48,838 nucleotides of DNA from assembly GCA_054600435.1 (NCBI GenBank), contig BAAIJX010000014.1, positions 434,001 through 482,838 on the forward strand, written 5' to 3'. The notes below the pieces were generated by a model, which was not told the origin of the DNA, did not search any database, and was given only the letters and a program-made list of their open reading frames with translations. Origin of the DNA: Neophaeotheca triangularis (lineage: Eukaryota). Positions 1 through 48,838 of this stretch are shown in pieces. Within the stretch, counting starts at the first letter, position 1; every line of letters starts with the position of its first letter. Both the position numbers and the translations under genes were made by a program.

Positions 1-1301
1 AAAGGCGCCGGTCTGACAATCTTGCGGAATGGCATTGGCTCGACACCGAACCAGGAGGAGGACTACATGAAGTCCATTGCGCCAACCGCTCCAGCGTCGA
101 ATGATAGTGAGGTATGTGCGCTTTTCACAGGTATAATCGCAAAGGGCCACACCTAACCTTTTCCAAGCTCAATTTCATCCCTTTCCCTCGAGACGACCAG
201 TATCAGGTTTGGCTCTCGAAGGAAGCTAAGGCCCGAGGCGTCAACAAGTTCTACGCTAATGCATGGAGTGCTGATGGTTACATGAGTAAGTGCGCTCTTC
301 CACCCCCCTCGAGACATTTCAGTTGACCGACAACTCGTGCAGAAACGAACGGGACCGATTTCTGGGGCGGGTATCTCTGCGGCGTTTGGAATGCTTCCTG
401 CGAGAGCGGCGACTGGCGACAAGCCTACGCCGACAAGCTCGTGAGATATGTCCAAATGTACGAAGAGGAAGGTATCCACATTGACTATCTCGGTCCGTGG
501 AACGAGCCCGATCTCGCGACCTCGTATGCCTCGATGCTGTCCAACGGCAGGCAAGCGGCAGATTTCATTAGAGTGCTCCACCCCACACTCCAGGCGGCAG
601 GCCTAACGACCGAGATCGCCTGCTGCGAAGGCACAGGCTGGGAGCCAAACCGGGAAATCCTCGAGGAAATCGAAGAGTACGGGCAAAGCGACAATCTCGG
701 TCTCGTCACCAGCCACGGCTACACCTCATACCCGTCCTTTCCCTTCGACACGCCCCATCCTGTTTGGCAGAGCGAGTGGAGCACTTTCGACGACATCAAC
801 TACAACTGGTACACGCCGGGCGGCAACATCAGCGACGGCATAACCTGGGCGAACAATATCCGCAACACCTTTGCCGACGCCAACGTCAACGCTTTCTTGT
901 TCTGGTGGGGCGCGGCAGAGAAGACGGACACCAATGAGTTCCTCATCTGGATCAACGGAACTGAAGTCTACCGCCCTACTAAGCGATTATGGGCCATGGC
1001 GCATTTTGGGAAACGCTTTGTGCGCCAGGGAGCGTACCGTATCGATGCCGAGAGTAACATGTCTTCGCTCAATGCAACTGCTTTTGCGAATACGGATGGA
1101 TCCGTGGCTGTGCAGGTTATTAACAACAGTAACGATACTGAGACTGTAGTGTTGGAGCTGCCATTCGAGGGACGCCGCGTGCAGACGTTTTTGACGAACG
1201 AGGAGGTGGATCTGAAGGAGGGTGTTGCGTGTAGCGGCAAGAATGCAGCGGTAGCAGATGTGCCGGCGCAGTCCTTGATGAGCTTTTATGTATGCGGTTG
1301 A
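1..1301 (+). CDS. Glycoside hydrolase family 30 (GH30_7-like xylanase/glucuronoxylanase), 5' end outside the window; exons <1-111, 168-285, 343-1301
   Basis: Introns 112-167 (GTATGT..CCTAAC..AAG) and 286-342 (GTAAGT..TTGAC..CAG) join in frame to give GAGLTILRNGIGS...AWSADGYMKTNG..GGYLCGV...SGDWRQAYADKLVRY...WNEPD (acid/base)...SHGY...VWQSEW (nucleophile), followed by a C-terminal beta-sandwich (AFANTDGSVAVQVIN). These are typical fungal GH30 motifs. Confidence 0.9.
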
Positions 1302-2347
1302 GGGAGGTGGGGTGAGGTGAGTTGGCGGAAGTGAAGGTCGGCGGAAGGTATTGTCAAGGCGTAAGCGATGGCAGTGACGGCTTGCAAAGTTCCCTTTCTC
1401 ATTTGGTGAAAGGGCGTCTGAGCCGATGGCGGCCTCAGGGTGTCAAAATGTGTGTACCCCTGGACAGATACAACAGCATAGCTGTATCCAGCAAGCTGGA
1501 TTCTCACCAACACACGGCCCAGGCCAATGTATCATGACCAATCCAAAGCAGTGTGCCGCAGATACAAGCAAAAGCTGAAGATCCGGAGCTGATGGGTACA
1601 GGTGAATGATCAACGTGTGCTTTAGGGGATTTGGCCATCACGAGGGGGAAACGTCACATGATGCCAACCAAAGTCCTGAAGAGGCACTATTCGTCTTGTG
1701 GGAGACTGATGTACGTTGCGGTCATCTTTTGAACGACGATTGGCCGCTTTGCACCTAATCAGTTTGGTCAAAGGGGTCACAAGCGCTGGTCAGGTTTATC
1801 TCGAATCTTCGGAGTCGTACCCGTTGCATAGATGCCAGTCTTTGTATGTTGCAGGCCTAGCAAAAGGAAGGAGATGGGAATCTAATCCTGAGGTTGCTGC
1901 TCCTGGCTGGAGTTTCAGATCGGAATTCTAGTCAACTTTGGAGCAATAGCAATATACGGCTCCAAGCAGTCTAGCAAATCAATATGGTCCCCCCGAGATG
2001 TTGTTTTGATTGTACCCAATTGCCTCATGGACTTTTACACTCGTCCGTCATGAGGGTTCCACGAGTGCTGGAATTGTCCAGACATGGGAATGAGCAAGGG
2101 CCTTTCGTAGAATGGGACAGTCGAATTTCAACCAAGTGATCGTAGTCTTGAATCTTTGGGGAGGGCATCGAGTGGATTCCCGAGGTGGGGGACTCTCAAT
2201 GTGAGTTAAGAGCATACAAGAGCATAGAAACCGTCTCCAAAAGAAAGAAGAAAGAAGAAAAAGGAAGCAGGGGCGAATGTTGGACTGGTCACCGAACTCG
2301 GTTGGACATGCCTGAGGGAAGCTTTGCACAGTTCCGTAGGTCGGGCG

Positions 2348-2363
2348 AAAAAACAGCAAAAAA
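2348..2363 (-). terminator. Pol III oligo-T terminator(s) of the tRNA-Leu gene
   Basis: T6 runs on the minus strand at 2363-2358 and 2353-2348, starting about 20 nt downstream of the discriminator base. Confidence 0.7.
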
Positions 2364-2425
2364 GAAAGAATCGCTCATGATGTTGATGAGAGTGGGATTC
2401 GAACCCACGCCCTTTCGGACCAGCG

Positions 2426-2444
2426 AACTTCAGATGTGTGAACA
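2426..2444 (-). other. Canonical 19-nt tRNA intron at position 37/38
   Basis: TGTTCACACATCTGAAGTT lies one base 3' of the anticodon AAG; it has no spliceosomal signals, and removal gives a 7-nt anticodon loop. Confidence 0.85.
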
Positions 2445-2455
2445 CCTTAAGCTGG

Positions 2456-2514
2456 CTATTGAGGTTGTTAGATTTGTTTGGGAGAGCAGAGTCGTGTTGT
2501 TGGTGTGTACTAAC
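2456..2514 (-). other. 59-nt GT-AG spliceosomal-type intron within tRNA-Leu, between positions 26 and 27
   Basis: Minus strand GTTAGT...TCTAAC(2472-2467)AACCTCAATAG; removal restores the AAGGCG|CCAGC junction between the D arm and the anticodon stem. Confidence 0.85.
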
Positions 2515-2532
2515 CGCCTTAGACCGCTCGGC

Positions 2533-2585
2533 CTGTGGGATGTTAGCGGTTTGAACCGATGTGGATGGGAAATCGAGTCACGTGC
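2533..2585 (-). other. 53-nt GC-AG spliceosomal-type intron within tRNA-Leu, between positions 9 and 10
   Basis: Minus strand GCACGT...GCTAAC(2547-2542)ATCCCACAG; removal restores TG|GCCGAGCGG (A box/D stem). Confidence 0.8.
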
Positions 2586-2625
2586 CATCTCACCCATGTT
2601 GGATGTCGTTAGAGTGGTATCTTTG

Positions 2626-2633
2626 CATATATT
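2626..2633 (-). promoter_or_regulatory. TATA-like element about 32-39 nt upstream of tRNA-Leu
   Basis: Minus strand AATATATG, near the position where TFIIIB/TBP binds upstream of fungal tRNA genes. Confidence 0.35.
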
Positions 2634-4091
2634 CCTTTGTGATAGAGGCTGTGCGGCTGGCTCGGTCATCCAAGGGCGGCTGAAAAATCCGGCGTTGAAT
2701 TTTCTCAGCTTGCCCCGCAGACTGTGGGCTCGAGAAAGTGATCCGTGCGACTAACTCCGTTCTGCTACGAGTCTGACACCGTGGGTTGCTACTGGTTCAC
2801 TCCAGACTCCGAGAAATAATGTCCCCAGGCCCCTAGGTGCCCCTGGGGTTACGAGCGAGATAGTTCCGGGCAGTTGAGAAGAGTACCCGGGGTTGTTCAC
2901 GAGGGTTTGTGTTGAACGTATAAATGTCCATGTTGACTCTATTGCCATGCTCAAGAGCAAATTTACAGCATTGCGAAACCAAAATGAGTCCCCAAGGCTA
3001 AAGAGTCGAGCGGGAGAACGTTAGATTCTCGATAAAGGGGGTAGACAGTAGGCCTGAGTAAAGAAGTGCAGACCAGAGCAGACCAGAGCAGTCTCGTCGA
3101 AGATGACATCGAAGAGCGTAACCAGACTCAGAATGCCATGTTGTAGAGCCTGATGCTACAAGTACGCAAGTATTATTCAAACCGATTCTCAGAAGTTGGT
3201 CGATCTTCTCGAGTCTTCGATCGTCGGACAATGGGCCCCCGATTATCTATAGCTCGAGGACAGACCAAGTCGTTCTGACCTTAATCTCAAGAAAAGGGGT
3301 CGTTCGTCACGGAAGACGGTCGGCCAGGTAGCTGAACGCTGTGATACTCGAACTGTCTCGCGCGTAGGTGAGGACGAGTGACAACACCACGAGCTCTCGC
3401 ACCACCTCTACAATTATAGCAAAGCAAAGCATGAGCATAGACGAGCGCGCTGCGAGTGGCGGCATTGGATTTTGCCGGTATAGGGCTGAGATAGATTGAG
3501 ACAACCTTATTAGTCTTGTCACTTGTGTGGCGTTTTTGGGCGGCAAGCGGCGGTGCGGCGGTAGCTCCTAGCTTTGAAAGGACCATGACATGTGGAAACT
3601 CTGTCATGGTTGTGGTGAGAAACAAGCAAGTTGTAGAGTGGTGAATGATAGCGTTAGTAGCCAGCAGTCACACTGAAGTCATCCTGATTATATGTTGAAA
3701 AAGAGTTGAGAGAGCACGCCGCGCAAAAGCACCCCGTGCACAGCGCAATACCATCATCATCTCCGGTCGTCGTCGATAGCCGGATCCACCAGAGAGACTC
3801 GGGTAGCAGCGCCATTCGATACACTACTTAGTACTACTAGTAGTAGTTACTTACCACTCGCCTATCGTCGTTGCTTGGTTGAAGAATCCGGCCCATGTGT
3901 CAGGCCCAAAGAGTGGATACTTCTTGTTAAAGCTTTGCTAGCCCGCGACTGTTTGACCCGCCGCACTACGTAGGTACGTAGGTACGCAGACTGCGCAGCT
4001 GCACGGGGCACCACCATTCGAGTCGTGACAACTTTTTGCGGCCAACAAACGGCCAACTTTACGACTTTACTCCTCCGACCTCCCACGACCT

Positions 4092-4120
4092 CTCCTCCTC
4101 CTCCTCCTCCTCCTCCTCCT
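4092..4120 (+). repeat. (CCT)n microsatellite in the GUT2 5' region
   Basis: About 9-10 tandem CCT/TCC units just upstream of the ATG at 4140. Confidence 0.85.
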
Positions 4121-4139
4121 TCCCCCAAAACGACAAATC

Positions 4140-6393
4140 ATGGCGGCAGGACGAACGAGTTCCCGCATCCTCAAGGGCCTGGGGTACGCCTCTGTCGCCG
4201 GTGCCGCCGGCGGTGTTGGCCTCTACTTCATTTATAGGCCCCGTGAAATTCCCGGCTCCGAATCCGCCTTTGCGCCTCCTCCCACCTACGGCGAGGGCGG
4301 TGTCTTCAATCCGCCCAAGTTCCCCGCCGTCAAGAGCCGCGAAGACTCCATCGGCGAGCTCAAGGCGAGCGCCGGTGTCATTACCGATGCCTTCAAAAAG
4401 GCCAAGAGCAAGGTCGTGGGCGCCGTGACTGGCGACGAACCCCAGGAGGGCAAGGAAGACCCATACGATCTTCTCGTTATTGGAGGTGGTGCTACTGGTA
4501 CGGGTGTCGCTCTTGATGCTGCCACTCGTGGTCTCAAGGTCGCTCTCGTTGAGCGGGACGACTTCGCCTCCGGTACATCTAGCAAAAGCACGAAATTGGT
4601 TCACGGTGGTGTCCGATACCTCGAAAAGGCGGTCTTCGAACTCGACTACTCTCAATACGCTCTCGTCAAGGAGGCTCTCCGTGAGCGCCGCTACTTCCTC
4701 GACACCGCCCCTCATCTCTCGTCATGGCTCCCGATTATGATCCCGGTCAACAAGTGGTGGCAAGCCCCCTACTTCTGGGCCGGAACCAAGTTCTACGACT
4801 TGCTTGCTGGCTCCGAGAACATCGAAACGTCCTACTTCTTGACCAAGAGCAAGGCCCTCGACGCTTTCCCTATGCTCAAGAAGGACAACCTCTGGGGTGC
4901 CCTCGTCTACTACGACGGTGCGCACAACGACTCTCGCATGAACATTTCTCTCGCAATGACTGCTGCTCTCTACGGCTCGACTCTGGTTAACCACATGGAA
5001 GTCACTGGCCTCGAGAAGGATGCCAATGGCAAGCTCTGCGGTGCCAAGCTCAAGGACATGACCCACGAATATGACGGCAAAGCCCCCGAGGAATTCAGCG
5101 TCAAGGCCAAGGGTATCGTCAACGCTACTGGACCATTCTGTGACGCCATCCGCAAGATGGATGACCAATCCATCCCGGAGATGGTCGCTCCCAGCTCTGG
5201 TGTTCACGTTGTTCTCCCTGGTTACTACTCCCCCGCTGAAATGGGTTTGATCGACCCCAAGACTTCCGACGGCCGTGTCATGTTCTTCCTTCCCTGGCAA
5301 GGCAACACCATCGCCGGTACCACCGACGCCGCCTGCCCCATTAGCAAGAACCCCGTCGCCGGCGAGGAGGAAATCGACTGGATCATCTCCGAGGTGCAAA
5401 ACTACCTGCAGCCCGAAATCAACATCCGCCGTGGTGACGTGCTCGCAGCCTGGTCTGGCATCCGTCCTCTGGTTAGCGACCCGAAGAAAGGAAAGTCCGA
5501 AGGTCTCGTCCGCAACCACATCGTAACCACCTCTCCATCCGGCCTCCTCACCATTTCCGGCGGCAAATGGACCACCTACCGGCAAATGGCCGAAGAAACC
5601 GTCGATGAGGCCATCAAGGAGTTCAAGCTCCAAACCCGCCCAGTCACCAATCCCCCTCTCGTCAGCGGCGTCGAGGGCTTCCGCGAGAACGTCGACCTTG
5701 ACGGCTCCTGCAAGACCCACGAAGTCAGGCTGATCGGTGCCCACGGTTTCAGCAAGACTCTCTTCATCAATCTGATTCAGCACTACGGCGTCGAGACGGA
5801 CGTCGCCAAGCACCTGTGTGAATCCTACGGCGACCGCGCCTGGTCCGTCGCCGCCCTTTGCGCGCCCACCGATCAGCGCTTCCCCGTCCGAGGCACACGC
5901 ATCTCCCCGCTCTACCCCTACGTCGATGGCGAGATCCGCTACGCCGTGCGCCACGAGTACGCGCAGAGCGCTGTCGACGTCCTGGCCCGTCGCACGCGTC
6001 TGTCTTTCCTCAACGCTCACGCCTCGCTCGAGGCTCTGCCGCAAGTCATCGACGTCATGGGCGAGGAGCTTAAGTGGAACCAGACCCGCAAGGAGCGCGA
6101 GTGGAGCAACGGCGTGCAATTCCTTGGTTCCATGGGATTGCCCAAAGGCAAGCTCGGGCTCAAGAGGGCTGACGTCGAGGCCGGCCGCACGGGCAAGTTC
6201 GATCAGTACAACCTTTACGCTCGTGATGGTAAGTTGCACACATTATTCCAAATTTTCGATTTCACAATAATGTGATCGCTAACCTCAGCTTTCCCTCTTG
6301 ACAGACAAGCCAGAAGAGCCCCTCGAAACAGACTCAAAGTTCCAGAGCGGGCACAACCCGACCATCGGCGTTGACTCTCCTGTCAACAAGTAG
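4140..6393 (+). CDS. GUT2: Mitochondrial FAD-dependent glycerol-3-phosphate dehydrogenase; exons 4140-6228, 6305-6393
   Basis: DLLVIGGGATGTGVALDAATRGL (FAD-binding), GTSSKSTKLVHGGVRYL, ISGGKWTTYRQMAE, DVLARRTRL. Intron 6229-6304 (GTAAGT..GCTAAC..ACAG) yields the C-terminus DKPEEPLETDSKFQSGHNPTIGVDSPVNK*. Confidence 0.96.
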
Positions 6394-7310
6394 ATTCCAA
6401 TCTCTCTTACCTTGAAATGACGAATTAGAGGGAACGGAACCAGGAAAAAACGACAGGATACCGAGCACCCGGATTGAACATTCCCCCCAAAAAAAAAAAA
6501 TCCTCGAGGGAAGAGAAAGGAATAGGAGAGGGAGAAAGAAAAAGAGAAAGAGACTTTCGTGCCCCTGCGCAGTCGAAAGGACCGGTGCAAGCGCGTTGGT
6601 TGTACATAGACATTCCCAAGGCCGTGCAGGTATAGTCGCTGGGACAATCGAAGAAGGGGGCAGGGAATTGGCGTTATTCTTCCTCCCGAAACGCCGGAGC
6701 GAAGAGCCTCTGGCACGGCGATTGGCTTGAGAGGTTCTTATCAGTGTATATTCCTTTTTGTGTACATTATTCCGTTTTCTACTTTGCTTTTGTTTTATGT
6801 ACGTTTGGTTTTGTCTGTCCCGTTGCGAAGCGTTCGTTACTATGTTCGTAGGGGGTGTCCAGTGTTCGTGTTGGACTTGCGCTGCTTGGTGAGCAACCCT
6901 CACTACTACCTAAAGCTAAGGCGATTTAGGGTTCGGGTTTGAGTTGTTGTTTGGAACGATGTGACCGTCGACTATTCGAAATGACATCTTGAGAAGGCTT
7001 TGGCGGGGCGGTCGATGTAGTGTCAGTTGCTGCGTGCGAAAGGAGTGCTGTTTAGAGTGCTCTTCATTGCCATCATGGTGCCAAAAGTCTTTAACGCAAA
7101 GCTTCATCAAAGCAGCAGTAGCTGGTACGTCGAAGCGCAATTGAACATTGTCTTTCACGAAGCGATGATGACCAATGGAGACATGCGCACTTCAAACGAT
7201 AGCTCCGGGCCAACATTGTCTCATTAAGAAGCTCTATCAGGGGTATCATGCAAAACAAGCAACGGAAAAACCACCAGCAACGGACCAGCCCAACAGCCCA
7301 TACAGCACAC

Positions 7311-8834
7311 TCAGTCGTACTCATCATAGCCGTCGTACGCCCCCGTGTCCCTTTGCGTGGAACACCACTCTTCCGTCGCAAGTTTCTTCTCCTTCGCCTT
7401 CGCCAAGTCTCTCGAGTCCTTGTGAAAGTCGCAAGCCCATTGACACACAGGCACCGCCGTCTCGCCGAAGTACTCTGCTATCAACTTGTGCCGACACGTC
7501 TTGACGTTCTCGCAATAGGCGATCAGTGCTTGCAAACTTTTCACCCTCCCGATCATGGCAGCATGAGAATTGGGCGCCTGCTTTGTCGTGGAGTGCTGGG
7601 CCTTAGCCTGTTCCCGTTGCATGGTGTAGGCTGCTCTATCTCGGTCCTCGCGGGAGTAATACAGCATGCAGATGCCAGCCTTGCCGTCACGGCCTGCACG
7701 ACCTGCTTCTTGGTAGAACCCTTCGAAGGACTTGGGAATTTGCCAGTGGACGACGAATCGGACGTTCTCTTTGTCGATGCCCATTCCAAAAGCGGTAGTC
7801 GCAACGATTACGTCGTAGCCTTCCTTGTTCGCGACCCAGCCGTGAAGGTGGTCGTCCTTCTGCTCGTTGGTGAGGCCAGCATGATACGGCTTCGCGCCGA
7901 TCCCGTCAGCCTGTAGGCGGGCCGCGAGTGCTTCCGTGTCTTTACGATAGAGAGTGTAGATGATTCCGGGAATGCTGTCAGCACGCTCGGAACGCTGCGT
8001 GAGTTCTTGCAGTCGTGCCGGATTACTCTTCCGCCTAGCATGAGCGGCTTTTAGCCATGCCAAAAAGTCGTCGTAGTGGTCTTCCTCATCGGACTTGAAG
8101 CGCACTTCGTAGTGAAGATTAGGTCGGCTCGTGGACATGGTGAAACACCGCGGATTCTCCAGACCGAGGATGCCCATGACATCTTCTCGTACTCGACTGG
8201 TTGCGGTGGCAGTACAGCACATGAGCGGAACGTCAGGGAACTCTCGCTTGAAGAACGACAGCTCTTTGAAACTCGGCCTGAAATCGTGGCCCCATTCACT
8301 AATACAGTGAGCTTCGTCGACGGCAATTCGAGCCAGCTCCTTCTGCTCATGAACCACTCTCAGACATTTGCGAAAGTAGTCAAGCTGGCAGTACTCCGGG
8401 GTGACATACAGCAGCCTGGTCCGCGGGTGGCCACTTTTGAGGTCGTCCAGGATAGCTTGCTTCACTGCGTAGAGAGTGGTGCTGTTGATCGTAGCCACGT
8501 TGAGGTTTGCCGCCCGCAAAGCGGCGATTTGGTTGTTCATGAGCGCCAGCAGCGGTGACACCACGATCGTGATACCATAATCGACGACGGCCGGGAGCTG
8601 AAAGCAAATGCTTTTGCCGAAACCGGTGGCGGCTTGAAGGAAAACATCGTTGCCGGACAGTGACGCTTCAATGACATCTCTTTGAGGTTGCCTGTTCGAA
8701 GTAAGTTAGTCCTTGGAAGAAGTGAATGGTGCTTTGCTGGCATGTTACCTGAATGATGGCTTCCCGAAAACTCTTCGAAGGGTAAAGTCGATGTCAACAG
8801 CTTCACCGAGCTTTTTTGTGACTTTGCCTGGCAT
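7311..8834 (-). CDS. Short RecQ-family ATP-dependent DNA helicase (~488 aa); exons 8834-8749, 8691-7311
   Basis: Intron 8748-8692 (GTAACA..ACTAAC..CAG). Motifs: VFGKPSFRQPQRDVI (motif 0), AATGFGKSICFQLP (Walker A), VDEAHCISEWGHDFRP, TATA, ATTAFGMGIDKENVRFVVH, QEAGRAGRDG, and Zn-binding CRH...CQWACDFH. Confidence 0.95.
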
Positions 8835-9226
8835 CGCAGAAATGGCGCAGCGAAAGCACTGCTGCTGTTCGTCTCCGTCGTGGTAGTGAACAACAAGAAG
8901 CGTTGCTAAAGTCTCAAAGAAAGCGGTTGTTGTGCTATGAAAAGGCTGCACGCAAGCTTAGAACAGTTATTGCAAGCAACGAGCACAATAGGCAGTTCCC
9001 AGTATATTCATTGAAGCGAATTCATTGAAGCGACGGGAACACGGGAAACATTCGTGCCCACCAGTGAAGGGAGGGCCAAAGCAGGTTCAGGTGATTAGGA
9101 AGTAGAAGGCACGGCTCGACACTCCGCCTAGAACACGAACGAAGCGCGTATCACGTGTTGCGACCCCAAGTATGTACACGATGATATGACATTATACTAT
9201 ACACAAGTCACAGTTAGGTAGATACA

Positions 9227-11260
9227 TCAATCGGTCAACAGCCTCTGCAGGAGGCTTTCTATCTTCTGTTCATCATCCGCATCATCTTCTCCAAGATTCT
9301 GTCGATGCAAGCGCATCTCGTTGTAGACTTCAACCATCCTCTGCCGCCCCACACACTGGTGGTAGGCTCGAAGCACCTCCCTCGCAAGTGAAAAGTTTAG
9401 GATTGGAGGATGTTCGTCGACGATGAGGCTTTGAGGGTTTTCTGCGTCTTCTCCGATATCTTGAGAGACGGTGCTTGTGCGGTCTGGCTCCGATGCCTCT
9501 TCACCAGAGGGGAAGTCGCTGAAAGAGAGATTCCATGCTTCGTCAAGAGTCGCCAAGTGGTCTTCGCCGATCCCAAGATGCTGCTTTCTTCGTAAGTCGG
9601 AGGCCGAGACACCTGTGGCCGCCTCAAGACATTGCTCGTAGACCTGCTCGAGCTTCGCCGGAGTCCAGAGACTGAAGGCATAACCACCATTCGCCTTGAA
9701 ACCAGCAAACATATGCACGAATAGATGGCCATGCATCTGGAGCTTCCTTTGCCTCAGCTCTTCAATCAGCTCGAAGATCTTATCCAAGTCACCGGTGACG
9801 CGGCAATGGTGTCGAATCAGGATCCCATACGTCCTCGAGTTCGGCGCAATGGGGCTCTCTCGCTGGACTTCTTCCCTTCGATCGTCGGCGGAGAAGGGTG
9901 ACCCAAAAAAGCTGGTTTGGTGCGCCTCTTTCTCTCTGCGTAATCTCTGCCCCGTCTCGTTGAGCAATATACCCAGCTCCTTCTGGCCCCTCCAGTCATC
10001 CGGCCCGATAGTACCAAACTTGCTGTCATGCAAGTTCTTCATCTTAAGAAAGACGTGCTCAGCAGCGGGAGCTTCCCCAGCACGGATGAGCGACGCAATC
10101 ACGCAGTTCATGACCGCAGTGTCCACGATCTCATGCGCTGCCACTAAATCGCGAAAGGCTTGCCTGACCGCATTGCCATCGCCCCGTATACCAGCATAGT
10201 ATATCATGCTGACGCGAAAGTAGCGATTCAGCATCATATCCCGCGCCTTGAGCTCGTTGTGTATGGTATCCGCCAGCGCAAAACGGCCAGCTTTGACCGC
10301 CAAATCGAAGAGAATGTTGAACGTGACCTCTGTAGCCTTCACGCCCACCTTCTCCATCCGCGTCCAAGTCTCAATGGCACTTTTGACGTTATCGCTGTCG
10401 AGGAAGCGTGACCAACGGCCTGCGTAGGCGATGGCAGTGTTCCAAACCCCGTCGTCCAACGGAACGCCTTCGTGGTGGCATTCGTCAAGTAACGAAAAGT
10501 AACGTTGTGTGGCATCTTCGCTGTCTTTGTATTCTATCCAGGCCAAGTGCCGGAAGAACTTTCGTATGTATTTCCATCTTATGTATAGCGGCCGCGGGCC
10601 GGGTAAGGAGTCGTAGACCTCCCACAGCTGCGAGTGCGGCACCGTTCCCGGCCTTTTGGTCAGAAGGCGATTGAATCGATTCAGTTGATTGCGGTGCTCT
10701 GCGTCGAGAGGAGGCTCGACGTCTCTCTCACGTCTGTCATGTGAGGGGTCTTCATTCGGTGGAACGACGAGTCGAGGAGCCAATCGAAAGTGTTCTGGCC
10801 CCTTCCTCTTACTCGCTCCTTGGTCCTCATCTGAATGATACACATCAACCAGATCGTTGTATTCTTCTTCGCTGATTTCTGCGAGGTTCGGCACTGCTAG
10901 AGCCTCTGCTTTTGGTTCGCTTGGCTTGGTAGAAAACGTCCTTCTGGAAATTGCTGCCGCCGTTCGGTGGCATTGACGCGGTTGAGGGCTAGGCGGAGGA
11001 ACTTGCTCTTTGCGAGGGATGGTATGATAATGGCAAGCGCTCGCGGCTACCAGCGAGCGGACGAAGATATCTTCCAGAGTCCGCAGCCCCGATGAGCGAC
11101 TCTGCAATTGCTTACGGCGCCACTCATCGCCTGCCCAGCGAGGTCGTTCGAAATGTGTTTGTGGTGGGAGGACATCGTAGCATGCCATTGCAGCTCTCAA
11201 ATGTCTCTTCGAGGGAGCCGATTGGGAGACTGGCCGTCGAAGGGAGCCGAAGGGGGACAT
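9227..11260 (-). CDS. Pentatricopeptide-repeat (PPR) protein, probably mitochondrial; start codon uncertain
   Basis: 677-aa ORF with PPR-like units (VWNTAIAYAG, TEVTFNILFDLAVKAGRFALADTIHNEL, AVMNCVIASLIRAGEAPAAEHVFLKM, PNSRTYGILIRHHC) and an Arg/Ser-rich N-terminus. Confidence 0.85.
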   Translation of the reverse strand: MSPFGSLRRPVSQSAPSKRHLRAAMACYDVLPPQTHFERPRWAGDEWRRKQLQSRSSGLRTLEDIFVRSLVAASACHYHTIPRKEQVPPPSPQPRQCHRTAAAISRRTFSTKPSEPKAEALAVPNLAEISEEEYNDLVDVYHSDEDQGASKRKGPEHFRLAPRLVVPPNEDPSHDRRERDVEPPLDAEHRNQLNRFNRLLTKRPGTVPHSQLWEVYDSLPGPRPLYIRWKYIRKFFRHLAWIEYKDSEDATQRYFSLLDECHHEGVPLDDGVWNTAIAYAGRWSRFLDSDNVKSAIETWTRMEKVGVKATEVTFNILFDLAVKAGRFALADTIHNELKARDMMLNRYFRVSMIYYAGIRGDGNAVRQAFRDLVAAHEIVDTAVMNCVIASLIRAGEAPAAEHVFLKMKNLHDSKFGTIGPDDWRGQKELGILLNETGQRLRREKEAHQTSFFGSPFSADDRREEVQRESPIAPNSRTYGILIRHHCRVTGDLDKIFELIEELRQRKLQMHGHLFVHMFAGFKANGGYAFSLWTPAKLEQVYEQCLEAATGVSASDLRRKQHLGIGEDHLATLDEAWNLSFSDFPSGEEASEPDRTSTVSQDIGEDAENPQSLIVDEHPPILNFSLAREVLRAYHQCVGRQRMVEVYNEMRLHRQNLGEDDADDEQKIESLLQRLLTD

Positions 11261-11589
11261 GAAGTGTCGCGCATGATGTTGGGCGCGCCATCAAGTCCAG
11301 ATGAACATCACAGGAGCTCTCGATCAAGTCGTTGTACGTAAGTTAAGGTAGCGTCCGAAGATGGCCAATGTCGACTTTCTGTTTAGTTCCCGATTCCATC
11401 TCGAAGATTGATGGGCGCCAAGACTTGCAGCTAACCTTTCCCGAATCTGCGGCGCTGTTCAGACATCCCCGATACATTCGTCACAGGCCATATCTTGTCC
11501 AGTACATTCAACGACGCTAGTGAAGGAGATATTAGCAGCAGTCGCTCGAGCATCTGCGAGTGCGGTCTTCTTCTTCCTCTCCGGCCACA

Positions 11590-12534
11590 ATGGGCCGCTA
11601 CAACTTCGCACCTCAGCGGGTCCACCGACAAGTGACTCAACTCCTCGAGACAAAAGGGAGAACCGACCGACCTACCTGGTACCAGATCATAAGCAACACC
11701 CCCCCAAGCGAACGCCTCGTGCGCCCACCGTTGCAAAGACCTCAAAAACCGCAACACAAAGGCGGCCGGAAATCATCCAAGCTCTTCGAACCCTTGCAAC
11801 TGCGATACGAGGAGGACAAACTGCGATGGGAGTACTACAATGACCACCCGTGGGAGCTGGCGCGGCCGAGAGTGGTGCTAGAAGAGGATGGGAGGGATAG
11901 GGAGAAGTGGGATTGGAGTTTGAGTTTATGTAAGCCGGAGGAGATCAGCCTAGAGGAGAGGAGGAGACTGGGGGACAGCCCTGCGGACCTGTGGAAGAGA
12001 CGCATGCAGCAGGGGCAGAGTGCTAGGCCCTTGAATGGTGAAGCGTGAGTTCTGAAAGACGAGAGAGGGTTGCATGCTGGTTGCACAAGGGCTAACGAGA
12101 TGGACAGTGTCGTCCAACGCCAGCGCTGGCTTATTCACAACTCCGACATGTCAATCGCATCCGCTTACGACAAAGCGCGCAAGGAACTTTACCGGGCCCG
12201 GCATGCGCGGGAGGTTGAGCAGCGCGTCGCGCGCGAAGAGGCAATGTACTTTGGTGCTGAGTTTGGGCCTGGCCCAGTGGAGATTGGCATGCAACTCGAG
12301 AATGAGCAGTATGAGAAATGGCGCGTATGGGCCGAGCAGGAGGTTGCCGCGATCAAGCAACTACAAGGAAGTGCGTACACGGGCACGGAGAATGAGACGG
12401 CAGCACTGGAATTGGAGGATGGCAATGAAGCCACAGAGACCGAGACTATGGCCGGCATTGAAGAGGTCAGCGACCAGGTGCCTGCGAGCAAACGGGGGCA
12501 GACGGCACAGGGAGGTGCAGCGCTCCATCCTTGA
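11590..12534 (+). CDS. RSM25: Mitochondrial 37S ribosomal protein S25 (mS23); exons 11590-12044, 12108-12534
   Basis: Motifs P-TWY, LRYEEDKLRWEYYNDHPWELARPRVVLE, LNGEAVVQRQRWL, AYDKARKELY, VAREEAMYFGAEFG; intron 12045-12107 (GTGAGT..GCTAAC..CAG). Confidence 0.93.
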
Positions 12535-13305
12535 ACGCAAGTTGTATGCTAGTTGGTTGGGAGAATGTGTATATCATAGCGAATTTCTACAAGACAGCTA
12601 CAGACCGCTTTTCATCCAGAGAACCCGACAACAGCGTGCTTGACATGGAAGTCGGCTTGTCTCGCTCCCCAATTCAACAGATCAACTAAAAGGCAGCGCT
12701 ATCCACCGAGTCACCCCAGTATCAAAAGTTCCATACCTCAAGATCCAAAGTCAAAACTAAAACCAAAAACTAAGAAATGTATGCCACAAGCGAACCCGTC
12801 ACGCGACCAAGCGCATACGTGCCGGAATTATTGAAAGGCTTTACCAACGTCTTCTATAGGCCTCGCGGGAATGTGTGCATATCAAAGGTGTTTGTATGAT
12901 AGTACAAGGGTATATGGAGGCCTGGTATCATGGGGAAAGAAAAGAAAAGATGAGTCGTGAGATGAAATGTAGGAGTTTTGTAGAGGGCTCGGTGGTCGGC
13001 GCTTGGCGGGTGGAGTGCAAGAGGTGGATGGTGATTGGTGCGTGTGTCATTGGCGCTAGGTGCGGGATGGGTGGTCCCCTGGCGTGTCGCAGGCGGCACG
13101 CAGGTGGTCGAGGATACATTAGCCTTAAGAGGTGGCTCTCGTTCGGTTCGCTCACTGGAGAGTGAGTTCGCTGGGAAACAGGCTTAGTGAGCCCGGACTT
13201 GCTCGAAGCATGGATGGTAACAGAAGGAAAACAGGGGCATGGGTGAAAGTTACAAGCATTTCTGATACGGGTGGGTATACATGCAGACCTCGCTCAACGC
13301 TATCT

Positions 13306-15426
13306 CTACTGTCTCCGCCTCGATTCCATCTCCGGAGCACGACCTACAGCATCTTTGGCCGTCTTGATCTCGCCAGAACTAATGCCGATACTGCTGGCAT
13401 ACTCACCAAAAGCCAGGAGTACCTCCTCCAGTCCCCCCTTAAGTACGCCCAGCAGCTCATTGACATCCTCGACCTCCTGCCTCTTCTGTTCAGTGAACTC
13501 TACGTCCGTCCAACTAGGCCTCCAGCTCGCGACGAAACCCTCGACTTCCTTGATCGTTGCAGTGAGGGATCGAATGATACTTGCGACTGACGAAGCGACC
13601 TGGCCGTAGTCGTCCTCCTTAATTGACCATGTGGTGAGCTTTGTGAGCGCTTGCACGGCGTGAATGATGTTGGCTTTGCTGCTATGCGGCACCCCGAAGA
13701 CAACAGCGCAGACATTCCTGGCGAATTCCTGGCGGAACAGCTGTCCCAGCACTGGCACTTTCAAGAAGCGCTCGAGTAAGGTATTCGCAGTGCTGCTAGC
13801 TTCTTCGTAGTAGCCCTGGCCGTGCTTCTCTACATAATTGCGGACGTGTTTCGTCGGGGTCTGCGACTGAGGTTGCTGGCCGAAGCTTTTCGCAACGTCG
13901 CCGGCGCGTCTGGAAAATCCGGAACTTGTTGCGGCTGGTTGCTGTACGTTTTGATCGTTAACTACACCCTGGCTTGCGATCCTCGGTAAGCCGAGCTCTT
14001 GCGACTTCTGTGAGACGATCAGGCCCTTTTGTTGCTCCTGTTGCTTTGCGAGTTGCTCGGCCATGGCGGCGTTGTTTGCTGGGCTGTTCACAGCTTGTAT
14101 GCGCGTGCGAATAGCCTCGATCTCGGAGAGACAAACCGAAGATATCTGACTCCATGTGCTGCCGTTCGCACGATCGATTTCGGCAAAGATGGTTCTGCGG
14201 CGCACAGGGAAGGCTTTAATGATAGTCGCGAGTTCCCAGAAAGCGAACGATTGAGGGAGCTCCTTTTTGCTGCGCAGACCGTTGAGCAGAGTGGCATTAG
14301 GATCTGTTGACCTGGAAACCACGCTGCCGCTTGAATTGGTTATTTGAGAAGTCAGAGGCTGGTCTTTCTTGAGTGGAGGTTTGTTGAGGAAGATCGTGAA
14401 CGTGGCATTGCCAAGCTCCCACAAAACTGCCAGCATGATGGAGGACGTGAACATCTGCCATATTAACCATCCAGGGTGAACAACGCCTGGGGGAGGAGCG
14501 TTCTTCGGTAGATCTTTGAAAAAGATGCGCCCGACAGTGGACGCCCAGCCCCACGCAGTGCGTCGCAGGAACAGCCAGTATACGGCTGGCATAAAGAATA
14601 TCGTCACCGCAGTGCTTGGAAGTACCCAGAGCCCAATCTCCCAGCGTTTCTGCGACAACTCAACAACGCAATCAGGTACCCAGGCAGGCATTCGTTCTCG
14701 AAGTATAGGGCGCGAACGTTGCTGAGTCATTTGGTCCTCCTTGTATGGAATTGAAACCAAGTCGTACTCCTTTGCCAGATGCCTAGTTGCCTGTACAACC
14801 GCCAACACCACGAACAAAGCTCTTAGCACAACCGGGTTTTCGTTCAATCGCGGTTTTATGTTCCAGCCACCACGATCGACCATAGCCAGACTGCTTGTAT
14901 CCGCACTGCTCCATATGTAGATCTCCCCAAAAAACCACGCGGAAAAGAGGTACCAGGCGTAGGTCAGATAGGTGTTGAGGTTCGTCGCAAGTTGGTAGAG
15001 CGTCTCTACTTGAGAAGTGGTATTTCTGGCGCCGAAGCGGAGGTTCGCTACCCTGACGATGAAGACGCTTAGACATGAGAGGTAAAGGAGCAAGCATCGA
15101 GCCACAGTCCCAGGGAAAGGAATCCAAGATGTGAACCCTTTACAGAGCAAGTCAGCATACAACCATTCGTTGCCTGTTTTGAAGAATAATTGCGTACATC
15201 CTCTGTCTGCGAGAAAGCCAGCCTCGAGCCAGCAGAAGGCGAGTATGAGCGCAGTAGTTCTGGTGAAACGTCGGTGCAGCGAAGGCGTGAGGAAGTCCTT
15301 GTACGCTCGGGGCGAAACTGAAGCTGTTGCCGAAGCGACTGGTGGTGCTGTTGAGGGAGCATGGCTGGCGGGCCCTTTGTTATAGAAGAGATCGCGTGGA
15401 GGGTAAGTGGATGTTTGCGTTGCCAT
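13306..15426 (-). CDS. NDC1: Transmembrane nucleoporin Ndc1; probable 60-nt intron 15197-15138
   Basis: YKDFLTPSLHRRF, about six TM helices, RLNENP, PLTS...DPNATLLNGL, FAFWELATI, RRRTIFAEID, W-QI---CL, WSIKEDDYGQV. Confidence 0.93.
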   Translation of the reverse strand: MATQTSTYPPRDLFYNKGPASHAPSTAPPVASATASVSPRAYKDFLTPSLHRRFTRTTALILAFCWLEAGFLADRGCTQLFFKTGNEWLYADLLCKGFTSWIPFPGTVARCLLLYLSCLSVFIVRVANLRFGARNTTSQVETLYQLATNLNTYLTYAWYLFSAWFFGEIYIWSSADTSSLAMVDRGGWNIKPRLNENPVVLRALFVVLAVVQATRHLAKEYDLVSIPYKEDQMTQQRSRPILRERMPAWVPDCVVELSQKRWEIGLWVLPSTAVTIFFMPAVYWLFLRRTAWGWASTVGRIFFKDLPKNAPPPGVVHPGWLIWQMFTSSIMLAVLWELGNATFTIFLNKPPLKKDQPLTSQITNSSGSVVSRSTDPNATLLNGLRSKKELPQSFAFWELATIIKAFPVRRRTIFAEIDRANGSTWSQISSVCLSEIEAIRTRIQAVNSPANNAAMAEQLAKQQEQQKGLIVSQKSQELGLPRIASQGVVNDQNVQQPAATSSGFSRRAGDVAKSFGQQPQSQTPTKHVRNYVEKHGQGYYEEASSTANTLLERFLKVPVLGQLFRQEFARNVCAVVFGVPHSSKANIIHAVQALTKLTTWSIKEDDYGQVASSVASIIRSLTATIKEVEGFVASWRPSWTDVEFTEQKRQEVEDVNELLGVLKGGLEEVLLAFGEYASSIGISSGEIKTAKDAVGRAPEMESRRRQ

Positions 15427-15897
15427 GCTGGCGCGCGACCTGGCTGGAGGTGTTTCTCGGAGTGCACTGAACTATTGCAGCATGTCGAGGCGGGCCGCAC
15501 GCGAAGAGTCGATAGTTAGGACAAGCGAGAACAAGAGCTGCGGACGAGGCGTTGCGAAGGGTGAAGGTGTTTCCACTGGAACAGGTTCCGCTACCTGTGC
15601 AGAAAGTCGAAGCTGAACTTTGAAGCTCTCCCAATTGTAAACAGTCTTGGCACCACTCGGGAAGCGTCATCCGGCGCATGCGCAGCGTTGCGGCATTGTC
15701 TAGGGCAAGGTACCTTGGCCGTCTGCCTAAGGTCGGGTATCTATATAGACGGACAGGCGACACTGTGACTGCACTCTCCTTCTGCTACTGTCATCTACCG
15801 ACCTTTTGGAGACTGCTGATACCGAAACAAAAGACCTTTCATCAACCACACGAACTGCGGTAACAAACGCTCCGCAAGCAACACTGCTCCCGCGATC

Positions 15898-16719
15898 ATG
15901 TCGTTCCAAGACAACCCCAACCTGGAATCGCAGCCTACGAACTGGCGACGTGATGACGACCCAGAATACGCCGATGACCCAGAGTTCAACCGCTACACCA
16001 CCGACCTCAGCGATAAGCTATTCTCCCTCACATCCAACATTGGTCGTCTTTCGTCCCAAGTAGCGTTGCTAGGAACCAGGCGTGAGACCGACCGCGTTCG
16101 AGAGCGAGTACAAGACCTCCTGTCAGAGACTGGTGATAGCTTCAAGGATATCGGCGAGGGTCTGCGGAAAGTTCAGAACTGGCATGATCTTGGCCCCAGC
16201 CAAAAGTACACCCAAGGGAAGCTCAACCAGGAGTTCAAGGCATCCTTGACCGAGTTCCAAAGCCTGCAACGGCAAGCGCTCGACAAGCAGAGGGCGTCCG
16301 CTACCGCGGCTCGGACAGCTCTCGAACAAGAAGGCCCTCAGTCACCATCAGCTACGACAGATCAGGGTCAGCAGGCTCAGCTGCAACAGCAGCAGCCCCA
16401 GCTTGCGAACCAGGATGAGGTGGACTTCCAAGAGTCGCTGATCGTTGAGCGCGAGTCTGAGATCAGGAACATTGAGCAGAGTGTAGGCGAACTCAACGAG
16501 CTGTTCAGGGACGTTGCGCACATGGTGTCCGAGCAGGGACAGAGCTTGGATATCATCTCGGAAAATGTCACACAAACGAGGGACGATACGAGGAACGCCG
16601 ATCAGCAACTCAGGACCGCCAGCAGGCATCAAAAGAGCGCAAGAGGAAAGGCGTGCTGTCTGCTCATCATTCTGATTGTGGTGCTCACGGTCATCATCTT
16701 GGCAGTGGTATTGGGATAA
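15898..16719 (+). CDS. PEP12: Endosomal/vacuolar syntaxin (Qa t-SNARE, Pep12/Vam3 family)
   Basis: Habc region (LGTRRETDRVRERV), SNARE motif EREsEIRNIEQSVGELNELFRDVAHMVSEQGQSLDIISENV, CC followed by a C-terminal TM anchor. Confidence 0.9.
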   Translation: MSFQDNPNLESQPTNWRRDDDPEYADDPEFNRYTTDLSDKLFSLTSNIGRLSSQVALLGTRRETDRVRERVQDLLSETGDSFKDIGEGLRKVQNWHDLGPSQKYTQGKLNQEFKASLTEFQSLQRQALDKQRASATAARTALEQEGPQSPSATTDQGQQAQLQQQQPQLANQDEVDFQESLIVERESEIRNIEQSVGELNELFRDVAHMVSEQGQSLDIISENVTQTRDDTRNADQQLRTASRHQKSARGKACCLLIILIVVLTVIILAVVLG

Positions 16720-17458
16720 GGTATTTGTGGATTTAGACGGTGCACAAGGAGTTCAGGACCAAGGATGTAGATTTGCGTGTAACGGAGCATTCCAAGAGCC
16801 TGAATCGTGTCTGTCACTGGCTCACGATTTATCGAAAAACATCCCCAATCATCACGCTGCACCGTATGCACATTCGCATGAGCATCAAAGTTACGACATT
16901 TCTTCGCAGGTAGGAGCCAGTGAGCGGATGAGTCCTCTTGCCACGGAAGAACGCGGAAACGTCAGGACTGGGAGAGCACAACACGTTCAATTCAAAGTAA
17001 GAGTCGAACAATGGTCCTTGTGACTGCGAAAGGCTGCTTCGAAAACACATTACAGTTCCTATGAGCCAAAAACATGCAAACAAGGTTTGTTATCCTTGTT
17101 GTGAAGCTCGGTGAGGCCTCAAAACTGCATCATTGGAAGCTCAGTACGTCGCCGCTACTTCCATCTCTCAAAATTGCTCTTTCTCTAGCCGGTCTCTACC
17201 TTCCAGACGGATTTCGCCAACAGAGCTTCTGATGGCAGGAAGAGGACAGCATCCAAACAGTATCAAAACTGCCTGCATTTCTTCTTCGACCTCTCTTCCT
17301 CCTCCTCTTCTCTCCAACACCAGCAACACTTTGCATCCCACCGCAGCATTTCATCTCTGGCCTCACACTCATCGTCCACTCAGTCACATTCACTCGCCTC
17401 AACATCCTTACAGCGCCATCAGCTTGTCAGCTCCCTCGACTTGCTCACTGTTGACATC

Positions 17459-17511
17459 GTAAGTGTGACTTGCATAACAGCCTTGAGTAATTCTCTGACA
17501 AAGTCCATCAG
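17459..17511 (+). other. Probable 5'-UTR intron of the gene at 17571
   Basis: GTAAGT...TCTGAC...CAG, 53 nt, ending 60 nt before the ATG. Confidence 0.65.
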
Positions 17512-17570
17512 ACACTTCCCACCTGGCCTACCTCGACCTCTCTTCCACTTACCCACCGAGCCACAACAAG

Positions 17571-18611
17571 ATGTCTCAACCAGCCAACACCACCGTCGTT
17601 AAAGAGCAGAACGCTGCACCGGCACCCGCAACGGCCAACACGACCGTCGTCAAGGAAGGAGGTGCCGCCAACGGGGGTGCCGCCAATGCCAGTGCTAGTG
17701 ACCAAGCCGGTGGCAACACAACCGTCGTCAAGGAAGGCGGTGCCGCCAACCAAGCCGGAGCCGGAGCCGCACCAGCTGGAGCCACCGGCGCCACTGGAGG
17801 TACCACAACCGCGGCAGGTCAGCCAGGAACCACTGTCGTCCAAAATGAAAAGCACGCTGCCAGCGGAGCGAGCCCGCCCACTGGCCGCAAGAAGTTCCTC
17901 CTCTTTGGTCCTCGCAGGACTGCTCGCAACGACCTGGAGCAGAACCGAGACACCAACCCCAAGCTGGTCCGCAACATGACCCGTGGTCGTCTCTGTCGAC
18001 TCATCACTGGGACTCTTCTGGGTGCCTTCTTGCTCTCGCTCCTCTGGGGGCTCATCATGACAGCGTTGGGCGTGGGCTTCCTTGGTGCTGCCAAAGCCAT
18101 GGATGAGATTCTGGGAAGGATGACGGACCTCCGTATGTCTCGAGCGCAACTTGATCAGGCCGGCACCGGCTTCACATGGGACTCTTACGTCGAGACTTGG
18201 TGCAACGAAACCTCGAAAGAGGTTTCGGTCATCGACCAACGCGAATGTTACTGCAACTTCTACGCCGGCGTTTGCGACAGCGTGGACTACCCGATTGTGC
18301 CCCAGGACGTCGGCGCCTGCGAATGGCTCGAGGAGTTCGACTTGAGCCAGTGTCCCGTCCGTGAAGTGCCTTTGCTCGAAGTGCCCCCACTCGAAGTGAC
18401 GACCAATTCCAGCATCGCGGCCAGCACCACGACTCCCTTCTTCACTACCTTCACGACAACCAACTACGCGGCCACGGTGACTGTGCCGTCAACGACCCGC
18501 GTTTTCACAACCCTAATGTCCATGTCTGTTACCACCAGCACCGCATGGTTCGACCTTCCTACCGTCACCAGCTACGCTACGCCCACTGTCACGCCGGAGC
18601 TGATGATGTGA
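17571..18611 (+). CDS. Hypothetical membrane protein: N-terminal NTTVVKE repeats, TM segment, 6-Cys module, Thr/Ser-rich tail
   Basis: 346-aa ORF with C-ending codon bias, good ATG context (ACAAGATG) and a hydrophobic stretch LITGTLLGAFLLSLLWGLIMTALGVGFLGAA. Confidence 0.75.
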   Translation: MSQPANTTVVKEQNAAPAPATANTTVVKEGGAANGGAANASASDQAGGNTTVVKEGGAANQAGAGAAPAGATGATGGTTTAAGQPGTTVVQNEKHAASGASPPTGRKKFLLFGPRRTARNDLEQNRDTNPKLVRNMTRGRLCRLITGTLLGAFLLSLLWGLIMTALGVGFLGAAKAMDEILGRMTDLRMSRAQLDQAGTGFTWDSYVETWCNETSKEVSVIDQRECYCNFYAGVCDSVDYPIVPQDVGACEWLEEFDLSQCPVREVPLLEVPPLEVTTNSSIAASTTTPFFTTFTTTNYAATVTVPSTTRVFTTLMSMSVTTSTAWFDLPTVTSYATPTVTPELMM

Positions 18612-19189
18612 TGCTATGGGGATGATGATGGACGATGGAACGACCCTGATGATGATGCTAGCGCTGCTTTCCTTACTTGCTTGTTGTTTTCATTTTTAGA
18701 CCTGTACCTCCTGTAATGTAGATAATCCTAATTGAAACCCTTCCGATGCACTCTGCTGCCTTCCATTGGTCTCTGCTCGCCGCTCTACCACGCTTCGTCC
18801 TTGTCGTCTTACTTCTCCTTGGCGGTAGCCCGGCCGCAGTTAGTTGTCCACGTTCAGGTCCTGGCGAAGTGAGATGAACTCTCGGAAGACGGGACATGAT
18901 GGCAAACAGTGCACCCAATACTTACGTCCAGAGTCAAACCCACATAACAACTGTTTACAAATGAATGACGGAGAAGCCGATGTTTTTTCGCAATTCGATC
19001 TCTTCAGGCAAGATATTCGGCGGCCTCTGAAGCGTACGGTACTCGCCTCTTCACGTGCTGCCCACGAGATCCCGAAGTCGGCTCTCAACCGCTTCCAAAG
19101 TCTAGACCTCCAAGCATTTACACATTTAGGCGGTCCAAAAAGGCAATTCAAAGAAACACAACAACACTCCCAAAACAACCAAGCCCACC

Positions 19190-20179
19190 ATGTCGCTGAA
19201 CACCACGAAAGCAGACAGCCCACCAGCCGAGGAGCGGCGAGAAGGAGAAGACCTCTTCGGTTTCGAAATCAGCGAGGAGCTCGTGCGCTCGCCCAGTCAC
19301 GAAAGGGCAACAACGGTTTCCGTGGATTTCGAAGGGCTACTGCAAAGCCCCCTCAGGGTCTCCGTGGACCTAAGTGGAGGCTGCGGTGGGCGGATTTGGG
19401 AAGCTGGTAATGTCTTGGCGAGGTATCTGATACGTACCAAGCGGGATGAGCTGGGACGAAGTACCTCGATGTTCGTACCCTCTGATGGGTGAAGTATCTA
19501 GTAGTGTGGGGAGGTATCGCGACTATTACTGCTACTGAAGCTGACCATGATCCACGCAGACTCGAGCTCGGCGCTGGTGGCGGTCTGGTAGGGTGAGCAT
19601 GACACACTCCTGTCCCGGTACTGCGAGCTGTAAACCATGCCCTTTGATCGATCCTAACACCTCCCGTGACTTGCTTCCAGACTTGCCGTAGCAGCTGGCT
19701 GTCTCCCGAAAGACAGCATCGTCCACATCACAGACCAGCTGCCAATGCTCTCGCTCATGCGCGCGAACATTGCCTTGAACGGCTTGCAGGAGCGCGTCGA
19801 GGCTTCCATCTACGATTGGGGTGAGCCCCAGCCTACTGGACTGCCTGCGCACCCTCAGACGATTCTCGCGGCGGACTGCGTTTACTTTGAGCCCGCGTTC
19901 CCGCTGCTGCTGAAGACGTTGCATGATTTGATAGGACCCGGGACTACGTGCTACTTTTGCTTCAAGAGGAGGAGAAGGGCGGACTTGCACTTTATCAAGG
20001 CGCTGAAGAGGCAGTTTGAGGTGGTCGCCGCGGAGGACGACCCCGATCAGCCGGTGTATGCTCGTCAGAATATCTTTGTGTAGGTCCAGATAGGTGTGCT
20101 TTGAGCGCATGCGGTCGTATGCTGACAGCTTCCCAGCTACACCATCAGGCAGAAGACGACTCCGCCTTTGAAGATCTGA
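19190..20179 (+). CDS. EFM6: Protein-lysine N-methyltransferase, METTL21/Efm6 type (Methyltransf_16); exons 19190-19470, 19560-19592, 19681-20079, 20137-20179
   Basis: GCGGRIWEAGNVLARYL, ILELGAGGGLVGLAVA (SAM motif I, assembled across introns), ITDQ, YDWG, ILAADCVYFEPAFPLL, FKRRRRAD; three canonical introns with branch points. Confidence 0.9.
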
Positions 20180-22080
20180 GTTGACTTGTGGTTGGAAGGC
20201 GTTGGCAAGGTGGGCACGTACGGACGATACGGCACGTACGAACGATTTTGCAACGACTCTTTAATTTTAACGATGTCCCTTTTGATCTTTTCTTTCCTTT
20301 CCCAAGTTATAGCAATGTCGCAGCCACCCACGAGGACCAATGTAGATACTTCATTCGCAAGTGCACCCACATCTTCTACGCGATGTGCCGGCTCCATCAG
20401 CGTGACCGGCTAGGAGCTTGAATAGCTGCGCCAAACCACTCCCCTCCTTTCGGGATGCTCTAACAAGGAGGAAGGTCTACAGGAGACACTACTTCATGAA
20501 GTTTGATCACTCACTGAATCAATCAGAGTCACCGATCGTGGCTCTCTACTCGACGAGGCGAAAGGGGAACGCCCACTCTGATTTGTCTTCTCATAACGGC
20601 TTTCATCTTCATGTACCAACGTACCCAGCGTTGCAAGAGCAACACCAGGTATGTGATGTGCATGCAGGATACCAGGGTACATGGGACGAATGAATACCGT
20701 GGGGTGTAGCATGAACCATCACGGCTGCAAGTACCTTATAGTAATGTCTTGGCTTCATGCCCGAACCGGCGGCGTGGGTGGTTGTGTGTGTGAGTGGAGA
20801 TCAAGTCACTATTCGATGAGCTGGAGCAGCGTGGAGTGGAGAGCCTGGAGAGTCGCACCGAGCGAGCCGACATCGCATCGTCGTTAATTCGCGCAAAAGC
20901 AGGCCAGGCCAGGCCAGCGCGCGTGCGCGCGACAAGTGTGTGCATGACCACTGCCAATTACTACCTACATAGGTACTGCTATCTTGTTATGAACTCTGAC
21001 CTCGCAGTTCTGGGCCTCTTGGATTGTTCACGTTGTTGGCATCAAGCGAGGTCAGCATCAACTGGGTAAGGTAAGGAAGGTAAGGTATCAAGCAGGAATC
21101 GCCATCGAGTGATGTCAGGCAGGATGATCAGCTTCCCGGTCCTATTGCAGGCCCGGAAAAGCAACGATCAATCAATCAATGGTAATGCCGAGTGATTAGT
21201 GGTGAATAATATCCGTGCAATCAGCGTCAAAGCCGTCGCCGGCAAAGGCGCATGTCCATTATCTATCATTTTTGTCCGGTGAGCACAGGCTAAATTAATA
21301 TAACAGCAAGGCTTGTATTTTAGCCGCGCAGATAAAGCAGCATTACCATTACCATACCGTTTGCGGTGGCAGCAGCGCGGCATGATGGATCATCAGGTCC
21401 ACCAAGTCAAAGTCGCCTTGTTGGTAGCAAGTACTGCTGTACTGCTGTACTGCTGTACTCATGTCTCAAGGTACTCGGGAATCACTAGTACTAGTAGTCA
21501 AAGCGAACCAGTAGAGCATCGCAAAGTGCGTAGGTACTATGCAGTATCGGGCACGCTTCTGTTGCCGGATTTCCCGTCCCAGCAGTTGGAGAAAGGCCGC
21601 CGATGTTGCCGTTGGTTGGCCTGCCCGGACCTGGACAGTGGACAACCCCCGGGTCAACGGCCATCAGCGCGGGTTGACTTTCGCTAGCTACCCTCCCACT
21701 GGCGGCGCTACGGGGGATCTCTGCCCATATACTTCACGCCTGCTTCTCTACCTCAACCTCTTCTTCCTCCCTCCTTTTCCTCTCCTCTTCGCATTCCCAT
21801 ACCACTTCCGGTCATGGCATCTAACACCAAGCACATGTGTGGACGAGCACCATCTAGCCACAAGCTTCTTACCAACTTATAGACGACTATCACTCGACGC
21901 GAACATCACCAAGGGATCCGCAGGGATAACACCGACCGTGTTACGCTTTGCTCTACATCCCGTTGCGGACGGTGCAGAATCCCAGCGCTTTGTCAAGGAC
22001 TACTACAACCTCCACAGGACAAAATCGACTTTGCGACTCCCAACACATCTGTACACCAGAAATAGCTACCGAGTCTCAAC

Positions 22081-22563
22081 ATGCCTTTCAACTGCTTCCG
22101 GCAGCCAAGCGCGCAAGGCGAAGAGCTCCCAACGGCACCCCGGCCAGTCAAATATGAGCGACTGAAAACCGCCACTTTCCGCCGCACGCCCACGAGTGGT
22201 TCCATCAGCAGCGCCGCCTCCAAATGCAGCAACACGAACATCCCGCCCTGCAAGCGCAACTCGGACCCCAAGATCGAAGCCATGATGATGGCGCTGCCGC
22301 ACGAGCCGCGCCCGAGCAGGTGCTTGCGAATGAGCCACCCGAAAATCTACGGCAATATTATCGATTCAATGAAGTCGGAGCGGGGGTGTAGGGACTGGCG
22401 CAGTTTTGCCACTTTTCATGCCGATGAGGTTGACATGAAGGTTTCGGCGATTGAGGCTGCGGAGAAGAGGGCTAGGGATTTTGAGAGAAGAATGAGGGAG
22501 CTCGAGTCGTTTTCCAGTGCCAGTGGGAGTGACCAATCGAGTGAGGTTGATATGATTGGATGA
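22081..22563 (+). CDS. Hypothetical protein (160 aa)
   Basis: ATG in good context (CAACATG), protein-like composition with a C-terminal coiled-coil-like segment; no recognisable family. Confidence 0.5.
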   Translation: MPFNCFRQPSAQGEELPTAPRPVKYERLKTATFRRTPTSGSISSAASKCSNTNIPPCKRNSDPKIEAMMMALPHEPRPSRCLRMSHPKIYGNIIDSMKSERGCRDWRSFATFHADEVDMKVSAIEAAEKRARDFERRMRELESFSSASGSDQSSEVDMIG

Positions 22564-22919
22564 ATGATCGGTCCAGTTGAGCAACGACTCGAGGGGCTGT
22601 CGCCTCGACTTGACCACATCTGAAGGATTACTATGCCGATTGACAGGATCCTATGGCTCACTTTGGCTTCATTGGACGACACTTCACTTTTGCAGCTTGA
22701 CTTCACTTTCGAGGAGGGACGTTAGTAACGACGCCGATTGCAGGAGCATCCAAGACTTTTATGGTTTCCATTGTGAACTTTTTTATTGCGGACAACTACA
22801 AATGACCGGCAACTTTTTGGACCACACCACCTTTACACAGACACTGGCAAGTATCGTCGTGGAAAGATTTTCCATCCACAACCTCAAATCGACGGACACG
22901 TCCGATCATACCCGGCGGC

Positions 22920-23498
22920 ATGATCGCGACACGAAACAAAACCATCATCCCCGTACCCACCTTACCCATCAGCGTGGAGAGGGTAAACCATGTCAACGAC
23001 ATCGCCGAGACCAGGAATCTCAATCGAAGAAAAACTCCTAAGCACGAGTCTCCGGCGAACGCAAGTCACAATCCCATCGAAAGTTCCATCCCATCCACCA
23101 AACCAACGGCCACTAAACGCTCCAGCGACGGACTCCTCATGCCCGAGCCAAAGCCCGAAGGCTTGCCGGAGTGGTACCAAAAACAGTTCACACGGATCGA
23201 GGAAGAGGTTCGTCACAAACGTGAGCAAATTCGTGCCTGCTTGCTCTACCATAAAGGCCATTCCGATTGGAAAAGCCTACCAACCCTTCCTCCCGGCAAC
23301 GATGACGGTTTGATTTTCAGTCCAAAGGCGGGTTTGAGGCGGAGGAGTCGCGGGGGGATGACTTCGGAGTCGCGGGTTGTGAGGATGGGGAGCGTGAAGA
23401 GAATGCCGGGACGGAAAGCGAGGCTTGGGGGAAGTGGACCGGATGGTGACTTTGAAGGAAGGGCGGTTTTTCGGGGCCTGTTGGTCAGCAGAAGATGA
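22920..23498 (+). CDS. Hypothetical basic protein (up to 192 aa)
   Basis: ATG-initiated ORF with a helical charged segment (LPEWYQKQFTRIEEEVRHKREQIRACL); no family recognised. Confidence 0.35.
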   Translation: MIATRNKTIIPVPTLPISVERVNHVNDIAETRNLNRRKTPKHESPANASHNPIESSIPSTKPTATKRSSDGLLMPEPKPEGLPEWYQKQFTRIEEEVRHKREQIRACLLYHKGHSDWKSLPTLPPGNDDGLIFSPKAGLRRRSRGGMTSESRVVRMGSVKRMPGRKARLGGSGPDGDFEGRAVFRGLLVSRR

Positions 23499-24078
23499 TA
23501 TGGGTTGGAGGACTTCGATCCCGGCGGGAGTATTAAGTGAGCAGCGTTAGGCATGAGCACTTGCTGCGCGATTTCTACGGCTTTAGCGAGGCGTCTAGAG
23601 GTTGAGGCTATTGCTCGCTACGGAACTTGAGCGTTGCTGCGAGCATTCTATCTAGTTCGAGAGCACGACAATGATGACATTTCCCAGCAAGACTCTATCT
23701 TCACCATCAGACCATTGGATGCTACTTTAACTTTCCCCGTGTCGCGATGCTACTCATTCACACGTCAGTGAGCCTGTGGCTAGGTCCTCAAAAGGTGTAA
23801 AGATCGCAACGTTCCCTCCATAAGCCTTACAACGTGAGCATATAAAACACGAGGCTTTTCCCGGCGCTCATGATACAAATCAGCCGCAGATTGCAACGAT
23901 GTGACATTTCTCATTATTTGGTGCCTTTGAAGTCACTCTCACAACCAGTGGCAGTCGTACCGAAAGCGAGCTCGACATCAAAGTCTTGGCATCAAGAACC
24001 TCTTCTCCCCCAAACCTCATCCACGATCAAACACCCGCTTCACAATCTCTCTCCCTCCCCCAAGACCCAGCACCCACC

Positions 24079-24733
24079 ATGCTCCCCCGCCCACGAATAC
24101 GGCCGCAAGGCCTCCTCGACGCCCTGAAACGGCAAACCCTCGGCCCAAGCAAACGCACCCTCATCGCCGCCCCAAAACCCAACTCGGGCCCCCTCATGGA
24201 ACGCCGCGGCGACCGCGCCCTCCCCTCCATCGGCACCTCGAACCGCTGGCTCCGCACGCTCCCGCTCTTCGCCGTAATCATGGTCGCCTCGACGCTCGCA
24301 ATCTTCAATTACCAGAAATCCTCCTCGTCCGTCGTGAACAGCACGCTCTACGCCCTGCGCACGAACCCACGGGCCCGCGAGATTCTGGGCGATGAGATTT
24401 ACTTTGCAAGCCAGATTCCGTGGATCGGGGGCGAGATTAATCAGTTGCATGGGAAGATTGATATTCAGTTTTGGGTCAAGGGGACGAGGACACGCGGGTT
24501 GATGCGGTTTAGGAGTGAGAGGAGGCAGCGGATGGGATATGTGAGTAGTCATTTTCTGATGGTCGAGCGGATGTTGTTGGGTATGCGCTGTGATTTGCTA
24601 ACGCTGGGAACAGTTTGAGACGCTCGAGTGGAGTTTGGAGCCCGAGGGCAGCGAGAGGGTGTCGTTGTTGCAGGCTGAGGGCAAGGATCCTTTTAGGCAA
24701 GAAACGGCTGATAGGGTTGCCGTGGCCGCTTAG
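24079..24733 (+). CDS. COA1: Cytochrome c oxidase assembly factor Coa1 family; exons 24079-24540, 24614-24733
   Basis: Presequence-like N-terminus, TM helix, FNYQKSSSSVVNSTLYALRT...LGDEI...IPWIGGEINQLHGKIDIQFWVKG; intron 24541-24613 (GTGAGT..GCTAAC..CAG) gives the continuation FETLEWSL. Confidence 0.9.
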
Positions 24734-25064
24734 AACGGTCTTGTAGGATATGTTATGATTACGTGCAGGATTTTCATTACCCCTTCCCTCCGCATTTCTT
24801 CTACGCAAGTCCTAGTGGACTGTTCTCTTTCAAATCCTCGCTCCAGCTTCTTATGCCACCGCACCCACATGCTCACGCTCTCGTGACAATAAACGCCGCA
24901 CCGTCTTGCTCAAAGCTGCGCCATCTGCTAGGATAAAACCCGGACCCAACCCCAATGCCACTCGATTGCTGTCGTAAGGATAGATTTGACGTGTGGTGAA
25001 GGGGGCTGGCGGGCACGTCGAACCCAGTACTACCATGGCCAGGCACGCTGATATCGCTCGGGCA

Positions 25065-25886
25065 TCAAGCGTCCGCCAAAGCCCCCGCATGTACAACGTC
25101 GTGGAGAGTATCTTTCGTACGAGGCCCGTCACGCCTCTCCGGAGCATCCGACTCCACTTTCGCCGTAGTGGCGGCAGATGGAGCTGCATTGGAACGAGAA
25201 GGAATCCCCACCGTCGACTCGGCAGCCCTAGCACTTTCAATCGAGCTCACAAGCTCGCCAAACCTCTTCCCCCAGGCCGCGTAGAATTCAGGCTCGTACA
25301 GCAGCGAGGCGGTGGGGGATTCACGCGCCGGCTCCGTCGCGGTCACAACTCTGCCGATGGCCTCGCCAACATCCACGAGGGCTTCGAGCCGGTCGGCCAT
25401 CTCCGTAGCCGTGGGCTCGGCGACCACAGGACTGTCCACGCCCGCCAGGGATTCGAGGAGGGTTTCGAGCCTGTCGTCTGCCGCTTCTCGCGTTGGCCCA
25501 GCGTCCAGAGCACTATCGATTGCGTAGCCCAATCCGATCAAGACCTCGCACGCGTCCTTCGTCGGCTCGCGCAACGGAGCGATGCAGCCGTCGCCTTGTT
25601 CCGCGCGTCGTGCTTCCAGCTCCTCCACTCCTTCCCCTCCAATCTTCTGATCTTCGACCCTTAGCCCTTGCGGCGACGAGACGGGGTCCTCGGCCGGCGA
25701 CGCCCTGACATTGAGAATCGATCGTTGAGCTTTGGACGACTGGTGCTTGTCCTTGCCGAATTCCAGGAACCAGCCGAGGAGGAAGCCGAGACCGAACATC
25801 AGGACTATGAGGGAGATGAGTCCGCATCTGAAGGCTGCGACGCGGCGGCGGCTGGGGCCATGCTGGTCTAGGGTGCTTCGGCCCAT
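25065..25886 (-). CDS. Hypothetical single-pass membrane protein (273 aa)
   Basis: ATG in good context (AACCATG), basic patch RRRV then TM LISLIVLMFGLGFLLGWFL, followed by an acidic Ala/Glu-rich region. Confidence 0.55.
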   Translation of the reverse strand: MGRSTLDQHGPSRRRVAAFRCGLISLIVLMFGLGFLLGWFLEFGKDKHQSSKAQRSILNVRASPAEDPVSSPQGLRVEDQKIGGEGVEELEARRAEQGDGCIAPLREPTKDACEVLIGLGYAIDSALDAGPTREAADDRLETLLESLAGVDSPVVAEPTATEMADRLEALVDVGEAIGRVVTATEPARESPTASLLYEPEFYAAWGKRFGELVSSIESARAAESTVGIPSRSNAAPSAATTAKVESDAPERRDGPRTKDTLHDVVHAGALADA

Positions 25887-26390
25887 GGTTTTTGCAGAGG
25901 GGCGTGGGGATGATTGATTTGGATAGTTGGTCGTTGAAGGGAGTAGAGTGCTGAGAGGAATGTATTAATGGTTGGTGAGTTGCTGCTTGGATGTCGAGAC
26001 GACGCTCTGGTACAATGGTGTTGTTATTTTGGTGCAATATTGGTGATTGGGTTATAAACCAAGTATGCGCGCCCTCCCTGAAGACAGTCTGTTGACTCGT
26101 AATAGTGGCAGCAGGCGTGCCCTCGACACATCCACAGGCTGGAAGGATGTACTGCGGTCGTGCACGTATAGCAGGTGCAACACGGTTATCTTGCACGAGG
26201 AGGACATCTAAGCCATACAAGGATAACAGCAACCCTGGAAGCCTATAAACTGCTTTGAAAGAAACTACAAAGAATACGAAACAACCACCGTAGAGATACG
26301 TCAAAATGCCTGCCATCCCCACAACCCCAACGCAATAGCGAGCAACCACCAACCCAGCCTCGCACAAAATTCCAATCTCAAGCAGAAACC

Positions 26391-29300
26391 TCACCCCCCC
26401 TCCCCACCGCTCCCAAGCAACTTCTCCCTCTCCTCGGCCTCCCGCTTCCTAACCAACTCCAGCAAATCGTTAGTACTGGACCTCACGAACCCGCCATCCG
26501 ACCGACTCGAGCGAACCGAAAGGAAAGAAACGCTGCGCCAGTGGCCCTTGCGGTCATCAACGACCGTGACAGAAGGATACCGCCTGATACTGCCCTTGAA
26601 CTCGGCCGGCGGGCGCTGCTCGGGAGAGCGCGGTTTGCCGGGGTTCAGCGACGTCGCGGGCGGGAGCATCAGATGGGTGTCGTTTGTTGTTGCTGTTGTT
26701 GTACTTGCCGGTGTCTCGGAGCGGTGGGGGCATTCGGCTTTGTAGAGGTCTGCGAGGAGGTTGGCGCGGGAGGGTCGGCGGGGCGTCGTTGTTGGCGCGG
26801 TTTCCGCGGTGCCGTCGAAGGAGAGGCCGCGCTTGTCAGTTTCGGGAGCGGGGTTCGGGGAGTTGTTGTCGTGGTGGCGATGGCGGAGGAACGAGTGCGG
26901 CGGCTCGTCTTCGAGGAAATCGTCAAGGTCGGGGCCATTGGGTGGGCCAGGGGCGTCGTCGTCGTCTGGGCCGAGCATGAAGGTTTTCTCGCGCTTTGGG
27001 GTTGAGGGCTGCGACTCGGCTTCGGCGAAGGGACTGCCCTGGCGGAATGGGCTGGGGTGGTGGGAAACGTTGTCGTGGCTGAAGCGGTTATGGAGTTTCG
27101 CCTTGTCTTCTTTGACGTACTCCTTGACGTTCTCCTCAATGTCTTCGAGCTTCTGTTCGATATGGTGTAAACGCTCCGTGCCGGGGCCGTGATGCCCATG
27201 TTGTGTAAGGGTGGGCGAAATCATCTCCAGTTCAGGATATTCGAGCTTGCCGCTAGTGGATATCGATGTGCGGCGCACGCTGTGGCCGAGAAATGTAGGA
27301 CGTGGAAGCATGTCGGTGAAGTGACGGAGGGCGCCGCCAAAGGTCATCGATCGGCTCTTGGGTAGACGAGCGGGTTTGCCTGAATGGTGCTCACTATCGG
27401 ACGCCTCGTCGTCAGTGCCAGCCACGTTGTGAGGGTGGATGTCAAGGGCGAAGTCTCGAGCAACAACTTGATCGTGGTCTTTGGCACTGCCACAACGCTT
27501 CTCACGGGTGTGAGATGGGTAACGCGACCAAGAAGAAAGCGAAGTGCCGATCCGCTTTGGGGCGCCGATGCGAGAAGGCATGCTCGTCGCTAATGTGCTG
27601 CGCTTGCCAATGGACATCCGAGGGATCGCTGGCAAGGTCCTGGAAGAACTTGGGCTGGCTGGATCACCAAGCTGTCCAACACTGTAGCTGCGGCGTTCGG
27701 GTACCTGTAGCTCTCCACGCTCCATGGGGTCCAAGGTGTCAAAACGATCACCGACCGCAGATGGCCGTCTGCTGAGCTCGTCGCCGGTGAATGATGAAGT
27801 TTGGAAGACAGGCATCGGGCAGTCAGCAGCCTCTGCCTGCTCGCGCGCTTTGCTGGCCGATCGAAACAGAGATTTCTCCTCGACATGCTTTTGAAGGGCC
27901 TGCTCCATCAACGGCGCGGCATTGTCAGCCAGGGGTTTCGTCCTCGACAGCCTACGGGCCAAGCCTCGGCTGAAGCCTAGGTTGCGGTCTTCTTCCTTGT
28001 GCATCTCCTGCAAGTTGTGCATGTTGGGCGTTGAAGGTCTGCGACGCTGATCACCCATGGTGGAGAGGCTGCACTCGTATTCCACTAGCGATTGGCGACG
28101 CTCTGTGGCATTCGGGACCTGAACGGTAAGCCGGCGGCCTTGACTAGCGGCGCTATCCTTCGTTCGGAAAGTGTCGTTGATGCTACCAGAAGGAGAACGG
28201 CTAGAGGCTGTTTCCTCTCCAACTTGTCCAGCCACGGTCAGCCTGTTGGTTACAGCAGCAGGAGCAATTTCAACACCGTCCTGACTGGCTGCTTTTGCGG
28301 ATTTCGTGGGCGTTTCGGCAAGCTCGTACTGCACCGTAAGTACTGATGCATCATCGGCGGGTCCATCATAAGCGCTCGCGGGATCATTAACCAAACCCAG
28401 AAGCGTCGGCGTACTGATACTGCGAGCCTGGAGTTTGTTTTTCTTGCGGCTTCCTGGACGAAGGAACTTGAAGATGGAGCGGCGTTTGCGGACCAGCTTC
28501 TTGGGTGGAGTGAAGCGTTCGAAGAACTTGCTCTGCTTGCCGCTTGTGCTTGTACTCCTTTTGCTCCCTTTGAGCGACTCAGCAGGCTCGACGCTCAAGA
28601 GGTGCGACACCTCTGACGTGCCGTCGGTATCGGGTATCACAGGGAACGGGTCGCTTTTCGTCGGCCCTTGAGGACCACCACACGACGGTATCTTCTCGTT
28701 ACAAACCTCAAGCTCTCCCTTCTCGCGCAGCGGCCAGTAAGCGTTCGCCTCCTCTGGCTGAACATTTTCGATCGGCGCACAAACAGCTTCATCGAGGGCG
28801 TCGGTAGGCTCAGCACCTTCGGCGGTGGCCTCAGACTCCTCCGCCTCACCAACTTCAGAAGCCGGTCGACTGTAAACAGAACTGGTTCCATCATGATCTT
28901 CCCCACGCACGCGTTCCCAAATGCTCGGCATCAGCGCACTCACAGCAGAGAGATTTCTACCGTGTGCCGGAGCACGGTTCCAAGGCTGGTGCGCCGCTTC
29001 GATGGAATCCTCTGACAAAGTCTCGGACATGGCTGAGAGGGAGCGAAGCTGCTGGGAGATGTGCATGTCGGGTAAATGGAGGCCAGAGTCTTTGCGCTGG
29101 GGGGCTGAATTTATCGAAATGGTCTCTGCGGTAGGCGCTGCATCCGCCGAGTCTTGCTGCTCAGCTACTGGTACCGGTGCGGCAATGTCGAGGCTACCTT
29201 TTGCACCCGCTGTAGAGTCGTCACGATGAGCCACGGCGTCAGCCAGGTTCGGATCCACAGCGCCGTCAAGTGAGCTTTGCATCTCGATACTGCTGCCCCT

Positions 29301-30384
29301 GAGGTGCGCCGGCCACGCGTGCCTAGGCAGATAATCCAAGCGAGTCCGCTCGACGACCGGCGCATCAGCTTTCACCGACTTGGTCAAATCCTCCCAATTA
29401 AAAGCACTCGTCGAACGCTGCACTGAAGAAGCGCGTTTCGAAGGCGCGCTGCTCAGCAAGTTGGGCGAGCTCACCGCTTGCGGCAACGAAGGCAACATAC
29501 TCTCCGCTGTGGCTTTATCCTCAGCGAGCTGTCGACGCAAAGCAACCCGGCCGGCAATCTCAGCCACATTGGCTTCCTCTGGCGAGAAGCGTGAGAAGGA
29601 TTGTCTGCGCCAAAAGAACCGTCAGCAACGAGATCACCCATCCGAACCAAAGAAAAGAGAGAAAGCATCCATACCTCTGCAACAAAACCGGCCTCAACCA
29701 CTCCAAACCAGTCAAAAAGCCAGCTCTCACCTCACCCCTCCCAACCCCCTCCCCATCCTCCTCACCAGCCCCAACCCCCCCAACCCGCTCCTCTCGACCA
29801 ACCCCCTCCAAAACCTCCTCACTCCCCAAAGCCCTCGCTTCCGCATCATACCCCCCCTCCTCAGCCCCGAGCAAACTCGTCCCCGTCTGCTCCCCAACCA
29901 CATCCGCAAACCGACTCAACCCCTCCCCATCAACCCTTTCCAACCCCTTGGAGGAACCAACCACCCGCCTGAAACTCCTCCTGGAAAACCTCCGCTTCAA
30001 ATTCCCCACAAAGCTCGGGCTGCGAGGGATGTCTTGCACCCGCGTCGCGTCCCAAGCATACCCAAGCGGCGGCAAGATGCCGCGGCCGTCGGGGAAGCGC
30101 AAAGCGTGAGGGTGATCTTCCGGGAGACTGGCGGCGACGAAGATGCGTTGGAGCTCGTGGGTGTCGAGGGCGGCGGCGTGATGGCGGTGCTGGCGAGGAG
30201 GGGTCTGGGGTTGGGGTTGACGTTCTTCCGGTGAGGGGGCGAGGGGCTGCGTGGTCTGGGGAAGGCCGCTGGCGGTGCGGCTGAGGTAGGGACAACTGGC
30301 GCCGCGGCGGAGGATGCGGGCGTTGGGGATAGGGGTGGGGGAGTCGGTGCGGTGCGGGAGGGTGCAGCAGAGGTGGGAAGCCAT
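26391..30384 (-). CDS. Large low-complexity hypothetical protein (~1307 aa); exons 30384-29675, 29604-26391
   Basis: Intron 29674-29605 (GTATGG..GCTGAC..CAG) joins the two long ORFs in frame. Mostly disordered, with motif islands SWSRYPSHTREKRCGSA, VVARDFA and SGKLEYPELE that resemble motifs recalled from uncharacterised Pezizomycotina proteins. Confidence 0.8.
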
Positions 30385-31108
30385 GGTCTTCGGGTTTGTT
30401 TTTCCCTTTCCGGTGGTTTGAGCTGGCTTGTTGGTCTGCGATGTTATGTAGAGATGTGGAGCAATCGTTTCAAGCAATGTGGTATGCGCTCTTCCAAGCT
30501 GGAATGGGACCAAGAACTTCCAAATGGCGAGCGGCGGTGAGGTGTGCAACTCGTCGTAGTGAGAGGCCGTGATGAAGAACGGCGAGGTTAGGGAGATGCC
30601 CTGTGTTTTGGCTCAGGGGGCAGTGCATTGCCTGGTTGGCAGTCGCTGATGGCGGCGTTGCAGAAGGCGCACTGACTACGAAAGGAAAGAGTGAGCTGTG
30701 TATACCAACCTGCCTCCCTGGGACGAAAGAACATGGGACGATGAGTACAATTTGCAACCTATCTACCTTGCTAGCAAGCAGAAAGCAAGTTGAAGCTCCG
30801 ACTCGTCCCCAGGCAGCCCGAAAGAGCCCCCACCACCAGCAGAGAAACTTTTGCGATCGTTGAGATCATATTGCAAAATGAACTTTTTTCTCTTTCCACC
30901 CCCAATCTCATCTAATTTCCCGCAAAAAATGCCTTGTTGAACTCCGTCGCTTGCAATACACGTTGAGTAAAATGGGTATCATAATGTTGAATCATCACGC
31001 ATGCGAGCCAGCAGTTGAGCACTGGCCCATTCCCACCCACAACGCCATATCCCTTCCTCCACCCCTGTCATTACTATTCATCCCCTGATTTTAGCACGAA
31101 AGAGGCAT

Positions 31109-33424
31109 TTAAGCCTTCTCGTACTTCTTCCGGTAGGTCTGGGCGGCGGCGACCATGTTGTTCAAGGCCTCCTTGGTCTCCTTCCACTGCCTAGTCTTGA
31201 GACCGCAGTCGGGGTTGACCCAGAGCTGGCCTGGCTTGAGGTACTGCAGCATCTCCTCGAGGCGGTCCTGAATCTCCTGCTGGCCCGGGACACGTGGAGA
31301 GTGGATGTCGTAGACACCAGGGCCAATGTGACGGGGGTAGGCCTCGTCGATGAAGACCTTGAGAAGCTTGGCGTCAGACTTGCTGTTCTCAATGGAGAGC
31401 ACATCGGCGTCAAGAGCGGCGATGGCGTGGAAGAAGTCCTGGAACTCCGAGTAGCAGAAGTGAGAGTGGATCTGGGTGCTGTCCTCGACACCGGCGGTGG
31501 AGAGCTTGAAGCTGTCAACGGCCCACGAGAGGTACTTCTCACGCTCAGAGCCGGAGCGGAGAGGGAGACCCTCACGCAGAGCTGGCTCGTCGACCTGGAT
31601 GACGTAGATGCCGGCCTTCTCGAGGTCGACAACCTCATCACGGAGGGCGAGGGCGAGTTGCTGAGCCTGGACGGACTGGTGGACGTCGTCACGGGGGAAA
31701 GACCAGCGCAAGCAGGTGATTGGGCCAGTAAGCATACCCTTCATGGGCTTCTTGCTGTTCTCAGCGGCGTACTTGCTCTCCTTGACGGTCATGGGCTGCG
31801 GGCGAGAGATGTCACCGACGATGATCGGTGGGCGGACGCAGCGGGAGCCGTAGGACTGGACCCAGGCGTGGGTGGTGAAGACGTAACCATCCATGCGCTC
31901 ACCGAAGTACTGCACCATGTCGTTACGCTCGGGCTCACCGTGGACGTAGACGTCGAGGTCAAGCTCCTCTTGGATGGCAATAACATCCCTGATCTCCTTC
32001 TCAATAAACTTCTCGTACTCGTCGGCAGTAATCTCACCCTTGGTGAACTTCTGACGCTGGATACGGATGTCCTTGGTCTGAGGGAAAGAGCCAATGGTGG
32101 TGGTGGGGAACATTGGGAGCTTGAGGTGGGTCTTCTGCTGCTCGTAGCGGGAGGGGAAGCCAGACTTGCGGTCGTGCATCTCCTTGGTGACCTGCTCTTG
32201 CCTCTTCTTGACCTCAGGCTTGTGGATGCGAGAAGATGTAGCACGCGCTTGCATGCTCTTAGCGTTGGCATCGAGCTCGCTCTTGACAGAGGCAGGGCCG
32301 TCAGTGACAGCCTTGGCAATGATGGCGACCTCGCGAGCCTTCTCGCTGGCGAAGGAGAACCAGTCCTTGACTTCCTCAGGAAGCTGCTTCTCGCTCTCGA
32401 GCGTGTGGGGAGTGTGAAGAAGGGAGCTGGAGGTGGCGACGATGACGCGGTCCTTGCCGAGCTTCTGCACGGCAGTCTCGACAATCTCAATAGCCTGCTT
32501 GAAGCCGGTCTTCCAGATGTTGCGGCCATCGACGACACCAGCGGAAAGGATTTGCTTGGGGCCAAGGTGCTCAACGACCTTGGTGAGCTGCTCAGGGTGG
32601 CGGACCAGGTCGACGTGCAGAGCGTAGGTGTTCTGGAGAGCACTGTCGACGATGTCGAAGTTGTGGACAATGTCACCAAAGTAGGTGGCCAGGACGAGCT
32701 GAGGACCCTTGCTGCCCTGGAGAGCGGTGAGCTTCTCGTAGGCGGGCTTGAAGGCCTGCTTGATCTTGGAGGGAAGGTCGAAGACAAGAACGGGCTCGTC
32801 GATCTGGACAGTCTCGGCACCGGCCTGCTTCAACTTCTGGAGAAGCTCCTCGTAGACTGGGAGAAGCTTCTCGAGGAGGGAGATGGGCTCAACGCTCTGG
32901 TTCCTGTCGGCTTTGCCAAGAGCAAGGAAAGAGACGGGACCGAGAAGGACGGGGCGGGTGGTGACGCCAGCCTCCTTGGCCTCGAGGAACTCAGCGACAG
33001 GCTTGGGGTTCTCAGCAAGCTTGAAGGTCTGGTTGTCCTGGAGGGTAGGCTTGACGTAGTGGTAGTTGGAGTCGAACCACTTGACCATCTCGAGGGATGG
33101 CACGTCAACACCGTCCTTCTGGTGGCCACGGCCCATGGCGAAGTACTCGTCAATGGGGGCGAGCTTGGCGCTGGAGTAACGCTCAGGGATGGCATTGAAC
33201 ATCTGGATGTGGTCAAGGACGTGGTCGTAGTAGGCAAAGTCATTGCTGGGGATGACGTCGACGCCGGCGTCCTTTTGAATCTTCCAGTGCTCTTGCCTCA
33301 GCCTCTTGCCCTCAGCGAGGAGCTCATCACGCGAGAGCTTGCCGCCCCAGTAGGCCTCGTTGGCCTTCTTGAGGTCTCTGAGCTTGCCCATGCGAGGGAA
33401 GCCGAGAATGGAGGATTGCACCAT
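31109..33424 (-). CDS. MET6: Cobalamin-independent methionine synthase (intronless, 771 aa)
   Basis: MVQSSILGFPRMG, MVKWFDSNYHY, PTTTIGSFPQT, HGEPERNDMVQYFGE, WVQSYGSRCVRPP, HSHFCYSE and NPDCGLKTR Zn ligands; strong codon bias. Confidence 0.99.
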   Translation of the reverse strand: MVQSSILGFPRMGKLRDLKKANEAYWGGKLSRDELLAEGKRLRQEHWKIQKDAGVDVIPSNDFAYYDHVLDHIQMFNAIPERYSSAKLAPIDEYFAMGRGHQKDGVDVPSLEMVKWFDSNYHYVKPTLQDNQTFKLAENPKPVAEFLEAKEAGVTTRPVLLGPVSFLALGKADRNQSVEPISLLEKLLPVYEELLQKLKQAGAETVQIDEPVLVFDLPSKIKQAFKPAYEKLTALQGSKGPQLVLATYFGDIVHNFDIVDSALQNTYALHVDLVRHPEQLTKVVEHLGPKQILSAGVVDGRNIWKTGFKQAIEIVETAVQKLGKDRVIVATSSSLLHTPHTLESEKQLPEEVKDWFSFASEKAREVAIIAKAVTDGPASVKSELDANAKSMQARATSSRIHKPEVKKRQEQVTKEMHDRKSGFPSRYEQQKTHLKLPMFPTTTIGSFPQTKDIRIQRQKFTKGEITADEYEKFIEKEIRDVIAIQEELDLDVYVHGEPERNDMVQYFGERMDGYVFTTHAWVQSYGSRCVRPPIIVGDISRPQPMTVKESKYAAENSKKPMKGMLTGPITCLRWSFPRDDVHQSVQAQQLALALRDEVVDLEKAGIYVIQVDEPALREGLPLRSGSEREKYLSWAVDSFKLSTAGVEDSTQIHSHFCYSEFQDFFHAIAALDADVLSIENSKSDAKLLKVFIDEAYPRHIGPGVYDIHSPRVPGQQEIQDRLEEMLQYLKPGQLWVNPDCGLKTRQWKETKEALNNMVAAAQTYRKKYEKA

Positions 33425-33869
33425 TTTGACGGTGGTTGTGGGAAATTTGCTTTGGTGTGAAGTAGGTTGTGTTCAGTATGTGGTGAAGTTTGAAGGTTTG
33501 GAGAATTGACTTCAAGATGGAGTTGTAGAGGGAGAAGAGGAAGAAGAAGTGAGGATGGCGGTGAGGGTGATGTGTCGGAAAAGAAAAGTCAAGAGAGGGA
33601 TGGGATGGGAAGGGAAAAAGACGGGAGTAGATGTATTGGTTGGATGCAGGTGGTGGGGTGAGGAGGGGTCTTGGGTGATAATACTGCCAGTGGGTGGGTT
33701 TGTTGTCCAGAGCAGCCCAGTCCAGTCGCACCTCACGTTTGGGCCAACTGACTTTTCCTCGCGCTCCACACGCCCGCACTGGCTTAGCTTGCCTGGCGCC
33801 CCTCCCCTCCTACCTCCTACATTTCTCGCGCCATCTCCTCGGCGACCCGCTTTCACCGTCACGCCAAGC

Positions 33870-33903
33870 CGACGACGACGACGACAACGACAACGACGAC
33901 GAC
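33870..33903 (+). repeat. Imperfect (GAC/AAC)n microsatellite upstream of MET6
   Basis: cgacgacgacgacgacaacgacaacgacgacgac. Confidence 0.8.
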
Positions 33904-34471
33904 CATGACAAGGAACACATTCCACTCTTTCTGTGTTGTTACTACCATTCACTACTACTACTCGACGGGACAGTGGTATTGTTGGACAAATAATAGAGGC
34001 CGTTGCACAGCCAGCCGTTTGTTGAGGAACAAGGCAAGGCAGCTATTCTGGCGGTGCGCGGATCCTCGGCGTCTCGAAATCTCACGGAGAAAATGCCCCG
34101 ACTCTCCACGATCATCACGACAACGGACCGCGAACGACCTTACTGCATGGATATATTTCCCAAACGTGGTCTGTCGACTTTATCATTACGCCACCATTCG
34201 TTTACTGCCATGCGAACAACCTCAAGCTCATCCCCCTTGCATCGCTAACTGCATGGTCGAGAGCATGAACGTTCAACTGTATCCGGTAACCTAGACAATT
34301 GCATGCACTTCGAAACTGGCCGCGGTACTTTAGAGAGCTGACCTCAGTAGACCTTGCATAGTTTCACCGAGCTCGGCGGCTACGGCGAAAGTAAAACCCA
34401 CCTGTATAAAAAGCAATAATGCCTCGACTCGCAATCAATCTAGACCGAGCCTTGTAAACACTTCATTCACA

Positions 34472-36388
34472 TCACAACCCTCCGCCGTGACTCTCCCTAA
34501 ATTCCCTAGCAATGTCACCATACCTTTCGAAACTGACACCAGGTTGCTTCGTAACCCACACAAGAAACCTCTCAATCATGCCAATGACATGAGCCATGCC
34601 ACTGGTATCGGGATGCAGCACGAGACTAAAGACCCTCTCCTCCCCTTCCTCCTCGCTCTCCCGTGCCAGCCAGTCAAACCGGTCGTGCCACATGCGCTCC
34701 ACCACCCTGACATCAACGTAACCGGCGCTGTTCACTGTGTGTGGGTAGAATTGCAATGGCGTGGCGTCTTCTGAGTACCAGTTACAGGGGATCTCGACGA
34801 GATTGCTCTTGGGCACCGAGGGCGAGGAGGGATTTGGCGAAGGGTGCATCCAGCTTTCGGCCGGTCTGTCTGGTGAGAAATCTATCGGCTCGATGGGAGC
34901 GGGGTTGAGGGCGAGGAAGTAGGGTTTGCTGTCGCCGTGTGAGAGGGACGAGTCCCAGAGGAAGCCTTTCTCTTGTAGCAGTGCAATGGTACGTTCGCCC
35001 AGTTGGTAGAGCGGAGCGCGGTAGCCCAAGGGTTTACGGCCTGTCAGTCCCTCGACGAGCTGGGTGCTGCGTTCCAAGACGGCGCGCTCTTGTTCAGCCG
35101 TCATTTGCGACGCGCCTTCGTGTGCGTACCCGTGGAGTGCAATTTCGCAGCCTGTGGCGGCGATGGTTCGAGCGGCTTCTGGGAAGGTTTCGAGGCTGTG
35201 GCCGGGAATGCACCAAGTCAGCTTGTCTGCGATGTTGTGTTTGCGGAAGAGCTTCAGGAGACGAGGCACGCCAACGTTCCCAGCGAAGAAGCCGGCGCTG
35301 TAGTCTGAGGTGTTATTGTCTGGATGAGCACCTGTTCCTAGCCAACCTGAGACGGCATCGAAGTCGATAGACCAGGCTACTTTGATCTTGGGTTTGGCTC
35401 GACCTGCAGAAAGCGGCTGCGGTATGCCGGGCGAGGCTTTTGGGTCAGGCGTCTTGCCTCCTGGCGCTTTCCCCAACACCTCCTCTTCTCTCCAGACGAC
35501 ACGACCTTCCATCCCGCCATCCACGCTCAGACACTGTCCACTCATATGGCCAGAAGCTCGGTGGCTCGCAAGGAACGCCACGGCCTTTGCAACATCAACA
35601 GGCTCGGCAATCCTCTTCAAAGCCACCGTAGCTTTCGACTCGTAGTAAGACTCACGAGCATCATCAAGGCGATCGCCAATGAGCTCTGTGTTGACCCAGC
35701 CCGGAGCGACGGCATTTATCCTACCTTTTGCGTTGAGCTTGACGATCTCATTCTTGACAGTAGGCACGAGACCGTACTGCAGACCAGCCTTGCCGCTTGC
35801 ATACCTGAGACAGTCAGCGAAGTAGTGAGTAATCCCGCAACCGTGATTCCTCACTCAACATGTCCAGCTTGGCCAAACTTGCCACACTCGCTCCCAGTAA
35901 CCACAATGGCCAGATTATGGAGCTGCTGGCCTGACTGCTCTTGGTGCCCCTTTGCCGCGAGCAAAAAGTGCTTGATGGTGAGGAAAGTGCCGCGGTTGTT
36001 GCCTCGATATACGTTCTCCCAGGTGTCGAGGTCCAGCTCCCAGATGTTAGGATGACTGGCCTCGTTCGTGATACCGGCGTTGGCGCAAAGTATGTTGATA
36101 GGGCCGAAGCGTGCTTCTGCTGCTGCAACGGAGGCGGAAATGGATGCTTCGTCTGAAATGTCGCCTTCCACTTGGAAGACATTGGCTTGTTCAACATCTA
36201 TCTTGGCGGATCTCAGGTCATGTGCGGTGACTTTGCACCCAGCAGCTAGCATCCGTCAGCTCGTGGTTAAGACAACACCTGGGCTCAAATGTAGGCATAC
36301 CGAGCAATTCTGTAACAATGGCGGAGCCGATGCCGCCTTGCGCTCCTGTCACGAAGGCATGGCACCCTTCGATGTCGAGGAAAGACAT
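34472..36388 (-). CDS. Fusion protein: N-terminal classical short-chain dehydrogenase/reductase plus C-terminal CE4 polysaccharide-deacetylase-like domain (PuuE/HpPgdA type), ~603 aa; exons 36388-36301, 36245-35855, 35804-34472
   Basis: SDR part: VTGAQGGIG, CANAG, TGS, YASGK, RINAVAPGWVNT, GQCLSVDGG. CE4 part: WSIDFDAVSGWLG, HGYAHE, GYRAP, WDSSL, LHP. Introns 36300-36246 and 35854-35805 have canonical signals. Confidence 0.9.
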
Positions 36389-38534
36389 TGTTGATCTTGA
36401 CTTACCACTATCTCAGTCCTGGTAAGTGCAAGAGGATGGTGGTTACCTAGGTACCTCATGTGAATTGGAGATGGCGGTCTGTAGGTGCTATCCCACCTTC
36501 CGCCCAGGAACCACACTCGATTGGGAAGGTGCGCTCGTAGCCCATGTCCATCGAATATCGCTTGTCTCCAAATACAACAACGTGCCCTGATGTAGTTCAA
36601 GCTGGCAATGGCGTAGGAGGCATGCTTAGAATCTAGACCGGGGAGGGGACAAAAATAAGAAATTAGAAACGGACCACAGGTCTACGAGGCGAGGCATACG
36701 TTGGTGTAGCGACGATATCTACCAAGGTGCCGCGTTTCCTTCAAAAATTGAATGAAACCTTTCGAGTGGCGGTCGCAACCTGCATCTAAACACCTGCGCA
36801 AGGTATAAACAAGCACTCGAGCACCAAGTACCGGTACTTGCTTTCGCATTGGAGCGAAAAGGCAAGAAGCCCTTCTGCGAATCGACACACACTCTACATC
36901 CGAAGCGCGGGCTGAGACCATCGGCAGAGAGAGAGATTAAAAACTCTCAAGATCTTCGGACATGGGTTCTCGATGATGGTACGTCCACGGCAAAAGTGAT
37001 CTCACGAATGTCGGGTCTCCGAGTCTTAGAATCTGCAGGGTGGGAACCACAGCAGCTTCTGTGAGATTCTGCGCTGCGACTAGCCTTGTTGTCAGGATCG
37101 CGATTTTCCATGCGCATTTTTCTGCAGTCAACCCACACATACATACGAAAGGATGGGCAAACGTCGAATCCCGCTGGCTGTAGTTGGCCTGTGAGAGGCG
37201 TGCAGTGCGATGCGCAGTATTAATATTATTCGCGACGAGCTCCGGCGTCGGTCCTCGAGTTGCGAGCAGGCGAGAGACCGAAGCCTGAAGCCTACTAAAC
37301 GACAGCAAAGAGCGGTACGGCGGAAAACTCTCTGCAAGCACTTCCACCCCCACTTTCCTTAGCAAAGTCTCCACCATCAAACCTTCTGCCAGACAAACCT
37401 TCTGCCAACGTCTCCGTTTCGCTGGAGGCACAAATTATCATTGATTATTCGAGAATCGAGCCCCAGCAAAACCGTTGAGCGACGCGCATCGAAATGGCAA
37501 AGCAATTACAGCATCCGGACGAGAGACGAGCCCCTGATTGGTGCGCAGCTAGGTAGGTAGGTAGTAGCATCCATTCGAGCAGACCTTGCGCGCGATTTTT
37601 CTTCTCGCAACAGCTTTTGCGCTTGTGCCTGACCTCCCCGGCCAATCGTTGGACTAGGTTACGAAAGGCCAGCGGGACGGGTCTGTGGCGCTGATGAGAC
37701 AGCCGGGATCTAGCGCATGGCCCGAAAAGGGCTCGTGTTTGGTTTGCGCTTCACCTTGCCCTTTACACCTAGGTAGCTTGGTAGTGTAGGTACTGTGTTT
37801 GGTATGGAATGGAACGCTTGTGCAGTTGTGCCAGCAACAACGCTATGCAAAAGCATAATAAGATTACCTCGAGGGAATGAGGTTATTAAGGTATTATTGT
37901 TAAGAAGACCATGCTGTCTTGGCTCAACACAAAGGTTCTGCGCAGACGTCTGCCCTGCGACCTCATCCAGATCGACCCGAATTCAGCTCCGAGGGCGACG
38001 CTGCTTGACCGACCCGATGCTTCCATCTTCACAACTCACGCCTGTCCGCTCCCGGATACTCGTGGTAACCTTGGTTAGCCAGACCCACCGCCTGTCAACA
38101 ACGTGCGTGTCTCTTGCCCTCTTTGCCATGTGCCGGCTGGAGAAGGTACCTGGGTAGGTTCAAAGGTAAGGTTGGGTACCTGTAACCTGACCCTACCCTC
38201 TAGGTAGGGAGGCACCTCCCCTCGCCCCGTACCTGCCGATGGCTGTGGCTGCGGCTGCCTTAGCTCAGCCGTTTCAATTGTCCACCTACCTTACCTACCT
38301 ACATAACTCCCCCAGCACCCCCCGACTTCTCTCTTCCCTCCCACACCACCACCACCACCACCAAACTTGTCTGTCATTCCACTCCCTTTCACCCACTTAC
38401 CACACTCTTTACTTTGCACACCCTTGCAACCACTGCTATACAGCACCCACCCGAGTTTCCACTCATCACCCTCACTTCACTTCGGACAGACTACCAACAA
38501 CACACTCCCGTCAACTACGACTACCTCCACCAAA

Positions 38535-39419
38535 ATGTTCACCAAGACTTTCTTCACTATGGGCGCCCTGGCCATGGCTGCCTCCGCTATCCCCATGGGC
38601 GGGAAGCGCGACGTCGTCTATGTCACTCAGACCTCGAAGGTCATTGAGACCGTCGCCGTCACCCACACCGTCTGGGTCGACCCTCAACCCACTCGTGCCC
38701 GCCACGGCCATGGACACAACCGCAACAACCGTCCCTCCGCTGTTGAGGAAACCATCGCTGAGCCGACCACTGAGGCTGTCGTCGAGCCCACCTCCTCCGT
38801 CGAGCCCACCTCCTCAGTCGAGTCCACTTCCTCCGTTTACGTGGCTCCCACTCCCTCAGTCCCCGAGGCTATCGAGACCACTACTGCTGTCGAGGTTGCA
38901 CCAACCCCCGAGACGACCGAGGAGGCCGACACCACCCCAGTCTATGTCGCGCCCACCCCAGAGGAGCCTACCCCTGCTACCACTGAGGAAGAAGTTGCTC
39001 CCGTCACCATCGAGGAACCTACTTCCATCGCCCCAGCTACTACCTACGAGGCCCCCGCTGCCGAGACTTCTCCCAGCACCAACCAGAACTCTGCTGCCGG
39101 CGGTGACGTTCATACTGGCGACATCACTTACTACGCCCCTGGCCTCGGCTCGTGCGGTGAGACCCACGGCTCTTCCGACAACATCGTCGCACTCTCCCAC
39201 GTCATCATGACTCCCCAGAATGGAGGCAACCCAAACAACAACCCTCTGTGCGGCTCGACCATCACTATCGAGTACAATGGCAACACCCACCAGGCGGAGG
39301 TTGTCGACACTTGCCCAGGTTGCTCTGAGGACTCTATCGACCTCAGCCCAAGCCTCTTCCAGGCCGTCGCTCCCAACGGCGATGGTCGCGTCTCTGGCGT
39401 CTCTTGGTGGTTCAACTAA
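38535..39419 (+). CDS. Secreted Asp f7-like / RlpA double-psi beta-barrel (expansin/loosenin-like) protein
   Basis: Signal peptide MFTKTFFTMGALAMAASA, Kex2-type KR site, Thr/Glu/Pro-rich linker, C-terminal GDITYYAPGLGSCG...IVALS...NPNNNPLCG...VVDTCPGC...IDLSPSLF. Confidence 0.92.
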   Translation: MFTKTFFTMGALAMAASAIPMGGKRDVVYVTQTSKVIETVAVTHTVWVDPQPTRARHGHGHNRNNRPSAVEETIAEPTTEAVVEPTSSVEPTSSVESTSSVYVAPTPSVPEAIETTTAVEVAPTPETTEEADTTPVYVAPTPEEPTPATTEEEVAPVTIEEPTSIAPATTYEAPAAETSPSTNQNSAAGGDVHTGDITYYAPGLGSCGETHGSSDNIVALSHVIMTPQNGGNPNNNPLCGSTITIEYNGNTHQAEVVDTCPGCSEDSIDLSPSLFQAVAPNGDGRVSGVSWWFN

Positions 39420-40766
39420 GCAAGTCTTATGATGTCCACCCTGCAGTTGTTTTGTTGTCAACATTACATCTTGCTATGAAGGCTCGGCGAGGGTCTCGGC
39501 GGTCTCGGCACGCCGTTTATGCATACACCATTCTCCACGACGTCTTTTATAATGACAAAGACGATCATTCACAGTCCTTACCACTTTTCACAAATCACGA
39601 TTACGATCTTATGAACACCTCGGCACCTACATCGGCGACGGCGGCAAAAGGGCTTGGCGTTGCGCAAGACGGTTGCTCGAGGGTTGTGCTGTGCATAACA
39701 AGAAAAAGGCATTGATGCTGCTAGCCAGCTGTTCATATTTTACTTCATGTTGATAGCTTTTGAAATGGCCATCTTCCTATCGCTGACCTTGCTTTCTCAC
39801 CCTGGGTCCCAGCATCCGGTCCCTTGACACTGTCTACCCCCAGCACTCTGATGAGACTGGTTACGTGCTCTGTTGTTCAGCATTGGCTTGCCTGCTCCTT
39901 TTGGAGGTGCCACTCTTAGGAAGGTGCCCTCTCACCTCTCTAGGACGCCAGGAAGTCGCAGCTGCTTGTCGAATTCCCGAGACGATGTACCTTCCCGGCA
40001 CCGATCACTACCCTCCCGTCTTCAGCTCAACCGTGAGTCACCCGCGCAAGCGGCCCATGACACTGTGAATCTTTTTAAGAAGACAATGGAAACTATCCTC
40101 ACAGGAAGCCGCCGGGAAAGCTCTGCTCTCCATCAAAACCCCCCAAACACCCGACCCTCCCCCAGAGAAGAAAAACCTACCTACCCTTTCTCTCTTCGTT
40201 CGAGATTGGTAGATAGGTAGGTAGGCATTTGACTCGTGGTCTACCTCTGTTTTTTTTTTTTTCCTTTCTTCTTCACTACCACCGGCCGGCCTCATAGTCA
40301 CATTGTGAAGAGGATTTTCTTTGACAGAGCTCGCTCGGCAGGAGATAAAAACAGAGTCTTTGGTTGGGTATCTAACACGCTGAGCAGAAAAGAAACGCCT
40401 CGGGCATGTATGTATGTATGTATGCGCAGAGGGCAAAATGCCACAATCCCCCAACCGGCCGAAAATGGCCAGGACACTTTCCTTGTGCACCCACCCGAAG
40501 TTGGAAAGATTAAAAACTTTCACCACGGCCGTCGCTAGCAGCGAAGAAGCTCATAAAGTTTGAGCCCTCCCATGCAAGCGAAATCCATTCTCGTCTCCTC
40601 CTGGCATACCAAGGAGGGAGTTCTCGGGCATCGAAACCACCAAAGCCGTCATCCCTCCAACACCTTCCTCGCCTAACCCATCCACTTCCACAAGCCACCT
40701 CCGTAACCCCTCACCCTTATCCGCCCACCCATCCATCCATCCATCCCGGGCCACTAAATGCCCAGT

Positions 40767-41238
40767 CTAATACCCCCACTCCTCCAAGCACCGCACAAGC
40801 CACAGCGCACCCGCCCTCCTCACCCCGGCAAAATCCCAAACAACCGCCGCGACCAGAACAGGCAGGACCAAGCCCACAAGCCTTGCAAAACTCCACTCCC
40901 CCCGCCCACCGAGCATCACAGACCCCAGACGGCGCGAGAGCGTAGTCCAAAAAACCGCTCCTTCACCACCATCACCGCCACCGCGGCCGAAACGCCCAGT
41001 TGCCCCTTGGTGGCCGTTCTGAGCAAGGGGTTCGTCGTCCAGCCGGAAACCGCCTGTGAACATCTCCTCCAAGCCCGTAGCCGCTTGGGATAGATCGGAG
41101 GGGAGGCGCCACGCGCTCTCTCGTAAGTCTAATTGGCCTTTGGTGCGGCTTTTGGCGGGCGAGAAGTGTGGCTCGTTTGGGTCGAGGTTCAGACCGCCTC
41201 GACTTGCTTTGGCTGTGCCGTTGTTGGTGGTGTCTTGG

Positions 41239-41284
<46 letters not shown>

Positions 41285-43034
41285 CGTGGGAGGAGAAGTT
41301 CCGGCCCTCTTCTATGCCACGGCGCATTTGGGAGAGGAAGTCTCGTTGTTTGCTCTCGGGCGCTTTTTTGAAAGAGACTTGGGTTGGGGGGTTGCGGGTG
41401 CGGCGTTCGAGGGACATGGGGGCTTGAGGGAGGCGGCCACGGAAGGGGGAGGGCTCGACGGGTTGGTAGCTGAGGCGTTGGGGTTGCTGGGAGCGGAGCT
41501 GGAGTTGATGTTGTTGCTGTTGTTGGGCTTGGTCGTGGAGGCGAAAGGTTTCGGTTCGCATGGGGCCCCAGGAGGGTTGGCTGGGTGGGTTCTGGTGCGG
41601 GTGGAGTTGGGTACGTGCGCTGTGTGGGGTGTCGATGTCCATGGCGTCTTCGTCTTCCTCGTTGTAGTCGTTGGTGGTGTCGGATTCTGGTGGGGAGGGT
41701 GGGGCGTTAGCGAAGGTGTTTGCGCCCGTTCGGCCCGGGTAGGAGTTTGTGCCTTGGGGTGAGTGTTGTTTTGGGGCTAGGCTGTCGATCGGGAACGGGA
41801 GTTTCTCCTCTCTGCCGAATAAGGTGTAGGGACTAGACGAAGAGACTACAGGCGTGCTGTGTTCGTCGGCTGGCCCGGCGTACGCGCCTAGTACGTCTTG
41901 TTCGGTAGGTTTGGGTGTGATTTTGCCCTTGTAGCGCCAACGGACGCTTTGGACTGTGTTTTGACTCATCCAGTGGCCCGCGACTACCAGCATGATGGTG
42001 CAGGTGTGCGCCGCCAGCAGTTGCGCTCTGGAAAGTGTATTGGTGTAAGTCGGGTCGGAGAGCTTGTACCATGCTATAGCGCGAATCGCGAGTAGGAGTA
42101 ACTGGAGACGGAAGTGGTCGGCGAGGCCTTTGATCCTCTCGTAGCGGTAGGTCGGGTCGTAGTAGTCTATCAGACGCGGGTTGTACCATAGAAGCGCCGC
42201 CGACAGAAGCAACATCGTGGGTACATAGGCGCTGTAAGTCGCATAGCAGTCCGAATCAACTTGCAGCTTGAACAAGTCCGTCGTGCACTCTCCCAACTTC
42301 GCCTCGGGGGAGCAGTCCAATTCCTCTCCACATCGATCTTTCACCACTCCACCCCCCAAAGTCGTCAGGACACCATACGCATGCCATGCAACCTGCGCGC
42401 CCACAGTGCCAGCACTCAGCACCCCAACCCCCCGTAGCAGTCCTCTGAAAATCTTCTTCCCCGTACTATCCCTCCCACCCTCCGTCACCAAGCCTCCTCC
42501 CCGCCTAACGTTCCTCTCCACATTGCTCGTAACCCCATAGTAGTCCGCCCTTTCAATCTTAGCCTGCGCTCGCGGCGCGCAAGCCTTGCAGATCTGCGGA
42601 TACCGCTTCTCCAACTGCTCCTTGTACCTCGGTAGTGCGGTTTCAAACTCCCTATACCGCGGGTCGTCTTCGTCCGGGAGGTAGTTGGCCAGCGTTTCCG
42701 CGAGGATGTGCTGGTTGTGTAGGCATGTTTTGCAAAAGACCTGGTCCTCTTGATGGGCTAAGCTGGAAGGGAGCTCGTGGGTGAAGCTGCTGAAGGAGGG
42801 TTGCGGTGGTGGTGGTGGAGGTTGATGTTGATAGGGTGATTGCTGGATGGGAGAGCGGGCTGGAGGTGAAGATGTTGCGCGTGCTGGAGGATCGGTGATG
42901 TCTCCATTGTCATCGAGGTAGTTGGGAGAGTCGCAGGAGGCGCAGACAAAGTGTTTGAGGCGCGAGGATTTGGAGTAGGGAGTTCGAGCGCCGCAGTAGT
43001 GGCAAGAAATGCGGCTGAAGAAGGACATCATCAT
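40767..43034 (-). CDS. IMA1: Integral inner nuclear membrane protein Ima1 (Samp1/NET5 family)
   Basis: N-terminal CHYC...CASCDSPNYLD-NGDITDPP, VFCKTCLHNQ..LANYLP.EDDPRY...LEKRYPQICKAC (Ima1_N Cys pairs), several TM helices, SPFRGRLPQAP..RNP and TGLEEMF motifs. Confidence 0.9.
41238..41282 (-). repeat. (AAC)15 coding microsatellite encoding poly-Asn in Ima1
   Basis: 15 perfect GTT units on the + strand. Confidence 0.9.
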
Positions 43035-43460
43035 GGGCGGGTTGTAGAGTAGTGGTGGTGCTTCGACCAGAGATGGGAGCTTCGCGATGAGGGGTTCATG
43101 CGAGGTGGAAGATGTTGAGATGCGTCAAGATGGTATGGGATTGTGTAGAGTACAATAGCTACTGAAGCAAGAAACAATTGTGTTGGATTGACTTGTGCTG
43201 TGTGTTGTATTGTAGCGCAATCCAGATGACACTCGTCGAATGTTTCGAAGATGAATTGGACCAGGACACCAGTTTACCAGCAACGCGGACTTTAGCCCGG
43301 AGCTTAGAAAAAACACCGCCTTCCCCAGATCGTACAGCTGCTATTGTATGTAGCTCACCGTCAGCTTGGCAACATCGCGACAACATTCACCGACCCTCCA
43401 CTCCCGCCCACGACCTTCCACCGCCCTACCAGCGTGCTCACATTCACCCAAAAGACCACA

Positions 43461-43875
43461 ATGGGATTCACAACCGGCATGGTAAGCTCCCCCCAAACAC
43501 ATCACAACACAACACAACCCAAACTAACCCCCCACGGCCCAGCTCGGCGGCATAACCCTAACAACAACGCTCCTCTACCTCTCCCTCAACCTCCACGCGC
43601 GCAACCGCCTCCACCAATCCACCCTCCTGCACCAGCAAAGCCTCGTCCTCGACCGCGTCGTCTCGCCCCGCGCTACCGTGCCGCAACCCGTAAGTCGCGA
43701 AGACCGCGCCGGTCTGCTGGAGAGTGCCAAAGATCGCTGGAATGCGGAGTTGGAGGCCAATGTTAGGAAGGTGCAGGGAGCGGATTGGGGGGCGCTGAGG
43801 GAGAGGTTGGAGGAGGGGGTTGCTGGGGTTTTTGGGAGGGGGTTGGAGAAGGGGAGGGAGGAGGTGGGGAAGTAG
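43461..43875 (+). CDS. MIC12: MICOS subunit Mic12 (Aim5) family; exons 43461-43481, 43543-43875
   Basis: Intron 43482-43542 (GTAAGC..ACTAAC..CAG) gives MGFTTGMLGGITLTTTLLYLSLNLHARNRLHQSTLLHQQ...ESAKDRWNAELE...DW, the family pattern. Confidence 0.82.
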
Positions 43876-44617
43876 GGTTGGTGGGGAGTGCTTTTTTTAA
43901 GGGAGTGGCCAGCGTTGGGGGATTGGGGTTGAGGGCGGATAAGGCGGGTTGTTATGAGGCATATACCCATTGCTTTATAGGCTGGTTTTTAGTGGAAGTC
44001 GCGCGGGAGAGGGGTGGGTGGTTGCCGGGAGAGACGGAGTCTTGCCATGTTGGGGCCAGTCGAATAATGGCGGTATTGACAGTACTTGATGGGAACGGTA
44101 GACGGAAAGACAAGAGTTTGATCACATTCACCAAGGAGAGAAGACGCGAGATTTATAGGTGGCATTGGAGGGAGGGGGAAGAAGGGCAGCATGACGATTG
44201 CTACGCTCTTAGTCTGTAGTCCAGATTAGATATACGGGGAAAGAAGAGACCGCATTAATGACACACTTGCTTAGGGGAGTATCCAAAGCCGGTGCAACGA
44301 CCCTTCAAATCCCGCAACAAAACGGACAAGATTCTGGCATGCGTGAGACCGCTGAAGCGTGAAGTCGCTCGAGGGCTACCTTGTTCTCAAGGGCTACACT
44401 TGACAAGAAAGGTGAGCAACAAAGGTTCTACACTAGGGAGCTCACAGCTTTGCTTGGACCTAGGCTACCAGTGATGCTCAGCCGAAGGTGTCGGATGCGG
44501 CCTCGAGGCCTCCAAATGACGACCGCGTCTGATACCGAGTTGTAATTCATTCCAATTCCATGGAAAGAATACTCAAACCTCCCAAGCCTTCGATTTGAGC
44601 TTTTAGTAAAATGTAGC

Positions 44618-44637
44618 AAAAAAAAAAAAAAAAAAAA
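44618..44637 (+). repeat. A20 homopolymer
   Basis: 20 consecutive A residues in the intergenic region. Confidence 0.9.
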
Positions 44638-45735
44638 TCAGACCGGAGCATACGCTCGAGTCTGATGTCTTATCGCTACGTCTTCAACACATGGCATTCA
44701 TCGTACACGGTCACTCAGATCAAGCGTCGCATGTACCAATAATAAGCTCGGGGCGCTTTTCGTCAATAGCACGAGCATGGTTGTTAATAATGTTAGGTCT
44801 ATGGTTCGGCGGACTCGTATCGCTCGAGTGCGGCTGTGTTGGACCAAATACAAGGCATCGTAAAAGCACTGGACGGCTCGGTGCTGACTTCCCGGATACG
44901 AGATGTCGGCTTTGAGATTCGTAGAGGTTTGCCCTGTGGGCAGTAGAAGTGCTTTATTATGCTGGCTGGCATATCGGAAGACCTAGTAGGACGGGGTGAT
45001 GTGGAGGTGAAGTTGGTGGAAGAATAATAATAACGACTGTTTGTCAGAAGTCGGAACGGAAGCCGTCCGGGTGGATAATTGTGAGTATTCACCTCATGTT
45101 GACACGTTATGACCTAGGTATTGTACTGTACTGTATAAGCGATTGTCCAAGTACCTCATAGTAGTACCGAGGATTCAAGCTAAATTGGATAGGTTCGTTG
45201 CGGTATAGCTCGGCCGAAGAATTGCGCGAAGCCCGTTTCGTACAGTAAAAGCGAAAGTTGGGAAGTTGGGGGGTTTCGCAATGAGACTGCTTTGACAGCT
45301 GTCCAGCGTTTCCGATTCTTAGTGGGAAAACGTGGGTGACAAAACAATGATAATCACGAGTGACTGCACTGTACCTAGGTAGGTAGAAGTAGTAGTGTTA
45401 AGGCGATTGATGAAGGATAAGGTAGGCTAGGTTAGTAGTACCTACCTAGCTCTGGTTATCTTTAGCAGCAGCCGCGCGCGTTTCCATCCAGATAAAATAG
45501 GGATAGGCGCACGCCCCTCAGTAGTACGACGGGAGCCTACCTACGCTCGCTAGGTAAGCTCGTAAGTACTCCTGAAACCTGAAAGGCCGGGCGAGGATTG
45601 TATGCGCACGCATAAGCATGAGCATTAAAGTACAGTACTAGCCTACTAGGAGGTAGAACATGTATGTACTGTACTGTAGATTAGGTATTATTATTCGCAT
45701 GGCATTATTATTATTATTATTGCATGCATGCCTTC

Positions 45736-45760
45736 TCGCATCGCATCGCATCGCATCGCA
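45736..45760 (+). repeat. (TCGCA)5 pentanucleotide repeat
   Basis: Five tandem copies, adjacent to an (ATT)n run near 45704-45721. Confidence 0.8.
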
Positions 45761-46616
45761 GTTGCCTTTCATCTCACACCCTCGTCTCATCATCCAACAC
45801 CTTGACATACCATACCACCTCCTACCACCACCACTCTTCTTCTTCTCCTTCTTCTTCTTCTACGCGTCTTTGTTTCATCATCACAATACTCTCTACTCTT
45901 TATTGGTCTCTCATCGCTTCACACATTCATACTTTCCGTCGGACCGCTTCGACACACCCGTGGACAGGCCCAAACCCACTTCTATCCTAGTCACCAATCG
46001 TCGTCCTCACTGGTCACCATCACAATAGACTCGAGCCATTCACACGCCTGCTTTCTGCCGCCTGCCAGACTCGACCCGCGCCTTTGTCGTCTTCATCCTT
46101 CTTCGGCGCGGGAAACAGCAAAGAGAGTTGGGATAGTCGGAACAGCTGCTAGTTATTGGAACAGCTGCTATTGTTGACTGACTGGCTGGCTGCCTGGATA
46201 AGCCCAGTGGAGAGTGAAAGCGAGACATCTGGTGACTGAGTAGAGAAAGCGTTCGTCAAGGTATTATATTATTATTGCGGGCGGCAGAGGAGGAGGGAGG
46301 AATAGCAGCGGCGGCGGCGGTACAGACAACAGACAGCCAAACAGACGGGCGGCAGAGTCTAGCCCCCAATGTCGAACCTTACCAGTGAGTAGTCCCTTTT
46401 CCGTCCATCGTTACTCTTCGTCTGCCACTATTCTTGTCTCATCTTCCACACTCAGCTTGTACCACATACTACTTTGTACACTATTTACTACTATACCCGA
46501 TTCTTGTCAAGCGATTGTCTTTGCTCGCGTTTCAACCATACAAACCTACTTGCTGTTCTACTACCACCACTTTCTCTTCCCACTACTACATCTAGAATCT
46601 GTTTTAATGCGACACC

Positions 46617-47873
46617 ATGGCTGATGTCAACCCAGTCACTACCAGCGCACCGAGCGTACCCCCTACCACCACCCTCAACGCCGACAACGTCGACGACCCT
46701 CAAGAAGCAACCTCCATCGCTCAAGTCTCTTCATCAATCGCCTCCGAGGTCCAGCAGACCATAAATGATCCCGATACCACAACCACCATCAACCGCCCTT
46801 CCGATGTCACCGTAGCCGTCACCGAATCCGCACCCGATCCCACCACCGTCGAGGTCACCTCAATCGTTTCCGTAAATCCCACAAACGGCGCCCCCCAAGA
46901 TCCTGTCGTGGTAGTAGTCACTAGCACCAGCCAGGCAGCTCCGACAGCAGTCGTCCCTACACCAACAGCCGCAGACGCCTCCGCCTCCGAGACAACTACC
47001 GCACCCGCATCTCTCTCTAACAACGGCTCAGATGGAGATGGCGATGGAGGAGGTCTCTCAACAGGTGGCCGCGTTGCCATCGCTGTTGTCGTTCCCGTAG
47101 TCGTCGTTGCGCTCCTCCTACTAGCCGGCATCTTCCTCTGGCGGCGACGCAAGCAAAAGAAGGCAGGAGAAGAAGCGCGGCGCAAAGAAGTCGAAGACTA
47201 CGGCTTCAACCCCAACAACGACCCCACTCTCCCAGCTGTCGCTGCCTCAGAAGCAGGCGGCACACAAATGACCGAAGACAGCAGCTCCGGCTACCGAGGT
47301 TGGGGTACTGCCGCAGCCGCCGGTGCCGCTTACAGCAACCGCAAAACCTCCACCACCGTCAGCGGCAGCAACGGCCACACCCAAGGCCAACCCTCCGACA
47401 GTGGCAGCGGCCTTTACGCCAACGACCCCAACAACCCAAATATCGACTCCCACTCCGGCGACCCCCTCGTCGGCGGCGCCTACACCTCCACCCATAACAA
47501 CCGCGGAACACTCTCCTCCGACGACCTAGGCGCCCTCGGCTCCGCCCCGCTAGCCTCCACAAACCGCAACCTCAACCGCGGCCCCTCCAACGCCTCTTCC
47601 CGCTACTCCAACACCGCCCGCTCTGAAGGCAGCGTCGAGCCCGTGCCCGAACTCCCCGCATCCTACTCCTCCGACTACGGCAACCCCTCGGCCAACTACG
47701 GCTACTCCCAAGCCGGACCCTACGGTGACGGCAGCTACGGCGGCGCCGCTGGTCCCACAGACCAGGACGGCATGCCCGTCGTTCGCGATGTCAGCGCGCG
47801 CCGCAATACTCGTATCGAGCAGCCGACGAGGGGGTTTCAGCAGGGGAATAGCGGGATTGCGCAGAATTTTTAG
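46617..47873 (+). CDS. Mid2/Skg6-like single-pass membrane protein with Ser/Thr-rich ectodomain
   Basis: T/S/P/V-rich N-terminus, GGLSTGGRVAIAVVVPVVVVALLLLAGIFLWRRRK TM with basic stop-transfer, cytoplasmic YGFNPNNDPTL, GYRGWG, VRDVSARRNTRIE and GIAQNF terminus. Confidence 0.85.
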   Translation: MADVNPVTTSAPSVPPTTTLNADNVDDPQEATSIAQVSSSIASEVQQTINDPDTTTTINRPSDVTVAVTESAPDPTTVEVTSIVSVNPTNGAPQDPVVVVVTSTSQAAPTAVVPTPTAADASASETTTAPASLSNNGSDGDGDGGGLSTGGRVAIAVVVPVVVVALLLLAGIFLWRRRKQKKAGEEARRKEVEDYGFNPNNDPTLPAVAASEAGGTQMTEDSSSGYRGWGTAAAAGAAYSNRKTSTTVSGSNGHTQGQPSDSGSGLYANDPNNPNIDSHSGDPLVGGAYTSTHNNRGTLSSDDLGALGSAPLASTNRNLNRGPSNASSRYSNTARSEGSVEPVPELPASYSSDYGNPSANYGYSQAGPYGDGSYGGAAGPTDQDGMPVVRDVSARRNTRIEQPTRGFQQGNSGIAQNF

Positions 47874-48578
47874 GCAGGAGGTGAGCGTGGTGACGATAGT
47901 GAGGGTCGTTTGCTTGAGCTGAAGGAGGGGGGTCTGGGAAGAGCGGGGTTGGGGAGTTTGAGGAGGGCGATTGAGGCGATTTTCGCCCGCCGTGGGGGGA
48001 GGGGGGATGAAAGTGCAAGGGTGAGGGCGGTATCGGGTGATAGGGGTGGTGAGTGTTTGGGAAAGAAGCCGAGCGGCAAGAGCAGGAAGGTGGACTGAGC
48101 GAGCGAGCAAGCCATCCATTTGTTCTTTTGAATGCCTTCTTGATTGCAGCATGCACGGTCATGGCGACGGCGTTCCCTTTCGACACACAAAAACCGAGCT
48201 GCGGGCGTTTTCGCTTGGTGTTGGTTCTTTCTTTAGTTTACGAACTCTTCTTTGGCTACGGCCGGATGGTTATGGGCGAATCAAGGCGTCTGTCTGGCAG
48301 GGAGACGAGGCGTTCTTTTTCATCCTTCTTTGTCTGTGGGATGGGCAAGGGGAGGGGAATTTTACTCAAGACGAGACGAGCGAGCTATACGCGCAGCACA
48401 ATATCCTTTTCTTTTTCTCGCGGCGAGAGGGGGTGATTGAAGAGTTTAGAGGAAAGCAGAGGGGAGGGGGGAAGGGGAGGAGAGTACAGGAGAGTACAGG
48501 AGAGGGTATAGGAGCTCTAGGGGAGGAATTGTAATTAGGGTCTTTTTTAACTCTCCCTTTCTCTATATTACGCTCTCC

Positions 48579-48810
<232 letters not shown>

Positions 48811-48838
48811 CTTCATTGTGGTCTCTCATGCTCTCACA

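Follow-up and report, generated by a model that had tools for sequence, protein, structure and literature searches.

A tRNA-Leu(AAG) gene with two predicted spliceosomal-type introns in addition to a canonical tRNA intron

Can a nuclear tRNA gene be interrupted by introns of the kind that the spliceosome removes from mRNA and still give rise to a tRNA? The two kinds of nuclear intron are treated as separate in textbooks and in recent reviews (PMC12530127, PMC10485636), where spliceosomal introns are assigned to transcripts of RNA polymerase II (Pol II) and protein-spliced introns to tRNAs. The question is raised by a locus on the minus strand of a 48.8-kb stretch of DNA, which is referred to below as the window. 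The locus has a GH30-like gene on one side and the glycerol-3-phosphate dehydrogenase gene on the other. The best explanation that we can give for it is that a filamentous-ascomycete-like fungus carries here a nuclear gene for tRNA-Leu(AAG), and that this gene has acquired two mutually unrelated introns of spliceosomal type next to an ordinary tRNA intron of 19 nt.

The original prediction had divided the locus into four exons and three inserts, and on re-reading, the coordinates, sizes and sequences of all of these proved to be exact (Table 1). The four exons (9, 18, 11 and 42 nt) were joined by coordinate in a script and submitted to ARAGORN, which accepted the 80-nt product as tRNA-Leu(AAG), the result that had been anticipated for a tRNA finder run on the spliced sequence. 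The cloverleaf returned by ARAGORN bears out the claim that the four segments rebuild an intact tRNA-Leu, as every stem is paired, the variable arm is long and the discriminator is A. The joined exons also have the conserved T loop and U33, as seen in a nuclear tRNA-Leu. Exon 1 pairs with positions 2391-2385 at seven of seven positions in the ARAGORN structure, one of these being a G-U pair. A tRNA-Leu is clearly recognisable in the 18-nt D arm and in the 42-nt piece at the 3' end, and the D arm of exon 2 has an identical copy in tRNA-Leu genes from metagenomes. For exon 3, the parse is fixed by the occurrence of the same loop in 65 intron-less relatives. The predicted fold (z-score -2.08) has the anticodon loop paired to the canonical intron and the 3' end paired to the first ten bases. 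The unspliced locus gives no ARAGORN call, with or without the intron option, and no tRNA match in Rfam at the gathering score. At E values up to 10, Rfam recovers the T arm only, by way of the tRNA-like end of the tmRNA model.

Table 1. Positions in the window of the parts of the tRNA-Leu(AAG) locus and of the mRNA introns used for comparison.
Feature	Position	Strand	Description
TATA-like AATATATG	2626..2633	minus	32-39 nt upstream of tRNA position 1
5' leader ACATCCAACATG	2595..2606	minus	compared by eye with 10 fungal-type metagenome loci
Exon 1, 9 nt	2586..2594	minus	acceptor-stem 5' strand, U8 and G9
Intron 1, 53 nt, at 9/10	2533..2585	minus	GCACGT..GCTAAC..CAG
Exon 2, 18 nt	2515..2532	minus	entire D arm plus G26
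Intron 2, 59 nt, at 26/27	2456..2514	minus	GTTAGT..TCTAAC..TAG
Exon 3, 11 nt	2445..2455	minus	anticodon-stem 5' strand and loop to G37, anticodon AAG
Canonical tRNA intron, 19 nt, at 37/38	2426..2444	minus	introns of 11-14 nt at the same site in relatives
Exon 4, 42 nt	2384..2425	minus	position 38, anticodon-stem 3' strand, long variable arm, T arm, acceptor 3' strand, discriminator A
Two T6 runs	2363-2358, 2353-2348	minus	Pol III terminator-like, starting 21 nt past the tRNA 3' end
MRP-S25 intron	12045-12107		Pfam profile continuity and reading frame
Methyltransf_16 gene, two introns	19489-19559, 19593-19680		Pfam profile continuity and reading frame
Coa1 intron	24541-24613		upstream side only: Pfam match ends one codon before the donor
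adh_short intron	35854-35805	minus	Pfam profile continuity and reading frame

Both extra inserts show the features of U2-type introns, namely a GT or GC donor with G at +5, a CTRAY branch site, a YAG acceptor and a length of the local type. In intron 1, the donor GCACGT occupies 2585-2580, the branch site GCTAAC 2547-2542 and the acceptor CAG 2535-2533. The branch A of this intron is 2543, with 10 nt of intron after it and a distance of 11 nt to the first exon base. For intron 2, the corresponding elements are GTTAGT at 2514-2509, TCTAAC at 2472-2467 and TAG at 2458-2456, and its branch A at 2468 is followed by 12 nt of intron and lies 13 nt from the first exon base. A chance model was built from the window's own frequencies, as the product of three values, namely 0.0081 for a start of the form G[TC]NNGT, 0.0255 for YAG at the end and 0.0092 for a CTAAC placed 8-30 nt from the end. 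This gives a probability of 1.9e-6 for the full set of signals in one insert at a fixed place. When every stretch of 53 or 59 nt with a fixed start was assessed across the window, 2/195,128 passed; these are taken to be the two tRNA introns themselves, because the latter are the only 53- and 59-nt matches in the list obtained with the pattern placed freely. Four boundary registers for intron 1 and two for intron 2 give the same mature RNA, and the joint chance is then ~3e-11. With free placement in the window, the signals are not enriched, with nine occurrences seen and 10.9 +/- 3.9 found in shuffles. Under this model, the improbable part is the exact placement of the motifs at the tRNA junctions, and not the motifs as such. 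The claim that the predicted splice sites rebuild the tRNA exactly therefore holds, with a donor, a CTAAC and a YAG in place at both junctions at 1.9e-6 each. Judged by their sequence, both extra inserts are very probably introns of spliceosomal type.

A yardstick for such introns was sought in the protein-coding genes of the same window. Local mRNA introns were fixed by Pfam matches to 150 stop-to-stop open reading frames (ORFs) together with frame-consistent joins, which gave four; a fifth, in Coa1, is supported on its upstream side only (Table 1). A cruder intron finder that simply joined ORFs was dropped, as its 39 candidates were mostly spurious. A dehydrogenase intron at 6229-6304 was left uncounted, since the short exon after it has no Pfam match, and the short exon downstream of the candidate Coa1 intron likewise gave no match to Pfam. 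The Pfam families found in the window include Ima1_N, AIM5, Coa1 and SKG6, and it is from these and from the style of the introns that we assign the DNA to a fungus. The two introns of the Methyltransf_16 gene flank an internal microexon of 33 nt (translation LELGAGGGLV), and from this one local mRNA we see that small exons are handled in this genome.

According to the original prediction, the extra inserts match the local mRNA introns in size, donor, branch point and acceptor. In our comparison, this stands for three of the four properties. The lengths of the tRNA introns (53 and 59 nt) lie within the 50-88 nt range of the five local introns, which measure 50, 63, 71, 73 and 88 nt. Branch sites are GCTAAC, GCTGAC or CCTAAC in the local introns, compared to GCTAAC and TCTAAC in the tRNA gene, and the distance from branch A to the next exon is 10-24 nt locally and 11 and 13 nt in the tRNA introns. 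The acceptors are CAG locally, and CAG and TAG in the tRNA gene. The donors, however, are off the local consensus. The local introns begin with GTGAGT, GTGAGG, GTGAAG, GTGAGC and GTGAGT, so that GTGA is found in 5/5 and GTGAG in 4/5, while the tRNA introns begin with GCACGT and GTTAGT. As both depart from the GTGA(G) start of all five local mRNA introns, the donors of the tRNA introns must be regarded as weak. The common donor form is GTRNGT, from which GCACGT and GTTAGT are each one change away. The G content is 0.20-0.38 in the local introns, compared to 0.15 and 0.08 in the tRNA introns. There are also two potential competitors for the GC donor of intron 1. Exon 1 contains the consensus-like word G|GTGAGA at tRNA positions 1/2-7, which is closer to the local donor consensus than is the GC donor, and a GTGACT lies 4 nt into intron 1. 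Splicing at either of these cryptic donors would destroy the tRNA.

How the gene compares to its relatives was assessed using 83 tRNA-Leu(AAG) genes from metagenome contigs with the same D arm and anticodon arm, of which 81 could be judged. The D arm adjoins the anticodon stem in 81/81 of these, and a well-paired acceptor strand stands directly before the D stem in 78/81, the other three pairing at 4-5 of 7 positions without an intron junction. Neither extra insert is present in any of the 81 judged relatives. A scan of the metagenome data for the D arm and anticodon arm separated by 40-70 nt gave no matches, and scans for AG, exon 2 and GT in immediate succession gave none in the genome-contig collection and none in the viral-contig collection. 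There is no orthologue of the locus among the 83 metagenome loci, whose flanks match window positions 1500-3600 in the tRNA exons only. A full comparison was made with ten fungal-type genes from the metagenomes that share the acceptor stem and carry a canonical intron of 11-12 nt. The exons are identical to these ten genes at 76/80 positions, and the four differences make up the T-stem pairs 49:65 and 50:64, in which both sides have changed in a compensated manner. As regards RNA, two sequencing runs with small shares (0.10 and 0.05) cover, over positions 1400-9000, mainly the glycerol-3-phosphate dehydrogenase gene. In one of these two runs there is trace depth in the bins around the tRNA, which is consistent with a match to one conserved half of a tRNA and is silent on splicing.

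The two extra introns show no significant likeness to each other (p 0.37) or to the tRNA (p 0.22 and 0.68). An origin by duplication of the tRNA, of its leader or trailer, or of one intron from the other was considered and set aside, as no alignment was significant (p 0.08-0.68). Nor is there a paralogue of either intron in the 48.8-kb window. As the introns resemble neither one another nor the tRNA with its flanks, and have no relative in the window, two separate gains are indicated.

The internal promoter of a tRNA gene transcribed by RNA polymerase III (Pol III) consists of an A box at positions 8-19 and a B box at positions 52-62. In the present gene, the B box GGTTCGAATCC is an exact match at 2405-2395 (minus strand, in exon 4), and the claim that both the B box and the T6 terminators are intact was borne out. 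No run of at least four T occurs on the minus strand between 2660 and 2364, ahead of the two T6 runs. A second exact B-box match in the window, at 33078-33068, falls within the coding region of a methionine synthase gene. The A box is split at 9/10 by intron 1, which displaces it to ~62 bp from position 1, and the DNA beside exon 2 keeps all of it except position 8. By the usual rule for the distance from an A box, a Pol III start here would fall inside intron 1. Two further elements could offset this displacement, one upstream of the gene and one within intron 1. The TATA-like AATATATG, noticed post hoc, may be a promoter element; words of this kind are rare, with 18 on the two strands of the window and 0.005 expected per span of 25 nt. 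Intron 1 contains a B-box-like GGTTCAAACC at 2557-2548, 30 nt after U8, likewise noticed post hoc, for which the expectation is 0.003. In addition, the leader ACATCCAACATG resembles the CATCAA(A/C/T)(T/C) found ahead of fungal-type tRNA-Leu(AAG) genes.

Alternative views of this gene differ in which enzyme removes the inserts, which polymerase transcribes it, and whether it works at all. If the tRNA splicing endonuclease (TSEN) were to cut the inserts as non-canonical tRNA introns, their resemblance to spliceosomal introns would be incidental. The original prediction had pointed to removal by TSEN at structures resembling a bulge-helix-bulge (BHB) as the outcome that would contradict it, and we find a BHB at neither insert. 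The motif was sought with the cut after the second bulge base, two bulges of 3 nt and a central helix of 4 bp. In this canonical register, the central helix at the insert junctions has 2/4 pairs for each insert, and with relaxed bulge sizes the best values are 3/4 for intron 1 and 2/4 for intron 2. The canonical 37/38 intron is likewise without a strict BHB (2/4), and eukaryotic pre-tRNAs are cut by a ruler mechanism that usually involves no strict BHB. There is a precedent for multiple D-arm introns cut at BHB-like motifs in Cyanidioschyzon merolae, nucleomorphs and archaea, as described in a review (PMC4090602). Fungal-type TSEN probably depends on the tertiary shape of the tRNA: in a 2023 review (PMC10485636), eukaryotic TSEN is described as relying on this shape, with TSEN2 touching the D arm, and a ruler from the mature domain, likely conserved in fungi, sets its cut sites. 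As the extra inserts take the D arm apart and prevent the tertiary shape from forming, their removal by TSEN is argued against, and this also suggests that the canonical intron can be cut only after both of them have gone. With an incidental donor, branch site and acceptor at both inserts having a chance of ~3e-11, we regard cleavage of the inserts by TSEN as very unlikely. A different polymerase is easier to imagine. In this case a capped, non-coding Pol II precursor would start from the TATA-like element, its introns would be spliced, the tRNA would be freed by RNase P and RNase Z, and the T6 runs would be a relic. The TATA-like word 32-39 nt upstream fits such a start, as does the displacement of the A box relative to the standard placement of a Pol III start, and two papers give Pol II transcripts as the normal setting of spliceosomal introns (PMC12530127, PMC8527467). 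Against this, the gene keeps its B box, most of its A box, a leader like that of fungal tRNA-Leu genes and both T6 runs, while runs of at least four T are absent inside the unit and the neighbouring ORFs on the minus strand have no Pfam match. Transcription by Pol II is therefore improbable, if less so than cleavage by TSEN.

The more serious question is whether the gene is alive. The gene anatomy, the exact placement of the splice signals, the absence of a BHB motif and the integrity of the exons are observed directly; the spliceosomal-type introns are real, and their splicing and the function of the gene are putative. A dead copy would be one of several tRNA-Leu(AAG) genes that was hit twice by intron-type insertions and has ceased to yield a functional tRNA. 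The insertions would have come about through introner-like elements at the DNA level, or through reverse splicing of introns into RNA that was later copied back, and the perfect exons would then reflect how recent these events are. The original prediction held that the intact parts speak against a decayed pseudogene. This remains correct for the stems, the B box and the terminators, and once the inserts are removed we see no broken stems, lost invariant bases, or loss of promoter or terminator. A dead copy nevertheless stays a serious rival, because the donors are off consensus, a better cryptic donor is present in exon 1, and the A box is split from exon 1 and displaced. The one change that separates GCACGT and GTTAGT from GTRNGT is what would be expected if the signals had begun to decay, and the uniqueness of the inserts relative to the 81 judged relatives also counts against function. 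Where one of many synonymous eukaryotic tRNA genes has an insertion in its D or T arm, a review presumes it to be a pseudogene (PMC4090602), and short elements of introner type are recorded as spreading in fungal and algal genomes (PMC11146597). On the other hand, the arrival of two independent and unrelated inserts in a single 80-bp target is improbable, barring a preference of insertions for tRNA genes or tolerance of the first insert, and there is not one defect at the 80 exon positions, the branch sites, the acceptors, the B box, the canonical intron or the terminators. If the introns are so old that no resemblance to a source family is left, drift should have affected a neutral gene as well; that neither intron has a paralogue within 48.8 kb points the same way, although this is a weak test. 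Taking these points together, we hold a dead copy to be a substantial possibility that falls well short of an even prospect. That this is a working tRNA-Leu(AAG) gene dependent on the spliceosome for the removal of two mRNA-type introns is, in our judgement, nearly an even call, and we adopt this reading tentatively.

For such a working gene, we infer transcription, spliceosomal removal, an order of steps and function along the following lines. Transcription would start a short way ahead of exon 1 and end at the T6 runs, most likely by Pol III, with help from the TATA-like element, which is invoked on account of the ~62 bp by which intron 1 shifts the A box downstream. Introns 1 and 2 would then be removed by the spliceosome through intron definition, using the GC and GU donors, the CUAAC branch sites and the YAG acceptors. 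The D arm and the L-shape would form only after this spliceosomal step, and TSEN would then cut the canonical intron, which is placed last because TSEN measures from the mature domain. The ends would be trimmed by RNase P and RNase Z.

Among the closest known systems are introns in other small non-coding RNAs. U6 is a Pol III transcript, and the usual origin proposed for snRNA introns is reverse splicing into RNA at the catalytic centre. As the host in our case is a tRNA and no component of the spliceosome, this account of intron origin is not directly applicable to it. Going by titles cited in PMC5855946, yeasts have introns of mRNA type in their genes for U6, U2, U1 and U5; those in U6 (Schizosaccharomyces and other yeasts) and in U2, U1 and U5 (Rhodotorula hasegawae) are likewise short introns of GT-AG type in a small gene for a structured non-coding RNA. 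The Schizosaccharomyces U6 intron holds a B-box match, going by the title of Frendewey et al. 1990 cited in the same paper, and is in this respect comparable to intron 1 with its B-box-like GGTTCAAACC. The present gene differs from the snRNA genes in the nature of its host RNA and in having two such introns together with a protein-spliced intron in one gene. Ectopic introns are also known from a gene outside Pol II. Lichen-forming ascomycetes carry spliceosomal introns in their rDNA (Bhattacharya et al. 2000, as cited, and work on Cladonia grayi in PMC8527467), including a 57-bp lichen intron that even yeast splices out of Pol I rRNA (PMC8527467). These introns resemble ours in being ectopic, ~57 bp in length and located in a non-Pol II gene of ascomycetes. 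They differ in that the host is a Pol I rRNA and removal has been shown experimentally, whereas the tRNA introns are known from sequence.

Compared to the tRNA genes with multiple introns described in PMC4090602, the present gene is alike in its layout, as those have up to three introns, D-arm positions included, together with the canonical 37/38 intron. In those genes the endonuclease cuts the introns at the BHB-type motifs that bound them, and many have a length of 3-24 nt; the extra inserts described here have no BHB and carry GT or GC, CTAAC and AG instead. Introners or introner-like elements (van der Burgt et al. 2012; Gozashti et al. 2022, both as cited in PMC11146597) provide a route to new spliceosomal introns in fungi and algae, and the class is described in that paper as shorter than 200 nt and non-coding. 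Introners are defined by multi-copy families, while no copy of either tRNA intron is present in the window.

The original prediction knew of no spliceosomal intron in a tRNA and asked for a check of the literature, and our literature search, with most subscription journals outside its reach, agrees in finding none in a tRNA gene. A spliceosomal intron in a non-coding gene outside Pol II is thus already known, and it is the tRNA host, with a protein-spliced intron alongside, that would be new. Somewhat more tentatively than for function itself, we suggest that this may be the first tRNA to need two splicing machines in sequence, the spliceosome clearing two mRNA-type introns from the acceptor/D-arm region of a Pol III transcript and the endonuclease following at the canonical intron of the anticodon loop, with GGTTCAAACC and AATATATG as promoter elements that would make up for the displacement of the A box in the manner of fission-yeast U6.

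Even if the gene is a dead copy, the presence of two spliceosomal-type introns in a tRNA gene informs us about how new introns arise. If the tRNA does depend on the spliceosome, it would cross the line between the two types of nuclear intron, and tRNA would join the short list of non-coding RNA hosts that so far comprises snRNAs and rRNA. It would also mean that a Pol III tRNA precursor can serve as a substrate for the spliceosome. As standard tRNA finders miss this gene entirely, other genomes may harbour similar genes that have gone unnoticed, and the tRNA sets of these genomes may be under-counted.

Both spliceosomal-type introns of the split tRNA-Leu(AAG) gene are poor in G, with fractions of 0.15 in intron 1 and 0.08 in intron 2, and are rich in C and A, whereas the five mRNA introns from protein genes of the window contain 0.20-0.38 G. 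A B-box-like word, GGTTCAAACC, lies within intron 1, and a TATA-like word, AATATATG, lies 5' of the tRNA. Both are scarce words in the window (0.003 and 0.005 expected, respectively); each was spotted post hoc. The pairing of an intronic B-box-like word with an upstream TATA-like word resembles the promoter layout of fission-yeast U6.

Features of the window (tRNA introns, promoter-like words and side observations)
Feature	Position	Strand	Context
tRNA introns 1 and 2	2456-2585	-	tRNA-Leu(AAG)
B-box-like GGTTCAAACC	2548-2557	-	Intron 1
TATA-like AATATATG	2626-2633	-	5' of tRNA
Simple repeat	4082-4130	+	Immediately 5' of glycerol-3-phosphate dehydrogenase start codon
Introns of 71 and 88 nt with the microexon between them	19489-19680	+	Methyltransf_16-type gene
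Internal microexon, 33 nt	19560-19592	+	Methyltransf_16-type gene; encodes LELGAGGGLV
Single stop-to-stop ORF	34475-35854	-	Dehydrogenase/deacetylase
Trinucleotide repeat	about 41243-41283		Ima1-like gene

Elsewhere in the window, the single ORF has a polysaccharide deacetylase domain after the C-terminal portion of a short-chain dehydrogenase domain; the arrangement reflects a fusion or else read-through across two genes. The simple repeat, read in the open frame, gives ten leucines in a row and was flagged as a repeat in read mapping; the trinucleotide repeat is seen as short BLAST matches offset by 3 nt.

In one metagenome data set, a tRNA-Leu(AAG) gene of fungal type, interrupted by a canonical intron of 11 nt, lies on each of eleven contigs of up to 281 kb (L008, L023, L032, L040, L044, L045, L049, L051, L059, L067 and L075). 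A CATCAA-type leader is conserved among those loci with sufficient flank. Together, these contigs give a picture of an ordinary multi-copy tRNA-Leu(AAG) family.

Follow-up and report, generated by a model that had tools for sequence, protein, structure and literature searches.

Organisation of the locus

Within the window, i.e., the whole stretch of 48,838 nucleotides that was analysed, the minus strand carries at 2594-2384 a tRNA-Leu(AAG) gene with three interruptions, namely (i) between tRNA positions 9 and 10, (ii) between positions 26 and 27, and (iii) between positions 37 and 38 (Table 1). In the raw window, the tRNA gene was detected neither by ARAGORN nor by Rfam. Once the three insertions were excised, ARAGORN returned a tRNA-Leu(aag) with a full cloverleaf, comprising the acceptor, D, anticodon, long variable and T arms; the 7-bp acceptor stem is paired at 7/7 positions and the whole corresponds to a class II tRNA-Leu. 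The gene is isolated, antisense to both of its neighbours, and sits in a 2.8-kb stretch of lower GC content devoid of long ORFs. On the side of the neighbouring genes, a simple repeat, the antisense frame of which reads as a run of glutamate, is present at 4082-4130, just upstream of the start of a glycerol-3-phosphate dehydrogenase gene. As regards the host, Pfam matches in long intron-free ORFs point to a eukaryote, the nearest clusters of the Ndc1 protein encoded in the window are from Ascomycota and its best named relatives, at 42-44% identity, belong to Cladosporium fusiforme, Acrodontium crateriforme, Baudoinia panamericana, and Salinomyces thailandicus (Dothideomycetes, Capnodiales group), one further relative reaching 73% identity.

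Table 1. Features of the split tRNA-Leu(AAG) gene and of its surroundings, with positions given in the window.
Feature	Position	Strand	Description
Putative TATA-like element AATATATG	2626..2633	-	-39..-32 from the mature 5' end; unchanged in strain X2
Exon 1	2594-2586	-	9 nt; 5' strand of the acceptor stem, T8 (2587) and G9 (2586); pairs 7/7 with 2391-2385
Intron 1	2585-2533	-	53 nt; spliceosomal type, GC-AG, between G9 and G10 (2532); donor GCACGT; branch site GCTAAC, its predicted branch A at 2543, 10 nt ahead of the 3' splice site; acceptor CAG
B-box-like motif GGTTCAAACC	2557-2548	-	in intron 1
Branch-site motif CTAAC of intron 1	2546-2542	-	unchanged in strain X2
Exon 2	2532-2515	-	D arm, positions 10-26; carries the A-box core (2534-2524 with the AG of the intron)
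Intron 2	2514-2456	-	59 nt; GT-AG, spliceosomal type, inserted at 26/27; donor GTTAGT; branch site TCTAAC (CTAAC at 2471-2467), its predicted branch A at 2468, 12 nt ahead of the 3' splice site; acceptor TAG
Exon 3	2455-2445	-	5' strand of the anticodon stem and loop to G37; anticodon AAG at 2448-2446
Intron 3	2444-2426	-	19 nt; canonical tRNA intron at 37/38 by position and length
Exon 4	2425-2384	-	position 38 to the discriminator A; native B box GGTTCGAATCC at 2405-2395
Two T6 runs	2363-2358, 2353-2348	-	Pol III terminator-like; the first begins 21 nt past the 3' end of the gene
Heuristic mRNA-intron candidates (examples)	12045-12107, 17459-17511, 38154-38207, 43482-43542		53-63 nt; from ORF joining

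Intron 1 was already assigned to the junction between G9 and G10 in an earlier note on this DNA, which the minus-strand reading bears out; the range then delineated, 2533..2587, does encompass the intron but also takes in T8 and G9, the intron proper starting at 2585. The consensus of the internal A box is TRGCNNAGTGG. That this box is broken by intron 1 is correct insofar as it is split at G9/G10, but it is only clipped, as G10-G19 stand together in exon 2 and the terminal AG of intron 1 completes AGGCCGAGCGG (2534-2524), where the sole mismatch to the consensus is at T8. The native B box, thought to lie about 180 nt from T8, was measured at 182 nt. The GC donor indeed keeps TGGC, as read at 2587-2584. 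The idea that the start of the A box would explain the rare GC-AG type nonetheless fails, because the three other introns known at 9/10 (see below) use GT donors and because position 11 of a tRNA is a pyrimidine anyway.

Related split tRNA-Leu genes

Metagenome contigs were scanned using as a query exon 2 with AG directly before it, and the 51 loci retrieved were sorted by inspection into (i) four fungus-type split tRNA-Leu genes, namely L019, L020, L036, and L051, (ii) 19 termite-gut tRNA-derived repeats, (iii) 11 chance matches in protein-coding sequence, (iv) 10 AT-rich marine partial tRNA-Ser copies, (v) two archaeal-type multi-intron tRNA-Ser, and (vi) five unclear loci. When run against the GTDB prokaryote genomes, the same pattern gave seven loci, none of them fungal.

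The intron at 9/10 is common to the four split tRNA-Leu genes and further non-canonical interruptions are found in three of them, i.e., L036 with two long introns, one following position 28 and one within the variable arm, L019 with a long T-arm intron (62/63), and L051 with an 11-nt insert in the T loop. As for the window gene, ARAGORN and Rfam detected a tRNA in none of these four loci. In all four of the genes that are complete, the 9-nt exon 1 is gene-specific and pairs at 7/7 positions with its own 3' acceptor strand, at a distance of 53-95 nt from exon 2. The exons of L036 are those of the window gene except for a compensatory change from C-G to T-A at 28:42, while the introns differ in sequence and in position. 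Together with the four differing acceptor stems, all paired 7/7, this change at 28:42 provides covariation in favour of the tRNA structure. The window gene is a member of a small family of split tRNA-Leu genes overlooked by standard tools.

Several observations concern individual members of this collection. L036:1-230 is a near-identical tRNA-Leu(AAG) with four interruptions, at 9/10 (truncated by the end of the contig), at 28/29, at 37/38 (30 nt), and in the variable arm. Its 28/29 intron lies two bases away from the 26/27 intron of the window gene and the two sequences are unrelated, which suggests either intron sliding or independent gain. In L051, the 9/10 intron is 95 nt long with GT-AG ends, and the 11-nt insert in the T loop of this tRNA-Leu(CAG), at L051:581-591, passes a simple test for a bulge-helix-bulge (BHB) structure (central helix 4/4, outer helix 3/3), its boundaries being ambiguous; L051 may thus combine spliceosomal-type and non-canonical endonuclease-type introns in a single gene.

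As for the remaining loci, the AT-rich marine copies of tRNA-Ser(GGA) (L004, L006, L010, L011, L021, L037, L042, L044, L045, L048, and L055, the latter a Pelagibacteraceae record) start at G10 and end at an encoded CCA with unrelated sequence upstream, and they look like partial tRNA duplicates at sites of mobile-element integration. L014 and L016 are tRNA-Ser(GCT) with long inserts ahead of G10 and within the T loop, i.e., an archaeal-looking multi-intron gene. The tRNA-derived repeats (L001-L003, L005, L008, L009, and 13 further loci) have a common D-arm sequence and a GT-rich tail, originate mostly from insect-gut metagenomes, and are probably SINE-like elements of the host.

Nature of the long interruptions

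Across the five tRNA-Leu genes, i.e., the window gene, L019, L020, L036, and L051, there are eight long introns, all starting with GY and ending with AG. Seven of them are 50-59 nt long and the remaining one 95 nt. In 7/8, CTRAY is present with its branch A placed 10-13 nt ahead of the AG, this distance being 34 nt in L051. In the window gene, the GY...AG limits of introns 1 and 2 fall exactly at the boundaries restoring the exon sequence. A BHB motif, defined by two 3-nt bulges and a 4-bp helix, was found in none of the eight long introns, the central helix being paired at 2/4 positions at most, and at exactly 2/4 for both long introns of the window gene. By the same test, the anticodon-stem helix beside intron 3 pairs 3/3. 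The GY, CTRAY, and AG signals combined with the lack of BHB indicate that the long interruptions are spliceosomal in type and not of the endonuclease type; they are presumably removed by splicing.

A rough, heuristic ORF-joining scan of the window yielded putative mRNA-intron candidates of 53-63 nt with CTAAC or CTGAC, which would follow the grammar of the long interruptions. Among the four introns at 9/10, no alignable similarity was found beyond the splice signals, and no repeat family was found among the introns considered here.

Comparison with a close strain

The sole true ortholog compared comes from a DNA run of a close strain, X2, which has diverged by about 2.5% in the flanks of the gene. 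Among the differences listed, which do not include those within about 30 nt of contig ends and thus touch exon 2, intron 3, and part of exon 4, none falls in the exons or in intron 3 and 15 fall in introns 1 and 2 (uncorrected p = 0.0002). With the count restricted to the reliable zones, 0/47 exon bases and 15/99 intron bases differ (Fisher p = 0.003). In the uncorrected count, the splice signals are free of listed differences (0/28) relative to the other intron bases (15/84; p = 0.02), a contrast that weakens to 0/19 and 15/80 (p = 0.07) in the reliable zones. Four of the listed differences affect intron 1 (2539, 2566, 2569, and 2574) and 11 affect intron 2. Of the latter, 10 are concentrated within the 21 positions of 2475-2495, to be compared with the 2.5% or so of the flanks; this segment may have been replaced or shifted as a block instead of having accumulated point changes. 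As regards expression, RNA contigs from two metatranscriptomes and one presumed RNA run cover the neighbouring glycerol-3-phosphate dehydrogenase gene, none of them bridging the tRNA gene, and are uninformative on splicing.

These data bear on the view that the locus is a tRNA pseudogene in decay, or a copy that insertions have inactivated, with intact Leu(AAG) genes elsewhere being sufficient for the cell. From 2381 on, the 3' part of the gene recurs in other X2 contigs, from which it follows that other Leu genes exist, and the rejection of the locus by the standard finders would also fit with decay. Against it, all exons are intact and form a perfect cloverleaf, within the gene, the differences listed between the strains fall in introns and in no exon, both long insertions bear full splice signals at boundaries restoring the tRNA, and the same design recurs in four other genes with covarying stems. 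A pseudogene is considered very unlikely. On the contrary, the split gene appears real and is probably functional, in a Dothideomycete fungus.

Transcription of the split gene

Several features around the gene are those of a Pol III transcription unit. A run of at least four T is present no more than 55 nt downstream in 5/5 split genes (T6, T6, T4, T5, and T7), the base rate in the window being 0.12-0.16 per 55 nt. In the window gene, T6 runs follow the 3' end and the longest internal T run is 3. The earlier note had remarked that the introns hold no run of T4 or longer, which is correct, and none was found inside any of the 13 interruptions of the five genes; as TTTT is also missing from 81% of shuffled intron sets, this absence is no evidence for Pol III. 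Besides the element of the window gene (Table 1), L019 exhibits a TATA-like ATATAT at -40..-35. Altogether, the downstream T runs and the TATA-like elements favour Pol III. Of note, GC comes right after the first downstream T run in 4/5 split genes, giving TTTTGC (2357-2363 in the window, and the 3' flanks of L019, L020, and L036), and three of the trailers start with ACA; this could reflect a terminator context peculiar to the lineage.

Recruitment of the spliceosome normally goes together with Pol II transcription, which lends some plausibility to a different scheme, where the split gene would be a Pol II unit spliced co-transcriptionally and RNase P and RNase Z would release the tRNA, while the A and B boxes would be retained solely as tRNA structure. 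A TATA-like element can serve Pol II as well and the tRNA-Sec of T. brucei is transcribed by Pol II (PMC2943599). The systematic presence of T runs directly downstream of the five genes, compared with their base rate, speaks against this scheme, as do the solitary position of the gene antisense to both neighbours in a stretch devoid of long ORFs and, weakly, the lack of T4 in the interruptions. In addition, the Pol III U6 transcripts of S. pombe undergo splicing, fungal U6 being a Pol III gene with up to four spliceosomal introns, and some such introns are also present in the rDNA of ascomycetes (PMC5855946), so that the splicing of non-Pol II transcripts has precedent. Transcription by Pol II is deemed unlikely.

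Transcription by Pol III comes with some unusual geometry. The A-box core lies 62 nt inside the gene, so an ordinary TFIIIC-guided start would fall within intron 1 and something unusual must set the start. The native B box GGTTCGAATCC is intact and lies 118 bp from the A-box core, beyond the upper limit of the natural A/B spacing in S. cerevisiae, i.e., 31-93 bp (PMC11724288). The two halves of TFIIIC are held together by a linker that is flexible (PMC11724288; PMC4090602).

The B-box-like motif of intron 1

The B-box consensus reads GGTTCRANNCC. All of its invariant positions are matched by GGTTCAAACC in intron 1, which, as first pointed out in the earlier note, lies immediately before the branch point, one base ahead of CTAAC. 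This motif was proposed to be a compensatory TFIIIC site keeping the gene under Pol III transcription. In its most explicit form, the proposal is that GGTTCAAACC functions as a start-proximal TFIIIC (tauB) site, offsetting both the clipping of the A box and the remoteness of the native B box, as in the U6 gene of S. pombe, for which a B-box-like element in the intron had been rightly quoted (PMC5855946).

Several lines of evidence are consistent with a working site. In mononucleotide shuffles of the three introns, the 10-mer GGTTCRANNC occurs in 0.13% and the 9-nt core GTTCRANNC in 1.1%, i.e., a chance probability of 0.0013-0.011 for a motif that was picked post hoc; over the 48.8-kb window, GGTTCRANNC has three matches on both strands vs. 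4.04 expected from shuffles. The 10-mer GGTTCAAACC is identical to the native T-arm/B box of L019. Transcription has to start ahead of exon 1 in spite of the internal location of the A-box core, and, 28 bp ahead of the motif, TGGGTGAGATG (2596-2586) conforms to a loose pseudo-A pattern, TNGNNNANNNG (PMC11724288). The motif is also unchanged in X2, though with four changes in 53 nt this has a 42% probability of occurring by chance and is uninformative. Given the consensus fit, the low chance probability, and the identity to the T arm of L019, TFIIIC could well bind GGTTCAAACC.

A required function is another matter. The GGTTCRA motif is not conserved in related introns: even in the form GTTCNANNC and on either strand, it is absent from the three other complete 9/10 introns (L019, L020, and L051) and from the seven other long introns, corresponding to a frequency of 1/4 among complete 9/10 introns and 1/8 among long introns. 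In L036, the B box is even further away from the start of the gene, yet the three introns visible before it are without the motif, the 9/10 intron being truncated by the contig. With respect to geometry, the spacing of 30 nt from the start of the A box (T8) to the start of the motif was given accurately, and the gap thus left between the split A box (2587-2577) and the motif is 19 bp, compared with 31-93 bp in natural genes; moreover, pseudo-A boxes are reported not to stand in for real A boxes (PMC11724288). Relative to the real A core at 2534-2524, the motif is upstream, and it lies 143 bp upstream of the native B box. Unlike in S. pombe U6, where the intronic B block is the only one, an intact native GGTTCGAATCC is present at 2405-2395, at no more than 118 bp from the A core, and the flexibility of the TFIIIC linker is a further point against a role of the motif. 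In short, the motif agrees with the B-box consensus and departs from functional B boxes in A/B spacing and in conservation within like architecture.

Two possible origins of the motif were considered as well. A hairpin origin was rejected, as the fold of intron 1 is ordinary (-5.5 kcal/mol, z -0.87, with 39/200 shuffles folding equally well), and the CGGTT/AACCG palindrome is not used in the minimum-energy structure of this intron. Alternatively, the motif could be a relic, the 3' half of intron 1 deriving from T-arm-like sequence by partial duplication or as filler DNA, with the branch site having evolved within it. In a gapped alignment of intron 1 with the T arm of the same gene, GGTTC(A/G)A and ATCCCAC, separated by a 9-nt gap holding the branch site, give 13/14 identities, a result equalled by 30/5000 shuffles. 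This gapped score is driven by the GGTTCRA already counted, however, and the ungapped local alignment is not significant (641/2000 shuffles). Furthermore, X2 alters the ATCCCAC part at 2539, and the other 9/10 introns show nothing alike by eye, C-rich 3' ends being usual in these introns. A T-arm relic is regarded as highly improbable.

Taken together, GGTTCAAACC is most likely a fortuitous match without a required promoter role, and our estimate is that it will prove dispensable. That the intronic motif is a functional B box is unlikely, and the same low probability is attached to the fuller proposal of a tauB site compensating for the displaced boxes, as in S. pombe. Of the initial suggestion, the Pol III-type features of the gene thus stand, whereas the compensatory site does not, considering the missing motif in related introns, the geometry, and the intact native B box.

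Proposed working of the gene

The favoured explanation, held with moderate confidence, is that of a genuine nuclear tRNA-Leu(AAG) gene of a Dothideomycete fungus which depends on two splicing systems and is most likely transcribed by Pol III, GGTTCAAACC being fortuitous. Accordingly worded as a sequence of predicted steps, (i) the upstream TATA-like element would set the start ahead of exon 1, (ii) TFIIIC would recognise the exon 2 A-box core, which is almost intact, together with the native B box at a distance of 118 bp, (iii) Pol III would transcribe the gene as a unit of 211 nt, (iv) transcription would stop at the T6 runs, (v) the spliceosome would remove the mRNA-type introns at 9/10 and 26/27, and (vi) tRNA endonuclease and ligase would remove the canonical intron at 37/38. 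A bolder version, in which the transcripts of essential Pol III tRNA-Leu genes in a lineage of Dothideomycetes pass obligatorily through the spliceosome, with up to three mRNA-type introns per gene besides the canonical one, and in which intron 1 brings a working B box near the start to anchor TFIIIC, is judged quite improbable; if true, the solution found in S. pombe U6 would have been independently re-invented inside a tRNA gene.

Relation to known systems and significance

In the textbook view, the spliceosome is for mRNA and a few snRNA and rRNA genes, and tRNA endonuclease together with ligase is for tRNAs. Non-canonical BHB introns are found in tRNA genes of red algae and nucleomorphs. 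They also occur in archaeal tRNA genes (PMC4090602). Like those tRNA genes, the split tRNA-Leu genes are interrupted repeatedly outside the canonical site, D arm and T arm included. The archaeal, red-algal, and nucleomorph introns are short, contain a BHB, and are cut by the endonuclease, whereas the eight long introns described here failed the BHB test and exhibit GY, CTRAY, and AG. In the literature searched, i.e., open-access full text and bioRxiv, spliceosomal introns in tRNA genes were not found to be reported, and in the text of a broad review on tRNA introns there is no word starting with "spliceosom" (PMC4090602).

Among non-Pol II genes, the closest parallel is the U6 snRNA gene of S. 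pombe, where an mRNA-type intron holds the B block (Tani and Ohshima, 1989; Frendewey et al., 1990; via PMC5855946). Similarly, the window gene combines Pol III features (TATA-like element, A box, and T-run terminator) with an intron of spliceosomal type and a B-box match inside. It differs from it by a native B box in exon 4, by a tRNA as host, and by related introns at the same position which are without the motif. Spliceosomal introns have been described in fungal U6 (up to four per gene), U1, U2, and U5, as well as in ascomycete rDNA (Takahashi, 1993, 1996; Bhattacharya, 2000; Canzler, 2016; via PMC5855946), and there too several short introns with canonical signals reside in a non-Pol II gene, with unrelated sequences and with positions varying by lineage. 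In the list given there, tRNA is missing (PMC5855946). In addition, tRNA, unlike U6, does not lie close to the spliceosome's active site, and the reverse-splicing explanation put forward for U6 is consequently not obviously applicable.

As a possible source of introns in tRNA genes, introner-like elements come from the same fungal class, which is known for recent gain of spliceosomal introns (Dothideomycetes; PMC4457414; PMC11282704). Among the introns considered here, by contrast, no repeat family was found, and 50-59 nt is an ordinary intron size. With regard to the motif of intron 1, extra-TFIIIC (ETC) sites are B-box matches standing alone, to which TFIIIC binds in the absence of Pol III (PMC11724288). 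GGTTCAAACC is likewise a lone B-box match outside the normal A/B arrangement and could putatively bind TFIIIC; unlike ETC sites, it is located inside a presumably transcribed gene, upstream of a real B box.

If the favoured explanation is true, tRNA would join the few non-Pol II genes in which spliceosomal introns are found, and U6 would not be the sole Pol III transcript amenable to splicing. The failure of the standard tRNA finders on such genes would be accounted for as well, and the tRNA sets of fungi may look incomplete as a result. Beyond these aspects, the gene constitutes a natural test of the tolerance of TFIIIC and TFIIIB for displaced A and B boxes.
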